From: Fimbriosthenelais zetlandica
Lineage: Eukaryota
Reading direction: 5' to 3'
Assembly (NCBI GenBank): GCA_977030845.1
Contig: OZ365112.1
Location: 18,352,001 to 18,416,000 of the forward strand
Length of the DNA: 64,000 nucleotides
In this document: positions 1-64,000 of the stretch, piece by piece
Layout: the number at the start of each line of letters is the position of its first letter
Numbering within the stretch: the stretch's first letter is position 1
Made by a program: the position numbers and the translations under genes
Notes under the pieces: generated by a model
Seen by the model: the letters and a program-made list of their open reading frames with translations, nothing else
Told to the model about the DNA's origin: nothing
Database searches by the model: none

Positions 1-533
1 TGGTTGTCGCTTTCCCATCCTGGCGACGCATAAAGAAAAGCTTGTCTTGTATTGGTGGTGGATTGTTTTTGTTTTCTGTGGGTGGAGATATCTGATATGG
101 TTATCATGTCATGCTGCTAGGATTTCATTTCTCCTTGAGTCGTCGCCAGGTGGGGTTCTGTCATGACGTCGTTGTCACTTCAAGAAGATTTTCTCCCACA
201 TGCTATAAGAACTCTTTCCTTTGTTTATCGGATTGGACAAGCGGTTGGTGGTCAGATTTGTCCACATGATGATTTTCCTGGATGGATCGTTAAATTCGAA
301 TTTAAATCCTTTATTTTTAATTTCAACATGTGGCGACATAGAACTTTTTTGTTTTAATAAAATTGGCGACAAAGGTCATTTTCCAGAATGTAGCATCTGT
401 ACCGTAATAATGGGAATTCATATGGATGTATCACATCAATCAAAATGTGTTTTTTTCTTGTGGCATGCCTACTTCAAACATCTGTTGAAGTACAACACGA
501 ATATCTTATGAGTATGACTTTTTCTCTTTCCAG

Positions 534-574
534 ATGTTGATGATATCGAAAGGGAGATGCCAGGTTTCCTCAAA
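534..574 (+). CDS. PPA: Inorganic pyrophosphatase (family I), internal exon; upstream exons are outside the window
   Basis: ttccag acceptor and gtaagt donor; encodes (D)VDDIEREMPGFLK, matching the D..DVE..PG.LK segment of soluble PPases; the frame joins the next exon. Confidence 0.9.
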
Positions 575-2336
575 GTAAGTAAAGTGCAATATGTTCTTCT
601 TCATTGGTATATAAAGTGTATTGGATTTAATGAAATGTGTTATGCACATTCTCATAATTCAGACCAGTTAACACAACTAATTTATTGAGAAAGTCTCTAT
701 TTACGATTCTAGTAATTGTAATTTGAATCAGATTTTAGGTGTTACTTGTTGAGAAAGATGCTCTCTTTGCAAAGCATTAGAGAATTTAATTAAAGAATTC
801 TAATCCCTAGAGACAGATATGAGTAGTAAAACTTACTTCTCCACCTGCTATTATCAATTACAAAGTTTAGATGATGCTTTCATCCTTGATAAATGGAACA
901 TATTTTCTTAGCGATTATCTTGGTGAACTGCTTATCTAGTTGATAATCAAAGGAGGAGTGTTCACTAGGCGGCGACAATAGCTCCTCCACTAATTAGGAG
1001 TCAATCCGGACTGATTGTTAATTTCAAGGCATGATCACACCTCGTTTGAGAGTTAAACTTTGTGTTGTAAGAAGAAATATGTGGAAAAGAATGGGAGTAA
1101 GAGGGTTGGTGAGACCTGGCTTTGGTTACAGCCACCAGCTTGCTGTTTCCCATGCCCCTTTCTCTCTGTTTTCTGGCATAGTGACAAATGGCGAAAAGGG
1201 GAAGAGTGGGGGTGGGAAGTGGGGAGGGTCCCCTTAGCTACCAACCAAAGCCTGTGTGTTTAATTTAGCCAGGCATTTCTCTGTGAGTCACCTCCTTATT
1301 CCCTAACTCCAGGTCCTCCCCTAATTGTCCAACAACAAAGTGGTGTCGTAGCCGAAAGCTGGGCTGCTATTCATTAACAGCAATGGGCCGGGTCCACTTT
1401 GTAGCATATTATACCCTCATCCCAGCACAGATTGGTTCCCCAAAAAACAGCCTTGATTGAAACTTAAACACAGCCTCCTCCTCCTCTTCCTTTTCAACAA
1501 ATGGCGGGAAAATCGCCCACTCTTTTCCTGATGTGCCATATTGGCGGCGTAATCATAGACCATGCTCGCTGGATTCTTTCAGAACTTTGAAATAAGCCAA
1601 CTCTTCCCGAGACATCGCTGCGTTGTAATTTCTCGGCGATGGTTAGAGAGGAGTGGAACTATTTGTTAGAGGGCAGGCAGTTTGTCGCTGAAGGAATGAA
1701 TAAGGAGCGAGATGGTTTACATTTTAATTATAACCGTTTGAAGTGTAAGATTAAGAGAAAGGACGTTTTCTGATGGAAAAAGAGTGGCACATAATCCTAG
1801 TCGGGCCAAGTTATGGCGCGTCCAAAACCAGTCCTCGTTCAAAGCGGGAAATCCTAAACCAGTTTACAAGCGAGAGGCATTATAATTTGCCATACTCTAA
1901 GCCCTGAAATCATCCGCCAAGATTTTTGTAGCAAGTTCTGTTTTACTGAACAGAGATGGAATCCTTCAAATCACCTTTCATTTTATTTTAATTGTTTAAT
2001 TAAATTGGAGTCTTTTTGCTGAGCCATTCAAATGTCATTTGCCTAGTTGAGTTGTAATCAATACAGGCAGACGTTAAAAACAAGCCATCCCTCTCGGCTG
2101 TGAGAACTTTGTTGTGGAAGGTAATAGTACAGTATAAGCCATGTTAATATGGAGCTTTTATCATCAGAGAGAAGTGCCATTCCTTATACAAACTTTCTTA
2201 ACTTCCTGCCTTCTCTTTACATGGTCAATCACAATATCACTGTTTCACATTACATGTGCCGTCAGTTTCGCAGGAGTAGTTTTATGATGTATTAAGCAGA
2301 TAATTAATAAACTTCCTCTTTCATCTTTTACTCCAG

Positions 2337-2423
2337 GCCACCAATGAATGGTTCCGTATTTACAAGATCCCAACAGGCAAACCTGAAAACCAGTTCGCGT
2401 TCAATGGAGAAGCTAAAAACAAA
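2337..2423 (+). CDS. PPA: Inorganic pyrophosphatase exon
   Basis: ctccag/gtaagt; 87 nt; [29 protein letters not shown] contains the hallmark [16 protein letters not shown] motif. Confidence 0.97.
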
Positions 2424-5400
2424 GTAAGTCTTGCTTAATATTTCCATCATTTTTAGCCTGCATCTTTTCTTTATATTTTTCCTCTTCGACAACTTGCAAT
2501 ATCTAGACTAATAGCTAATGTGGCATAAGTTAACTGTTGTTGTCAGTCTGTGATACTATATTGATAAAACAGTATGATTATGACAATGTGATCAGATGCC
2601 AGCATGATTCTATGACAGAAACATATAATGACAATGTCCTCCTTTATTGTTATAAACTTGACACATACATCACTAAACACACACCTTTTTATCTTTGTTT
2701 AATCATCCCATATAAAGAACATTTACACTCTGCCAACCACCTTTTCTTTTACGTTTTTTCTTCCTTAAGTATTAATCTCCAGTGTTTCATTGATCAATTA
2801 CTTTTGTGTTTTTTGTCATAAGTAAGTAAAAGGATGAATGTCTATAGGCTGGTAATGAGATAAAGGAGAGAGTTTTTTCTCTTTCCGCCGCTGGCTTTGA
2901 GCAGAGTTGTTCACGGAGTGAGGTTCAGTCCACCCCGCTGTGTCTGTGGTTAAGCATTGCTTTGAGATGGAGACAGACAATGATAAGACAGTTTCTTTAC
3001 AATTACTTCAGTAATGAATGTGTCAGGGTTGGTCTTTTAACTCGGTTAGAAGCACCTGCTTCTCTTCTTTCCGTATACTCGCAGCTCTCAACTTTTTTTG
3101 CCTCTGACATGATGGAAGTATATCATTGTTAGTAGGGAACCAAAAAGTGGTTGCTCCTGTGTTTGCCAGTGATACTGTTTATCTGTGTTTGTGATGCAAA
3201 ACAATCTACTGGCATGTACGGATATCTCGATATGGCATATCTCTATCTCATTGTAGACTCCTGTCCATATATCCAGTCTGATATATGACATGATGGTAAA
3301 AGAAATAAATTAGATAGGACTATTCTATACTGGTATAATAACCAGAGGAATTTTCACTATGGTGTGACTTCGTAGTTGGGTTTCTTTTCTGGGTCTTCTT
3401 CGTCATACTTATTATTGTGTTTTCTTCTTTTCATCTGCGGTTCTCCCTTCCGCCATTCTTTTTCTCATTATCTCTCTTGGTTTCTCTTGTGTTCACACCC
3501 TGCATTCAGCTGGATTAGTTTTGAGGATGTTTTTGATCACCTGGTGTAGCAGTGATTTCTGAGTGCAGCAGGTAACCCTATACACGCCCTGTACTCTAGG
3601 TGTACTTTGATAGGCGAGTGAACTGCCCGATTTATGGTTGACCTCTCCTCTAGTACCTCTCCACATATACCCTATGCCACTCTCTCTACACCTGAGATCG
3701 TTTCCACCTGATATCTCATCTGAGCACCGACTCACTAATAACTTGTATGACGTTGTAAAACTGTAAGTGATGGGAGAATTGCTGTATGCAGTCCAAGCAG
3801 TTACGTCAGAAACTGTCCCATTAGAGGACTAAAATGTGTTCAAATCCCTATGCATTCCCAATATTTTGCATCGCATTTCTGCGGTGTTAAAAACCTGCCT
3901 TGTCACCAGTGCACGTCAGATGCTGTCATTTGAGAAGAGCAGTTGGTTGTACTCGCAGCGTGTTTCCACTTAGTCAAAGAGTCACTTTTATTACATATAC
4001 GTATTGTTGTGTGTTGTGTTCTGTCTGACTGGTGTACTTCTGTTACCTGTTACTGCATGTATAATGCTCAGTCATCGCTCATTTTCACACCAATCTCCAG
4101 TAAGGCAATCTGCACTGCCTTTTCAACTCTTATATCTTCAGGGATGACAAGTATCAAAAGTTCTGAACCAGTATCAGTTTCCTAGTTCTTGGAGGTCGTG
4201 GTATACATAATTTATAATCTGTTAGTGAGGCAGACATTCATAGATAGGCGACTGGTCTCGGCTCAGATAACATGAAAAGTAACCTAAAGCCATTAAAGCT
4301 GGAATCTTGTCTTTATCTCTGATTTGTCGGGAGCTTTGTGAATGCTGTAAGTGATGAGGCCACACCCCGATCAGGTCAAAGGTCACCAGGATGAGAAGAA
4401 CGCACCAGCTCCACCTAGCCTCAGACTGGGCATATTAACCAGGTATTTTGACAGGACTTTGGAATTCACCAAACAGATGATGTCTTCTATAGTTGAAAGG
4501 TTCCATTCCAAACCTTGATTTTCCATGATTTTCCTTCTGGAGTTGTTCCTACTTCCATGCATCTGTGCAAGACATTCCGTCATTGTAGGTTGAAAAAAGG
4601 AAAAACAACAATGCAAGCCACTCGTCTCAATATGGAGAGACTAAGAGCACTATATGAATTGTTCATTGATCCAGAATTAGCCATCTTTTTACCGCCTCCA
4701 GTTTTTTCACCCGGCATTTATCAAATGGCTTCGGCGCCAGTGATCAATTACAGTCTTGTAGGTAATCCGGGCGCGCCAATTCACTCCCGGTCCAGGGTCA
4801 ATTCTAAACGACGAGCTTTCCTGCCCCGGCGCAGGGCACATATGGCACAGGGGGGCAGGCCGGGGGCAAAAAAAAACGTAGAGAAAGATGGCTACAATAG
4901 GATATCATTAATTTGCCGAGTTAACCCTCCCGATGGGCGAGAACAAGTCGCTCTATTTGGTTCAATCAATCTGCTCGCATGCTGTCGAGCGAGTGGCTCA
5001 GACTGGGACGAATTTCACATTTAGTGTAAATGTGCTGATCAAAGTGGGCCTCCCGATCCCGGTTATTTAATGTATGAGATAAAATAAAAGCTACATTTGT
5101 GTTAACATGAGAATCAAAGTCGTCTGCACGCTTGTGACGTCTGCGTTCAAAGCCCAAACGCTTCAGATCTGTTGGTCATATTAGAGCGCATGTGCCGCAC
5201 GCCGTTTGATGCACCCTGCCGCCCCGTAGTTAATAATTATCCCGGAATTTGTGAAGTAGAAGGAATGAAATGTTGAAATGATGCTTTTGCATGGGGTGAC
5301 ACAGGCGCAGTCAGAGCCCCGACCGACTTGTCATTAACTCGTAGCTTTGAAACGAAGAAAACTTGTGTCGGGAAAAAAACGCTTGCACAAGAAACGTCTT

Positions 5401-6789
5401 CAAAGAGTGGGTTGGTTGGATGATGGCGGACGGTTGTGGCCGTGGTCCCAGGCCTGGCCCCGCCTGCCCGCTCGGTGCATAGCGTGATAATTAATCTACT
5501 TTGATTGGGTGACGAGTCCTTACATATACCGCTTACTCGTGTAGTGAAAATCACTCGTGAATGTATGCCTCAATTCCCCTCCCTATGCTTCTACCATTCA
5601 AGTTTTTGCCTCTATGCATCCTCCCTCCCAACCCTACTCCACAACCCCCACATCCAACCTTCATTCTCTTACACACCCCTCTCACCCTCACTTCAGCCTG
5701 TCCATCAGCCTCCCTCTGAAACCCATACCGTCCCACTCACTTTCCCCCCTTTTTAAGGATAAAAGTGAATTGGATCATAATTGAAGTGTAGGCTTCCCCT
5801 CTTCATTCCAATCCATTATTCTTTTTTCCCCGTCAAAACCTTAAAAACTTAATCCCAGAACAAAGTCTTTGATAGAGGATCTTCCCACCCGATCAAGCTA
5901 ATTGTTGCTTTCTAATTCCTCACAAATCCTCCTTCACTTTTTGTAGGCCACAGCAGGGAAATGGGCCTCACACTATCACACCCTACTATTCACTTCCATC
6001 CTTCATCTTTTTCCCTTCGTCTCAGTGTCTGGATTTGATTAAAAAGATGCAAATAGCAATTAAGAGGAACAAGGGAAAAGATTGCCTTCAGAAGTTGTAG
6101 TTTTGTACTGAGAGGATTGTCCCCTGTGCTTTTATAAGGAAAAGCTAGGAATATACCAGGAAGAAACACAAAAGCCTCCCTCTTAATGCACTTAAAAGAA
6201 AATTACTTAAAAGCTCATGCCTTAACCGTCTTACGATGGGCCCACTTTGCGTCGTGTGTGTGGTCCTTGTAATCCCTCGTTTGTACAGCCGTGGTTTGGA
6301 TCTCCTGTCCTCTGGCAGGCGGGCTTCCTCCTAGCACCGTACCTGCCTGGGGTGGTCGGAGGAAGAAGATGGGAGAGGAGCCCCTTATCTGGTGTCTTTT
6401 GTTTCACAGAGGGCACACCAGAGAGACCAGATGGTTTTTGATGCCTCAGACTCAAATGGAGCAATTTGTGGTGATGAGAGGGAGAGTAAACATGGATAAA
6501 AGGTGGTGAGCAAGCTGCTCCTGACCGACTCCCTAACAACTCATTCTCCCACCTAGGTAGACATCCTAAAAGGAACACCCACTCCTTCTACATATATATA
6601 CTAAATACACGCTCTGTGGAGATGGAAATGGGTAGATTCTGCCCTGACACTTGTGATGTCCCTGATAAAATAGATATCCTCATATAACCATACTACTTCG
6701 CCTCTAGTCAGTACATTTCCAAACAGTTCTCAAAGATAAATATGAAAAATGATTGTGATAAATTGTTAATCAGGTATTTTCCCTTGCAG

Positions 6790-6875
6790 GCCTTCACGCT
6801 TGAGATTATCCAGCAGACACATGACCAATGGCGGGCCCTGATTAACAATGAGGTAGAGGCTGGAGGCCTCGACTG
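6790..6875 (+). CDS. PPA: Inorganic pyrophosphatase exon
   Basis: ttgcag/gtgagt; AFTLEIIQQTHDQWRALINNEVEAGGLD plus TG; matches the II..TH..W..L helix. Confidence 0.93.
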
Positions 6876-9835
6876 GTGAGTTCATATTATAATTATTCAT
6901 AGTTTCCTCCATTCATTTAATCAATAAGAACTTTTATTTCTAGAGGTATTTCAGGATATATAAGATATTTTAAGACCTATTACTCACAACTACACCCCAC
7001 CACAACTGGGACCACCATTGACATATGGTACATACGTTGGATCCAAAAAGATGGCGGGATGATTTGATAACGGCGTCTGTAACACCGAGTAGACCTACTG
7101 ATACCATCTTCCACCTATAATCACCTTTAATGACCCACTTTGCCTCTGTCATGTTGGCCGCCCAGGACAGGTGACGTGTGAAGAGGTAACGATCACAGAC
7201 CCGCTCCTATGACCGCTGACCCCCAACCATGACTCGACTAATTATACCTTAATAGACACCACTAATTAACCATTGATCACAGACTCACATGACAGCCTCC
7301 CCTCACCTACTCAACCTTTGGCGGCCACCGAAATTTCTTATACTTATACGCAGTCCAGGTTAACTACCCTGTCTGTGCTGATGTAAAGTCAGTTATGGGA
7401 AAATGGATGTGAAGGAGTTATTTTCAGAAATTGAGAGAATGATTCCCGTTAGAGCTCTTCAGATGAATTATTTGTTTGTTGAGGAGCGACAAGAAAACCC
7501 CGGCATCGCCATGTATTTAGGGAAGCTAGTAACATGTCAGACGTGCGGTAATCTCGCTTTCTCCGGGCATGACTCTTCGTTTGTTGTTGAGAGCCAAAAG
7601 AATGATCAGAGATGTACTTAAGACTGGTTTTGGGCTAATTAACTATTGCTCCGTCTGAAAGATGCCAGGTCCTGACATAAGATTCCCAGTCGGAGCCTGG
7701 TCAGAGAATATTTTACATTCAAATGGCTGTGGCAGACCCTTTTGCTGTTTCAGGCTTGAGGATACTGTGAATAGAATGGGTAGTAACTGGGGATTTAAAA
7801 CCTGCTTCAGTAGGAATGGAAAGCATGAAAAATGAGATATTTGTTGAAGGTTATCAGCCAGTATGCGTGCATATTAAGCTGGAGCTATGTTGGTCAGGGT
7901 ATGACACTAGTAATAATTCCGCGGCCAGTACCTGTCAGGTCTGATTTGTCAGGTTGACCACCCACCTTTGTATTGGGTTTCCAGGTGGACTGCTTGATCA
8001 TTTTCACCTGTAATTAGGGAGCTGCTTAGTTGCACAGTGACCGTTTGTGATTGGAAGGCCTTGTACAGCCTGACATATTGACCAGGGCACTGCTCTGTGA
8101 TTTGGGAAGCACACATACACCTTGGCCTGACCACAGACAGGAGCAGGCCATGTCAGTTTGAGCTGCAATTCCTGACTATTCTACATATTGCCCGCGATAC
8201 TGTTAATGCCATTCTTATCGCATTCTATCCCCATTCTGCTGCATTTAATCTTTTCGCTCTTTTGGATTCTCATTCAGCCTTCCCTCATCCGATAGAATTG
8301 CTCAGCTTTATCTGCCCGGTAATCATCTGCTCTCTAGTCTCTACACTTCCCTCATTAATACTGACGTCGGCTAAAGTGTAGAGAAATAAGCATTAGCACT
8401 TTATTCTGGCTTATATAGGTGTACTTATTTGAATTTTCTCCCTTTCTTTTCATCACTCTCTCGCCTTGAACTCCTATTCTATCAACTTTCCATCCTTTTC
8501 ATTAATGTCTCCCACTCTCACGCCCTCTTACAACTCAATTGAATTTTTTTAAGCTCATTTGTTGCTGTGGAGTGATAAGCGGATAAAATCCCAGCGGAGG
8601 GAGCATTCTTCTTCAATTCTATCTCAATGCGACTATCGTGCCATGTCAGCCCGATTACGACTAAATATGATAATTCTACACTTCCAGTCAAAACACTTCG
8701 CCCTGCACATCAACCTCGTCACTGTTTGAAATTGAATTAAATTGATTTTTTAATATGCGTAGCTTTTTAAAACGATTTTTATGGAGCACTCTCCGACGAG
8801 CTGCTTCGGGATTGGACTGTGAGCGAGACTGGGGCAGAAGCACAAAAGATTCTTAATGACACTTGTACGCCAATTAGGTGTTTAGGTGTTTAATATTGAG
8901 CAAACGACTACACAGAGGGGAATGAGGAGATAATAGGTCTGGCGCATGTGCACAAGACCCCAGCACTTCTGATTGGAACCTGGACAAAACTCATTAAAAC
9001 CAATAGGGTTGCATTGTGAGCGACAGCATAGGCCAGGCAGCCTAGTGGATCAGGAGGGAAATGAACAATTAGGTACCATTTTCCCGGGTCGCCCCGGGCC
9101 CCGTGCCGTCAGCTTTTGATCCTGAGGCATTGTCAGCCCTTGTTGTCTCCAGAAGAGATTCATTGTAGATATGTCTGAGATGCGAAAAGCAAACAAATGA
9201 CAGATTAGGCTTGTTCTCAGTAATAATCCAAGCAGAACAATGGTTATGCTTCATTTGCTGGATCCATGTTACTCCCTTTTACCTTTCTTCTACCTGGCAG
9301 TCAGTCATTGATCTTTATCATAAGAAAGTAAGGAGTAGTAGTATTCATCCATCATCTGACTTCATGCAATACGTCAATTACCTTCCTATAAGGCCTTTCA
9401 TATGGCATCATTTGTTACTTAATTACATAGACGCCCATGTATAGCGGTCAGGGAGTGGGACATGACTAGGAAGGCAGGATTTCATTGCAGAACAATGAGA
9501 TCCATGACACTAGTAATTATGCATGATTAATCGATGGATATCTTATCATAGATCTCTTCCCAGTGCCTAATATGCTCGTGATGGAAAGAATCCAATGGCA
9601 GTGAGCCAGAAAGATTGACAGTGAACCATGTTATTGATGTCAGGTGTCTATCATTGACATGATGGTCAAAATTATTGATAGGTTAAGGCATTAAAACTAA
9701 GAAATCTTACTTTATTTAACCAATGTATGCTAGTTCAAATGGGTCTGAGAAAGGTATAAGCTATGATAATTTGTTGCATATAATCCTAAAGCAAAATGAT
9801 GGATTCATATTGACTTTACTATTCGTCATTTTCAG

Positions 9836-9899
9836 CACCAACGTAACTGTGGCGGGCAGTCCAAACATGGTTGAATCTGCAGATGACGTTGTCAACGAG
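9836..9899 (+). CDS. PPA: Inorganic pyrophosphatase exon
   Basis: tttcag/gtaggt; phase-compatible; CTNVTVAGSPNMVESADDVVNE resembles the C.N.T...SP segment. Confidence 0.88.
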
Positions 9900-10572
9900 G
9901 TAGGTTTCATACTTTATAAATCATAATTATATAAGTCTATAAAGTTTACTTTGCTTTTAATTCAACTCCGAGTGATGTTTTGTATAATAATTTTCATAGG
10001 AATTTTCCAGTATTTATGATCAAAAAAAGCGATAAAAAGTGCGTGTAACTTGGTTTTACGACTTCTAAAAGTGAATTTCAGCCTTGAAGACCATAAAGGA
10101 CGTCAGAGGAATCCCATTTCATATAACAGAAGGTCTCTTATATACCCTCAAAACAGAAGGAAATATGTGTTTCATTCCACATTGGCCTCTTTTAAGTAGA
10201 GAATATTCCATTAATAAGAGAACATCATAGGATTATCTTCCGTTTGGAAATGAGATCCAGAAGTTCGGTATAATGCATAGATATGTGAGTGACTGTGGGT
10301 AACCCCGCGACCAACAAGAGCACAGTTACTTAGCTTGGTTCAGGAGGTGAGTGGATTCCTAATGGTTTTCATGGAAACAAAGTGAAGGGAGCTGTAGTTT
10401 TGCACCTGTGTACCTATCACATACCCTCTTTCCAAAGAAGAAGCAGACCTTGAAGTTTCAGAAGTGAAATATACCTCTGAAGGCTACCCCCATGCAATGT
10501 GGTGTGACGAAGAGTTTTTAGCCCCAGATGTCCATTATCACAGATAAAAAAGGGGAAACTTTTTCTGCTTGT

Positions 10573-10741
10573 CTTTGATATTTTTCCACGATCGCTCTGA
10601 CAAATGGATTCTATTGAAAGGTTAGCTCAGCAATTGTTGAAGGCGTTCTGGCTTGGAGCGATGAACTTTGATGGTGCGCCCGCTTAAAGATGAGGGCTGG
10701 TAAAGAGCATGTAAAATGCATCAGGCTGAGGAGGCTTTGAT
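10573..10741. promoter_or_regulatory. Three co-oriented TCF/LEF HMG sites (candidate Wnt-response element) in a PPA intron
   Basis: CTTTGAT at 10573, 10666 and 10735. Confidence 0.35.
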
Positions 10742-13700
10742 CCAAGCGATCATAGAGCACATTTTGGATCATCAGATGTGAGTGGTGAAGGGGGGTGGGG
10801 GGCAGGCTAGTGCACCCTGGATCCCCACCCTTGCTCACCCACGGGTCATGGTATGTCCATACCCTCCATGGGTGAACAATGGGGTATCCATTACCCCCTG
10901 TGGCATCACACCTCCCCCACACATGCACACACCCCAACATCCTCCTGCTGGTTACATTTCACACCCAGCTCAGGTCAGACATGGAGGGATGTTGATGAGC
11001 TGTACACAGACACTGTGACATGTAGCATGAGCAGGTCATCAGTCTATTGCTCACTCTATGGTGGTGTACAATTCACAAAATGAAACCAACATTATTTTAC
11101 ATTATCAGCCTTTTTATTCTCAGAATCATCATGTCTCACCTAGATGTGAGCAAAACAATCTTTTCACCAAGTGCAAAACTTATTGCTCAAAACATATTGA
11201 TAGGTTCATAATGTGGACCTTCCCTTCTATTATTTGTACCAGCACTTGGAATCCTAACAATGGCGTTCATGCCTGTATTGTTCAGAGCGTTTTACATTGA
11301 TTCAAGCAGTGTAATGGTTTTGGCATACCTACCTGTCGCTCACTCCAGCTCTAGTTCTACATCATCAGTCTATTTCAGTCACCTTTAGAACCTCTTCAAC
11401 CATCCTCCATTTCAAGCACCATCACTCAACCCCAATTGAACATTTGGAAAAGGACAACTCCTAAATACACCAGACATATAAGATAATCAAGTATAACCAA
11501 GTACTGAGGGTTTTTAACGAGTTTTTTCATGAAAATACCAACTTACTAAAGAGTAGAGATGTCTGCCTTGTTATCGGATATGACTGATAAGAAAGCCCAC
11601 AACAGATGTAGTGGTAATCATACACAGGTGGAACAAAGGAGCAGCTCATGCGGCTTGACAAGCTCAAAAATACAAGCTCACAGCTGGGTGGTGAAGACTG
11701 GGCGATAATTGAGATGGGATATGATTGTGTATGACCAGGACACGGTGGGAAGCCAGTCTGCTACCCCGGGATGCCAACACGTGAGGTTTCACCTACCTTT
11801 ATGTAAGCCCTTTCCACCTCTCGCCTTCCTCCTGCGGACCAATCTTCCCCGTCCTTCCATGCCTCCTCAGCACCTTTTCCATGCCCCATGTTTCTGATTC
11901 TTCATTCCTACTCTTCCTTCTCTTCCATCTCATCAAACCTGTGTGTTGAAAGAAAGGTTCATGTTGGTTAAATTCTTCCGAATTTCAGTTTGGTGAAGCA
12001 CATGATATTGAAAAACGCATTGGATCGACAGGGATGGATCTCTGTTGCTCAGTAGATTGACATAGTCTTTTGATGATGACCATGGGCTCCCTGACATGAC
12101 CCTATTGATGACCTTACTACGCTTGTACAAAATGACACAACAAGAGTAAACTAGAGCTGACAGACCACCAGTCACGCTGATCAAATCAAAGGGCAAATTA
12201 TACACTGATTGTACCAAACGTAATCTGGATCTCTAAAAATTAGACAGTTGGACAGACTTGTGCATAGATTAGAGTCTGCCTTGTAGAGGGTGAAGCCGCT
12301 GCTATATACAGGTGTAATGCTAACATTAATCGGTTGTGAGGAAGATATCAAACAGATTAGTTCTGCTCAGCTGGTGGTGGGGTTTGGTGCGTGGATGAAT
12401 CAGCAAGCATATGATCAGGTCTGTCAGCTCAAGTGGTCATATGACAACCTGGTATATAGAGAATGCCAACAGCTACTCTCACCCATTATAATCATTCACA
12501 TATGTAACTTGCTCATTTCAGAGCTCTGGCAACTCTATATTCTTGAAGAAGAATCTTTTCATTTGTTTTAGCGTTTATTTAGGGAGGTTTCATTATTTGT
12601 TCTCTTGTTGTTGATGAGCATGTGTACTGACACCACACCCATAGTCATTACTGCTCCATCCCGCCAACCAACATCAGTGGCGTCTGCTTTCAGTCTTTGC
12701 TAATGGCTATAAGGCTGTTATTATTTAGATTTGTTTTAAGCAGTAGGAGACCCCTGTTATAGGTAGTGTTGGTTAGGTAAGACCTAGATGGTGGTGTGAG
12801 GAGCGCCTTTGGTGGCTGGTGTGGAGCTCTGCGGGTACTGCTCGTGTCATAACTCCCTCCTGCTCTCTCCCCTCAGATCACAGCTTCACCCACCCATCCC
12901 TCACCCCAACCTTTGAAGTGATAAAAAAATTCCCACCTTTCATGTGAGTTAGGTGATCAATCATACCAGCTGGGCCATGAGTGGCCGCCATTTTCTCAGG
13001 TAATGGGCCTGGCTCAGCTTACCACCTGGACAGAGGCTCTGGTGAAAATTCAGAGGTTTTTACTGGATTAAAAATTGGTTGCATTGGGCATGTATGGATC
13101 TCTGTTGACCAGTGGTTAAATTCAGGCTTTGAAGAACATCAGTTTCCTGGCAGGACTCTGTGCCCGGACCCAGTGAATGATAAGGGTTACCTCCAGTGAA
13201 AAGGGCAAAATGGTCTTCTCTTTTCACTCCCAATTATTATCTTCTTCCACCTCTTCTGGCTATGTTTCCCGTTTTTGTTATTCCCATTCCCTTTCTCCTG
13301 CTCCCTACTCCCTGTCAATTCCTCCTCTTCTTCCACACCACACCTATCCGTGTTTCACCTGACTCTTGTATTTTCACACCTTTCTCTACCTGATGACCAT
13401 TAACCAATTAGTTGACCTTGTCTCGTTAATAAGCCTGAGCCGCTCAACTCTCACGCGAGCAGCTCATCTGCTGCCTTGAGCAGGAAGTCGCGCGGCTGAT
13501 TGTTATATGTGTTTAATGCATGATTAAACCAAGGAAGGCGTCAATGGCAGTGACAGCCCGCCCTTGGTTATGCATTAGAGGGTTTCTCCTGATACTGTCA
13601 GAAGGAGTTCTACAATCTATGAAATGGGAAAGAAACTGGAAGACATGGACATGTAGAATAGAAAAGTATGTAGATTGCGAAAATGATGTAGGATCCCCCG

Positions 13701-16700
13701 CCTCACTATCATCTGTTAGCCGTTAGTGATTTACTACACACCTGTGATGAGCTCCCTGCTTTCTTTGGTTCACCACCTGATTAAAACTTATGTAGTTGGG
13801 CGAGTTTCTTGTCATACTGGGTGGAGCAGCTCTTTAACTGTTTTTCCATAAATAGAAACAGTGATAGGTAACCCATTGTGGCCTCCCGTTGTTAAGGTAG
13901 AGAAGATGAAAGGCAGCATCTCACCTGATACCAACTCACATCAAAGGCACCCAGGTGGGCTGCCCGGCTAGGCCCTCCTCAACACCTGACCCCCACCCCC
14001 TAGAGGAAGTGTTAGTCCTCCAGGTGTCACCTTAACATCCATTGGATGATCTGGCTATATCTGAGGTGAGAAGTGAGTGGTAATCTACACTTCATAACTG
14101 TTGCTGTCAATGACCTCAGCATTGAATTTAGATATCTTTCTTATTTCATGTCTGAGCCTTGCAATTGCTGTAGGCCTACTTGTTAGGGACTGCCAATCAA
14201 ATTTTAAAAAGAATCCACATTGTGTTTAGCTCAAGTAAAATATTCCTTTGTATTTGGTCATCGTCAGTTCATTTTAGCGAGCTAGGCCAAGGGGCTGACC
14301 GCGCCAGACATGTATCAGAATTAACCTCTTTAGAGGATTTCCCACTAAAAGGTTTTTACCACTGCTGATCTTTAGTTTGACATTCTGAGGACCATTTTTT
14401 CGACCGCTTTTGTATGCCATGTTTTCTCCAAGCTCCTTCAACTTTAGCACATATCCAGAATCGCTGTACGTCGCAATTGTTTTCTAGAGACTCGGAGTGG
14501 GGAGATATGAAGAGAACTTGAGAAGCATTGTTACCCCAAGCTTGCCCGCCCCCATCTAAAGTGGCTTCATTCCCTACTTCCGCTTTGGCGTCTTCCACAT
14601 TTCCCGCCTTTCAACTCCCCTTTCAAGTTGACTGCCAGTGCCACCTCTCGCCAGAAAAACGGAACTAGTGAGCCCGCCCAGACGCCAGTGCATGTGAAAA
14701 CTTTGGACGGGTTACATAGGTTAGCGACATCTCACAAGGTCACTACCACCTGTCTTTTATCTGGGTCAAGGTCAGTGATCTTTGATCCTGACAAGGCGCG
14801 TTAATGACGTCACTGCCACAGCGAACTCAGCGAGGCTGCGCAGTCCCAGAGGATAGTCTCCAATAAGACAACTCTAATAATGGCTGGAGCAGACTATGGA
14901 CGCCTCCGGTTGCTTGCCCTCTTGTGGGTGGGTCCATAAAAAGTCGCCTGTGCCATGAGCGTGACCACAAAAACGCACCGGTCTGTTCAATGCATACTAA
15001 GAGCGAAGTTCCATTTTCAAACATCCTCACCTTTTTGCCATAATTCCTGGCGAATGTCTTATATTTAATTAAAAATAAATTACTGTCGACATTTGAAATG
15101 TTCATATTGTTCGAGTCAAGCTTCGCGCGCCAGTCTTGCCTAGAATCAGGAATTTCCTCAACACTTTGTTTTAGTGTGTGATGTGAACTAGCCACCCTTG
15201 CCTACCACTTCACCACCCCTCCTACGCTCTCCATGTGTTATGCAGTAGGAACATGTTCTTGTCGTCACGCCGTTGACGCCGATAAGCTGCTTCTGATTTC
15301 CCGCATCCGCGCCCCAGCTTTGAGATGCCTTCCCCGCTTTTCTATTGCCCTCCCAGAAACTAATTTAGCTATAGATGTTTCAGAATGAAAATTTCGACAT
15401 AGATTCTTTTTAGCTAGCTAATTGTCGGTTTTCAGATTTATCTTTTATTTTGTAACTCGGTCAGATGAAGGAAGGAAATCGTTTTAGCTGGGATTTCAAG
15501 GTTCAAGTCTTAGAAAATCTTTGACTTGCCAATGCTAAATAATTCTTTTATGTATAGAACAAAGATCCTGTGGGATGTACAGTCTTGTTTAAGTTATTTA
15601 GATCATCCTGCACCCCGAGAGTCGTCTTAAAATAAAGACTTCAGGATCGCTACTTATTTACCCTTTGTGTAACATAAAGAGAAGAGAGAAGATGTTAATT
15701 CTTCACAATCAAGATCTCACGTAACAACTGATATCGGAAGACAAAGTCGGTGGCACCGGAGAGTGGCTTACCCGAGTGACTCATGTGGGTTGGTGATGAA
15801 AAGGAGGGAAGGATGTATATTGTATGACCTTGATGGCTCTGTCACCTGGCTATAGTGAATGTGTGAGTGATGGTGTCTATGTGTGTGTGAAGTGAGTGGG
15901 TAATATTATTACTACAGTGTCAAAGATCACAGAACCTCACATATGTACCTCCTCCATTAAGCTAATTCTAAACACACTCAAACAATCACTACCAAGCTTT
16001 TCTGATCTTTCCAACAAGATGATTCTTGTACTAATTCGAAAGGACCATATTGTTACTTTCACAAGGTATTTCTTAACTTTGAAAAGCTAAATAGTTTAGT
16101 TAAGATCTTGAAATGGTTGACCTGGTGGAAAGCACTTGTGGAACAAAAGGGCAAGGAGAGGGAACATACCGCCATTTCCTGGGTGAAAAGTCGCCTGCTC
16201 TCATTTTACAAAGCACGCGACAAACTGAATTATTAACTGTCGTTAGCTTTCAACTGAAAGACTATGATCACAGGGCTTCAGGAACACACAGCATACAACC
16301 CTGCTTCCCTGTCTTTGTTTGAAACAGTCAAGTGCACAAAAAGATCATTTTCCGTAAGCTCCTTAAGATTGTACTCTGCGTGTTGAGCGAGCTATTGTTT
16401 TGCCTGCTAACTTGGAGTGTCTGTGGGAGAGAGAGGACTCTCAGCGCTGATAGATGTTCTTAAGAGAAAACAAACCTTTTATACACTGGGGAATACCCGA
16501 CACTCTTCCAACAACATAGCAACATTTTTCTTCTGCAGTTTTCTTAGTAACATTTCTTCCATCAAGATGAAACGACCTGGAAAACATTTTATGACTTTGT
16601 GTGGAAACCTCTAAGAGATGGTTTCACGTAATTTGATTGATATTTTATAATTTTCAATGTAATATGAGTGCATTCTGATTTGATAAGATGAGAAATGAGG

Positions 16701-17275
16701 CACATGAAGGACATCGCTTGAAAGTTAAATCACAAGTTCATAATTGATATTAGGAAAAAGAGCTATTAATCTATTAATGTTACTCCTGTTGGATCTCACT
16801 ATTCATACATTGTCCTACAATCGGGTTGATGCTAAAATGAAAGAATGTCATACATGTTGTTCTTACGTACATAAGCACTTGTCCCTTTTAGTTGTAAGAT
16901 GGATGACAGCATTAGCAACATGTTGACATCCTAAAATCTTTAAAAGTTATTGAAGAAATGGTTCACCACTTTTGACGCATGAGCTGACTAATTGTAAACA
17001 AAAATGCTGCTAACCATGAAGCATACTGATTGTGACTGGAAATACTCAACAATTGTTTTCAATATTTTGCTTCTAGTTTGTCATGTTTTCAGGACATGGT
17101 ATTTGTGGAATAATAAGAGCATGGGCTTTATATCTAGATTATTGCCACCCCCTCCCTATCTACTCGCGCCACCAGCCTGCCTCTCCATTTGTGGATGAAG
17201 GCAGTGGCTGGAGGTAATGAATGATGACATGTAAATTAAGGAATGCTCACATTGTCTCCTCTCATTGTTTTGCAG

Positions 17276-17315
17276 TTTGAAGCAGCCGGTGACCCGGCAC
17301 CAATCGACTCTGAAG
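17276..17315 (+). CDS. PPA: Inorganic pyrophosphatase exon
   Basis: ttgcag/gtaagt; FEAAGDPAPIDSE plus G; phase 0 in and phase 1 out fit the neighbouring exons. Confidence 0.85.
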
Positions 17316-19619
17316 GTAAGTTGCATTTATTACTCCTCTTCACAAGACTGTCTGCCTCCATTGAATTAATGCTTCACAGTAATAAGCAGTCTGGGATGAC
17401 TTTCTTAAAATATTCTCAAGAACGCGAAAAACTAAAGTTATATGTAGAGGTAAAGTAGGAGAATTCATCTTGTGTAATCAGAATGAGTCCTTTTAGGTAT
17501 TGGTATTGCAATCTTCTCAGACATTGAATTCAAACGCCTTTGAAATAATATCTTGGACGATTGTTTTTTGGGAGTGGGGGGCATAAAGAATGAACGTGAT
17601 TTTTGAGTGGAGACCAACCAAAATGGTGTGCACGTGTTTGAGTAGTGGTGTAAGGCTGAGTGGCGAGGCGTTAAGAGAGGCAGGCTTGGCCTTTACTACT
17701 GCAATGAAGCGTGCAGGTGACAGCTGCTACTACATATGGTAAACACGGAGTTACTCAACCATGGACTCATATAAGTCGGCACGCGCTCATTACGAGCAAC
17801 TCCCATTGTTAGAGCCTCTCTTCAACATGCTTCTCTTCCTTACTTTGGTCAGTCCCCATTGCATCTCTGTAAATCAAGTAAACGTCTTAATTTTGGTTTT
17901 TGAAATGCATTGACCTGTCCGGGATATTACCATATATGGGGCTAAACCATGGATACATGGTTGGCTCAAGACACAGGTCTTATGATGCCCGTTATATTCG
18001 TGGCCTGTGGCGGGCAGTTAAGAACAAATCGTCCTCAGTGAAAAAAAGGTCTGAACATTTTAGAGAATTCCTAATATCAAACAGTCTCTGTGGTGACAAT
18101 AGGAGACAACATTGAAGAGAAGTTCTTTAGAGGGAGGTATATTTATTGTTATTTCCATCAATAGGCAATGGAATGAAGTGACTTTGTGCAAGTGAGTGGA
18201 TGAGGATGTATTCTCTATAGCCTTTCAAACTCTACACAATGATCCACGTTAGGCAAGCCTATCGCTATAGTAAACCTTTCTTTGTCGACTCCTAACTATT
18301 GTCATGTATTTTGCTTTATATCACACAAAAGCTATGCCTAAGAACTGCTAGAAGTTGGATTTATTTTGCCCTCCGTTGATCCATTGGATTGGTGACAAAA
18401 GACCCAGCTAGTATTTAGAGAGCTTGCATTGAATGGCAGGGACACAGAAGATGCCTCGTCTTTTGTGTGCGGACCGGGAAAAATGCACACGCCCTATGTC
18501 AATGCCTTTGGCCACGGTATGATCCCAACAATAGAGTCGGATGTGGTTATGATTTGCAGGGTTCCTTTTTTCTACACCTTCACAATGGCAAGACCCATCT
18601 CGGGGCCATGAAATGCCTCAAGGGCGAGCATGTGAGATATATCCCTGGTGGGATGAGAAGACCCCGGTTATGTATTGGAGGGTGGGGAAAATGGGAGCGA
18701 TTGTGAGGACAGGGTGTTGGATCGTTTTTCCCCCCATGTCCGATGTATTGTACATTGGTTCATGATCATCATTCCATAACCTGGTCACCGTTGTCCCCTG
18801 CTTCCTCTCCCTTCTCTTCCTCCTCTTCGGCTGGCAGCATGCTCTATCGGAGTATTAAGTCCGTCTTTGTTCAATGCTTCCTCCGACTTTGTGCAGGAGA
18901 GAAGCAAGTGGGGACTCACAAAGAGAATCTCACGCTAGACCTGCGCTGCCGACTGTCACCGGGCATTGACGTTACGCGCCGTCAACGAGCAGCTCCCAGT
19001 GCTCCACGCTCCACAATTGGAAGGATTCTCAGTGGGAAAGGCCCCCTTTTTACAGCATGCTGATTCCATTGAGAAAATCTAATGAGAAATGGAAGTCATG
19101 TTGAATGATTGGCTGTGTTCTGCCCTGCTCAAGCCCGGCGGACTGCTGGGTTATCACAGGCCAGGCTCCAGCGGGCTTATTTTATCGTAAATAGACGCAA
19201 GTATTAGGAAAGAAATGGGAGAACAATTCCTTATCTATTACTTATGACAGATAACAATAAATGGGGAAGACGTCCCAATGGGCACCGCTCGCAGGCAGGT
19301 GGGGAAGGAAAAAAGACTTTATTTGGAGACTGACTGTCGTTTTCCTCTCATTGACTCTGTGAATTCATCCATTGTTTGGTCTCTTCTACCTCCTCCTATA
19401 ACCTAGAGCTGTCCTCCCCGAGCACTTAATGGTCCCCACTAGGACCTCCAGATAACCCTGAGAACTGCAATCTCAAGGCAATGCTTTTGTTAAGGGCTGT
19501 GCATTAATTTTTATCCCATTCTTTCCTTCATGATTCATTGTCTCATTGACTTTTCAGATGGAATTCCAGTTGAAAATAATAAATACCATATTTGACGTAT
19601 TTCTTTTCTTCTTTTCAAG

Positions 19620-19648
19620 TTGACATGTGGCATTTCGTGAAGCTGTAA
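19620..19648 (+). CDS. PPA: Inorganic pyrophosphatase terminal coding exon
   Basis: Polypyrimidine tract plus ttcaag; VDMWHFVKL-stop(TAA) matches the C-terminal PID..VD.W.(F/Y) motif. Confidence 0.9.
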
Positions 19649-19937
19649 ATGTTGAATCCATTCAATGATCCCCTGTCTCGAATCCTCCTTCATCTTGTGA
19701 AGATCTACTGACCGGTATCAACACGTCTACCTGGTCAATCTTTATCTTGCTTCAGAAGCTTGTACACAATATGGTCACCGTGGTGGAGGGATCAAGTGCG
19801 GATAACGGACTGATAAGCCGGCATTATAAGACTTACCAACACAACCTACACTCACAACAACGTGTCACTCATAGCTACTCAACATCTTCTCACCTCCCTC
19901 ACACCTCTACCAGCTGCCTTGTCGGATTATAAGTGCG

Positions 19938-19949
19938 TATTTATTTATT
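19938..19949 (+). promoter_or_regulatory. AU-rich element (overlapping AUUUA) in the presumptive PPA 3' UTR
   Basis: TATTTATTTATT about 290 nt after the stop codon; the UTR extent is unknown. Confidence 0.25.
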
Positions 19950-22165
19950 GTTGCTGTAATTCTACGTGAAAGCTTAAATTCGCAATTGTAAATTGGACAG
20001 GATATTGATTTTTATATTGTTCCCATGCCAAAATGGAATATGAATATGACCGCGAGTAGAACAGATTCTCCTCAAAAATTCTCCTATGCCCCATTCTCAT
20101 TGTTTCTAAGCAAACATTCCAAAATATTCAAATCTTTTTGCTACTGCTTTTACTCCAGATTAACCATGCATTCTGTGATTTGGTATAGATTGTATTTACA
20201 TCAAACCAATGTGGATAGAAAGTCTTCCTTTCACAGTCAGTAGTTGGTCCCTCATTTCGCCAAAATGGAATAGAGATAAAAGTAAGCAATACGGATCTAA
20301 TTTTATAGGTCGCATAACTTATTTTTCTGATCTATTTTGAGCTGAATTATCTGTTTCATTTACACAGTCTCATCCTTAATGTACGAAACATCATCAGCTG
20401 ATAATGAATTGCCTAGCTATGCATATCTTTGTAAAATGTCTGACATGAAATCGTCATAATGGTAGACAGTTGAAGGTTATGTATTGATTGACAGATTCTC
20501 ATGTTGATAAACTACAGACATCAGAGTCATTTTTGTGAGAAATTGTGTGCATCTGAGAGTACCTCGACTCAGGGGACCAGAGGCTTGAACAATACATGAC
20601 CTTAAATAAAGGATGGCCTTAAATGGTAACCGTGGACCAATCACTGGTAAGGCACAGGTAGACTTACCAGTTAGTACGAGATATAGGACTATACCTGGTA
20701 ATATTAGGACCATACTTACACTCTGTACCTGTCTATTGTGTGGTGAGAATACTCTTGACATGATCAGTTAGAGAGTTAGCTAAGATAAATTGTATTAGGT
20801 AGGTAAGTGAAAATGCTAACTGTGAAGAGAAGATCTCGCAATTTGTTATTAGATTTGAATCTAAAATTAGTCATAAATTAAAATGTTAAAAGTATTAGGT
20901 GAGTTGAGAGGTTAATGTACTAGATAATGATGAGAGGGTTACTACGAGGCACACGCATCTATATACCATGTAGGGTAGATATCATGAAGCCTATAAATCA
21001 TGTCTGTTGAGGTAAACGTACTAAACGGAAAAATTAATTTTGAATACATTGTATGTTGGAATATAGAAATCTCTTATTCTAGGTCACAAATATTTTTTGC
21101 CATTTCCATGGCTTCCAATCTATTCTATACGCCTATAGCTTAGATAGTCTGTGCTAACCTGTCCTTCCCTGCAAGAGAATTTTCAGTGGAATAAATTAGA
21201 GGAGATTAGCTTTGGTTGATTAATGCTAACCGACAACGTTATTGAAGTGTAAGGATAGTAATAATTGTTATTTTCTTGTGTATTGAGATCAAACTTGCCA
21301 CTCGGAGTGGTTCAGACCATGTGCTAGATGTCATTGTCCAGTTGTAGAACAAGCAATAAAATGTCATTAAATGTATTAATTCCTCACTTGCGTCATTGTA
21401 TTTATTTATTGAGATTGTCTGTAGGGTGTTGTAAAGATAACCAGATATGTTATCATCATAATTATGAGTAGCATGGATCCAAACTAAAGGTATCATATTA
21501 TATCAGTGATGATTGTCATTCTGTGATACTACCATTGGTAGGTCCAGTATCTAACATGACACCAGTCACAACAATGGTCCTATCACTGTCATGACACGCA
21601 TGACTGACATGAAGTCCTGCCCGTTTCTCATCTTCTGTCAGTCACAGTGCCTGCTAAGTCATGTCTGCCCTCTCTACTCCGCCACCAACAGATGACACTG
21701 CATCCTTCACTCTCTGTGCACACACAGCACTTTGTGTGGTATTGCAACAAGACTCCGCTATTCGTCAGAGAGGGAGATATAGGAAAATGAAAGCAATGTA
21801 CCATCAACAGATCACGGACATCTGGCATGTTTGCTGGCTTTTCCTCTGGTGTAAAAAAAGCCCAGATAAATATCTTTAGACGCTATGTAATCTGAGCCCA
21901 TACCCATTTCCCTAGTTTTCTGGTTCCAACATGTAGTGTGAAACATAGTTGACATGATACGCCCCCTCCCTCCTTCCTTCATCTAGCTCTCTCCCCTCCC
22001 TCATTTCCTCTCTCAACCCCCCTGAATTCAGTCCATCTTTGCAAGTGTTAATGAAATTCAAAGTATACCCAGACCCAGAAATGTCTATTCTAATATTTAG
22101 TCTGGGATTAGGCCTACTAGTATCTGAAAAGTGGAGATCGTAGCAGGCATACAGAATCTTTCAGG

Positions 22166-22250
22166 AAAAATAAGCCTTTCCCTAAAAAGGTTCGAACTCC
22201 CCATCTCTGACATCGTGTGCTAGCGCTCTAACCACTTGACCGACTGACAC
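22166..22250 (-). ncRNA. tRNA-derived Pol III element (SINE-head-like), diverged copy
   Basis: The minus strand carries GGTCAAGTGG (A box-like), AGTTCGAACC (B box-like) and a T5 run. Confidence 0.6.
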
Positions 22251-22444
22251 AGGAGTTTATGATCCCTATAGCCAAGGTCCGCTGTGGTAGATGCGTATGA
22301 TCCCCTGCATGGCCCAAGACTTGTTCCCAAACCATATGTAGGCCCTAGTTCACCGTTTCGCCGCTAGAAATCTCGGGTCACCATTGACACGGCAAGCTCT
22401 CTGAGACATCAGGTCAAGCTTTAGACCTTCCCCTTTCCAGTCCT

Positions 22445-22525
22445 GTGCGTCGTGGTGAAGTGGTTAGAGCGCTAACACATGGTGTCGAAGGTCGGGGTTT
22501 CGAACCCTGATCTTGGCTTATTTTT
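22445..22525 (+). ncRNA. tRNA-derived Pol III element, diverged copy
   Basis: TGGTGAAGTGG A box, GGTTTCGAACCC imperfect B box, T5. Confidence 0.6.
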
Positions 22526-22949
22526 ACTGAAAGAATCTTCTTGGCAAACAAGGAACGATCAGAGAGCGTCGAGAGTCAACTCCGCCTGGTGCCGCTTCGG
22601 TCGCCATTGTTGATGATCTCTGTATCTGGGATGACCAGATTCATGGGCCAGCAACATCATCGACCCCAAGCGGGACCAGGCAGAAATGACTCTCGGCGCT
22701 CTGATGCTACCTTGTTTGAGATCCATGTAGTTCATCATCCATGTTGACCTATCTGCAATGGCAGGTTCACAGGTCAAGAGAATAGGCCTACCCAAGCCAA
22801 CGTGCCACCAGTGCCCCTGCTAAGAAGATTCTAATGCTGGTATTCGGTTTGGACCCTGCATTGGCTAAATCATGATAAATAGTTCACCGTTCCGCCGCTA
22901 GGGCCCTTGTCGCTCAGACCTTGTTTGCCAATTAAGGAGATTCTTTCAG

Positions 22950-23035
22950 AAAAAATAAGCGTTCCCAAATCAGGGTTCGAACCGGCGACCTCTTACACAG
23001 TGTGCTAGCGCTCTAGCCACTTGACCACGAGGCAC
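22950..23035 (-). ncRNA. tRNA-derived Pol III element
   Basis: A box TGGTCAAGTGG, B box GGTTCGAACCC, T6 terminator; tRNA-length arms but poor acceptor and anticodon stems. Confidence 0.75.
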
Positions 23036-23939
23036 ATGACTGGGGTTGGGCGGTGTAAAACTTGGTCTGATGTCTCACAGAGCTTGCCGTCCCCTTCAAC
23101 GCTCCTCCTCCTCTACAAACCTGCCGCGCATGCCCACTGAAGCTCCTTGATCACTGAAGCGTTGAAAAAGTTGAAGCTATTTCGGGCCAAATTTCTCTCC
23201 AAGTTTACCTCCTCCCATGATCCTTTGCAGCTCGATTTCTAGAAAGTTGAATATCTCTGCAATTAAAGGCTCAAAAAATACAAAATAAACGGATTATTCT
23301 TAGTTGGAAGGTACTCTAAATGCTGACCATGTTTTTGAAGCGAAAAAATTCATTTAAAATTTCAGTTTTTGAAAATGAGCTCATTTTCACACATTAGCAT
23401 GGATCTCTATGGAGGGAGCAAGCCAGAGCGACAGTGGCGACCCGAGATTTCTAGCGGCGAAACGGTGAACTACCGAGCCGGTTTGGACCCTGCGTTGGCT
23501 AGATCAAGATAAATAGTTCACCGTTTCGCCGCTAGGGCCTCTGTCCCTCAGGCTTGCTCCATCCATAGAGATCAATGCCAATGTGGGAAAATGAGCTCAT
23601 TTTCAAAAACTGAAATTTTAAATCAATTTTCTCACTTCAAAAACATGGTCAGCATTTAGAGTACCTTCCAACTAAGAATAATCCGTTTATTTTGTATTTT
23701 TTGAGCCCTTAATTGCAGAGATATTCAACTTTCTAGAAATCGAGCTGCAAAGGATCATGGGAGGAGGTAAACTTGGAGAGAAATTTAGCCCGAAATAGCT
23801 TCAACTTTTTCAACGCTTCAGTGATCAAGGAGCTTCAGTGGGCATGCGCGGCAGGTTTGTAGAGGAGGAGGAGCGTTGAAGGGGACGGCAAGCTCTGTGA
23901 GACATCAGACCAAGTTTTACACCGCCCAACCCCAGTCAT

Positions 23940-24025
23940 GTGCCTTGTGGTCAAGTGGTTAGAGCGCTAGCACACTGTGTAAGAGGTCGCCGGTTCGAAC
24001 CCTGATTTGGGAAGGATTATTTTTT
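23940..24025 (+). ncRNA. tRNA-derived Pol III element
   Basis: A box 23948-23958, B box 23992-24002, T6 at 24020-24025. Confidence 0.75.
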
Positions 24026-24440
24026 CTGAACAATCTCCTTAATTGGCAAACAATGCCTGAGCGACAAGGGCCCTAGCGGCGGAACGGTGAACTATTTATC
24101 ATGATTTAGCCAACGCAGAGTCCAAACCGAATACCAGCATTATTATCCGAGTCGGCAAGGTAGTTCACCGTCAGAGCGTCGAGAGTCAACTCCGCCTGGT
24201 GCCGTTTCGGTCGCCATTGTTGATGATCTCTGTATCTGGGATTACCAGATTCATGGGCCACCACCATCAGCGACCCCAAGCGGCACCAGGCCGAACTGAC
24301 TGTCGCCACTCTGATGCTACCTTGTTTGAGATCATGTAGTTCATCATCCATGTTGGCCTATCTGCATTGGAATGTTCACCGGCCAAGAGAATACCCAAGC
24401 AAACATGCCACCACTGCCCCAGCCAATAAGATTCTTTCAG

Positions 24441-24526
24441 AAAAAATAAGCCTTCCCAAAACAGGGTTCGAACCGGCTACCTCTTACACAGTGTGCTAGC
24501 GCTCTAACCACTTGACCACAAGGCAC
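24441..24526 (-). ncRNA. tRNA-derived Pol III element
   Basis: Same A box, B box and T6 layout on the minus strand. Confidence 0.75.
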
Positions 24527-25430
24527 ATGACTGGGGATGGGCGGTGTAAAACTTGGTCTGATGTCTCACAGAGCTTGCCGTCCCCTTCAACGCTCCTCCT
24601 CCTCTACAAACCTGCCGCGCATGCCCACTGAAGCTCCTTGATCACTGAAGCGTTGAAAAAGTTGAAGCTATTTCGGGCCAAATTTCTCTCCAAGTTTACC
24701 TCCTCCCATGATCCTTTGCAGCTCGATTTCTAGAAAGTTGAATATCTCTGCAATTAAAGGCTCAAAAAATACAAAATAAACGGATTATTCTTAGTTGGAA
24801 GGTACTCTAAATGCTGACCATGTTTTTGAAGCGAAAAAATTCATTTAAAATTTCAGTTTTTGAAAATGAGCTCATTTTCACACATTAGCATGGATCTCTA
24901 TGGAGGGAGCAAGCCAGAGCGACAGTGGCGACCCGAGATTTCTAGCGGCGAAACGGTGAACTACCGAGCCGGTTTGGACCCTGCGTTGGCTAGATCAAGA
25001 TAAATAGTTCACCGTTTCGCCGCTAGGGCCTCTGTCCCTCAGGCTTGCTCCATCCATAGAGATCAATGCCAATGTGGGAAAATGAGCTCATTTTCAAAAA
25101 CTGAAATTTTAAATCAATTTTCTCACTTCAAAAACATGGTCAGCATTTAGAGTACCTTCCAACTAAGAATAATCCGTTTATTTTGTATTTTTTGAGCCCT
25201 TAATTGCAGAGATATTCAACTTTCTAGAAATCGAGCTGCAAAGGATCATGGGAGGAGGTAAACTTGGAGAGAAATTTAGCCCGAAATAGCTTCAACTTTT
25301 TCAACGCTTCAGTGATCAAGGAGCTTCAGTGGGCATGCGCGGCAGGTTTGTAGAGGAGGAGGAGCGTTGAAGGGGACGGCAAGCTCTGTGAGACATCAGA
25401 CCAAGTTTTACACCGCCCAACCCCAGTCAT

Positions 25431-25516
25431 GTGCCTCGTGGTCAAGTGGTTAGAGCGCTAGCACACTGTGTAAGAGGTCGCCGGTTCGAACCCTGATTTG
25501 GGAAGGATTATTTTTT
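25431..25516 (+). ncRNA. tRNA-derived Pol III element
   Basis: A box, B box, T6. Confidence 0.75.
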
Positions 25517-25932
25517 CTGAAACAATCTCCTTAATTGGCAAACAATGCCTGAGCGACAAGGGCCCTAGCGGCGGAACGGTGAACTATTTATCATGATTTA
25601 GCCAACGCAGGGTCCAAACCGAATACCAGCATTATTATCCGAGTCGGCAATGTAGTTCACCGTCAGAGCGTCGAGAGTCAACTCCGCCTGGTGCCGCTTC
25701 GGTCGCCATTGTTGATGATTTCTGTATCTGGGATTACGAGATTCATGGGCCACCACCATCAGCGACCCCAAGCGGCACCAGGCCGAACTGACTGTCGCCA
25801 CTCTGATGCTACCTTGTTTGAGATCATGTAGTTCATCATCCATGTTGACCTATCTGCATTGGAAGGTTCACCGTCCAAGAGCATACCCAAGCCAACATGC
25901 CAGCACTGCCCCAGCCAATAAGATTCTTTCAG

Positions 25933-26018
25933 AAAAAATAAGCCTTCCCAAAACAGGGTTCGAACCGGCTACCTCTTACACAGTGTGCTAGCGCTCTAAC
26001 CACTTGACCACGAGGCAC
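25933..26018 (-). ncRNA. tRNA-derived Pol III element
   Basis: A box, B box, T6 on the minus strand. Confidence 0.75.
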
Positions 26019-26933
26019 ATGACTGGGGATGTGCGGTGTAAAACTTGGTCTGATGTCTCACAGAGCTTGCCGTCCCCTTCAACGCTCCTCCTCCTCTACA
26101 AACCTGCCGCGCATGCCCACTGAAGCTCCTTGATCACTGAAGCGTTGAAAAAGTTGAAGCTATTTCGGGCCAAATTTCTCTCCAAGTTTACCTCCTCCCA
26201 TGATCCTTTGCAGCTCGATTTCTAGAAAGTTGAATATCTCTGCAATTAAGGGCTCAAAAAATACAAAATAAACGGATTATTCTTAATTGGAAGGTACTCT
26301 AAATGCTGACCATGTTTTTGAAGCGAGAAAATTGATTTAAAATTTCAGTTTTTGAAAATGAGCTCATTTTCCCACATTGGCATTGATCTCAATGGATGGA
26401 GCAAGCCTGAGGGACAGAGGCCCTAGCGGCGAAACGGTGAACTACTTATCATGATCTAGCCAACGCAGGGTCCAAACCGAATACCAGCCGGCTCGGTAGT
26501 TCACCGTTTCGCCGCTAGAAATCTCGGGTCGCCACTGTCGCCCTGGCTTGCTCCCTCCATAGAGATCCATGCTAATGTGTGAAAATGAGCTCATTTTCAA
26601 AAACTGAAATTTTAAATCAATTTTCTCGCTTCAAAAACATGGTCAGCATTTAGAGTACCTTCCAACTAAGAATAATCCGTTTATTTTGTATTTTTTGAGC
26701 CTTTAATTGCAGAGATATTCAACTTTCTAGAAATCGAGCTGCAAAGGATCATGGGAGGAGGTAAACTTGGAGAGAAATTTGGCCCGAAATAGCTTCAACT
26801 TTTTCAACGCTTCAGTGATCAAGGAGCTTCAGTGGGCATGCGCAGGAGGTTTGTAGAGGAAGAGGAGCGTTGAAGGGGACGGCAAGCTCTGTGAGACATC
26901 AGACCAAGTTTTACACCGCCCATCCCCAGTCAT

Positions 26934-27019
26934 GTGCCTCGTGGTCAAGTGGTTAGAGCGCTAGCACACTGTGTAAGAGGTCGCCGGTTCGAACCCGGAT
27001 TTGGGAAGGCTTATTTTTT
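26934..27019 (+). ncRNA. tRNA-derived Pol III element
   Basis: A box, B box (T-stem CCGG/CCGG intact in this copy), T6. Confidence 0.75.
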
Positions 27020-27435
27020 CTGAAAGAATCTCCTTAATTGGCAAACAATGCCTGAGCGACAAGGGCCCTAGCGGCGGAACGGTGAACTATTTATCATGAT
27101 TTAGCCAACGCAGGGTCCAAACCGAATACCAGCATTATTAGCCCAGTCGGCAAGGTAGTTCACCGTCAGAGCGTCGAGAGTCAACTCCGCCTGGTGCCGC
27201 TTCGGTCGCCATTGTTGATGATCTCTGTATCTGGGATTACGAGATTCATGGGCCACCACCATCAGCGACCCCAAGCGGCACCAGGCCGAACTGACTGGCG
27301 CCACTCTGATGCTACCTTGTTTGAGATCATGTAGTTCATCATCCATGTTGACCTATCTGCATTGGAAGGTTCACCGTCCAAGAGAATACCCAAGCCAACA
27401 TGCCACTACTGCCCCAGCCAATAAGATTCTTTCAG

Positions 27436-27521
27436 AAAAAATAAGCCTTCCCAAAACAGGGTTCGAACCGGCTACATCTTACACAGTGTGCTAGCGCTCT
27501 AACCACTTGACCACGAGGCAC
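27436..27521 (-). ncRNA. tRNA-derived Pol III element
   Basis: A box, B box, T6 on the minus strand. Confidence 0.75.
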
Positions 27522-28356
27522 ATGACTGGGGATGGCCGGTGTGAAACTTGGTCTGATGTCTGACCTTGATCACTGAAGCGTTGAAAAAGTTGAAGCTATT
27601 TCGGGCTCATTTTCTCTCCAACTTCATATCACGTGATCCTTTGCAGATCGATTTCTAAAAAGTTGAATATCTCTGCAATTAAGGGCTCAAAAAATACAAA
27701 ATAAACGGACCTTTCTTAGTTGGGAAGTACTCTAAATGGTGGCTAGGTTTTTGAAGCGGGAAAATTGATTTAAAATTTTAAGACTTTGAAAATGGGCCCA
27801 TTTTCCCACATTGGCATTGATCTCAATGGATGGAGCAAGCCTGAGGGACAGAGGCCCTAGCGGCGAAACGGTGAACTATTTATCATGATCTAGCCAACGC
27901 AGGGTCCAAACCGAATACCAGCCGGCTCGGTAGTTCACCGTTTCGCCGCTAGAAATCTCGGGTCGCCACTGTCGCCCTGGCTTGCTCCCTCCATAGAGAT
28001 TGTGAAAATGAGCTCATTTTCAAAAACTGAAATTTTAAATCAATTTTCTCGCTTCAAAAACATGGTCAGCATTTAGAGTACCTTCCAACTAAGAATAATC
28101 CGTTTATTTTTTATTTTTTGAGCCCTTAATTGCAGAGATATTCAACTTTCTAGAAATCGAGATGCAAAGGATCATGGGAGGAGGTAAACTTGGAGAGACA
28201 TTTAGCCCGAAATAGCTTCAACTTTTTCAACGCTTCAGTGATCAAGGAGCTTCAGTGGGCATGCGCGGCAGGTTTGTAGAGGAGGAGGAGCGTTGAAGGG
28301 GACGGCAAGCTCTGTGAGACATCAGACCAAGTTTTACACCGCCCAACCCCAGTCAT

Positions 28357-28442
28357 GTGCCTCGTGGTCAAGTGGCTAGAGCGCTAGCACACTGTGTAAG
28401 AGGTCGCCGGTTCGAACCCTGATTTGGGAACGCTTATTTTTT
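28357..28442 (+). ncRNA. tRNA-derived Pol III element
   Basis: A box, B box, T6; shares private variants with the copy at 22950-23035. Confidence 0.75.
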
Positions 28443-28745
28443 CTGAAAGAATCTCCTTAATTGGCAAACAAGGCCTGAGCGTCGAGAGTCAACTCCGCCT
28501 GGTGCCGCTACGGTCGCCATTGTTGATGATCTCTGTATCTGGGATGACCAGATTCACAGGTCACCAACATCAGCGACCCCCAAGCGGCACCAGGCGGAAC
28601 TGACTGTCGCCACTCTGATGCTACCTTGTTTGAGATCATGTAGTTCATCATCCATGTTGACCTATCTGCATTGGCAGGTTCACCGGCCAAGAGAATACCC
28701 AAGCCAACGTGCCACCAGTGCCCCTTCCAAGGAGATTCTTTCAGG

Positions 28746-28830
28746 AAAAATATGCCTTCCCAGATGAAGTTTCGAACTCGCCACCTCTCACTTTGAGCGC
28801 TAGCGCTTTAACCACTTGACTGCGACACAC
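28746..28830 (-). ncRNA. tRNA-derived Pol III element, diverged copy
   Basis: Minus-strand GTCAAGTGGTTAAAGCGC and AGTTCGAAAC, T5. Confidence 0.55.
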
Positions 28831-31800
28831 AGGACTGGAAAAACTCTCTCTTAATCCTGACTAGGATAGTTGGAGTTCCTCAGAATGAGATTTCCCGTGC
28901 GATAGGGATGTCCCCCATGCCCCGCCAGCACATGTATACTTCCCTCCCAAAATTAATTTAAAATCCCTATCGGTCCGCTATGTTAGTTGCGTATGATCCC
29001 CTGCATGAGCCAAGACTTGTTCCCGAGCCATATGTAGTTCACCGTTTCGCCGCTAGAAATCTCGGGTCACTACTGTCGCTCAGGCCTGCTCCTTCCATAG
29101 AGTACAATGCTAACCTGGAAAAATGACTCCATTTTCAAAATTTCAATTTTTAAATCAATTTTATTCATTCCAAAAGTATGTCCTAACATAGTTCAGCTCT
29201 CAACTAAGATTTATCAGATAAGATCGTAATTTTAGGCCCAGTAGTTTTCGAGAAATTAAAGAAATAAAAAAACCGTCATTTTTATCTACTACTTACAAAC
29301 GCTCGAGGCGCGCATAATTACGGCCACTAGAAGAACTAAGTCCCATTGAGTTAACGTTAGCCCCTTAGTTTCATATAATTATATTATCCAAGCTTAGATA
29401 TATATCCTGTGTTGCAGCGGCTCAATATATTGACTGTATTGTGCACATTTTCTGAATGTTCCACTGGATTTGCCGACTCGGGTATCTAGAACCCACCCTG
29501 AGCACGAACCGCGTCGGTGGACATCCACCCGGACATCCACTACACTACTGGCGCTGGCTGATGGCTTCCCTCGAGGAGTCGCGGCGGGGGTAGCTCCTTA
29601 GACATCGAACCTCCCAGTCCGTTCAGCTACCATAGCTGGAATAAGACATTACTCAATACTGGTTTTAATATAGGGCCTACAGACATAGAAAATATATAAC
29701 ATAGGCTATAGGGAATCAGACGCGACTAGCATAGGGAATCAGACCCGTCAACCATAGGTAATTAATAGGGAATCTTATAAATGCATGCCTCGGGCAATTC
29801 TGGGCAAAGCGGATGATTGTTTGTATATATATACGATCCAGAATTGTATGGATGTATTACATGGATTGACAGGGGGTTTGATTTTATAATACTTGTATTT
29901 GCAAGTACACAGAATGATCTATCAGGAAGCTGAAGATTGAATGTGACGTACATGTATTCTTTCCATTTTGCAACTAACAACAAAGACTTTCTTTGTTACT
30001 TTTGAACAAACAAAAAGGTCGAGTCATCTCCATTTGTTGTAAATATGTTTGAAATGAAGGCAAACAAAATTGCGTCGCGAACTTTAGGCTGAGGTGTGTT
30101 ATCTTTGTGTTGATGGAGGTTGCGTTATTTTGTCGTGCCTTCACAGTAAAAGCATACTGTTTCCATTTAGTCGTTTGATCAGCCTATTGCTGTTTGACAA
30201 TATTCATTTCCTAAGGGTATTGGGAGGAAAGACACAAAAGGGCAACAGTTTGGGACTGGTACTCTTGTGATGGATGGGAAGGGGAGTGGGAGATTCTCAA
30301 AGCTTCCTCATAATGTTGATCAATCAAAGAGTGGCTATTTCCTTCTGTAGTCTCGTCATCTTGGAAATATGAACGTCGTGGAGTCCCGGGCCACCGTTTA
30401 AAGATGCGATATTCCATACAGGATTTAGCATATCAGGATAGCCAGCCCATCAGGTGGTCCTAAGCCAGGGATATATCTGTCTCCAACATGAGAGAACAGA
30501 CATTTGATAAAAGCCCGGCCCTCTTTGCACGTTCCAACCATTAATGGGCGCCACTTGAAACACAATAGGCCTGCTGTCTTTTTCCTCGCTCCAAGACAAA
30601 GCTTTAAAACTATTGAACTATCGAGCAAAGAAAAACAGTATGTATCATCTTGAATCCAAATCAAACAAGTCAGACCCATGCCCATCACCAGTATAACGTC
30701 TGCTGGCTGCTTTTTTGATATATCAAAGTACGTGTTGGATTGAGGGAAGGAGATCCTCCTGTATTTCCCGTCATTGTCTTGGGGCGCGTTTCAGCCGTCC
30801 CCTATAAGCCAACCGCTCTGGCTCTAACAACGCCAAACGGGCAGGAACTTTTCATCTCACATCCGACTGGTGTTTTAAGCGGGAAGATTCAGATCAATGG
30901 AAAAAACAGAGAGTGGAAAGCTTCTCACGCCGACCACATCCCAACCAGTGGATTGATTGCACCAAACAATATCAGTTTACAGGGCCAGAACGCGCTCCCT
31001 CCCACCAACGTCACGCGCCACCATAGGAACAAGTTGAAGTGTCGTCTGGAGATTCTCTCACCAAACCTTGAAGTTTGCTGAATTCCCACCTCTTTGCACA
31101 ACATCAAAAGCGTCGCCCTTACTGAGGTCAATTTCTTGATAGAGTTTTCGATCAATGATAGCCTAATACAATCCTATAATTCTAATAAATGGAAAATGTC
31201 ATGACAATGTTTTAGGGGAAGGGGCACAGAATGGTATCTGGTAAATCCTGTGGAATCTGAAATCGTTGAGAAAGTATTGATTGAATGGAAATTAATACAA
31301 ACGGAAGTAAAATATATATTTTTCTCCGTAAGGGAAAGAGCATAGTGTATTTTTAAGACAAAGGGCGACAGAAGTTCCTCGCCATAATTGGACAGCACTT
31401 CAATGTCGATATCTTGTATTCTAATGTAAGTCGATAACTCCGACAAAAGCACTTTCCTTTCCGACGATTAATCCCTAACATCCGGGGATCATTATTGATG
31501 AAAGTAAATGGAGTTGACACAGTCGAGAGAGAGCATAGTATGGCGCGCCTTTGTGTAATAAATTGATTACTTTTCATCTGCTTATTTTTTAGGCATGTTA
31601 TTCGGGATAGCTGCTTTTCAGACAAGGCAAGGGATGTGACTTTGCATATGAGAGGAGGAGATGGTATCGAACAATCAAGAAATGTTGTAATGGATGCAGG
31701 CAAATCAATTATGAACAATGTTTGAAATAGTGAGTAATAAAAGAGCAATTATTTTTGCGGTGCAATATTTTTCAGCATTCTCATAATATTGTAAATTGGT

Positions 31801-34800
31801 ATTTTTTAGCGAAAAAGTGACCACCTACAAAGACCAGAGATGTTAACCGAAAAGCAGCCACCGAAAATTATGCCCATAGGTAATTAGCTCAGTGCACAGA
31901 TCTAGGCTTCCGGTGACAAGGCCTCGTTATGAAATAGGTTTCTCTCGGGTAGGCCAATTATCAGAATTTTATCCCCTTAAAAAGAGTGAAAGGGACTCAA
32001 AATTTTAATTTATGAACGCTGGCAACAAACCTGGTTAGCATCAACTGTTTCTATGTAAGGCCTATAATATAACCGGAAACAGTATTTTTTGCGCTTGACA
32101 CTCTCCCCAAACCCGGACTTCAAAAGATGGGGCAATTTGTCGATATGTCGTAAAGACATACATGAGGGTACGGTGTCAGCTTCCTTCTGACGAATTGCGT
32201 CCACCTTGCTGACGTCAGAAATCTTAAACAAGCCTGCCAGATGAAATGAACATTTTCTGTTACCCAACTCTGACATTACACATCAAACCAGGACTGGCTC
32301 TCTGAGTCCCCGCAACACCAAAGGCAGCCAAGCCTTTGCCAATGCAATCACAAGATTCCCGCCTTTTTCAGTATGATTACGAACATATTACCTGCTGCTT
32401 TCCGAGCCTTGAAGATGGACCACCAAATGACATGGGGTCATGGGGTCATGTCTTTACTCGGGTCAACAGGGTTGGTTCATCTCTCTTCAGGGGAAGCTGT
32501 GCACGACTGCCATGTCTATGGCGATACGGGACACTGCACGATCGTTTTTTATGCGACTGGGATGGGCGCAAATCTTCCAATTCCATCATTGGGAAGAGAG
32601 ATGCCAAACATGTGGATGGAGAATAAACTGATGGGCCTTATGCCTTAAGTTTTCGGCCAGATGAAAGAGTTAATTAATCTGACAATGTATCTCATGATGC
32701 GAACGAAGGAAGACAAAACAACTTCAATCAAATTTACGTCTTAGACATTTTGGAAATTTATTACAGAAATAAAGTAGCAACAATATATAAATACATATTG
32801 CAATTTTCAAATGCACTTCTCTTTTCCCGGATGCGTGTGAGGTGGTTGGGAAGAGGCCTGACTGGGATGCCAGGGGACCCTCTACCCAACTCATCCCACT
32901 TACAACGAAGGGACGCCACCTCCAGCCGTGGAGAAGACTGCCCTCCCCTACATCAGGAACAGATAAGTGACAGGAGGATCGACTCATTTAACTTTTTATG
33001 GTTCCAACACTTACAACCACTCCCTGATTTTAATTTTGGTTCATTCTAAATCGTTAAAAGAAGTATTTTGGCGTTTATACTTCAATAGTTAAATCGCTGT
33101 AAACAAGGACAAAACATCAGTTGACAAAGAGTGGGGGCAGAGGACTGTCAACTGTTATTAAGTTTATGGGTTAATATTGAAAACCCTCATTTAACCCCGA
33201 AATGGCTTAGAGTTAAAACATTAAATCATAAGTCTAGGACCCTTGACATAATCTGTTTCAGAAACAAATAGATGACATAAACAGTAAAGTCTAGCATCGG
33301 GGACAAAATGAATACTTTATATAATTTTCAGTGAATAGCTGAACCCCATTTACGTATTTGTACATATATTATTTTTTATTTAATGATGCTGCGGATGCTT
33401 TGTACAACGAATGATACATCATGAGAGATTGCAGTTATACTGGACCTCGGGCTATTGGAACCGTGGGTCATAAGGGTTCATGAGATCCAACCTGACATTG
33501 TGACGTCACATTTTTATCACGTGCTGATCACGTGACAGGCCAGAACCGTTCTGATAGGCTGAAGCAAAACGGAAGCAAAACAAGGGCGCCATTTGTCTCA
33601 TTTGTAAATTTTTGTTTGGTGTATTGTGCCAAAAAGGAAAGGAGCTGCTATGAAAAGGATTAAAGCTTGAATATCTTGATTTGCTAAGGGATAGTTGCAC
33701 AATTTGGCTGGATTTTGAGCAGTTATATTGACGCGAGCAGTTAGGCATATATTTAAAAATGAACCTGACCAATGTGACGTACAATTTTTAGTGCGTTCAA
33801 TTCACAGAACAAAGGCTAACATCTACCAAATAGTACACATTCTAGTTAGAGTCCTTGTTCAATTACATACCCGGGCAAAACTTACAAGTTTCTGTACAAA
33901 TAATTACCGACAAACTGAACATATTGTACATGTATATATCTAGAAAACAACCGTAGGTTTCTTAGTATATTCATAAAAGTAGTAACCCCATAGGTGCCCA
34001 TACTAATGCTCGCTCCAGCATCAATGAACCCAGTAATCAGAGGATAATAATGATAAGAACATGACAATATTTACTCACCCCAGCTCTTCAGACACTCCTT
34101 TTTGTTATCAACCATTGTGTTATAAGTTTCCTTTTTATGTGAAGTAGAATTGGCAGAAATTGACTCTTGTACAAAACAATAAATACTAAAATCTCAATAC
34201 CATTCTCACTGCACATTTCTTACCAAGTATACACCAAGACCAAATGTTACATATACCAGCCCACATTAACAGGATGTGCGCTGAAAATCTGACAGTTGAG
34301 CAACAAACCCAATCTATATATAGATATATATGATTATTTATTGTCTTCAGGCCCGCCCCATGGTTATTACAATGTAATAATACGAAGAAAATCGCAACAA
34401 CCTTCCTCTTGAAACCCAGTGTATTTGAGGCACTTCAAAAAGCCGAGCTAGCATCATATATTACAGCAGGGAGTTTGGGAGGACACTGTGAGGTGAAATA
34501 TAAGGGACTGGGCTGGACCACAGGCAACATTTATCAGTCAATTCAATGGGAAACTTCAACCTAAATATGCACCGGCTAAAACGGATAAATTATTCCAAAA
34601 AGTTGATGTCTTTTGTTATATAAATATCACGAGGTCCGTTGGTAAGGGGCGAGGTTCATCCATCACAAAAAATAAAGTTAAATTTCTAAGATTATAACCA
34701 CCTTTTGGGATGAAAGGCTGAATGAAGAAGCCATCAGGTTTGTAGTGATGGTTATTAGTTAAGGATAATTAATTACCCTGTATCGCCATCAGAATGATGT

Positions 34801-37101
34801 CATAGTTTTTTAACTGTCAACAAGATATATAACATGGTCTGATACAGATAGAATGGTGCTCCTCCCGCACCACCATTATCCCAATTTGTACAGCTTTTAT
34901 CTACTTTTGTAAGATAAGAGTCAGGTAATTTTAGTTAACTCAAGACCAAGATTGAATATTTCCAAAAAGACACAGACATATATGTTCTGGGTTTAGACAA
35001 TGAAGGTGTACTTCCTCACAGTATTTTCGACATAACCATAATTAAAATACATATATTTATATAAAATCCATACAATTTTCTTCATTATCTTCCAATGAAC
35101 AACGACTAGTTCTGAGGCATATATAGCTTGCCCTATTTATGTCATGGTCCTAATTTAATAAAGATTACTACTTCACCGTTACCCTTTCCATTTCATTTAT
35201 TCAATTCCTAACGTGTCAAAGAGCTGCATACAGGAAATTTTTAGGGTTACATAGACTGAAATCTTCATCTTGATAAAACAGCGAGGATAAAATGCCCAAA
35301 GGAGTTAGGACTCGGTTAGGTTGAAACCATTTTGTCTCAAAGCTGAGTGAGAGGGTTTTATAGAGAGCCATGACACATGCAATTTGTTACAAAGTATACG
35401 GCATTAATATCTAAACGACGTACACATACACTCACACATCCTCAATATTGGTGGTTTGACGCACCGGAACCAGTTAAAAAGACAACACAAACGTCATGTC
35501 TAAACTTCCGGTCAGAGGTCACACCCACCGCCGTCACAAAGGCCCCCGGCTCGGCAGGGGGCGCATTGTGACCTAATTAAATACACTAAAGACAAGTTAA
35601 CATACAATTGTGTAGAAAGTCCCATTGAAATGGTAAAACACCACCACTGAAATATTATCATGAAGTCCAGATTTCTAAGATAAAATAAGATCACATTCAT
35701 CTTGGAGTCTGGAAGATATGCACATGTACAGAGGTTGATTCTTGCTCGTCAGGAGTCCCGTCTAACTAATGTTTGTACAGTAAAAATATCCAACAAATCA
35801 TCACCACTCACTACACGGGAATGCCACATAGGCCTACTTTTCACTAACGTCTCAGTGCCTAGTTTCACTAAAACACCACAGATTTTATGAAGCGATTCCA
35901 CGAATGAAAAAAAAAATCAATGTATAAAAGCCTTTCATTTGTAAAAGAGGAAATCTCTGCACTTTGCCTGCCCATTTCTCGCACGCCAAACTACCTGAAC
36001 AATTCCTGTGAAAGGAACAAATAAGATCCAAAATATTAAGCATCCATTTCCAACTAATCTTTGGTTTTGACCTTTCCCATCCCAAAATGTTTAATAATCT
36101 TAAAATTAAATTAACAAAACCTAAGCATTTATCTATGTCACACATGAGCTCGTGGTGACTTAAGCAACTAAGGGATAGCGACAGTGGATGTGACCCTACC
36201 GTGACCTTGACCTGGTTATGAACGACCTTGACCTCCACGTTGACCATAACCCAACATAGTGGTTTCCATGACTACACACTGTTTTTTCATGGTCGCCTAT
36301 CTACAAAGAACACAATACTGTAGTCTTGGCAATGATATTTACACAATATTATTAATTTTTTTCTAAACTTGGTATACAAAAACAGGTGAGTGCTTGGCTA
36401 CCCCTCCAGGCTGTTGACCTTGGCGTGACCTTGAGAAGTGCCTGGTGCAGTTTTCTTATGTTTTTGTCATCCCACACAGATGGGATGCGTAAAAATGAAG
36501 ACAATAAAAATAAACCGTGCATCTTCATTCTTATGTACTGTAGTATGCTGTTTGTTTTTGTTCCTTCCCATCCCTGGCATTAAATTTTCCCTGCTTCCAA
36601 TCCCCATTTGTATATATATAATATATCTATACATTTATGTATATATATTTCTCTTTTTTCCATTGTCAATATGATTTTAGTCCATTCTCAAGATAAATTT
36701 GTCCATTGATGTCGTCATACAAGGAGCTAGATTTCTTTGGCTTCATCCTGGATCAGTTTATTCCTTCTCAAGGAGGACGCATAAGATGCCTTGACGGATC
36801 TTGAAGTCAACTCCGCGCGGGTCTCACACATTTCTAATGTCAATCCAAGGGCTCACTGGTACATGATTAAGAATCCACTTGAATGCATGTAAAGGAATAC
36901 TTTCGAAACGGCTCTGTCCATAGATAAAAATGTCCTATAGGTATTGATGGATACTCTTCTCCTTTTTCACACGATAAGCTAACTTTTTGTACAGAACAAT
37001 TACGAATGGTGATGCTCTTCCATCAATAGTAACTGGTAGTAGATGTAATAGTAGTAATAGTATTAGTTGTAGTAGGTAGGTAGTTGGTGATTATGGCTAA
37101 A

Positions 37102-37507
37102 TCACGTCACGAGCACAGCGGGGACGTGTGCCGTATTGGAACTGTTTGCAGCTAGGCTGCCGGCACTGGTCGTCACCGTGCTATGCAATGAGTCCTGGTT
37201 GGAATCTGACGGCGGATGATTATGATGCGATACGTCCGGCTGACGGGATGTGAGAGGCTGCGATCGCTGGGTAGCGATCACGGCCGACGGGGAGGTTGGC
37301 TCGCTCTGTGAAACACCTGGGTGCTGTATCCCGTCGTCGGCTGTCGTAGATGATGATGGTGCAGGCGAACCTTGTGACGACCCGTCAACGTCGGTCGTGG
37401 AATCGATTGTAGCAATACTTCCACCGCCCTCTCCATCATCATCATCATCGTCATCAGAACCACTACCGTCTTCGCCCGTCATAAACCGGATACACTTCTT
37501 CTTCCGT
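37102..37507 (-). CDS. TCF: TCF/LEF terminal exon (end of the C-clamp, RRKKKCIRF, plus acidic and S/T-rich tail)
   Basis: ttttgcag acceptor; phase 2 completes PCR|RKKKCIRF; open to the TGA at 37102-37104. Confidence 0.95.
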
Positions 37508-39826
37508 CTGCAAAAGAAACATTCCAAGATATAATTAGATAGCGTCACATTGTTAATACCCATGGTGAAGTCAACTCAGAAAAGCAAAAACCATGTGCTT
37601 GAGTTAACAACAGAATAAATCCAAACCAACTGTGTGAACTCACCACCATCAAAATATAAATTACCCATGAAAGACACTTAGTACGACGTTATACGTCATA
37701 CACGTCATGTCACAACCAATTTCTCCAAAGCATACAAGGAAAATGTGGATGCATTGAGTGCGTGGTCTCAGCTAGTCCATGAATGTCATGGACTTATGCA
37801 TAAAGAAAACAAAAGGTGTATTAATAGGTTCCCTCTAATATGAACCACCAAATAACCAATGATAGAAAAATAATGGTGAGATAGAGCTAGTAATGGGGTA
37901 ATGGACCATAAAATCGGGGAATGGCCTCACAGAAATGAAAAGATCGAATTTAGTCTCCAAAATTAAAATCGTTTCTCTGTTGATCAACTCGTCAAGCCAC
38001 TTGCAGTTTCCCGGCAAAAATTATTAGTAAGCACTAAGCGGCAGACTGTCTTTTCAAAAATCGTCTGCTTGGGAGAAACTGGCCAGGTAATAAGCTTTGT
38101 TAGATGGTGATCAGTGAGGGGTGGGTGATAAAATAAATCAATTCCAAGATGTTTTGTGTTACCCGAAATAAACGGCCCAACTGATGAAGAAGTGATTGGT
38201 GCTTTATGGGAGCAAAAGTTGGCATCCCAAGTGTGTGAATTGTTATAATGTGAAAACGGTGCAATAACAGCACTGCTTCAACTCTCAGCTGGATAACCCA
38301 TTACAACCAGTCAAAAGGGGTTGTCACAACTGATTTTTTGTGTTTGTGAATATTTCTCTGACTTAATCCCTAACTTGTTAAATAAGGTTACAATCTGACT
38401 AATGCATCTTATCCTAATGTTTCACATTCATGTTAACTTATCTATCACTGCCTTGAAGCGTAGACTTTTGCAAGCCTGCATGGGAAAGGTCTGATTGTTA
38501 AAAGCCTGACCCACTCAAAACTTAATGCACATAACTCGACAACTCTAGTATGACATATGGCAAAACTAAATTAGGTTAGCTAAATATCATACAGCTTGAT
38601 AAGTAGAGTTAATCTCTTGACTTAAACTTCACATAATTATGGCTCTTGCAGCGCAAAAATACAATACGCCTGTCAGTGTATAGGATTTATAAGTTAAGCG
38701 TACACAGAAACTCAGATTACTATGAAATTAATTATAGCAGATGCCGTATAATAAAAAAAAAATAATCAACTCATATGAAAAGTAATGAAATATAGACAAT
38801 ATTTCAACAAAGTTCGTAAAATAATTTAAAAAATATTCATGGATATATCAATACCCAAAGGGGTGTAGTGTAGACAGCCAATGTAATGTTTAATACAACC
38901 CTAACTATGCGATTACATCAAATGTACAAAAAGCCAGGCATCCGGGTGACATTGCCACAAATTGCCACTAAAGCACCAATGGGCCACAGATAACAGACAT
39001 GATAAAAGCATGCAGTCACAACAACAGACACCCAGTAGTGTGTGGATCTATCTCCCCATCAACTCCTCCTCCTCCAGGGTGCTATGTGGGTTAAGATTCT
39101 CCTCCTACATACCCTGTATCCTTATCCTTCTCATCACCCTCCTTATCCATCTTTAAAACCCAAAGTCCCAAAAAGCATGAGCCACAGACATTTATACAGA
39201 CACAGACACAGACATACATTAAGAGAGCCAGAATGTCCTTTATGGGGGGTGGGGCGGGTTAACTTTTGTTTTCCACGTCTGATGATCAGCGTTCCTCTGA
39301 ATCTAACCACGCCAGGCAGTGGCGGTGTGGGACGGCCGGGAACTAGAGAGTAACCGTTAGCCTTCAACCATTGAACACACTGAACAAGCAAACTTGCATT
39401 TATCTCCAAACAAAATCTCAAATTTCCTTTTCAAAAATTTGGAGGCACTACTTTCTGTGCAAGCATCAAGTACAGTGATGCCCAAGGAGGAAATGGAATG
39501 TTGGTCTTTTTCAACGGAAGATTCATAAGTGGGTCATATATGCCAAAATCACTGAACTTCGGAAATGGGATAAAATGCAAGTTTACGTTGAGTACTGGTT
39601 GTACATAAAAAGATAATAAGGTATATATAATAACAAGCAAGCAGTGCTGTTTTCCCTGGATAAAAAGTAGGAACCACATGCAGGCATACAAGTCACGGTC
39701 AACTGAACGAGTAAGGCATGCCACGAGCTGAGAGTCAAGTCACAATCCTGCTAGTTAATATACCTGGCACGCGGAGTAGTTTTATCAATCACAGATCCGC
39801 AGAGCTCTCGACTACATTTTGCTTCG

Positions 39827-39876
39827 CTATATGATCCACACTGGTCGTTTTCTCACTCGGCATTTCATGTTCAGAT
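39827..39876 (-). CDS. TCF: Candidate alternative TCF terminal exon, degenerate C-clamp-like (DLNMKCRVRKRPVWII*)
   Basis: tacttttcag acceptor; phase 1 entry as for the C-clamp exon; KCRVR resembles KCRAR. Confidence 0.55.
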
Positions 39877-40743
39877 CTGAAAAGTAGACAGAGGCCATTG
39901 CAGAACAGTTTCGATTTGTTCCCTTCTTTTGGTGATTAAGGTAGCATGGACACTTTGGTTGTGGTGGTGTTTTGTGGACTGGTTGGTGGGTAGTTGGGTT
40001 TTTTGTTTGGTTGACCCTGGTCAAACCCAGTAACCACCAGTATGTGGTGAAGAGATGGACCAACGCCCTACCTGAGTATCTCCATCCATTTATGGTGGAG
40101 TTTTCCTTCTTCATCACAAAAACATAGAGGGGAACAAAGACATGATCATCTTGGGTTGCAAATGTGGCCAGTGAAGAGGGGAAAACGAAGAGTAACATAC
40201 AATCATTAAATGCAGATGAATGATTTAATATACAAAAGCAAATGCCCAAGAAGACTGGGACGCAGAAATAGAGGGGAAACATTAGCAAGGCTTGGTGGAA
40301 TGGTCTGCAAGTGGCTTCCATAATTCTCAGAACACAAATTCAACAAGAATCACCCGTCCCAAACCTCACCCTTGGAAAAAGCACATGTACCCCACTGTAC
40401 CTGCCCATTTAAAAATTCAATATAAGTCACCCTCCTTGATATAAAAGAGAAAGGTATGGTGGATTCACAGCTTATTCAAAAAGATAGAGTATAGTAGTAA
40501 AAGGAACTAGAGATGGTTATTCTAGATCTACTTTTTAATAGTCAAGATAGAGACTATAGAGAATACTACGTAAATTCTAGTATCGAATAACTAGATAGCA
40601 GCATACTGCCTGTGTAAAGATAACACATTGTCAACATGACCCATCATCTTGTACATACAAGATACGTTGTGAGGGGTCAACATGTCGGCCCCTCTATCCT
40701 CCTCTCTACTATGCACATCTAGTTAGGGTAACTCGTATCATAC

Positions 40744-40816
40744 CTGCAAGGCTTACACCACTGCGACTGTTGATCCAGACCAAAACGTGCTCGACACTTC
40801 TTGGGATTTGTACATT
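40744..40816 (-). CDS. TCF: TCF/LEF C-clamp (CRARF) exon
   Basis: ctttcag/gtatga; [25 protein letters not shown]. Confidence 0.97.
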
Positions 40817-41931
40817 CTGAAAGAATTAAGACAATTTCACAATTAAACATAATATTGAGTTTCAGAAAAGGGTTTGTACTTACAAAACGTTTTCAAATTA
40901 TAATTTCATGAAGGTCATTAAAAGAGTTGAACGTCAGCATGATTACGGTGTGGTATAGTTTATCAGTACACCTTAGATGATCTGGATCAACCCATGCAAT
41001 AGTTTCCAACATAAAGGACATAATACTGACATGCACAAAACAACCAATATGAAGGTGAAAGGCTTAAAATTGATACCGGCCAAAGGAAAACCTTATAAAA
41101 GGCAATCCACGTGCATATATCCTGATAGATGCAAAACTTAGAAGGAACATACAAAGCACATCTGACACAAACAATGATACTTCAGACTATCAACTTAAAT
41201 CATAGGATCTTCAAAGAAAAGAAAATCAGCTTAATCCATCACACTTAACCGTTAATATGGTTAAGGAAATGTCAAATCCTGTCAATCTACTGACATTAAT
41301 AGAACTGTATTGTTTGGAGTGAACATAACAGTTACAACAGTTAACACGGAATTGTGCCATAAAAAGATGCCTAGAACCAGTGAGTATATATGATGAATAC
41401 CAGGCTAGTGATGATTGTGAAACAACGAACTTAAACGTTTCTACATCTAAAGTATAGCAGGTATAACACTGTAGTCTATCACACAGGTTGAGTGCATGGA
41501 GCTATATCTATACAATGTGTTTACATGTACACCGTATATCACAGGGTTCTAATCACCAAACGCTTAATCAAGTGTTAACAATAGTCAATCCATCTTAAAA
41601 CCGCAAGAAAGCATGCTGCAACAAAATGTTGGTGTAAAACTTGTGTGACCAATGATAGCAAGGGATTCCACGTGATATTATATAGGTTTTTGTATTCTAA
41701 TCAAGTGGACGGAAGAAATTGTCTTGGACAGACATAAAATTTCAACATTCAATTAAATTAAAAGAGAAATGTCATCACAGAATCCCATGTCAATCACTGA
41801 TTAACACCCACAAACTGGCGTGAATAAATATGTGTACATTGTGAAGAGGTCAGAAGCACCACACAGGAAATTAAACTAGAGAAAGAAAACGAGAAGAAAG
41901 GACAGGGAACAACCGGGGCTAAGACTTTTCA

Positions 41932-42173
41932 TCAAAGTGTAAGAAAAAAAACATATTGGCGTTGAGGGGTAAAGCCTGTGAAGGGCTGGCCCCTGGGTGA
42001 GGATGAGAGGGGTGGCGAACCTTGTTTGTGGGCCTCCGGGGTGTGGCTGTACTGGACTAGTTGTGGCGGGTGGAGAGGCTGGCGTGGACTGGAGCTCAGG
42101 TCGAAGCCCGAACTGCTGTTGTTGTTACTCAGAGCCCCAGCGGCGGGGTGGAGGTACTCACCCGAATAGCCAT
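41932..42173 (-). CDS. TCF: Candidate read-through (alternative terminal) form of the microexon, C-clamp-less tail
   Basis: The frame stays open for 80 codons past the acceptor: DGYSGEYLHPAAGALSNNNSSSGFDLSSSPRQPLHPPQLVQYSHTPEAHKQGSPPLSSSPRGQPFTGFTPQRQYVFFLTL*. Confidence 0.4.
42162..42173 (-). CDS. TCF: Candidate 12-nt TCF microexon (adds DGYS)
   Basis: tggcag|ATGGCTATTCGG|gtgagt; frame-preserving, phase 1-1; upstream pyrimidine tract with TGC motifs. Confidence 0.55.
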
Positions 42174-42858
42174 CTGCCAGCGATCCAATGGAGCAGCAGG
42201 AGGAGCAAATAACCAGTCATTCAACAAGTGAAGCTTCCACAAGGTTTGTTTTAGTCATAATATATCAACTCCAATATAAGAGGTGGAGGCTAGGTATGAC
42301 TCGCATGCACTAATGTACCGAGGACCCACTGGAACCCCTACCATTACATTCTGTAGTTTTGTTGTTGTTTTCTTACAGAAGGGGGCATTAAAAAGAAATT
42401 TGAAAGTGATAGAAAGAGAGTAATAGAAGCTAGGAGAGACTACATTAATAGAATATTAGGATTTCATTACATTTTTCAATAAAGGACTCCTTTCTCTAAG
42501 GTACCCATAGTTTGGATATATATGTTAATGCGGAGACCCTTATGTCCAAACTTGTGGTACAATAATGTTTCTGATATAGAGGAATGTATGAATATATCCT
42601 ATCTAGGGAGGTTTCCGGAGAAGTAACCAAGGCACCAAACAACAAAGCATTACATACATTAATATAAAATTATTCTATAATCTGACCTGTGAACCTCCGA
42701 AGGTAATCTGACGAACGATACAATGGAAAATAGAACATGTTGTAGCACATCTTAAACGCATTATGATATTGAATTATTATCTACCAGTGGTTTGGTGCCA
42801 AGGTCAGGGAATCTATTTCTATGGAGACTATCAGAGAAAGATTAAAAGGTTTGCTCAC

Positions 42859-43039
42859 CTTGCCCAAATGTGTTCTTCTGCTCGTTGGTTGATGGTTCTC
42901 GTTTCCTTTTCTTCTTCTTTGTATGTGTGGCATAATTATCACGTGCACTCCATCCAGGATACAACTGCAAGTGTAGTTCCTTTTCTTTACGTGCCATTTC
43001 ATAGTACTTGGCTTGTTCTGACCGGTCTAGGGCATGCCA
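42859..43039 (-). CDS. TCF: TCF/LEF HMG box second half plus basic tail
   Basis: ttttccag/gtgagc; [60 protein letters not shown]. Confidence 0.98.
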
Positions 43040-46000
43040 CTGGAAAATAAACAGCAATATACAATATTTTTTCGAGATTTATCCACATTATTGTTTTCCA
43101 TACACTTAAATCATAACATATTATTCATGACAATATAGTCAGCAACTTAATATATATATTCAGATTGCATCGTAAAAATTTATATTGCAAGTAATTACAG
43201 AAAATATTCCAGCCATTTCTTTAATAGGTACATTCAACAATCTATGTAAATATCCATCGACTAAGTCCCCACACCTGCGTCCATGAATGAAGACCATAAA
43301 GGTGACCACTAGTCTTTACTGACCAGCAGCTGGACACAAATGATTCATCAAGGTAGAAATTAAATGTTGGTAAAAGTAGGAAGTGTTGGAGAGGTGCGAG
43401 AAACTAGTGAGGGAAATGGGACGACTGTTACTGGGCAACCTTGGATAAAGAGGAGGTGGAGTGGGAGGAAGAGGTGGATGAAGAGGTGGCAGGTGACAAA
43501 GGCATGGTGGTGTAGAGTAGTGAGCACCTGACAGGTTATGCTGGATCTGTCATAGAATGTTCATCACAATAGAGGTGGTCATGATGGAATCCCACCACTG
43601 CGGCCACTCTTATTACTGCTGAGCTGATTGCTATATGCCGGCTGAGGCAGTGATGATTATTGCCCGACCGACTCGACACCTCCACAATGCCACATGTCAC
43701 CTCACGCATGTCGGACGCTCCCAGGTGCTCACAGGAGACACTCCTCATCCTCCTTTCTCCAGCAGATTAATCCGCGGAGACAGGTGTAAAATGAAAAGGC
43801 CGCCACTGCAGGTCGAGCCTGGATAAATGGGCGAGTTTAATAGCAAGCCCGAGCTCGGTGATACCCGATCATAGGTGAGGCATTGTTGATTAATTACTGG
43901 TTGAGCGGGTGGGCTGGAGAATTCAGAGAGCAGCTCGATTCTTGGTGAGATGATGGCTAATCCCCCCTGGAGACGTGGGTCAGAGAATGGCAGGCAATCT
44001 AGCTCCTCCATAGTGACATTCACATAGCGCCTGCTCATTGATTGCTCCAGGTAATACTGGCACTTCCTCCTCTTCATCCTAACACATGCCACCTCCTCTC
44101 AGGCTGAGGTCAGGCCGTCTATGTCCACTCAGATGACCACTCAATACATCAGGTCATCCCATCAGCCTTATAGAATACAGGCTGATTACTTACACCTGAG
44201 ACTGGCCACTGGTCAAATACTGACCTCTGCATGCCCCTGGAGGAAATTATTTTCCTTATTTTTTACCCACTGGAGGAAATGATTTTCCTTATTTCTGATG
44301 AACTAGCCCACCATACTACACTCCAAGACCTTTCATTCCCAGTAAGGTATTCTGAATGGACAAGAATGTTAAGAAATTTTGAGTTTTGGGGCAATTTCTC
44401 TGGCTGATTGAATTTAAAAGAGGATAGGATGGGGAAATCAGGAAAGGCAGAAATAGGAAGGCACAGAACAGAATCTGTGAATCAGATTTGTTTAGCTAAA
44501 TCTCAATAAACCGATATCATTACGATACAATGAATCATTCCAGGGACAAAAAGTGGCTTCAGACGGCACGATGCCCCCTACACGCGTTCCAACCACACCT
44601 CTCTTCATTTACATCGAGAATCCTTTAATTTGATTTCCTTCAACTTTCATTGTAATTAAAGGTGAAAAAGACCTGCGAACTGTGGTTGATTCATTACGCG
44701 GCTGGGGATTGTTTCAAGTTTAGCCGCATGATAAAATTAGAAGGAGCAAGTGTGACCTCTCAAAGTCAGAGTTTTGCCTGATAGCTATTTAGGCAGTCGA
44801 TGGCTTTTCTTCCCGACTTGTGGCCGGGTTTTGATCTTCGGCGTTTCACCTTAACCTGGCAGCGAACACAGCAACCACAACTGCATAAAACCTCCCAGCG
44901 CTAATTCCCAAAACATGAAGATGATCATTAAATGGAAATGAACTGTTCCAATTAAAAGAGCGCTAGTTAATCAGGGGATCCTATAGGGCAGGCAGGGAGG
45001 CGATGATGGAGTTGCCTGATGTATGTCAGTGGAATTTGTGAAACCATCAGCTTTGACACCTTCCTTATTATTATAGATTTATTTCTCTCACCCATTGCCT
45101 CATAAGCCGCAGTCTCGCGCCAGCAAAAGATGATAGGTTTCGTGCTTTGTGTGACCCAAAGTTTTGTCTCTTCCACAGGCCCCGTTTCTCGCATCAAAGG
45201 GTGATGTGACAACAATGACCTTGCTCATTATAAATAACAAGGTGTCACACCCTCTCTGATGCTCACACTAACCTTCCCATTCCCCTTCCTTGCCATCAAT
45301 TCATCATAATTTCATTACCAATTAACATTTTATTCCACTGATCCATGATAATTTTCTAAGTGCATTGAACTGAACCAGTAACTACTTTTCCGGAGAGGGC
45401 ACACTAAATTTCGACTTTATAAACCAAGGCGGTCTCTCTCATTCTTCATCCATTCATTTTGAACTTCTTTAAGAGGTTTCAGAAGGATCAATATGTTCAA
45501 TGGCGTGAGCATCCATCTTGCCCCCAGCCAGGAGGCAGCCCCACCCCCAGCATTGTTCTAGAAGTGCTGGCTTTTTGCCGGTCAGTCATTAACCTTGGGA
45601 TCAATAGTGGAATCTTCCCTGCTGGAAAATAGGCAGCGATTTCCGCGCGGGTATTGACTTGTCAGCTGCTGTCTGACCTTGAATCACGAAGCCTCGTATC
45701 GGATGACCTTTAGCTGGATCATCTCCGCTTCTCCTACCACTCCATGTATCCCAACCGTCCCATTAAATACTGCTCAGATTATGAGATGTGGTCGGTATAA
45801 AGCAAACAGGCCCTCACATGCATATGCTCAACTTGTGTATTGGTTTTTCTTATTTAGACTTTCTGAAGTATAAACGTTTAGAATCACTAACATATTGTGT
45901 AGAAAGTTGAGGATACGGCACTGAATATTTATGCATGTGGGTGGAATTGAGGATACAAACATCTCAGATGTGCAGAAGGTGAATAAGGATTTTCAGGTAT

Positions 46001-48101
46001 GTCTATATCAATGACTCAGGGAAGACAGGTATCTATTACACGATGTCAGTTCCCAGAATGACCACTAAGGCTTACCACGGCCCTCCTCCAGCATTTCCTG
46101 GCAGTGAAGAGGGGCTCAGTGTTGAGCCAATGATGCATGATGACAAGTCTATTTCATATTTCACCTACAAATTGGCTGCGACTTGCTTGCCAGCGCCAGC
46201 CACTCACTGCCCTGGCAAATCTAATTGGCCGCCATTGAGGCCAGCATCCAAAGGCTGTTAGGGTGACAAGAAGCTGCACAATGAGATTATCTGACTGAGG
46301 GGCAAGCAACAACATGGTCAAACACAAGTGCTGACTGCTAACTGGAGGAGACAAGAGGAAAAAGTACCTTTAAGAAACGATAAGTGGCTTCAATGAAGGC
46401 AGAGACATTTTGACTTGGCTTCATTGAGCCTTTAAGACTGGCTTTAAATGAACTATCCAAATCCTCGGCCTTACAAGTATAGGTTTCCCCCATCTAATCC
46501 GAGGATATTGACTACATCGTGAAAAGTTTTCTGATTCAAGATTGCAGTTCATGAATTGACTGCCTCTTGAGAATACTGGTGAGAGGAGCATCTGTTGAGA
46601 TGTATGGGATATGGGTGGTCAGGATCCACCGCCAAGACCAACAGATAACAGAGGGATCATGATGTCACACTGGTAACTGACCCTCGTCCAGCTCTCTAGC
46701 ACTGACCATCTCATTGGTATGCTGGTCAGTCCATTGGTCAGCTAATGTCCATTCAAGCACATCAAGTCTCCAGCCAGACCTGTCTGGAGCACCACAGAGG
46801 GTTTGAAGCCATCACCCATCACATTTCGGTCTCCATTATCATCTTTTATCTCAAGTCAGAAGAGACAGGCGGACTGCTTCACAGCTTTTAAATGCATTAC
46901 TCAGCTTTATAATGGGTTTTAAATATCAGAGCATACAATAACATCCAGGGATGAGAAAATACAATGACTCATTTGCGTTTTCGTAAATTCATTAGAACAA
47001 CATTCCATTTAAAAGGTAGCAATAAAGGCCACCTCTTTGCTCTATAAAGGGCACAAAGTCAAGTCTTCTGTCATTTCAAAAGGGGCGTAAAGGGCAAAGA
47101 AGCAAACTATTCTGCCTAGGCAGTCGCAGGTTAAAAACAGCTCAAGGCAGCAACAGCGACATCTGTGAGTTCCACAGGATGAAACATACTGTGTACTTTA
47201 TAGCCACTTGGTAGACTAGGGAAAATTCCACAATGGATGATAAGCGCTATCCATTTATATGCCATTCCATCCATAGAGGAATCCTCATCCCATCAAACAA
47301 ATTGAGAACAACGCAATGTAAGACTTTCTTCCTGTTTTCAAAAGTAACAATAACTTGTCCACGAACTGACGGACTGAGTAGCGAATAGCCGTATGTAAGG
47401 GTATAGGACAGTCCGCACATGAAGCTACAATGAAGGAAGAGGAGGGGTCAGGAGGGGTGCGGTAATGAGGAACTTCTCTAAGGGGCTTAGCCAGAACAAT
47501 CCCCTCAGCGCCTTACAACAAAACCTACACAATGAACATGTCTCCATGGAGAGGAACTAGTCTAAATGTTGCCTCTTGTATTGAGGGAAGATTGGGAGGT
47601 GGTGTTCACAGTGAGAAGCACAAAGCAGTCTCATGAGACCATGGTCGGGGAGTGTGTCACTGCTGCTGATCAGGTCATACGAAATCTGCTCCCAGGGTCG
47701 AGCTTTTCTCTTCTGAGGATAATGCTCACTAGCTTTCAATAGATGAAGCAGACCTCGAGCAGGACGACTTAGAAGAGCGCCGGAAACCGAGACAAATCTT
47801 GGAGAGACAGTGTATAAGAATCATTGTTCCTGGGTGCTTCATCCAAGGCGAATACCGCGAGCAGTTGAGCTCAGATTACTACTTGTAAATCATTAGAACT
47901 GGAGTATCAAGAGACTCAATTAGCTCAAAAATACACCACATGTCTTACTGATACGTTAGTGTCTCATTTTCAATTTGTACAAAACTGCAGATAGCATTCT
48001 GATGTCCGTCGACAGAAGAACTTTTCCATATACTTCTCTGATTTTCCGCACGCAAGAACACTAGAAAAAGCCGTCTGTTTACCACACGGTTATATACCTA
48101 C

Positions 48102-48276
48102 CTTCCGTCCTAATATTTGATTGATGGATGCAGATCCCTTAACATTGCCCTCAGCTATTAAAGCTGCTCGGGACTGCTTCATAAAGATCATGAAGGCATT
48201 TAACGGTTTCTTTATATGGTTTTTCTTTGCTTCAGCAGCCCGCTCTCGAGCGTTACTGCAGTGTAATGCCGAGTAT
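48102..48276 (-). CDS. TCF: Duplicated TCF HMG first-half exon (variant B)
   Basis: attttcag/gtaggt; phase 2 in and phase 0 out, identical to exon A; [58 protein letters not shown], no stops. Confidence 0.88.
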
Positions 48277-48331
48277 CTGAAAATAGTTGGTAATCAAAAC
48301 ATTTATGAAAATAGAAATTAAGGCCACTTAC

Positions 48332-48527
48332 CCGTCGACCCAGTATTTGGTTAATGGCAGCAGATTCTTTCAGTGTACATTCTGCTGCTACTTTGGCTCT
48401 TTGCTCTTTCATAAATAACATGAAGGCGTTCAAAGGTTTCTTAATATGTGGTTTTTTGGGTGTTACTTCAGTTTGACTATCACTAGCATTGGAGGATTGG
48501 TCATGGCCATGGAGCAAGGGATGATGT
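48332..48527 (-). CDS. TCF: TCF/LEF HMG first-half exon (canonical variant A)
   Basis: atttccag/gtaagt; ...[42 protein letters not shown]. Confidence 0.98.
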
Positions 48528-51500
48528 CTGGAAATAGAAATAAGAAATGGGTGTAACTTAGCCACCAAGAAGGGTCAAATATTAGAATTATCAACTTTGC
48601 AGCGTCACACACATATCTAGAGATCTACGTCCAGTGATCATCGATTTAGATTAATCTTCTATAGATGAAATACTTACATTATGAGCCACCATAAACCAAT
48701 GTCACTGGGTCAAAGTCGGGTTTTTTAATTGAGACAATTCACATCGGTTAAAGTTTTAGTAAGCAATTAGAGTTATTATATGATGAGAAAAAGTTTAAGC
48801 GTGTTACATTCTTATGTTTAAATACCCATGTTGTTGAATAGGATTGCATGTTTAATACCTTCCTGCCAAGTCAAAAGGGAAAGACACCCCCATCCTAATC
48901 GGGCTAATCCATCCCAGATTTAATTGGCCTTGATCCCCCTGGAGGAGGCCCTTTATATGTTATATGACGCCAAGAGGGGATCTTTTGTGTAAGAGGTCCT
49001 TTGATCTTTTAACCCAGACTGAGGGAGTGATTTGCCACGGGGATCACTGTGCACATCATGTACTATCATCTAGAGGGGCTTAACATATTACACATACTCT
49101 CTCCCTACCAGGCTAGATCACTTTATACAATACCAATCAGCCCACGCCACAAGGTCATCAGGCCTGTGCGTGGATCAAATGGTCTTGATGTTGCCTTTTT
49201 TCATCCCTTTTTGTACACAGGCGGTACATCTTAATGAAGCCAGGGGGATCTTGGAGTCCCGTCAATGTGCTTATTTCTGCTGCAACTGGCTTCATCTTCA
49301 GGCTTAGTGGAGGATGATCTGATTGAGTGACTTGTGACGAAGCTAACAACAGGCCTCATAATTACACCACCACTGGCGACCTGCCATCTATCTTAAATGG
49401 TGATGCCATCTCTGTTTTACCTAATGTTTTCTCAAGGAAGCCACTTTAAGGTGGATACTGAGGTTATATTTCATCTCACTCATACTCAGGTTATATATCA
49501 GCGACATCATTGAATTGTAGACTGCACCATATAGGCAGAACACGTCCAGATGATAGTGTATTGTCAGCTGTTGCTAGTTGACAACTTTCAGCTAAGAAAT
49601 CTCAGAAAAAAAGAGGAAGAAAGTTGAAAGTGGCTGTCACTTTATTCTTAGACGAAACAGACAAAAAGCAACAATCAAAGTTGAATGGATGTGTGTCATA
49701 TGCAACAGGGATGGATGTTAAAGGCAATATACATTGGGAGGCAGACGGGATGGCAGATACCCACTGTAAAAGTGATCAACTATTGAAGTTGATCTCAATC
49801 TGTTTGCTATCTGAGATCACAGACCACTGAAAGAGGACGGCTTCAGAGAGCCCGATCCAGCACCAAGAGCGCACCGCTGAGCTACCAAAGAAGAATCACT
49901 ACTTTGTTTAGGATTTCTGTAAAAATAAACAAAATCCCAAGTCCTGGGACCCGCTGCTGGAATAGCTGAGATTGGGATAGTAGAAGGGAGTTTGTTTTGG
50001 CACCTGGATGGATCTTTCTATGCTGGGTGGATGTGATGCGCTCTACGGATCGATTCAAAGGCGTTGAAGGAATGGGCAATAAACAAGACCGGGTGCCAAA
50101 CACAAACAATGTGGACAGACAACAAACACTGGTTACAGCCACCCTACTCCGGGTCAAATACCTCCAGTGTCCGCATGCTTTGGTTACAGTTAGACATATC
50201 AGACCTGGAGGCCAGAGGACGTCGTCCGCATAGTTTGTGGGCGTCAGGTTTCTCTACATGCCAGCTTACACTAATGATTTCACAGCGGGGTACACTTTAC
50301 TTCCCGCTTCCTCTCCATCTCTCTATTCTGTGCCTCAGGTATTGCTGATGGCAGGGGGAGCTAATAAAATGCTGCCTTTGGAGAGTTTATTCAAAATATT
50401 AAATAATCAACAATATAATTTTGTGAGATAGGCTAATGTTTTAATGTGCCACTGTTTAGGGTCCAAGTTTTCACTGATGGATTTTGATATATTGGATCGA
50501 GGGCGACAACTTGAAACCGTTCTGATTTTAAGCCGGGTCACTGCGGTCTTTCCACCTTGAAATTGTACTTTTCCAGTCAAGAACATCGTAGAAAAGTCTT
50601 TCTAAATGGGCGCGGGGCACATCGATCACGCCGCCTTTGGATGGAGAGAGTGAAGGGGTGAGAGCGCTAGGAGGGATTGATCTTCACCCGAGACATACAA
50701 CATTAAGTAGCGGTGTCTTTGTTCTCGCCCAAGGCCTTGCCCCTCAATTATTCCCAGCTTAACAATGACGGCTACTCAGGCTCTAAGTGTGAGAGGAGAG
50801 ACACCTCTAGAGGCAGCCAGCTGACGGCCACAATTTGGAGACAATGCTTCCACTCCACATACAACATGCTCTAGTGCAATTAAGACCTACAAGACTCCTC
50901 TTTTCACATCTAGTATGTGTAGCTAAAATAGAGAACTCAATATAACTGGTTTCATTCATATGTCACATCTCATGTACTATACTAGATGTACCATTACGGT
51001 GTGAATCTTTCCTGCAGACACACCCATGAACTAACGATGCTAAATCATGCAAGACCCTTTGAAACTCAAACCATTTTTTCTTATTAAGGTTTTTTTAAAC
51101 CCACTTCCTCGTTTAATGCTAAGCAATTAGAGGTGTTTGACGAGCCTTCACCCACTGAGGCTTCACAGTCTGCGATGTGAAAGGAGGCAGTAAATCCTCA
51201 TCACAGCCTCTCCTCATCACTCAGCCGATAACCGCTGCTTTTTCAGGCCTCTAACATTCACCCACTGCCAATAATAATGAATCAAACCAAGACTGATCAC
51301 CTCTCCTCCGCCAGCTTCTCCTCTCCTATATAGATATCAACAATAAGGGAACAACGAGGAGGGCAGAAGGGGGTCGGGCTATCTATAAAACCAAATAAAT
51401 CTATTCTAATGGATGATTATTTCATAAAAACAGAATCCACGTTCAGTGAATGATGAGTAGCTCTGGGGACAGTATACAAGAGGCAAGCAGGGAATAACCT

Positions 51501-53926
51501 GATATCATCATTTCTTGCTTGGGACGGTCAATAAGCATTTATCCCCAATACCCAGTTCTATTGTTAGAGGAATCCTTTCAGAAATCATTAGTAATTGTTC
51601 AAATACAGTAGACAGTGCATCCCAATATCGTTTCAGAGTTGAGTAGGGACCTGTTGTTCAACTTAGGAACAGATTTTCCCCCTAGAGCGGTACAGCAGCA
51701 CCCTGTAACACCTGATTGTAAGCATTAACAACATAAAAGAATCGGCTAAGTTAGCCCTAGATACGCAACTTCCGCCCGCGCCCTTATGAAAAGGAACGGC
51801 AAGGGGCGGACTTCCGTGCGGGTGTTGCCATGGCAGCAAGGTGTACTTGATCACACCCAGGTGGCGCTGAGATGAAAGGTGTGGCATGTCAGGGCGCCAT
51901 CTATAATACCTCCAGCTTCCTGACGCTAGCGCCACTAGCGGTAATTACCACTACCTCCTGCTTCTCACCTCCACATCCTTCTACCTGCACCTATCTACCA
52001 CTGTCTTACATTTTAAAAGGATATAATTTAAGCCATTTTGACTTAAAAATCACAATCTTCAAAGGCACTATCAAAGGTGAACCTTCGCAAGGCAATGCCT
52101 TCATGGATCTGAAAGTCACTCTCGTATAAGGGCCTACTATTGGAGAGGTACTTGACCTTGGGATGGACGTTAGCCGATTCCATGGCTAAATGAAAGCAGG
52201 AAAGGCCAGGAAATCGTATTCAAATCTGACACTTGGCAGGCAGGTTGCATGTATTTGGGCGGGCTGATTTGTAATAATTACCTCCCTGATTAAAGTAGTT
52301 GTGTAATAGGACCAGATCGCATGAGACCAGGGTGGCGCCGCGTGCGACCAGGTCCCATACCCACCCCAGTAATGACCAGTTATGTTTGAATTGATGGTCA
52401 GAACGAGTCTGAGGCAGCTGATTGGTTCAACTGGATCACGTGTCAATGAGACATGCCAACCTTGTGACAGGGCAGGCATCGTGTGACCTGGCCCTCGTCC
52501 ACATCTCAGTTGCTATGGAAACGCTTATATTCTTTATCTTCTCCAGGAGTGGATGAGCAGTGAGCATCGGGAACATGGTCAGGGTGATAGTCGGAGGTAA
52601 TCATGACCAAACCAAGTGACAATCATCACCTTCGTCATTACCCATCACGCCAACGTCGCCAGATTGCTATGGCATGTTACTATGGCTCTAGGTTCATTAT
52701 GACATTGCTCTATCTCTATCAGTATCAATCTGCTGGATTGAGCACGCAACATGGCCACAAATCCAATAAACCACGACCTGTGCTAATCTTGGGGCAGGGG
52801 AGAGCTGTTAATTCAGCTCCAAACCCTCACAGCTTGAGCAGCTCTTGATTAGATATCCTTTTCTTACAGGTGTCAACTCAAGGCATGGCGGTAATCAATA
52901 GCTGGCATAATGACAGAAGAGAAGATGCAAATTAAACACCACCGCCTGGGTGATTAACTTGCGAGACCCAGGCGACAAGAAAGATCCAGTAAAAACATCT
53001 CCACTTCCATCCTCTCTCCCACTCCTCTTCTGTGCCAGCCATTGGTCTGAAAACCAGGGCTGTTTGGGAGACAACAGGCACAATGTGATAATGCCCGACT
53101 TCCATTTAACAAATCTCTCTATTTATTAGGACGCTTAACCTTGAAGAATGGGGTTGGAGTATGAAGGAGTGAGGCAACATGGAAAATCCATTTCTGGATG
53201 ATTTTTTACAATCATTTTCCAAGGCAGGGTCTTACAAAGCTGTTTTGTAGAATGATTTTATTTCCTTACAGTCAGAGACCAACAGGCGCCTTTGCGATAA
53301 TAGCAGGCTGCCAGTGGTAATAAATTGATGTTGGAATAAGGTCGCTTTTCAGTAAAGCTAGACAGTTTAAGTCTATTGTGAGTTTTTCATCTACCCATTT
53401 TAGAGCAAAATATGTTTCTATGAAATAATTTCTGCCGCTCTGGATTCCATTCTTCCTCAAAGTATTTTCTATAAAGAATCAATTCTTGTCTTTCTGAATG
53501 AATAATGCCATAATGAAGCCTCTTACTCGGACCAGGTGTGCGCATGCGTCTCGTATCAGAAACTATTTTCCGGTTCACTCGTTTCCGGTGCATGCTGGTC
53601 TTGCTAATTGCTCTAATGAGGTCATTTTCCACGCTCTGATTACGATGCCACGCCTCATTGCAACGAGCCTCGATAAAGACCAGACTAAATCTAACCCACT
53701 AAGTTGAAAGTGCCCAGCTCCTTTTTGAAACTTCAGAAATAATTCACAAATCATCAACATCCAATTATTAAGCCTGGGTCTTCCAAGGATGGGCATACTA
53801 TTTTCATTTTACTGAACCAACTGAACAGAAACTCAATAGTCCCGATCCTCTGAAAGTATTTTGCGTGCAATCCATTCCACATGGGTATTAATAATAGGTA
53901 ATATAGATAAAAACAAATAAACATAC

Positions 53927-54118
53927 CTGTGGTTTTCTGAATTTGGAATTTCTTGTTTTGGTCCCGGTGTGACGATAGCGTGGTGCTGCATACTATGGTG
54001 CATGCCCGGGTGGTGGAGAGAGAGACCAGGTGGGCTGAACCGGGCTAAGGGCGAACTACTTAAACCTGGATAAGGTCCTCTATAACCTGTAGACATGGGA
54101 TAACTAGGGTGGCCGTTC
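53927..54118 (-). CDS. TCF: TCF/LEF context-regulatory region exon
   Basis: ttttcag/gtatgt; 192 nt; NGHPSYPMSTGYRGPYPGLSSSPLARFSPPGL...HAIVTPGPKQE matches the YP..TG.R.PYP and HPAIV.P..KQE motifs of TCFs. Confidence 0.95.
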
Positions 54119-55838
54119 CTGAAAAATACAAAACACATCATGTATTAAAATCATGTCATATCTTTATTTTGTAATGCAAAGTAATAGATCTAGATGATAA
54201 TTTTAGTGGATATACAGAGAGCCTAAGTGTAGGATGCTGGGGAAGACGGTGGGCTATGGATTTGATATAACGCCTGGGGCAGGGAAACTCTACTTCCGGT
54301 TTTTGCTGGTCATATTTGTTTGCTTGATGCAACATGGAAATGGCAGTGGTGGAACAGGAGAGGGTTCAGTTTGCCCGCCCAACCAGGAGAAATATGTTGT
54401 TTTAGGCCCCAATCGACAGACAGCCTAGGTTATGGACACAAACATATCCATGGCGTGCCCAAATAGTACACACTGAATCCCTACAGAAACAAATCTCGTT
54501 CCCCATGAGCTTCCTCGAGATGAGGACACCCCCTGGCGAGTGGGTCGTGCAACCTCTCATCTCGTGCCCTCGGGAACACGCGAGATGTGCCCGTCCTTTT
54601 GAAGTACATTACTTGCAGGAAAAACTGAAGGATTTTCCACTTGGAAGGAAAAAGGCCGGGAACGTGCATGCAGAAAAAGGGCTAGGGGCTAAAAGAAAAA
54701 CCCCTTCCTTTCCACGAGATCCCCGTGAGGGATGTATACCGGTATTGTATAAAGGGGGAATAATAGGCAGGAGTTGTTGCCGAAAGTCACAATATAGGTT
54801 AAGGTCGAAGTGAAGGTCACTCATTGATAAGGTAACTCTTGGAGTTGGTAAAGATCATGACCCCCAGGGCAGACAAGAGGGGTCTATCTACCATGCTGTA
54901 ACATACCATACCATACCCCAGGTTAGAGATCTATCAAATAATGTGATATATAGATAGCATGGGGAGAAGGTTGATTAAACACGCGATACTTAATACCTGC
55001 GATAATGTTGCTAACAAACAACTTAGAGGAAAAACACAGGTAGTTGGTGGTATCATCGACCTCTTTAGCTGACTGTGACTTTTAATCTGATACACGCTGT
55101 GTGTTTTTGTACAATAATTCATGTTACCATGAGTTATGGTGATGATGGCACATGAACTTGGAAAAGTCTGTTTGAAGTGGCCCCCTCAGGAGTTATTTAG
55201 GCATGTACACCTTGGGGGAGGATGGAGGAGGGATATAGACTAGAATACCACTCAGTGTGAATGTCGAGCCAGGGAGTCGGCTGAAATGTCTAGATGATCC
55301 CTTCTCACAGATAACACCGGGCTCTGTGGTATGAAACTCAGAGACGAGCCCCGTTTGCACTCAGCATGGGGGAATTATTTCTAGGTTTCAATCATTCTTC
55401 AAGCTTGTAAATATCACCAGTCTACATGATTATCTATATCTCCTGGTACAAGTAACGTTCACGTTTCTACCAATGGAATATGCTAAGGAATGCTGAGAGA
55501 TGTCGTAAAAGAATGCATGATGTCGTAAAAGCTTGGAGATGTCTGTTTCCGGTGGAGCTGGAGCGCCACTGACGGTTGAGTGAGGAGGCTGGTGGCGGGA
55601 TTTGTTTTCATTGTATTGCTATCTGAGCGCGATCATCGTATCATATTACCCGCGTCCGTGGTCAGCCAGTCTGGATCATCCAGTAATTGACTTTTCATGA
55701 AAATGGCTGGCATGTGGTCTCTGTGCCACAGACAACTGCATATGGCTGTCCCATCTCATGGGCCTGACCACAATCACTCAATAAATTAAAATACAGTAGC
55801 CGCGCGCCCAGATAGGCGCGGCCAATGCCCAAAATAGT

Positions 55839-58800
55839 CTTTGATAAACTCCACCCCGCCGCGATTTTTCATATTTGGCCTTTGATGTGGTGGGTAATGC
55901 CATGTCGGGGGAGAGGGGGCAGGATCCGGAGAGAGCCTTTCATCCGACAGGCATGAGAGCGGAGGGGGGAGATCCGGCCATCAGATGTGCGGCCCTCATA
56001 GACCCCCGACAACCCCCACCCCTACCTCAACATCTACATTATTAAAAGTAAACCGGGCACGTTTATCAGCGCGCGCCATGTCATGCGCATCCATTTGTCT
56101 GTGTCATATTAATCTTACCCATGGAGGACGACTAGGGCGCCATCCAGCGGTATGGAAGCTAAGCAGGGATTGTTGTTGAGGGGGGCAGGGCAGCAATGAT
56201 AACCTCCAAGAGGCGGTACAAGAGCGCCATAATGAGAGGTCACCTGGCAAGCCAACCCCGCCTTTGAGATAAAAATAATAGTCTGGAAATTTCATCTCTC
56301 CACCAAACAAAACAAATTACACATGTATTCCTCCGCGTCCCCTTATCTCTCCATTTGGCGGGAGACTGGAGGACCAGATGGCTTGCTCCAGGTGGCCGCC
56401 ATGGAGGAGCTGGTTGACATGACAACCATAGTCACCTTGACCTTGCCCTCCTCCAGGGAGCTAACATCGGCCATTGCCGCCAGGGGGAGTGCGCTTGAGG
56501 GCGGACGCCCCATCCGGGGTCCTTTGATTCTTGTCAACTCTATTTAAGGAACAGAGAGAAGGGCGTTTCAGTTATTCTATTCACTTAGCTCCTTCAGAGA
56601 AAGCTGTTTAGAACTAATAGAGTGGGGCTTGATCACATTTTCACTCGCCTTTTGTCTCCACTATTTGGTCCATTTTGCCTGGTCACTAAAGGCTATTGAA
56701 TCTGGTGCCTCTCATTCTCCCTGCAACAGGCGGACTCATGCCAGGCACCATGGGAGTTCTGTTAGTCCACATGGTTTTACTAAATCACTAACCAGCGATC
56801 TATCATGCAGAAATAACATACAACACTATTCCTAATTGCTCGCCTTGGTATGTGTCATGAACTATTTATTTTACCACTCAGAACTTGACAAACAAACCAA
56901 TGTAACAGTTTAGATTAATACAAATCTGAAACACCACCAACTGGGCAATCATCTTCCCAAGCGTTGCAAGATGCCCCGGCTTTTCACTCCCCAGGCCAAG
57001 ACAGGAATGCAATATGTCGCTCTTTTTTCCCCTCGTAATTTGCACAAAATAATTGCTTATTCAGAAACTCTGCGGCATCCATTGCACGGCTGTGGGTCTC
57101 CAGATCGGGAATTCCCATTCTCTCACTCTGACACCCAATGCAGCACATCCTAATCCAAGCCTTCCACTAATGTAAATCTGATTCAATGACTTATGCCTGC
57201 TTCTATTGGTGGTACATGTAGGAATGTGAGGGAGATGGAATCTGACATGGCGCGAGCGATGTACAAGGCATTATGATGAATAACGCAGGGCCCCGGCCAT
57301 TTATGATGAATAACCCAGCACCTCGGCCATACGCCGCGCCAGGAATGACACTTATTCCCAGAGCACTGCAGCATAACTGGCCTCGCGCCCATGATAACAT
57401 AACCTATAAATTTTGAATCAAAGACATGCTACATGGAGATGTTTGTCAGGCTATGAGACCACCAACTCCTCCGAGGTTAGCAGGCCGCATTCATTACAGA
57501 AATACGGCATAAATTAATGGACATATTTACACATACCCATATTCAATCAACACCAAAAAGGTTGACAATTTCTATTTGACTCTTCAAACTAGATCGTTTT
57601 AGGGGCTGTTTCTTTGATCCACTCTTAACTAAGTTATTAAAGCATCTGTCAAAGGATGGTGGATAGATTTTTGAAAACCTCTGAGAAAAAGTTGTTGAAA
57701 CTTTTCATATGGCACGTCATAACGGCTGGCTGTCCAAGGCTTGACCTTTGACCCATGTCCACTGGAACACTGGTCAAGCTGATATGCTGGTACGGGTCAC
57801 TGTGGTCAGGTGAAGTGTGGCGGTCATCCAGTACATGTCCTCCTAGTTCTTGACCCCTAACTGACCACCAGAACTGACCTCTCCATTCTCTGATTCTTAC
57901 AAGAATGCAATCAGTCAGGTGTAAGAGCGTTCATGTTCTTTGATTCAAAAATTAGAGAGAAGCCACCCTCCGTAAACCTCACGAAGGTGAGTGTAAATTC
58001 ACCTCAACAATGTTCACGTTCAAGTCGGAAATAGTCGAAAGAAAATGGATAAGATAATCTTATCAAGTGAAATATGCTGGTGGATTAGGTGGCGGGTGTA
58101 GTAGGATAAATGCTGACATGGGGGAAAGATAAAGCAACTCATATCAGGGTAAACTGAGGTGCCGCGGTATCCCAACCATCTACACATGTCTACTCAAAAC
58201 CTTCACAACTCTCCACCATCCAACAACTCCCTACTACTATCTTAAATTAATGTATAGAGCCAGTAATACACTCACATAATCGCTAACATTTACTTCCACG
58301 CCTCCAGACGCCATTGATTCAAATCTTCCCAGGAAGAAATGGGATTCCGAGACAAAACTAATAACCCTTTCAATTTATCACCGCGAAAACAATAACAAAG
58401 ATAACAGGGGGCCTTGACATGTCTACCCATGGATGCTCACATGATAGTCATTAGGGCCGGGCCCCATGTGAGCTGGCCGGCTGGCAGTTATGAGGAGACC
58501 GCCAACACCTGGAGAGGCGCCGGCTCTCCAGGCCACCTCCGGCCGCCGACACACCATAGGTAACCCGGTAAATCATGGAGCAGACGGTAAACGCCAAAAA
58601 TTACAGACATGTTAATCCACTGTGATCTCCATTTATCTTCTTATCTATTTCTATCTGACTAGATAAGGCAGCAGTGGTAAACTGATATGGGTATAGGGGG
58701 TAGAGGATTGTGCAACCTGGGTAAGCGCCCCTTCTCAATACTACTCACGAATTCCAATACATATTGTTGAACATATCTGGGGAATACCAACGTCAATTTG

Positions 58801-59497
58801 ATTAAAGAATTACAGGCGCTTGTGTTAAAATACCATTATATAGGATAACAAATATTTTCTGCCAGAAACAAGCATCATGCGTTTGAATCAGGGAATTTTG
58901 CATCAGCGTACCCAGTAGGGTAAAGTGGAGCAGAGGCCGGCCTGCTCTTTGGTATAGAGAATCCTCGCGTGCAGGGGTGTTGTATACACCTTTGATGTGC
59001 CCAGGTCAGTGGCCACCTGCTCAGGTGAGTAACTCTAGCCTCAGGACGCGCTCACCTGAGCCCGAGCAGGGAGGGGGTCATCTGGTTACAGGAGGGTAAC
59101 TCGGTGTACAGTGTAAAGGTACGAGGTGCTATAGTACACAGTACAGGTAGCCTACACCTCACTATACCAGAGATAACCCAGATATAGCTCTGATATCACA
59201 GTCCAATCCATTCAATTTTATCTATTAAATGTTTGAGAAGGATGCAGCAAAACTGTGAATGACCTGGATATTTAGGTACTGAATTTTTACAGTAACAGAT
59301 GAATGAATTGACTGATATCTATATCTTTATTGAACAGATGGGTTAAATAACGTCCATCAAAGTGACTGCCTGGCTCTCATCCCACCAGGTCTTGTGTATA
59401 TTTGGAAGGCAGAATCACTTATTGACTCTCTTCAGGGCGGCCAGATGACCAACAACTCAGAGAACAGCGACCATCGGTCAATACCAGGCCCTTTGAT
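55839..59497. promoter_or_regulatory. Cluster of TCF HMG sites and Helper-like sites in the TCF upstream intron
   Basis: CTTTGAT/ATCAAAG at 55839, 55880, 56522, 57612, 57938, 58990, 59356, 59491; GCCGCCR at 56395, 56476, 58542. Confidence 0.45.
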
Positions 59498-62400
59498 CAT
59501 GGCCAGATCGAGACCACAATCACACTGGACACTGAGCGCTGACCCTGAGTGGACAGCTAGACACAGGAGGGGTGGAGTGGTCAATGCTTCCTCCAGACAC
59601 ACGGGCAATGAGGGGATCAACTATACCACCCTCCTCATCTCCTACCCCTACACCTCCACCCATATATAAGGCAGTTATAAGACTTCTGAGTGACGAGAGA
59701 GAACAGTGTTGTTTTCTAGAGAAATAAATCACACTTCATTCTGATGAAGTGAGCAGTGAAAGGCCTTCATTGAGATGAATTCTTTCTTTATCTTCTCTTA
59801 TTAGAGTAGCTCTTGTTTGGTAGGATAAGCTCGCGACACTTGTATCCGGAGCGCCCCTATCTTGCTTGACAATTATCACTGCTCCATTTTTGACTTTTGA
59901 TTACAAGACAAAAAGCCCTTCTTGGAGACAATAAGAGTGGATCTTTAGTCCACTGCCTTCATTGTCTACGTCAAACAACCGCCCAACTAGTGCCAGCTCA
60001 TTTCTGAATCAGTCGGCCAGGCAGCTATTGCTTTTGACAATATCAATCATCAGCGCAAAGCACAAAAACATTTGGCAAACGCTTTTTCCTGTTATCTATG
60101 ACAATCATTTAATTCTGACGATCCAGCCCGCCAGTTCGAGCTCAGTCATGGGGGCCTCGGCTGTCAAACCCAATCGGAGGACTGTCTCCGCTTCCATATC
60201 ACCGACCAATATCTCCTTACGGCGCAGGTTCTAGGGGACTATCTTGGACGTTGGATAGGGAGACTTTCCCCAGCCAAGTCAGTGACAGGTCTGTGGAAGG
60301 ATACTGGGACCTTCCTTTGAATTACTTGCATCGTTAAATAGCTCATCAATGGTAAATTAGAGAAATGACAGTTGATGGGCCTTGCCACTGTCAACCTGTC
60401 ACTACCCTGCGCCGGAAACGGGCCCCTGCGCACGCGTGGTGGGTGGCGCCCCTGCCACGCCCAATTGGGATGGCGGGCGAAAGTTGTGATTGTTGATACA
60501 GCTCTCCATGCTTGAGAAGATCCATGCAAATCCAATCTGAGAAGCCTATCACAATTTTCCATGCTACTGGAAATATGAATTCTCCACAAGCTACTAAGCC
60601 AATCTTCCTTTTTTGAAGGGAGTCTAGAACTTTGGTGGTCAATGAAGAAACAGCCACCCAAGTTAGTAGATTGATGATGCATGGTTTAAAAAAGAATTGA
60701 TGAATGATCATTTTGAATAAGACTGGTGATGATAGCAGTCATGAAGTTTGATTGAGGGGATGGGGTATTTTTGTATATCACCATTTACACTTGTAATTCA
60801 GGCAGACAATTTTACCTGCTATAATGATATCTCTACTGTACATAGGATAATTTGGCCAAATGAGTTATAAGTACACCAGGCCTCCTCATCCTACTCATTA
60901 GTAAGCGGTGTCAATGGATAGGTCCCCGAGATCAACTTATTTCCCGGTCACCTTTAATCTAAGGCAGATGAGAGGAGCTTCCCTCCCCTATCACAAGCTC
61001 TAAACTCAATACTTATTAGAGGTTGGGTCGGAGTCATATGAAACAAGGCCTCAGAATCCTTTTAATGTCATGCCTCAACCCCCACTAGGGAAAAACCTAG
61101 TACAAAGGGGTACATTACAAAGTATTCCCAATAACACACTTTTTCAAGGTGGGATCGATTGCAGGCTAATAACGTAAAGGATTTACTACCCTCATCAGAC
61201 AATATAATCACAGGTAATTATGTTTTGTTTTTTGTCAAAGAGAATTTGGCCCTGAGCTAATGTATCATTAATTTAGCAATTCCATAACACCGACCTTAGA
61301 AACGCCTGAAGGGTTTAGAATTAAGCTGGTGCCACTCAAATTTAACATCCAAATCTCTCAATAGACATAACCCAAAACTCAAAATATATTTTTAAAATAG
61401 GGTTAATAATTTTAGAGTATAGGATTAGACCCAGTCTACTTAGTGATGACCTGGTTCTGTTTCAACTCTTTTGTATGTGACCAGTAAAAGAGAGGCACTC
61501 GCTCTCATCCCATTCCTCTTTTAGCCTCCCACACCCAAGAGGAAAAGAGGCCTCTCCTATGTGAACCTCTATGACTGGCTTTAGATTTGCTCTAACATGA
61601 GAGGCACAGAGGGTGGTGAAGAAAGAGCGAGTCATAGAAGGGCGAGATCCGCTATGAACACTCAACTCTCCTCTTCACAGAATATAGATAGAGAGAGCGC
61701 TCTTTTCCAGATACCAAACTAAAACAATTGTACCTGGTTTTTAAATTTTACTTTGCTCGCATCTGCTAAGTTTTCGCGTATTTTATAGTTGTTTCAGAAA
61801 GAAAGGCAAATTGCAATAGAGCTAGTTGATGCAGATTGAGCTTCCATTCTAGGAAGTCCAAGGGATGAAGATGCAGGCATAATTCTTGCTGTCTAGGGCC
61901 GCAATCTCAGAGCTGGAATCCTTGCCCGATAAATTAAAACTGGCCAAGCAGAACAACGGTGCAATCAACGATTAAATCACCGAAAAAACTCGGCCACACA
62001 TGACTGATTTAAGTGGAACACCATGCACCTCCCAAACCAGAGCAAATTCTGGGCCACTCCATTAAGCGAGGAGACCTTTGCCAGCTTATAATGTTCCAAT
62101 TTGATTTTAAAATCTCAAATATTCCCTTTGCTCCACTTTTTAGCCTAGAATAACAAGGCGGGCTATTTTGTCTGGGGTAAAACTTGGAACATGCCAGGCT
62201 TGCTTGTAGAGTGCAGTGGAGAGAAGCGCAACATCTCATGCGGTGAAATGGGGGAATTTTTAAACAGCAAAATAAATAGTTGATTGCTTCCTGGAAAATA
62301 GTCAGCAGAGGGAGGGGTGCATATGGAAGGTATGCCAAGTGGCTGTGTTCAAGAGAGGGTACCCTGTTGACCTTGTAATTGCTTTTATCCAGGAGGGATG

Positions 62401-62559
62401 GAGGGGAAGGTATAGAGGGGGCTGATGTAGACGGTGGTAAATGTGTCTCCTGTTATCAGAGCGCTTGTCAGAGCTGCTCGCAAGTTGCTCTCTCGTATGT
62501 TTCACCTCTGCGAAATGAGAGCTTGCCCTGTGCTTGTCTGTAGAGCGGGATGCAATTAG

Positions 62560-62950
62560 AGTTATCTCTTGTAGACTGGGAGACAAAGCTGGTGGGGTTG
62601 GTCGGGGTTTGGTGGTCGGCGGGTCGGCCGCGTCTTATCACCTGGCCCCGGAGGCGGCTCGGGCGGGGCGGGGCGCGGGGATCAGCCAGCTCATTAGGCG
62701 CCGGAAATAGCGCCCGCGACGCTGCCGACGCGCGTCCTGACCCTGTCCCCGTCCCAGAATTAACACAGGGATGCAGGCAGGAACAAATCAACCCTCCCAG
62801 ACCAAGCTCCAGCCACTCTTTTGATGGGCTTTGAATTTCCGCCCGCTTGCCCTCCGCCCTCCCACCCCGGAAGCGAGGAGGAGTCTTGGCAAGAGTTGAT
62901 ATAGAAAGTAGAACTGGCGGACGCGGTGGGCGCGCCATGCTCCTACTATT
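62560..62950. promoter_or_regulatory. GC/CpG-rich island with tandem GC boxes (candidate internal promoter or enhancer)
   Basis: A CpG-dense patch in AT-rich surroundings; GGGCGGGGCGGGGCGCGGGG at 62661-62680. Confidence 0.45.
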
Positions 62951-64000
62951 AATGGGAGTAGAGACTTTGGGCACGACGTTGACAGTTTCACTGCCACAGG
63001 AACAGTGCTTCTATAGACAATACTGAGGACTCAGCTGGTTGTACTGGAGCATAACTACCCTCCCAACCTCAGAATGACATGAGTGTTGGGGGTTGACGCG
63101 CTAACCCTGTTGACGGGAAGCTTTAGTGAATTTCATACTGAATTTCAGACAGGGCAGAAATGAGGGGATACTTGTATAAGAACTGGGGTGAATGAAGGGC
63201 GAGTTGAGGGGGCGCAATTAAACTTATGACAGGCAGATTACACATCCAGATTAATTGTATTTTTGTGAAGGATGGTTAAGGCCAGCTCGGGGTTCCCATG
63301 GCCAGATCTGTGATGGATGAAGGTTAAATGCCTGTCTTTCACAGGCTTCATCCAAGTCAAGATCATTCCATGACCTCAGTCACAATCCTCAATGATTTCT
63401 TCAAAATATCAGAATAAAAAAAATATGCATTTGGCAATGACCTTAATATTTTAACCTCTGGATCAATCGCCATGTCTTAACCTGTATATTCCAATGGCAA
63501 TATTTGCTATACGATGCCTTTTCCATACGCGTTGCACCCCCAAGTACCACTGACACACACTGAGAAGGGCCCATACCTTTGGCCAATCCTTTCATGCCTC
63601 ACTGAGCTTGATTGATAAGAAAATTTCATCCAGTCACATCAGCCATTTCATTCGCATCTGGGCATCCTGTAATTTGGAGTGAATATCGGGGTGGGAGCCT
63701 AGGTCAGGCGGGGGGCTGGGCAGGGGAAGGGACATGCTGCATTCCCAGCCAGGTCGCCAGATCAAAGACAAGTCTGAATCAATACGCATTAGAGGCGTCC
63801 CTTCCCACCAGAGGCAGCACCAGTCATCCCCCTCCCCACTCGCTGCCAATATATGCAATACCAGATCAAGATCCAAATATTCCAACTCCCGCCAAGAAAT
63901 ATTTCCAAACTAGACGTAAATGATTCACTTATAAAACAGAACCATCTACATGTACATTAAGTACATATATTAAATGAATTTGGAAATTCAAAGAGGATTA

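What the first reader, a model, noticed from the sequence alone, without database searches (positions are those of the whole stretch)
22833..28454. Tandem array of kilobase palindromes capped by outward-facing tRNA-like Pol III units
There are four units of about 1.5 kb. Each is a 1.0-1.3-kb near-perfect inverted repeat whose two ends carry an A-box/B-box/T6 cassette of about 86 nt pointing outward, so neighbouring palindromes present convergent Pol III units across a 0.3-0.4-kb spacer. The cassette keeps tRNA arm lengths but is not a functional tRNA. This is neither a simple satellite nor a normal dispersed SINE. It could be a SINE-derived foldback satellite, a small-RNA gene cluster, or a hairpin dsRNA (endo-siRNA/piRNA) source if transcribed through, for example by PPA read-through.
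Basis: partly seen in the sequence, partly recalled or inferred. Interest (0 to 1): 0.75.

Follow-up and report, generated by a model that had tools for sequence, protein, structure and literature searches.

The report
Tandem array of tRNA-tipped foldback repeats
A non-coding stretch between two animal genes holds four tandem copies of a hairpin-shaped repeat whose arm tips carry decayed tRNA-like modules; it belongs to a repeat family common in this genome, and no function could be shown.

Summary
Window 22827-28486 holds four tandem units with periods of 1491, 1492, 1503 and 1423 nt. Each unit is an inverted repeat; arm identity is 96.3-96.6% in units 1-3 and 90.3% in unit 4. Each arm ends in an outward-facing box A / box B / T6 cassette, eight in all. 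ARAGORN and Rfam do not call any of them a tRNA.

It is not a one-off. Every module is a repeat found elsewhere in the genome:
- The arm body is a dispersed repeat.
- The tRNA-like module has about 40-60 copies.
- The "convergent pair plus spacer" also exists alone as a ~440-nt foldback.

The same unit recurs in at least five other small clusters, all on this chromosome at 17.1-20.5 Mb. A larger 2.56-kb sister family has the same design but a different tRNA-like cap; 54 of its 56 close matches lie on this chromosome at 12-23 Mb.

Best reading: a non-coding, genome-specific foldback composite repeat amplified by tandem and block duplication. Arm-to-arm conversion and recombination that flips the centre explain the details.

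No sequencing run was listed, so transcription, small RNAs and read support are untested. The scan has noted tRNA-tipped foldbacks before on other DNA of this genome.

The parts
22153..22241 (-). Old, partial tRNA-like module (T) at the far left edge, ~80% identical to the array's T
   Evidence: exact 26-mer match at 22215-22240
22393..22542 (+). Old inward-facing T module bounding the array on the left (77% to array T; 90.6% to the equivalent boundary module of the sister cluster L030)
22563..22823 (+). Boundary spacer S0: hairpin part plus right part, 89-91% identical to internal spacers
22832..22933 (-). Inverted copy of the spacer's left insert (carries a copy of the centre module X); extends unit 1's palindrome to ~1.3 kb
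   Evidence: (I25)
22934..24040 (.). Unit 1 palindrome: T(-) 22934-23086, arm body C 23085-23472, centre core 23473-23513, C 23514-23890, T(+) 23889-24040. Arms 96.6% identical. Centre is flipped relative to the family's majority state
24041..24435 (+). Spacer 1: left insert 24041-24169 (a copy of centre module X with its 22-nt inverted ends), 141-nt hairpin 24170-24310, right part 24311-24428. Read on the minus strand, the right part and hairpin follow the next unit's T, as in the stand-alone foldbacks at L025/L027
   Evidence: hairpin -41.1 kcal/mol, z -7.3
24436..25532 (.). Unit 2 palindrome (98.8% identical to unit 1 as a direct repeat; arms 96.5%)
25533..25927 (+). Spacer 2, same orientation as spacers 1 and 3 (97-98% identical)
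25928..27035 (.). Unit 3 palindrome. Its centre and inner arms are inverted relative to units 1-2, while the outer T modules keep their side-specific variants. Arms 96.3%; centre core 52 nt
   Evidence: (I3, I5)
27036..27430 (+). Spacer 3
27431..28458 (.). Unit 4 palindrome. Its left arm carries the ~67-nt deletion and the substitutions shared with arms in sister clusters (the ancestral 'delta' arm). Arms 90.3%
28459..28730 (+). Boundary spacer S4, lacking the left insert (an empty site for the X insertion)
28729..28838 (-). Old inward-facing T module bounding the array on the right (77%)
29035..29774 (+). Longer, older relative of the arm body (E-type element). The same element ends the sister clusters L030, L031, L003 and L029

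Best explanation
This is a short tandem array of a non-coding, genome-specific foldback composite repeat. It is neither a gene cluster nor a conventional SINE or satellite.

Each arm joins two repeat modules. The first is a ~380-nt body (C), a short relative of a ~690-nt dispersed element (E). E is itself usually found as inverted pairs. The second is a ~150-nt module (T): a leader plus a decayed tRNA-like sequence that keeps Pol III A and B boxes and a T-run.

Two arms face each other across a small hairpin module (X). Two T modules face each other across a spacer (S). T-S-T also exists alone as a ~440-nt foldback.

Inferred history:
1. A heteropalindromic unit, with one full arm and one arm carrying a 67-nt deletion, arose once.
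2. It was copied as blocks to several places within 3.4 Mb of this chromosome.
3. It was amplified locally by unequal crossing-over.
4. In this window, arm-to-arm gene conversion raised arm identity from about 86-92% to about 96.5% in units 1-3.
5. Recombination between the arms inverted the centre in units 1-2.

Shown: the anatomy, the modular origin, the sister clusters, the arm lineages and the flips. Inferred: the recombination mechanisms and the absence of function.
For: Anatomy and period.

Non-coding: no ORF over 81 aa.

Modules are repeats:
- The C query gives 1182 first-look candidates, with ~82% hits on many chromosomes.
- A conserved C 26-mer has 171 matches on at least 8 contigs against 0 in the control.
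- T gives 64 candidates and 42 pattern matches.
- T-S-T stands alone at L025 (C1) and L027/L028.

The same unit order occurs in L030, L031, L003 and L004 on C13, all ending in the same E element.

Deletion-bearing arms from the window (unit 4 left), L030, L031 and L003 form one clade. The unit therefore predates the spread of the clusters.

Arm identity is 85.7-91.9% in most sister units against 96.3-96.6% in window units 1-3.

Centre orientation relative to the spacer is the same in units 3-4 and in most sister units. It is inverted in units 1-2 and in one L031 unit, so there were at least two flips. Side-specific variants in the outer T modules are not flipped.

Cassettes are intact in all 8 window copies but in only some of the T modules mapped in L030 (2 cassettes found), L031 (4) and L003 (1).

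A sister family with 2.56-kb units has the same design, with E arms (97-99% identical) and a different tRNA-like cap, T2.

Transposon-to-tandem-repeat transitions and foldback-derived satellites are documented (PMC12628747; PMC4079207).
Against: No read-level confirmation of the assembly and no RNA data: none was listed.

I found no target-site duplications or clean insertion boundaries. Mobility of the unit is therefore unproven, and block duplication is only inferred from shared boundary modules.

The outermost arms (unit 1 left, unit 4 right) share derived variants and are 98% complementary (I10, 27). Simple unequal crossing-over does not predict this.

All eight cassettes keep perfect boxes and T6. 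Array youth explains this, but selection would too.
Confidence: 0.7

Rival explanations
1. A functional small-RNA locus. Either each cassette is transcribed by Pol III into an ~85-nt tRNA-like RNA, or read-through transcription folds each ~1.1-kb palindrome into a ~500-bp hairpin that is diced into endo-siRNAs or piRNAs.
For: All eight cassettes have near-consensus A and B boxes 43 nt apart, followed by T6. The boxes are the best-conserved part of T across diverged dispersed copies. The arms would form long hairpins, and the spacer hairpin folds at -41 kcal/mol, z -7.3. A pyrophosphatase exon lies upstream on the same strand.
Against: No RNA data. Cassettes decay in older sister clusters. T is no better conserved than the arm body between clusters. 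The cloverleaf is not formed, and neither ARAGORN nor Rfam calls it. T6 is a recent local change from TTTTCCC.
Confidence: 0.12
2. The alternating-orientation chain arose by successive fold-back (hairpin-primed or template-switch) duplications at the two hairpin modules X and S, doubling the number of arms each time. Tandem duplication of a finished unit would then not be the origin.
For: The array reads as alternately inverted ~745-nt monomers, with a hairpin at each junction type. The arm types show mirror order (alpha-beta, alpha-beta | beta-alpha, delta-alpha). The two outermost arms share derived variants (I10, 27, 36). A dispersed single arm (L010) ends in the same short inverted repeat as the centre.
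Against: The three internal spacers are asymmetric, all in the same orientation, and 97-98% identical with no gaps. A mirror duplication would invert one side. Same-side arms of units 1 and 2 are 98-100% identical, as expected for a direct duplication.
Confidence: 0.1
3. Assembly artefact: foldback chimeric reads or a collapsed or expanded repeat.
For: Palindromes are a known failure mode of long-read assembly, and no reads could be laid on the region.
Against: The arms differ by 3.5-10% and by indels. Units differ from each other. The same architecture recurs in diverged form (85-93%) at five or more other loci, with arm lineages shared between loci.
Confidence: 0.03

Closest known systems
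Foldback transposons that seed tandem repeats (Tetris of Drosophila virilis; FB elements), PMC4079207
   Same: Long inverted arms, no coding capacity, and modular make-up. Copies occur both dispersed and as short tandem arrays that can grow into satellite-like DNA.
   Different: Here the arm tips are tRNA-like Pol III-type modules. The arms are not built of short internal tandem repeats. No autonomous partner, transposase or target-site duplication was identified.
MITE- and transposon-derived tandem arrays and euchromatic satellite-like clusters (e.g. Xstir in Xenopus; review PMC12628747)
   Same: A dispersed non-autonomous element also occurs as tandem arrays. Stem-loop structures are invoked in array formation. 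Small clusters are scattered in gene-containing DNA.
   Different: The unit is 1.5 kb and is itself a composite of two different foldbacks. Only four copies are present here. The distribution is restricted to part of one chromosome.
tRNA-derived SINEs
   Same: tRNA-like module with conserved A and B boxes and a T-run, and no functional cloverleaf.
   Different: Low copy number. A conserved leader lies upstream of the tRNA-like part. No LINE-like or A-rich tail and no target-site duplication was found. The module sits at the tip of a larger repeat and is followed at once by a terminator.
TRIMp3 elements (Cassandra, Helenus, Ajax): small LTR retrotransposons with a small-RNA-derived Pol III promoter in their terminal repeats, PMC10886601
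   Same: The terminal repeats of a non-autonomous element carry a tRNA-like sequence whose promoter boxes are conserved while the tRNA fold is lost. They are reported from lophotrochozoans (molluscs, brachiopods, nemerteans), and tandem arrays have been seen.
   Different: There the terminal repeats are direct and flank a primer-binding site and polypurine tract. Here the repeats are inverted, and the T-run directly after the tRNA-like part would stop Pol III after ~85 nt.
Large genomic palindromes kept alike by arm-to-arm gene conversion (e.g. primate Y-chromosome palindromes; from general knowledge)
   Same: Arm identity is higher than expected from the age of the duplication, and central spacers are inverted by recombination between arms.
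   Different: The scale is ~0.5-kb arms rather than 9 kb to 1.45 Mb. There are no genes in the arms, and the arms are made of repeats.

Membership tests
tRNA gene | Cloverleaf with a paired acceptor stem, recognised by tRNA finders | tested here: not met
   ARAGORN finds 0 genes in the window. Rfam tRNA gives no hit at gathering score or at E<=1. The minimum-free-energy folds are not cloverleaves, with z between -0.1 and -1.1.
tRNA-derived SINE | Internal Pol III promoter (A and B boxes) in a tRNA-like head | tested here: met
   All eight cassettes match a relaxed A-box/B-box pattern. The boxes are near-invariant in 12 dispersed copies.
tRNA-derived SINE | The element starts at the tRNA-like head and ends in a LINE-related, A-rich or simple-repeat tail, flanked by target-site duplications | tested here: not met
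   Dispersed copies share a ~50-nt leader upstream of the head. Many continue upstream into the E element. No tail or duplication was seen at copy ends.
tRNA-derived SINE | High copy number, dispersed | tested here: not met
   64 first-look candidates. 42 matches to a 26-mer with up to 2 mismatches.
Tandem repeat / satellite-like DNA | Head-to-tail repetition of one unit | tested here: met
   Four units with periods of 1491-1503 and 1423 nt. Direct identity between units is 93.6-98.8%. With only four copies this is an array, not a large satellite.
Foldback element | Long inverted arms forming most of the element, non-coding | tested here: met
   Arms of ~520-540 nt around a 41-52-nt core. No ORF over 81 aa.
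Foldback element | Evidence of transposition: same termini at unrelated sites, target-site duplications, empty sites | tested here: inconclusive
   The arm body has a defined inner terminus shared by dispersed copies. The sister clusters share boundary modules with this window, as block duplications would. No duplication was found at the array ends I examined.
TRIMp3 (Helenus-like) | Direct long terminal repeats carrying the tRNA-like sequence, with a primer-binding site and polypurine tract | tested here: not met
   The repeats carrying T are inverted within each unit. I made no systematic search for a primer-binding site or polypurine tract.
Hairpin-RNA / endo-siRNA locus | Transcription through the inverted repeat and small RNAs from the stem | not testable with these tools
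   No sequencing run was listed for this stretch.

The most novel reading that the evidence does not exclude
tRNA-tipped foldbacks may be a distinct class of repeat in which a Pol III-type module at the arm tip is part of how the element works.

The main evidence: the same E arm carries two unrelated tRNA-like modules (T and T2), joined at the same point and in the same outward orientation.

This fits either of two readings:
- Recurrent capture of a Pol III promoter, the inverted-repeat counterpart of TRIMp3 elements.
- Integration of E a fixed ~50-65 nt upstream of tRNA-like genes, followed by co-amplification.

Pol III complexes at the tips could also act as replication-fork barriers that set the palindrome ends and trigger fold-back events.

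The strong restriction of the T and T2 subfamilies to 12-23 Mb of one chromosome could then mark a chromosome-specific repeat landscape.
Probability: 0.2. Interest if true: 0.7.

Novelty: new variant of a known kind. Interest (0 to 1): 0.4.

Why it matters
If this is only what the evidence shows, the finding is a clean, datable example of how dispersed repeats assemble into a palindromic tandem array. It also shows such palindromes being reshaped by arm-to-arm conversion and centre flipping. That is useful for repeat annotation of this genome and as a caution against calling these cassettes tRNA or small-RNA genes.

It would matter more if the tRNA-like tips prove functional, whether as a promoter for mobilisation, an integration target or a fork barrier. 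That would add an inverted-repeat counterpart to the LTR elements that carry Pol III promoters. It would also explain why two unrelated tRNA-like modules occupy the same position.

Tried and rejected
- **Tandem Repeats Finder** returned nothing because the period exceeds its 500-nt limit. The repeat finder was used instead.
- **Rfam at E<=1** gave only a both-strand match of the spacer hairpin to the plant family MIR5084: 38.9 bits against a gathering score of 110. I treat this as a generic long-hairpin match, not a miRNA.
- **RNA folds** of the cassettes are not cloverleaves and are not more stable than shuffles.
- **ORF scan and Pfam** on the array and flanks found no domains.
- **The look-up of sequencing runs** listed no run. 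Read laying was therefore not used, and neither assembly support nor expression could be checked.
- **Target-site duplications** were sought at the ends of the stand-alone T-S-T copies and of a clean T2/E array, without result.
- **Mirror (inverted) duplication of a two-unit block** was considered because of the mirror order of arm types. I rejected it as the last step because the spacers are all direct.
- **TRIMp3 membership** was considered after PMC10886601 and rejected because the repeats are inverted.
- **Literature searches** for tRNA-like terminal inverted repeats or tRNA-tipped foldbacks found no described equivalent. This library is not exhaustive, and no Dfam/Repbase comparison was possible.
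Full report
**1. What is there**

The window is G000:C13:18352001-18416000 of a 447-Mb animal genome. Between about 22.1 and 29.8 kb lies a block of nested repeats.

Its core, 22827-28486, is four tandem units with periods of 1491, 1492, 1503 and 1423 nt. Each contains an inverted repeat with ~500-nt arms and a ~100-nt loop. Tandem Repeats Finder missed it only because its period limit is 500.

Arm-to-arm identity is 96.6, 96.5 and 96.3% in units 1-3. In unit 4 it is 90.3%, because the left arm has a ~67-nt deletion and many substitutions. As direct repeats, units 1 and 2 are 98.8% identical. The other pairs are 93.6-96.5% identical.

A pattern scan finds exactly eight box A / box B / T-run cassettes in the 64-kb window. 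All have T6, all sit at arm tips, and all point outward. ARAGORN and Rfam do not recognise them as tRNA, even at E<=1. Their folds are neither cloverleaves nor unusually stable.

The block has no ORF above 81 aa.

**2. Anatomy in modules**

Mapping the unit against itself and against the genome splits it into modules:
- **T**, ~150 nt: a ~50-nt leader plus the tRNA-like part and the T-run.
- **C**, ~380 nt: the arm body.
- **X**: the centre. It has a 41-52-nt asymmetric core between perfect 22-23-nt inverted ends (DNA fold z about -6.5).
- **S**, 395 nt: the spacer. It has three parts.
  - A left insert that is a second copy of X.
  - A 141-nt hairpin (-41 kcal/mol, z -7.3).
  - A right part.

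The order along the array is: T(-) C X C T(+) S, then T(-) again.

At both ends the array is bracketed by older, inward-facing T modules (22393-22542 and 28729-28838, 77% identical). On the right it is followed by a longer C-like element at 29035-29774.

The right boundary spacer lacks the left insert. This shows the empty state of that X insertion.

**3. Every module is a repeat known elsewhere in the genome**

*Arm body C.* It gives 1182 first-look candidates, with ~82% matches on many chromosomes. A conserved 26-mer has 171 matches on at least eight contigs, against none for the reversed control.

Dispersed copies share a sharp inner terminus ending in GGTGAACTA. This is exactly where the palindrome centre begins.

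C is a short relative of a ~690-nt element, E. Elsewhere, C/E copies commonly occur as facing inverted pairs 350-590 nt apart, or as tight palindromes such as L009 and L013.

*Module T.* It is low-copy: 64 candidates and 42 pattern matches. In 12 diverged copies the A-box and B-box regions are near-invariant, while the leader and anticodon region vary. In these copies the T-run reads TTTTCCC, so T6 is a local derivative.

The conserved leader, and in many copies an E element directly upstream, are not what a SINE transcribed from its own head would carry.

*T-S-T.* Read on the minus strand, each left-hand T continues into the spacer. This T-hairpin-inverted-T arrangement exists alone as a ~440-nt foldback on C1 (L025) and at two other C13 sites (L027/L028).

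**4. Sister clusters and a sister family**

The same unit order recurs in small clusters at C13 17.09, 18.90, 19.16, 20.16 and 20.44 Mb, with fragments at 19.40 Mb. Each cluster holds about 1.5-3.5 units, in either orientation. All end in the same E element, and L030 shares the left boundary module at 90.6%. The spacer is found almost only in these clusters.

A larger sister family has 2.56-2.6-kb units of the same design. Its arms are 780-1015-nt E arms (97-99% identical), with a 480-550-nt centre. It carries a different outward-facing tRNA-like cap, T2. Convergent T2 pairs sit across a 120-nt spacer.

T2 is closer to a tRNA than T is. ARAGORN calls it Gln-CTG. Rfam tRNA scores it at 25.7 bits in L004, below the 29-bit threshold, and scores the L016 sequence that ARAGORN calls a tRNA at 37.3 bits, without my having confirmed that this copy is T2-like.

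Of 56 genome matches to a T2 25-mer with at most one mismatch, 54 lie on C13 between 12.2 and 23.4 Mb. C13 is only 9% of the genome.

The E arm of a C19 T-bearing copy aligns with the E arm of a C13 T2-bearing unit over ~685 nt at 82%. The alignment holds up to one shared point, after which each carries its own tRNA-like module.

Earlier notes of this scan describe tRNA-tipped foldbacks on other chromosomes too. The class is genome-wide, while the T and T2 subfamilies are regional.

**5. History inferred from the copies**

In a tree of arm bodies, the deletion-bearing arms form one clade. These are window unit 4 left, two in L030, two in L031 and one in L003. The full arms form another clade. 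So the unit was already a heteropalindrome before the clusters separated, and the clusters are copies of it rather than independent palindrome formations.

Most sister units keep 85.7-91.9% arm identity with ~90 nt of gaps. Window units 1-3 reach about 96.5%, and one L004 unit reaches 95.9%.

In the alignment, the second arm of units 1-3 is delta-like next to the centre but matches the full arm further out. This is the pattern expected from arm-to-arm gene conversion.

The centre has the same orientation as the spacer's X copy in units 3-4 and in nearly all sister units. It has the opposite orientation in units 1-2 and in one L031 unit, so there were at least two flips.

The flip takes the inner arm with it but not the outer T, whose side-specific variants stay in place. 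That is what a crossover between the arms would produce.

The 98.8% identity of units 1 and 2, and the direct, gap-free 97-98% identity of the three spacers, point to unequal crossing-over as the amplifying step.

One feature remains unexplained. The two outermost arms share derived variants and are 98% complementary.

**6. Function**

Nothing shows function. No sequencing run was listed, so transcription, small RNAs and even read support are untested.

Against selection on the cassettes:
- They decay in older clusters.
- T is not better conserved than C between clusters.

The array's CpG observed/expected ratio (0.75) is higher than in its flanks (0.50-0.64). This fits a young sequence.

The array lies between an upstream pyrophosphatase gene and the TCF gene. 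An exon match to the former sits ~14 kb before the window, on the + strand. The latter is at 37.1-48.5 kb according to earlier notes. I did not map the 3' end of the upstream gene.

**7. Comparison with known elements**

The nearest described things are:
- Foldback transposons that seed tandem repeats (Tetris, PMC4079207).
- MITE- or transposon-derived arrays (review PMC12628747).
- For the Pol III-type module in a terminal repeat, the TRIMp3 elements Cassandra, Helenus and Ajax (PMC10886601). Helenus and Ajax are reported from lophotrochozoans, but they have direct repeats, not inverted ones.

My searches of the held literature found no description of tRNA-like modules at the tips of foldback arms. 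No repeat database could be queried.

I therefore rate this a new variant of a known kind, of moderate interest. The more novel reading is that the tRNA-like tip is part of the mechanism. It rests mainly on two unrelated caps occupying the same position and remains unproven.

Noticed in passing
L033:2352-7802 (G000:C13:22316351-22321802); also L032, L034: Sister family with 2.56-2.6-kb tandem units. Each is a palindrome with 780-1015-nt E arms (97-99% identical) capped by outward-facing tRNA-Gln-like T2 modules, with convergent T2 pairs across a 120-nt spacer. About 20 small clusters lie on C13 at 12.2-23.4 Mb.
   Followed up: partly
L004:5836-6241 (G000:C13:19165836-19166241): A T module is cut off just after its B box and fused directly to a T2 module. 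T-type and T2-type arrays therefore abut here. The same adjacency is seen in L029 (C13 17.09 Mb).
   Followed up: partly
L016:1107-1177 (G000:C25:14156906-14156976): A tRNA-like sequence with anticodon CTA (ARAGORN 'Pyl') passes the Rfam tRNA threshold at 37.3 bits. It may be a suppressor-like derivative of the T2/Gln family, or a pseudogene.
   Followed up: no
G000:C2:179204-317826: The C-type 26-mer, with one mismatch, recurs seven times at roughly 17-kb intervals, with one larger gap. This suggests a ~17-kb tandem repeat on a small contig.
   Followed up: no
window 28474-28619 (and the equivalent spacer hairpins): The spacer hairpin gives a weak match on both strands to the plant miRNA family MIR5084 (38.9 bits against a gathering score of 110). 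This reflects a long hairpin typical of inverted-repeat elements, not a miRNA.
   Followed up: yes
G000:C13:18338122-18338466: Inorganic pyrophosphatase exon match on the + strand, ~14 kb upstream of the window start. Its 3' end relative to the array was not mapped.
   Followed up: partly

What the first reader, a model, noticed from the sequence alone, without database searches (positions are those of the whole stretch)
23380..28010. Palindrome centres are flipped: units 1-2 versus units 3-4
The asymmetric central segment (about 23380-23590 and 24870-25080) appears as its reverse complement in units 3 and 4 (about 26360-26590 and 27800-28010, with about 10 extra nt, gaataccagc). The spacers between palindromes keep one orientation throughout. 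This is the footprint of crossover between inverted arms (flip-flop inversion), frozen in both states within one array, and it could still be switching somatically or between alleles.
Basis: seen in the sequence. Interest (0 to 1): 0.7.

Follow-up and report, generated by a model that had tools for sequence, protein, structure and literature searches.

The report
Flipped centres in a palindrome array
In a four-unit tandem array of 1.1-kb DNA palindromes built from transposon pieces, the middle of units 1-2 really is the mirror-flipped version of units 3-4; this is the ordinary, already known outcome of recombination between the two arms of a palindrome, and nothing shows that it is still switching.

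Summary
Observation confirmed. Window 22.8-28.8 kb holds four tandem units (period 1491/1492/1503/1423 nt). Each is a ~1.1-kb palindrome (arms ~494 nt, 96.4-96.8% alike in units 1-3) plus a ~400-nt spacer that always points the same way. The centre of units 1-2 is the reverse complement of units 3-4, apart from an 11-nt indel that is a deletion private to units 1-2.

- **Size of the flip:** arm variants that travel with the centre reach 220 nt into each arm, and variants near the outer ends stay on their side. The inverted tract is therefore 442 to about 1000 nt, with exchange points inside the arms. This points to homology-driven exchange, not a site-specific switch.
- **Spread:** units 1 and 2 are identical over 899 nt while their spacers differ, so unit-to-unit conversion probably spread the flipped core.
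- **Elsewhere in the genome:** the asymmetric centre occurs only 14 times, in five paralogous arrays within 2.1 Mb of one chromosome. Both states occur. A tree needs at least two flips (AU p=0.013).
- **Dispersed copies:** one of eight orientable copies of the parent transposon also has a reversed loop.
- **Not tested:** ongoing, allelic or somatic switching, because no sequencing run was listed.

An earlier first-reader note (s1-207675, unchecked) reports a flipped palindrome spacer elsewhere in this genome. This is a small new case of a known mechanism.

The parts
22827..28838 (.). Whole tandem array: four palindrome-plus-spacer units with partial flanking modules. Degenerate remnants reach 22144-29260.
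   Evidence: Direct-repeat families with spacing 1491/1492/1503/1423 and 25+ inverted pairs; module map.
22945..24030 (.). Unit 1 palindrome: left arm 22945-23438, centre 23439-23536 (98 nt, order A end then B end), right arm 23537-24030.
   Evidence: Inverted pair I8, 494 nt, 97%; arm-to-arm 96.8%; centre orientation.
24436..25521 (.). Unit 2 palindrome: left arm 24436-24929, centre 24930-25027 (order A then B), right arm 25028-25521.
   Evidence: Inverted pair I7; arm-to-arm 96.6%; centre 100% identical to unit 1.
25928..27024 (.). Unit 3 palindrome: left arm 25928-26421, centre 26422-26530 (109 nt, order B then A, i.e. flipped), right arm 26531-27024.
   Evidence: Inverted pair I6, 109 nt between the arms; centre matches unit 1 on the - strand at 92%; alignment.
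27431..28447 (.). Unit 4 palindrome: left arm 27431-27855 (diverged, with a 66-nt deletion), centre about 27856-27964 (order B then A), right arm 27965-28447 (11-nt deletion near 28000).
   Evidence: arm-to-arm 90.5%.
23267..23708 (.). Minimal inverted tract in unit 1. The same tract is 24758-25199 in unit 2, 26250-26702 in unit 3 and about 27683-28125 in unit 4. The exchange points lie between 22988-23266 and 23709-23987.
   Evidence: Variable sites classed as 'follows the centre' or 'follows the side'.
26479..26489 (+). 11-nt stretch gaataccagcc, present in units 3 and 4 (unit 4: about 27913-27923) and in all other centres of the genome, but deleted in units 1-2.
   Evidence: centre lengths of 98 against 109 nt.
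23047..23945 (.). 899-nt tract identical between unit 1 and unit 2 (= 24538-25436). It covers the flipped core and is flanked by sequence that differs by 3-7%.
   Evidence: In-register mismatch list; segment identities.
24173..24420 (+). Spacer core S. Other copies are at 22563-22817, 25665-25912, 27168-27415 and 28477-28724, all on the + strand. Its first ~142 nt are self-complementary.
   Evidence: a hairpin-type match to RF04110 far below its threshold.
24040..24172 (+). Module M in the spacer. Other copies are at 25532-25664 and 27035-27167 on +, and 22832-22934 on -. It is absent after unit 4. It is an armless copy of the palindrome centre in B-to-A order, an insertion of about 119 nt bounded by GAGCG.
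23925..24011 (+). tRNA-like module T at the outer end of each arm, followed by a T run. Copies on + at 22430, 25416, 26919 and 28342; inverted copies at 22964, 24455, 25947 and 27450.
   Evidence: Family D9. Neither ARAGORN nor Rfam calls it a tRNA, so the tRNA likeness rests only on box A- and box B-like motifs that I read in the sequence.

Best explanation
The array is a transposon-derived tandem repeat in which every unit carries a ~1.1-kb palindrome. In an ancestor of units 1-2, a homology-driven exchange between the two arms of one palindrome inverted the middle 442 to about 1000 nt. The likeliest mechanism is an intrachromatid crossover within the arms, 220-500 nt from the centre. The flipped core then lost 11 nt from its loop and was copied onto the neighbouring unit by unit-to-unit gene conversion or unequal exchange. 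The other orientation (units 3-4) is probably the older one. The same kind of flip happened at least once more in a paralogous array. The states now look like fixed fossils of rare events, a by-product of the recombination that keeps arms and units alike, with no function of their own. Shown: the flip, its extent, the shared origin of all centres, both states in paralogous arrays, and the 899-nt identity. Inferred: crossover as the mechanism, the polarity, and the absence of current switching.
For: - **Flip:** the centres are exact reverse complements apart from the indel, and they fall on opposite strands in the genome search.
- **Extent:** 12 arm and centre sites follow the centre out to 23267/23708, while sites at and beyond 22987/23988 follow the side. 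The arms stay in register with no junction indel.
- **Substrate:** the arms are 96.4-96.8% alike over ~494 nt.
- **Single origin:** the full A-to-B centre occurs only 14 times, all in five arrays on contig C13, and all share the derived A/B asymmetry. Dispersed copies have A-type ends on both arms.
- **Orientation relative to S:** window same, same, opposite, opposite; array at 18.90 Mb opposite three times; 20.16 Mb opposite, opposite, same; 20.45 Mb opposite twice.
- **Repeated flips:** the tree of inner tracts puts each 'same' unit next to an 'opposite' one. It needs 2 changes, and the AU test rejects a single clade with p=0.013.
- **Spread:** units 1 and 2 are identical over 899 nt against 11 differences in 293 nt of spacer.
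- **Precedent:** intrachromatid NAHR between palindrome arms is known to invert the spacer (PMC8327919). Conversion far outnumbers inversion in human Y palindrome P6 (PMC3723533).
Against: - No reads could be laid, so the assembly's orientation per unit has not been checked independently.
- The exchange points are only bracketed. The sites between the brackets (columns 216-388) do not fit one clean reciprocal crossover and need extra conversions.
- Polarity rests on majority rule among paralogous units that evolve in concert.
- Conversion between units could mimic independent flips in the tree. The clade tested was also named after the tree had been seen.
- Sequence alone cannot tell a crossover from a replication template switch.
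Confidence: 0.7

Rival explanations
1. Replication template switching between the inverted arms, independent of recombination and helped by hairpin or cruciform formation, inverted the core rather than a meiotic or mitotic crossover.
For: A single strand of the core folds into a near-perfect hairpin (-200.6 kcal/mol, z -40). Deletions pile up at the centre of symmetry: the loop shrinks from the 18.90 Mb array, to window units 3-4, to units 1-2. That is typical of hairpin-prone DNA. The product would be the same as that of a crossover.
Against: Nothing in the sequence separates it from a crossover. The long conversion tracts (899 nt) show that ordinary homologous exchange does act here.
Confidence: 0.15
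2. The centres still toggle, either as an inversion polymorphism between alleles or individuals or as somatic mosaicism. The assembly would then show one snapshot.
For: The substrate is adequate (494-nt arms about 97% alike). Flips recurred in the family. Spacer inversion polymorphisms are common in primate X palindromes (PMC8327919).
Against: Each state has private substitutions and an indel (1.8% over 442 nt), so the two states in the window are not recent interconversions of each other. No recombinase-like ORF lies within 10 kb. Arms of 0.5 kb should recombine far more rarely than palindrome arms of many kilobases; this comparison is from general knowledge. No reads were available.
Confidence: 0.1
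3. Assembly artefact: the assembler oriented the centre of some units wrongly.
For: Palindromes and tandem repeats are classic trouble spots, and I could not check any reads.
Against: The flipped copies are not the same letters turned round. They differ by 8 substitutions and an 11-nt indel, and arm variants 220 nt away flip with them. Both states recur in a paralogous array 1.8 Mb away with its own substitutions. The genome is 447 Mb in 79 contigs, which I take to imply reads much longer than a 1.5-kb unit. The window contains no N.
Confidence: 0.05

Closest known systems
Spacer inversion in large sex-chromosome palindromes (primate X palindromes, human Y P6, IR3) by intrachromatid NAHR between the arms
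   Same: Two highly similar inverted arms surround an asymmetric spacer that is found in both orientations. The exchange points lie inside the arms, so paralogous variants swap arms. Gene conversion is the commoner outcome, and rearrangements and deletions concentrate at the centre of symmetry (PMC8327919; PMC3723533; here).
   Different: The scale is 20 to 1000 times smaller (0.5-kb arms, about 100-nt spacer). The locus is non-coding and transposon-derived. The palindromes are themselves tandemly repeated, so both states sit side by side in one array and can spread by unit-to-unit conversion. No population data exist.
Satellite or tandem arrays born from foldback and other DNA transposons (e.g. 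Tetris in Drosophila virilis, PMC4079207; reviews PMC12628747 and PMC9659126, listed; I saw only their titles and abstract openings)
   Same: A dispersed non-coding element with an internal palindrome (at least about 1200 first-look candidates) supplied the building block of local tandem arrays.
   Different: Here the arrays are short (2-4 units) and confined to 2.1 Mb of one chromosome. They are composites that also hold a tRNA-like module and a hairpin spacer. In the dispersed element the palindrome is internal, not terminal.
Flip-flop isomerisation of replicons with inverted repeats (yeast 2-micron plasmid, chloroplast inverted repeats, herpesvirus segments); named from general knowledge, not tested here
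   Same: Recombination between inverted repeats inverts the segment between them and gives two isomers.
   Different: Those systems interconvert continually, and 2-micron uses a dedicated recombinase at defined sites. Here there is no recombinase nearby, the exchange points lie anywhere within a ~280-nt stretch of each arm, and the states appear fixed.

Membership tests
Palindrome whose spacer is inverted by arm-to-arm homologous exchange (NAHR type) | Two inverted arms of high identity | tested here: met
   Arms of about 494 nt, 96.4-96.8% alike in units 1-3 and 90.5% in unit 4.
Palindrome whose spacer is inverted by arm-to-arm homologous exchange (NAHR type) | An asymmetric centre present in both orientations relative to outside markers | tested here: met
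   Centres are on strands + + - - while all spacers are +.
Palindrome whose spacer is inverted by arm-to-arm homologous exchange (NAHR type) | Exchange points inside the arms: inner arm variants swap sides, outer ones do not | tested here: met
   Flipped sites reach 23267/23708; fixed sites start at 22987/23988 and continue outwards.
Palindrome whose spacer is inverted by arm-to-arm homologous exchange (NAHR type) | Orientation polymorphic among individuals or recurrent in a phylogeny | tested here: inconclusive
   At least two changes on the tree of paralogous units, AU p=0.013, but conversion between units could mimic this. No population or read data.
Site-specific invertible DNA switch (Hin/Gin, FLP type) | A dedicated recombinase gene at or near the locus | tested here: not met
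   No ORF of 130 aa or more within 8 kb of the array. Seven short ORFs within 8 kb of the array, and one 18 kb upstream, have no Pfam family. A recombinase encoded elsewhere is not excluded.
Site-specific invertible DNA switch (Hin/Gin, FLP type) | Exchange at short fixed sites that border the invertible segment | tested here: not met
   The exchange lies 220-500 nt out in the arms, not at the centre's borders.
Foldback transposon | Long terminal inverted repeats that form the ends of a mobile, dispersed element with target-site duplications | tested here: inconclusive
   The dispersed family is real (1310 and 1222 first-look candidates). However, its palindrome is internal to an element of about 1.6 kb with about 820 nt of unique sequence on one side. 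I did not determine its ends or target duplications.
Parvovirus-type flip/flop terminal hairpin | A hairpin at the end of a linear replicon, with both orientations made at each replication round in roughly equal amounts | tested here: not met
   The palindromes are internal to a chromosome. Among dispersed copies 7 of 8 share one loop orientation.

The most novel reading that the evidence does not exclude
Kilobase palindromes with arms of only 0.5 kb still toggle in the germ line or soma of this animal. Orientation would then differ between alleles, individuals or tissues unit by unit, and flipped cores would spread along the array by conversion. That would give a compact natural reporter of intrachromatid exchange against conversion in an invertebrate.
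Probability: 0.1. Interest if true: 0.5.

Novelty: new member of a known kind. Interest (0 to 1): 0.27.

Why it matters
The locus shows, within one short stretch, the three outcomes expected of recombination in palindromes:
- arm-to-arm homogenisation;
- rare inversion of the core;
- unit-to-unit spread of the inverted core.

It also shows loop erosion at the centre of symmetry, and all at a scale small enough for single long reads or PCR. That makes it a handy test locus, but it adds no new principle. For annotation, it warns that centre orientation in such arrays is not a reliable marker of unit ancestry.

Tried and rejected
- **Reads:** The look-up of sequencing runs listed no run (its single use is spent). 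Read laying therefore could not be used, and neither mis-assembly nor switching could be tested directly.
- **RNA families:** ARAGORN and Rfam at the gathering threshold found nothing in the window. Rfam by E-value over 22.0-29.4 kb gave only a hairpin-type match of the spacer to a plant miRNA family, far below its threshold (38.9 against 110 bits). I take that as a generic hairpin resemblance. The T module is not called a tRNA by any tool.
- **Tandem Repeats Finder:** it reported nothing because the period exceeds its 500-nt limit.
- **Independent assembly of palindromes from A-type and B-type monomers in either order:** rejected. All 14 centres are A-B heterotypic and share the same derived loop.
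- **Site-specific switch:** rejected, because the exchange points lie in the arms and no recombinase is nearby.
- **Wider census of loop orientation in dispersed copies:** The census rests on the eight copies already fetched.
- **Exact crossover mapping:** not possible. Sites between alignment columns 216 and 388 are uninformative or conflicting.
- **Transposon class:** I did not classify the parent element by its ends or target duplications, and I did not identify the species.
Full report
**1. What is there.** The window is G000:C13:18352001-18416000 of a 447-Mb, 79-contig animal genome.

Between about 22.8 and 28.8 kb lie four tandem units with start-to-start spacings of 1491, 1492, 1503 and 1423 nt. 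Tandem Repeats Finder misses them because its longest period is 500 nt.

My module map reads each unit as T(-), BODY(-), centre, BODY(+), T(+), M, S:
- T is an 87-nt module with box A- and box B-like motifs followed by a T run. No tool calls it a tRNA.
- BODY is 388 nt.
- M is 133 nt.
- S is a 248-nt spacer core whose first ~142 nt are self-complementary.

T plus BODY form arms of about 494 nt that are 96.4-96.8% alike within units 1-3 and 90.5% alike in unit 4. All five S copies are on the + strand.

**2. The observation.**
- With units 3 and 4 reverse-complemented, the four centres align almost perfectly. Without that step they align only through the palindromic parts.
- The genome search with the 176-nt centre of unit 1 (23400-23575) hits units 1 and 2 on the + strand at 100% and units 3 and 4 on the - strand at 92%, with E 6.5e-73 and 1.3e-72. 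Chance is not an issue.
- The indel is 11 nt: the centre is 98 nt between the arms in units 1-2 and 109 nt in units 3-4. All 12 other centres in the genome carry those letters, so it is a deletion private to units 1-2.

**3. Anatomy of the centre.**
- The alignment of the eight arms shows that the centre is made of two diverged versions of one arm end. Version A carries 11 extra nt and stops just after GGTGAACTA. Version B lacks those 11 nt and runs on for about 40 nt.
- Folded as single-stranded DNA, the core is a near-perfect hairpin (-200.6 kcal/mol, z -40). The arms pair through the shared 22-nt motif and leave an 11-nt bulge and a loop of about 41 nt.
- In units 1-2 the left arm ends in A and the right arm in B. 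In units 3-4 it is the reverse.

**4. How much is flipped.**
- I classed every variable column of the eight-arm alignment. Twelve sites follow the centre, meaning that L1=L2=R3 differs from R1=R2=L3.
- The outermost such site is at 23267 (left) and 23708 (right) in unit 1, equal to 26250 and 26702 in unit 3.
- Sites at 22987/23988 and further out follow the side (L2=L3 differs from R2=R3).
- The inverted tract is therefore at least 442 nt and at most about 1000 nt, and the exchange points lie inside the arms, 220-500 nt from the centre.
- The arms remain in register with no junction scar. This is what a homology-driven exchange leaves. It is not what a site-specific inversion at the centre's borders, or end joining, would leave.
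- The sites between the two brackets do not fit one clean reciprocal crossover, so additional conversions must be assumed.

**5. Relations among units.**
- Units 1 and 2 are identical over 899 nt (23047-23945 = 24538-25436). Their spacers differ at 11 of 293 positions, and the outer left arm differs at 6 of 86.
- A simple recent duplication of a 1491-nt unit would make the whole unit identical. A recent unit-to-unit conversion or copy event that carried the flipped core fits better.
- The inner tract of units 1-2 differs from that of unit 3 by 8 substitutions and the indel (98.2%). That is about the same as the divergence of their spacers (97.0-97.8%). The two states are therefore not fresh interconversions of each other.

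**6. The family in the genome.**
- The arm is a genome-wide repeat, with 1310 first-look candidates. Dispersed copies are 80-83% identical to it.
- Those copies belong to a non-coding element of about 1.6 kb with about 820 nt of unique sequence, a short arm, a centre and a long arm. Its two arms are only about 75-79% alike, and both end in the A-type sequence plus an extension.
- The A/B asymmetry is therefore derived. It is found only in 14 centres, all in five arrays on C13, at 18.375-18.380 (this window), 18.902-18.905, 19.165-19.168, 20.165-20.168 and 20.446-20.448 Mb. All 14 share the same loop backbone. They descend from one founder palindrome, which rules out independent assembly in two orders.
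- Only the best 40 candidates of each search were scored, so these counts are lower bounds.

**7. Orientation states elsewhere.** The orientation of the A-to-B centre relative to S is as follows.

| Array | States |
|---|---|
| This window | same, same, opposite, opposite |
| 18.90 Mb | opposite, opposite, opposite |
| 20.16 Mb | opposite, opposite, same |
| 20.45 Mb | opposite, opposite |
| 19.17 Mb | the two S copies that flank one palindrome are in opposite orientation to each other |

- S is also bracketed by inverted arms, so the 19.17-Mb arrangement shows that S can flip as well.
- 'Opposite', the state of units 3-4, is the majority state.
- It is also the orientation of M, an armless copy of the centre fixed in the spacer with a longer loop. 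I therefore take units 1-2 to be the flipped ones, with moderate confidence.

**8. Number of flips.**
- I built a maximum-likelihood tree of the inner tracts (centre plus or minus 290 nt, all oriented A to B). Window units 1 and 2 ('same') come out as sister to unit 3 ('opposite') with support 99/100.
- The 'same' unit of the 20.16-Mb array sits with the 19.17-Mb unit (100/99) and then with a 20.45-Mb 'opposite' unit (97/98).
- For the count and the test I rebuilt the tree without the long-branched third unit of the 18.90-Mb array. The fewest state changes is then two, and an AU test rejects a single clade of 'same' units (p=0.013).
- Two caveats apply. I named that group after seeing the tree, and conversion between units of opposite state could move sequence without moving orientation.

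**9. Dispersed copies as a control.**
- Eight copies can be oriented by their unique flank. Seven carry the loop in one orientation, and one (L058:9650-9920) has it reversed.
- Flips are therefore not confined to the arrays, but they are rare. That speaks against a flip/flop process that makes both forms at every replication.
- The sample is small, and I could not enlarge it.

**10. Mechanism and rivals.**
- The best reading is intrachromatid homologous exchange between the arms, followed by loop erosion and spread by conversion. It matches what is described for much larger palindromes. NAHR within one chromatid inverts the spacer, about half of orientable primate X-palindrome spacers differ in orientation between species, and rearrangements concentrate at the centre of symmetry (PMC8327919). 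In human Y palindrome P6 there were 56 conversions against 3 inversions, at about 1.4-1.7e-5 inversions per generation (PMC3723533).
- A replication template switch would give the same product, and the sequence cannot exclude it.
- A dedicated switch is unlikely. No ORF of 130 aa or more lies within 8 kb of the array, and the eight short ORFs I scanned match no Pfam family.
- An assembly artefact is unlikely because the flipped copies carry their own substitutions and the state recurs in a paralogous array. It remains formally untested.

**11. What could not be done.**
- No public run was listed for this stretch, so neither the assembly's orientation nor allelic or somatic switching could be examined.
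- I did not classify the parent transposon by its ends and target duplications, and I did not identify the species.

**12. Verdict.**
- The historic-inversion reading is supported, and the 'still switching' reading is open but unsupported.
- This is a small, clean instance of a well-known process in a new setting. An earlier first-reader note (s1-207675, unchecked) reports a similar flipped spacer on another chromosome of this genome.

Noticed in passing
window 24040-24172, 25532-25664, 27035-27167 (+); 22832-22934 (-): Module M in the spacer is an armless copy of the palindrome centre: the B end, a loop 14 nt longer than in the palindromes, and the first ~12 nt of the A end. It is an insertion of about 119 nt bounded by a GAGCG direct repeat, and it is absent from the T-S junctions at 22503-22590 and 28429-28505.
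   Followed up: partly
window 23047-23945 and 24538-25436: Units 1 and 2 are letter-identical over 899 nt, while their flanks differ by 3-7%. This looks like a recent conversion tract between direct repeats.
   Followed up: yes
window 22276-22386 and 28972-29102: The array is bracketed by direct copies of a 66-nt sequence (89% alike), each followed by an inverted A-type arm end. Either the array grew inside, or by unequal exchange of, an older copy of the dispersed element.
   Followed up: no
window 28473-28619 (and the other S copies): The spacer core folds as a hairpin of about 146 nt. It gives a sub-threshold match to plant miRNA family RF04110 on both strands (38.9 and 33.3 bits against a gathering score of 110). 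I take this as a generic MITE-like hairpin resemblance.
   Followed up: partly
L035+L036 (G000:C13:19159001-19176000), about 19167465-19169213: In this paralogous array the two S spacers that flank one palindrome are in opposite orientation. The segment between inverted arms that holds S can therefore flip as well.
   Followed up: partly
L058:9650-9920 (G000:C13:15375650-15375920): One dispersed copy of the ~1.6-kb parent element has its palindrome loop reversed relative to the element's unique flank. Seven other orientable copies share the usual orientation.
   Followed up: partly
window 27537-27564 (left arm of unit 4); the same deletion in arrays at 18.90, 20.16 and 20.45 Mb: A 66-nt deletion (BODY positions 295-360) marks a unit subtype shared by four of the five arrays. 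The arrays are therefore paralogous copies of an ancestral array that already had two unit types.
   Followed up: partly
L038:951-2554 (G000:C13:2549451-2551054) and many other places: This is a non-coding dispersed repeat of about 1.6 kb with an internal 520-nt palindrome and an internal ~190-nt direct repeat, with more than 1200 first-look candidates in the genome. I did not determine its class, ends or target duplication.
   Followed up: partly

Follow-up and report, generated by a model that had tools for sequence, protein, structure and literature searches.

Fimbriosthenelais zetlandica probably makes two TCF isoforms from a single TCF gene, which carries a tandem pair of exons (A and B) for positions 1-42 of the HMG box, exactly one of the two being predicted in each mRNA. 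The pair lies in the window, the whole 64-kb stretch of DNA analyzed, whose minus strand carries one TCF/LEF gene of the pangolin type, represented by its 3' two thirds. With a single TCF gene in most invertebrates, the question arises how one protein can serve the many Wnt outputs. To our knowledge, vertebrates vary only the C-clamp or the E-tail of TCF; a conserved switch within the HMG box is a little-studied way to diversify the Wnt effector.

An alternative-exon pair of this kind was reported with the cloning of Pdu-Tcf from Platynereis dumerilii, in a paper that analyzes neither its evolution nor its mechanism (Zidek et al., 2018, EvoDevo 9:14, PMC5996498). Both HMG variants were amplified from cDNA by RT-PCR with variant-specific primers, and both combine with C-clamp forms (PMC5996498). 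The first-pass annotation of the window had pointed to such isoforms in Platynereis, correctly. That paper aside, full-text literature searches returned no report of an HMG exon pair in any animal. Such a pair is thus in print for one annelid and can be seen in public mollusc annotation; its breadth across annelids and molluscs seems to be undescribed, as does the accelerated yet constrained evolution of exon B in the present lineage. The window represents a second, independent annelid lineage beside Platynereis and, taken with its relatives, points to a switch that is widespread in annelids and molluscs and kept by selection.

Exon anatomy and the choice between A and B

The features of the locus are collected in Table 1. 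In tblastn searches, three window exons match Platynereis TCF at 66-81% identity, in keeping with an annelid gene; with the published protein (P0217), identity is 66% for the upstream exon and 71% over exon A. The N-terminal part of TCF proteins has no tblastn match within the 64-kb window, presumably because the 5' exons are located past coordinate 64000. The basic tail follows the HMG box at the end of its exon, and the C-clamp (CRARFG...CKPCRRKKKC), of the invertebrate-TCF type, is split over 40816-40744 and 37507 onward. From mid-protein onward, the gene reads as a complete TCF of the invertebrate type. A possible alternative 3' exon lies between these two exons, at 39827-39876 on the minus strand, where an AG is followed by a short open frame, DLNMKCRVRKRPVWII, and a stop.

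Table 1. Features of the TCF locus in the window
Feature	Position	Strand	Length (nt)	Remarks
Upstream constitutive TCF exon	53927..54118	-	192	ends ...NSENH plus AG, phase 2
Exon A	48332..48527	-	196	canonical first HMG half, box positions ~1-42, plus 24-residue linker
A-to-B intron	48277..48331	-	55	
Exon B	48102..48276	-	175	alternative first HMG half plus 17-residue linker
Downstream constitutive exon	42859..43039	-		second HMG half plus basic tail KKKKRKRE; starts TGG
C-clamp exon, first part	40744..40816	-		
Last coding exon	37102..37507	-		C-clamp end RRKKKCIRF, acidic/Ser-rich tail, stop codon

Exons A and B are tandem homologous exons of equal phase that encode the same part of the protein. 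In both cases the first base, A, forms an Arg codon with the AG that ends the upstream exon, and both end in phase 0 before the exon at 43039. Exon A has an acceptor with a strong polypyrimidine tract (...tttccag) and the donor gtaagt, and exon B has the acceptor ...attttcag and the donor gtaggt. The first-pass annotation had claimed a second, intact exon for the first HMG half 55 nt downstream of the canonical one, with the same entry and exit phases, its own AG/GT sites and no stops, all of which is borne out for 48276-48102 of the minus strand. Only a single frame is open in either exon and, since both are 3n+1 nt long, exactly one of them is needed for an open frame. The upstream and downstream exons are in open frame when joined through A, and equally when joined through B. 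Inclusion of both shifts the frame, as had been predicted, with a stop after 7 codons of B (ILGITLQ, then stop), and skipping of both leads to a stop after 4 codons.

What would confine each mRNA to one exon of the pair? In the mechanism proposed, the donor at 53927 would be spliced to the acceptor of A (48527) or of B (48276) and the chosen exon joined to 43039, exon B thereby entering mRNA in Fimbriosthenelais zetlandica. Transcripts with both exons or with neither would have truncated reading frames and would presumably be degraded by nonsense-mediated decay. Direct splicing of A to B is probably hindered by the 55-nt intron through steric exclusion. The only good branch-point-like motif (ttgat, predicted by eye) lies ~37 nt from the donor of A and 17 nt from the acceptor of B, and a donor-to-branch-point distance of ~37 nt would be at or below the minimum known in other animals, from work on tropomyosin and in Drosophila. 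Exons 2 and 3 of alpha-tropomyosin are homologous, frame-incompatible neighbors whose branch point lies too near the upstream donor for them to be joined. The window pair resembles them in homology and frame incompatibility, and may do so in the position of its branch point. However, some invertebrates can splice out introns of 55 nt, which makes steric exclusion less than certain. The predicted RNA fold of 48050-48600 contains no unusually stable structure (z = 0.68), and comparison with four related loci reveals no conserved intronic elements, the alignment being confined to exons; a docking/selector mechanism is therefore without support.

An alternative first half of the HMG box

Exon B encodes a recognizable HMG box half. 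Pfam HMG_box matches exon A at positions 1-38, exon B at positions 1-38 of 69 (above the curated cut-off, E = 1.3e-5) and the downstream exon at positions 39-69. The match to the LEF-1 domain of 2LEF has E = 9e-12, and tblastn with six TCF proteins matches exon B with E values of 1e-12 to 3e-16. The same six-protein search finds exactly two copies of the first HMG half in the window, and no third. The TCF/LEF signature of a sequence-specific HMG box (KKPLNAFM...INQILGR...WHAL...YPGW) is present by Pfam, 2LEF and tblastn. Over the last 39 codons, A and B share 27 of 39 residues, 16 of these 27 through different codons, exactly the counts of the first-pass annotation. Nucleotide identity between the two is 67%, with dN ~0.22 and saturated synonymous sites.

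Exon B was aligned to the LEF-1 domain of PDB 2LEF with the box numbering of PMC11458547, in which the base-specific residues of LEF-1 are K7, N10, R20, S32 and N36 (PMC11458547). All five are kept in exon B, as is Met13. The changes from A to B fall at positions 14, 18, 19, 22, 23 and 24 in helix 1, at 27, 28, 29 and 31 in the loop, and at 34 and 42. The retained Met13 occupies the wedge position of the HMG box. Window B reads EGNVKGSAS where a near-invariant TCF stretch reads ECTLKESAA. Box position 27 is Cys in A, Gly in B and Ser in the 2LEF chain, which suggests that the Cys is dispensable for binding.

Would the two proteins recognize different sites? Because B keeps the base-contacting residues, isoform B should recognize the same core Wnt-response element; as predicted from its sequence, it may have altered affinity, DNA bending or partner contacts. 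Apart from a short linker, the encoded proteins would differ only at 12-13 residues, in helix 1, the helix 1-helix 2 loop and the start of helix 2. The initial description of two different DNA-binding domains is overstated, the base-contacting residues that this exon encodes being unchanged in B. With its diverged exon B, the gene supplies two naturally occurring HMG variants whose DNA binding and bending could be compared. In vertebrates, TCF7L2 and TCF7 have alternative C-terminal exons, with E-tail and C-clamp present or absent (PMC2847248). There, as may be the case in the window, alternative splicing of a TCF gene affects DNA-binding properties, but it acts on the accessory C-clamp, through cassette or alternative 3' exons, and the HMG box itself is unaffected by a duplicated exon.

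The exon pair in other annelids and in molluscs

When the exon B peptide was searched against 1.84 billion representative proteins, only P0018 (73% identity) also had the odd residues of B. The contig of P0018 is an ENA metagenome scaffold (L002) that carries the complete A+B pair. Its exon A shares 59 of 63 residues with that of the window, and its exon B, 76 nt past exon A, is 175 nt long and open, with an AG acceptor and a GTAAGT donor. The derived residues common to the two B exons (MKQ.RAA..AEG.VKGS) are absent from every A-type exon. Among the matches of the exon B peptide searches, no protein joins window exon B to its neighbors; a word-indexed search with exon B alone, under a length filter, matched a single short genomic fragment. 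The top-scoring representatives P0002, P0003, P0004 and P0007 have 550-1300 residues, with between three and six complete HMG boxes in tandem (KKPPNAFM...), and are not TCFs.

A scan of metagenome contigs with both B peptides gave 80 loci, which, together with three earlier loci, were all scanned for first-half HMG exons. Second exons orthologous to B are found in L002, L006, L017 and L004. In the polychaete-like L006 and L017, the 41 HMG residues of the first exon are identical to those of window exon A, and the second exon follows 76 and 75 nt downstream, respectively. The L004 contig, likewise polychaete-like, is cut within the first exon, and its second exon is readable. The second exons of L006, L017 and L004 share with window B a derived Ile at box position 24, the change of Cys27 to Gly and the final Lys. 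When these three are compared with one another, exon B has a dN of 0.01-0.03, with dS from 0.5 to saturated, and is nearly as constrained as the first exon. Window B differs from their B copies at 13-14 of 41 residues, whereas the A copies differ at none of 41. Window B is thus a rapidly evolving ortholog of an alternative exon that elsewhere changes little.

The second variant of Platynereis was compared here by its primer, whose translation, DENEVQ, is similar to RENEL/RENEV in the second exons of L006 and L017 and unlike the linker of window B. The published primers (PMC5996498) have no match, with up to 4-5 mismatches allowed, in the window, L002, L004, L006, L017 or L071.

Seven clitellate-like loci on JGI metagenome contigs also carry the pair (L022, L026, L038, L043, L058, L068 and L074); these contigs look like host DNA from metagenomes of gutless oligochaetes or other clitellates. 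An exon of the form ...HI-KKP...GRR is followed ~390-1900 nt on by one of the form ...NY(I/V)-KKP...GRK. The short gap of the window recurs in L002, L006, L017 and L003 but not in these seven, where frame incompatibility must suffice. Protection in general would therefore come from the reading frame, with steric exclusion added in particular lineages. Across the seven loci the second copies are nearly identical.

In annotated proteins, the variable block occupies the same position as in the window, from the ...H/Q-R junction to before the W of WHALDRSEQ. For Owenia fusiformis, P0209 and P0286 derive from one contig and have in common the upstream DENQR and the downstream WHALDRSEQ, with a different first-half block between them; the second copy, KDCTLKESAQVNQM, is near the canonical motif, unlike window B. 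For Pomacea canaliculata, the RefSeq entries 'protein pangolin-like' X1 and X2 (P0200 and P0203), both of 522 aa, differ solely in this block. The Pomacea variants likewise stay near the canonical motif (ECTLKES, ECTLRES), window B being much further diverged. Both isoform pairs are known from annotation alone, and no paper discussing either was found in the literature searched. In oysters, P0177 (a Logan contig) uses type 1 and Crassostrea virginica X2 uses type 2, each joined to the W-exon. The mutually exclusive use predicted in the first-pass annotation thus has comparative support from the second exons of L006 and L017 and from the Pomacea and Owenia proteins.

A bivalve-like contig (L003:9980-10297; ENA ERZ25069870 ctg2742) carries two near-canonical first-half exons, each with a GTAAGC donor, separated by only 35 nt, which is too little for nearly any intron. 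Several public gene models, a Biomphalaria-like entry among them, hold both first-half exons in one protein: P0005 (Elysia crispata KAK3696260.1), P0008 (Bulinus truncatus KAH9502561.1), P0006 (UPI0007D15F45), P0172 (Ostrea edulis isoform X4) and P0191 (Batillaria). In such models the short intron is read through or the second copy is partial. They probably represent mis-joined mutually exclusive exons, and the comparison flags several public gene models as wrongly joining the two.

Selection on exon B and origin of the pair

Between the window and L002, exons align and introns do not. Exon A has a dN of 0.03 and a dS of ~0.9-1.1; exon B has a dN of 0.19 and a saturated dS. Over the 41 HMG codons, the two B exons differ at 41 nucleotides, 26 of them at third positions (binomial p = 7.8e-5). 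They share 32 of 41 residues, where the neutral expectation is 4.7 and the maximum 12 in 5000 simulations that applied the third-position substitution rate to all sites. The open 175-nt ortholog, the third-position excess and the excess of residue identity together point to purifying selection on exon B as coding sequence. The earlier proposal of an old duplicate under purifying selection, and not a decaying copy, is in this way supported by L002, whose exon B has the same length and phase and is under coding constraint. Coding constraint acts on both copies elsewhere too (L002, L006, L017 and L004). By the ratio of the two dN values, selection is ~6 times looser on exon B than on exon A, and the correspondingly faster change of the B protein in this lineage may reflect some relaxed constraint.

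Could exon B serve mainly a purpose other than a second protein? As a poison exon, its inclusion after A would bring in a stop and feed regulated unproductive splicing, a known mode of gene regulation. The stop in the A+B arrangement, which precedes the last junctions by more than 5 kb of pre-mRNA, would suit such a role. However, a poison exon requires no protein-level constraint, and B keeps the HMG frame, the DNA-contact residues and a synonymous excess. The A-to-B splicing on which this explanation depends is disfavored by the 55-nt gap, and in relatives the second exon is joined straight to the flanking exons in full-length proteins (see also PMC5996498). A poison exon is thus an improbable explanation.

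Marginally less probable again is a silent relic, no longer spliced in this lineage and decaying. Some decay could be read from the 13 of 41 residues at which B differs from the L006 copy, against none for A, from the loss in window B of the Tyr-Val that precedes KKP in other second copies, and from a polypyrimidine tract weaker at the acceptor of B than at that of A. Yet B is open, 175 nt long and flanked by AG and GT in both species, despite saturated synonymous sites and unalignable introns. The third-position excess and the 32 of 41 identical residues, against the ~5 expected, also speak against a relic, as do derived residues common to the B exons of both species. A purely non-coding role, in which B would be conserved as an intronic splicing or transcriptional enhancer with a residual likeness to an exon, can be raised in principle for every conserved stretch of intron and has nothing specific in its favor, and it is hardly credible for conservation that has a three-base periodicity, tracks amino acids and stops exactly at the AG and the GT.

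If A and B are alternative exons of one gene, when did the pair arise? In most pairs the residues before KKP are His-Ile in the first copy and Tyr-Val or Tyr-Ile in the second. His-Ile is also present in every single-copy TCF inspected (Lingula, nemerteans, chiton, octopus, arthropods and chicken). There are exceptions to the signature: the first copy of P0009 has Arg-Val, both copies of L003 have His-Ile and both of Pomacea are Tyr-type. For window B and L002 B, where His-Ile stands in this place, either a reversal or a partial conversion from A would have to be assumed. A tree of 47 half-domains (41 columns) is mostly unresolved. One group with an SH-aLRT of 90 holds most second copies and also the clitellate first copies, and window B pairs with L002 B with a support of 98. 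Since the 41-column tree settles so little, the case for a single origin is argued from the signature residues, and a derived Tyr-type second copy in both annelids and molluscs suggests one old duplication.

It is tentatively proposed, with confidence a little short of even, that the pair stems from one ancient duplication before the annelid/mollusc split and has been kept for more than half a billion years, and that exon B of the window lineage is now changing fast yet under constraint, its helix 1-helix 2 loop, elsewhere in animal TCFs nearly invariant, rewritten and its base contacts spared. If so, the resulting isoform of the Wnt effector would be expected to bend DNA or bind partners differently, and not to differ in site specificity.

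The 5' 45 nt of the HMG part, around KKPLNAFM, reach 84% identity when A from one species is set against B from the other (window 48174-48218 against L002:2401-2445, and window 48407-48450 against L002:2652-2693), which exceeds the identity of the remaining exon. Strong constraint or an old partial gene conversion between A and B could account for the stretch. Such a conversion might also explain why window B has His-Ile, and not Tyr-Val, before KKP.
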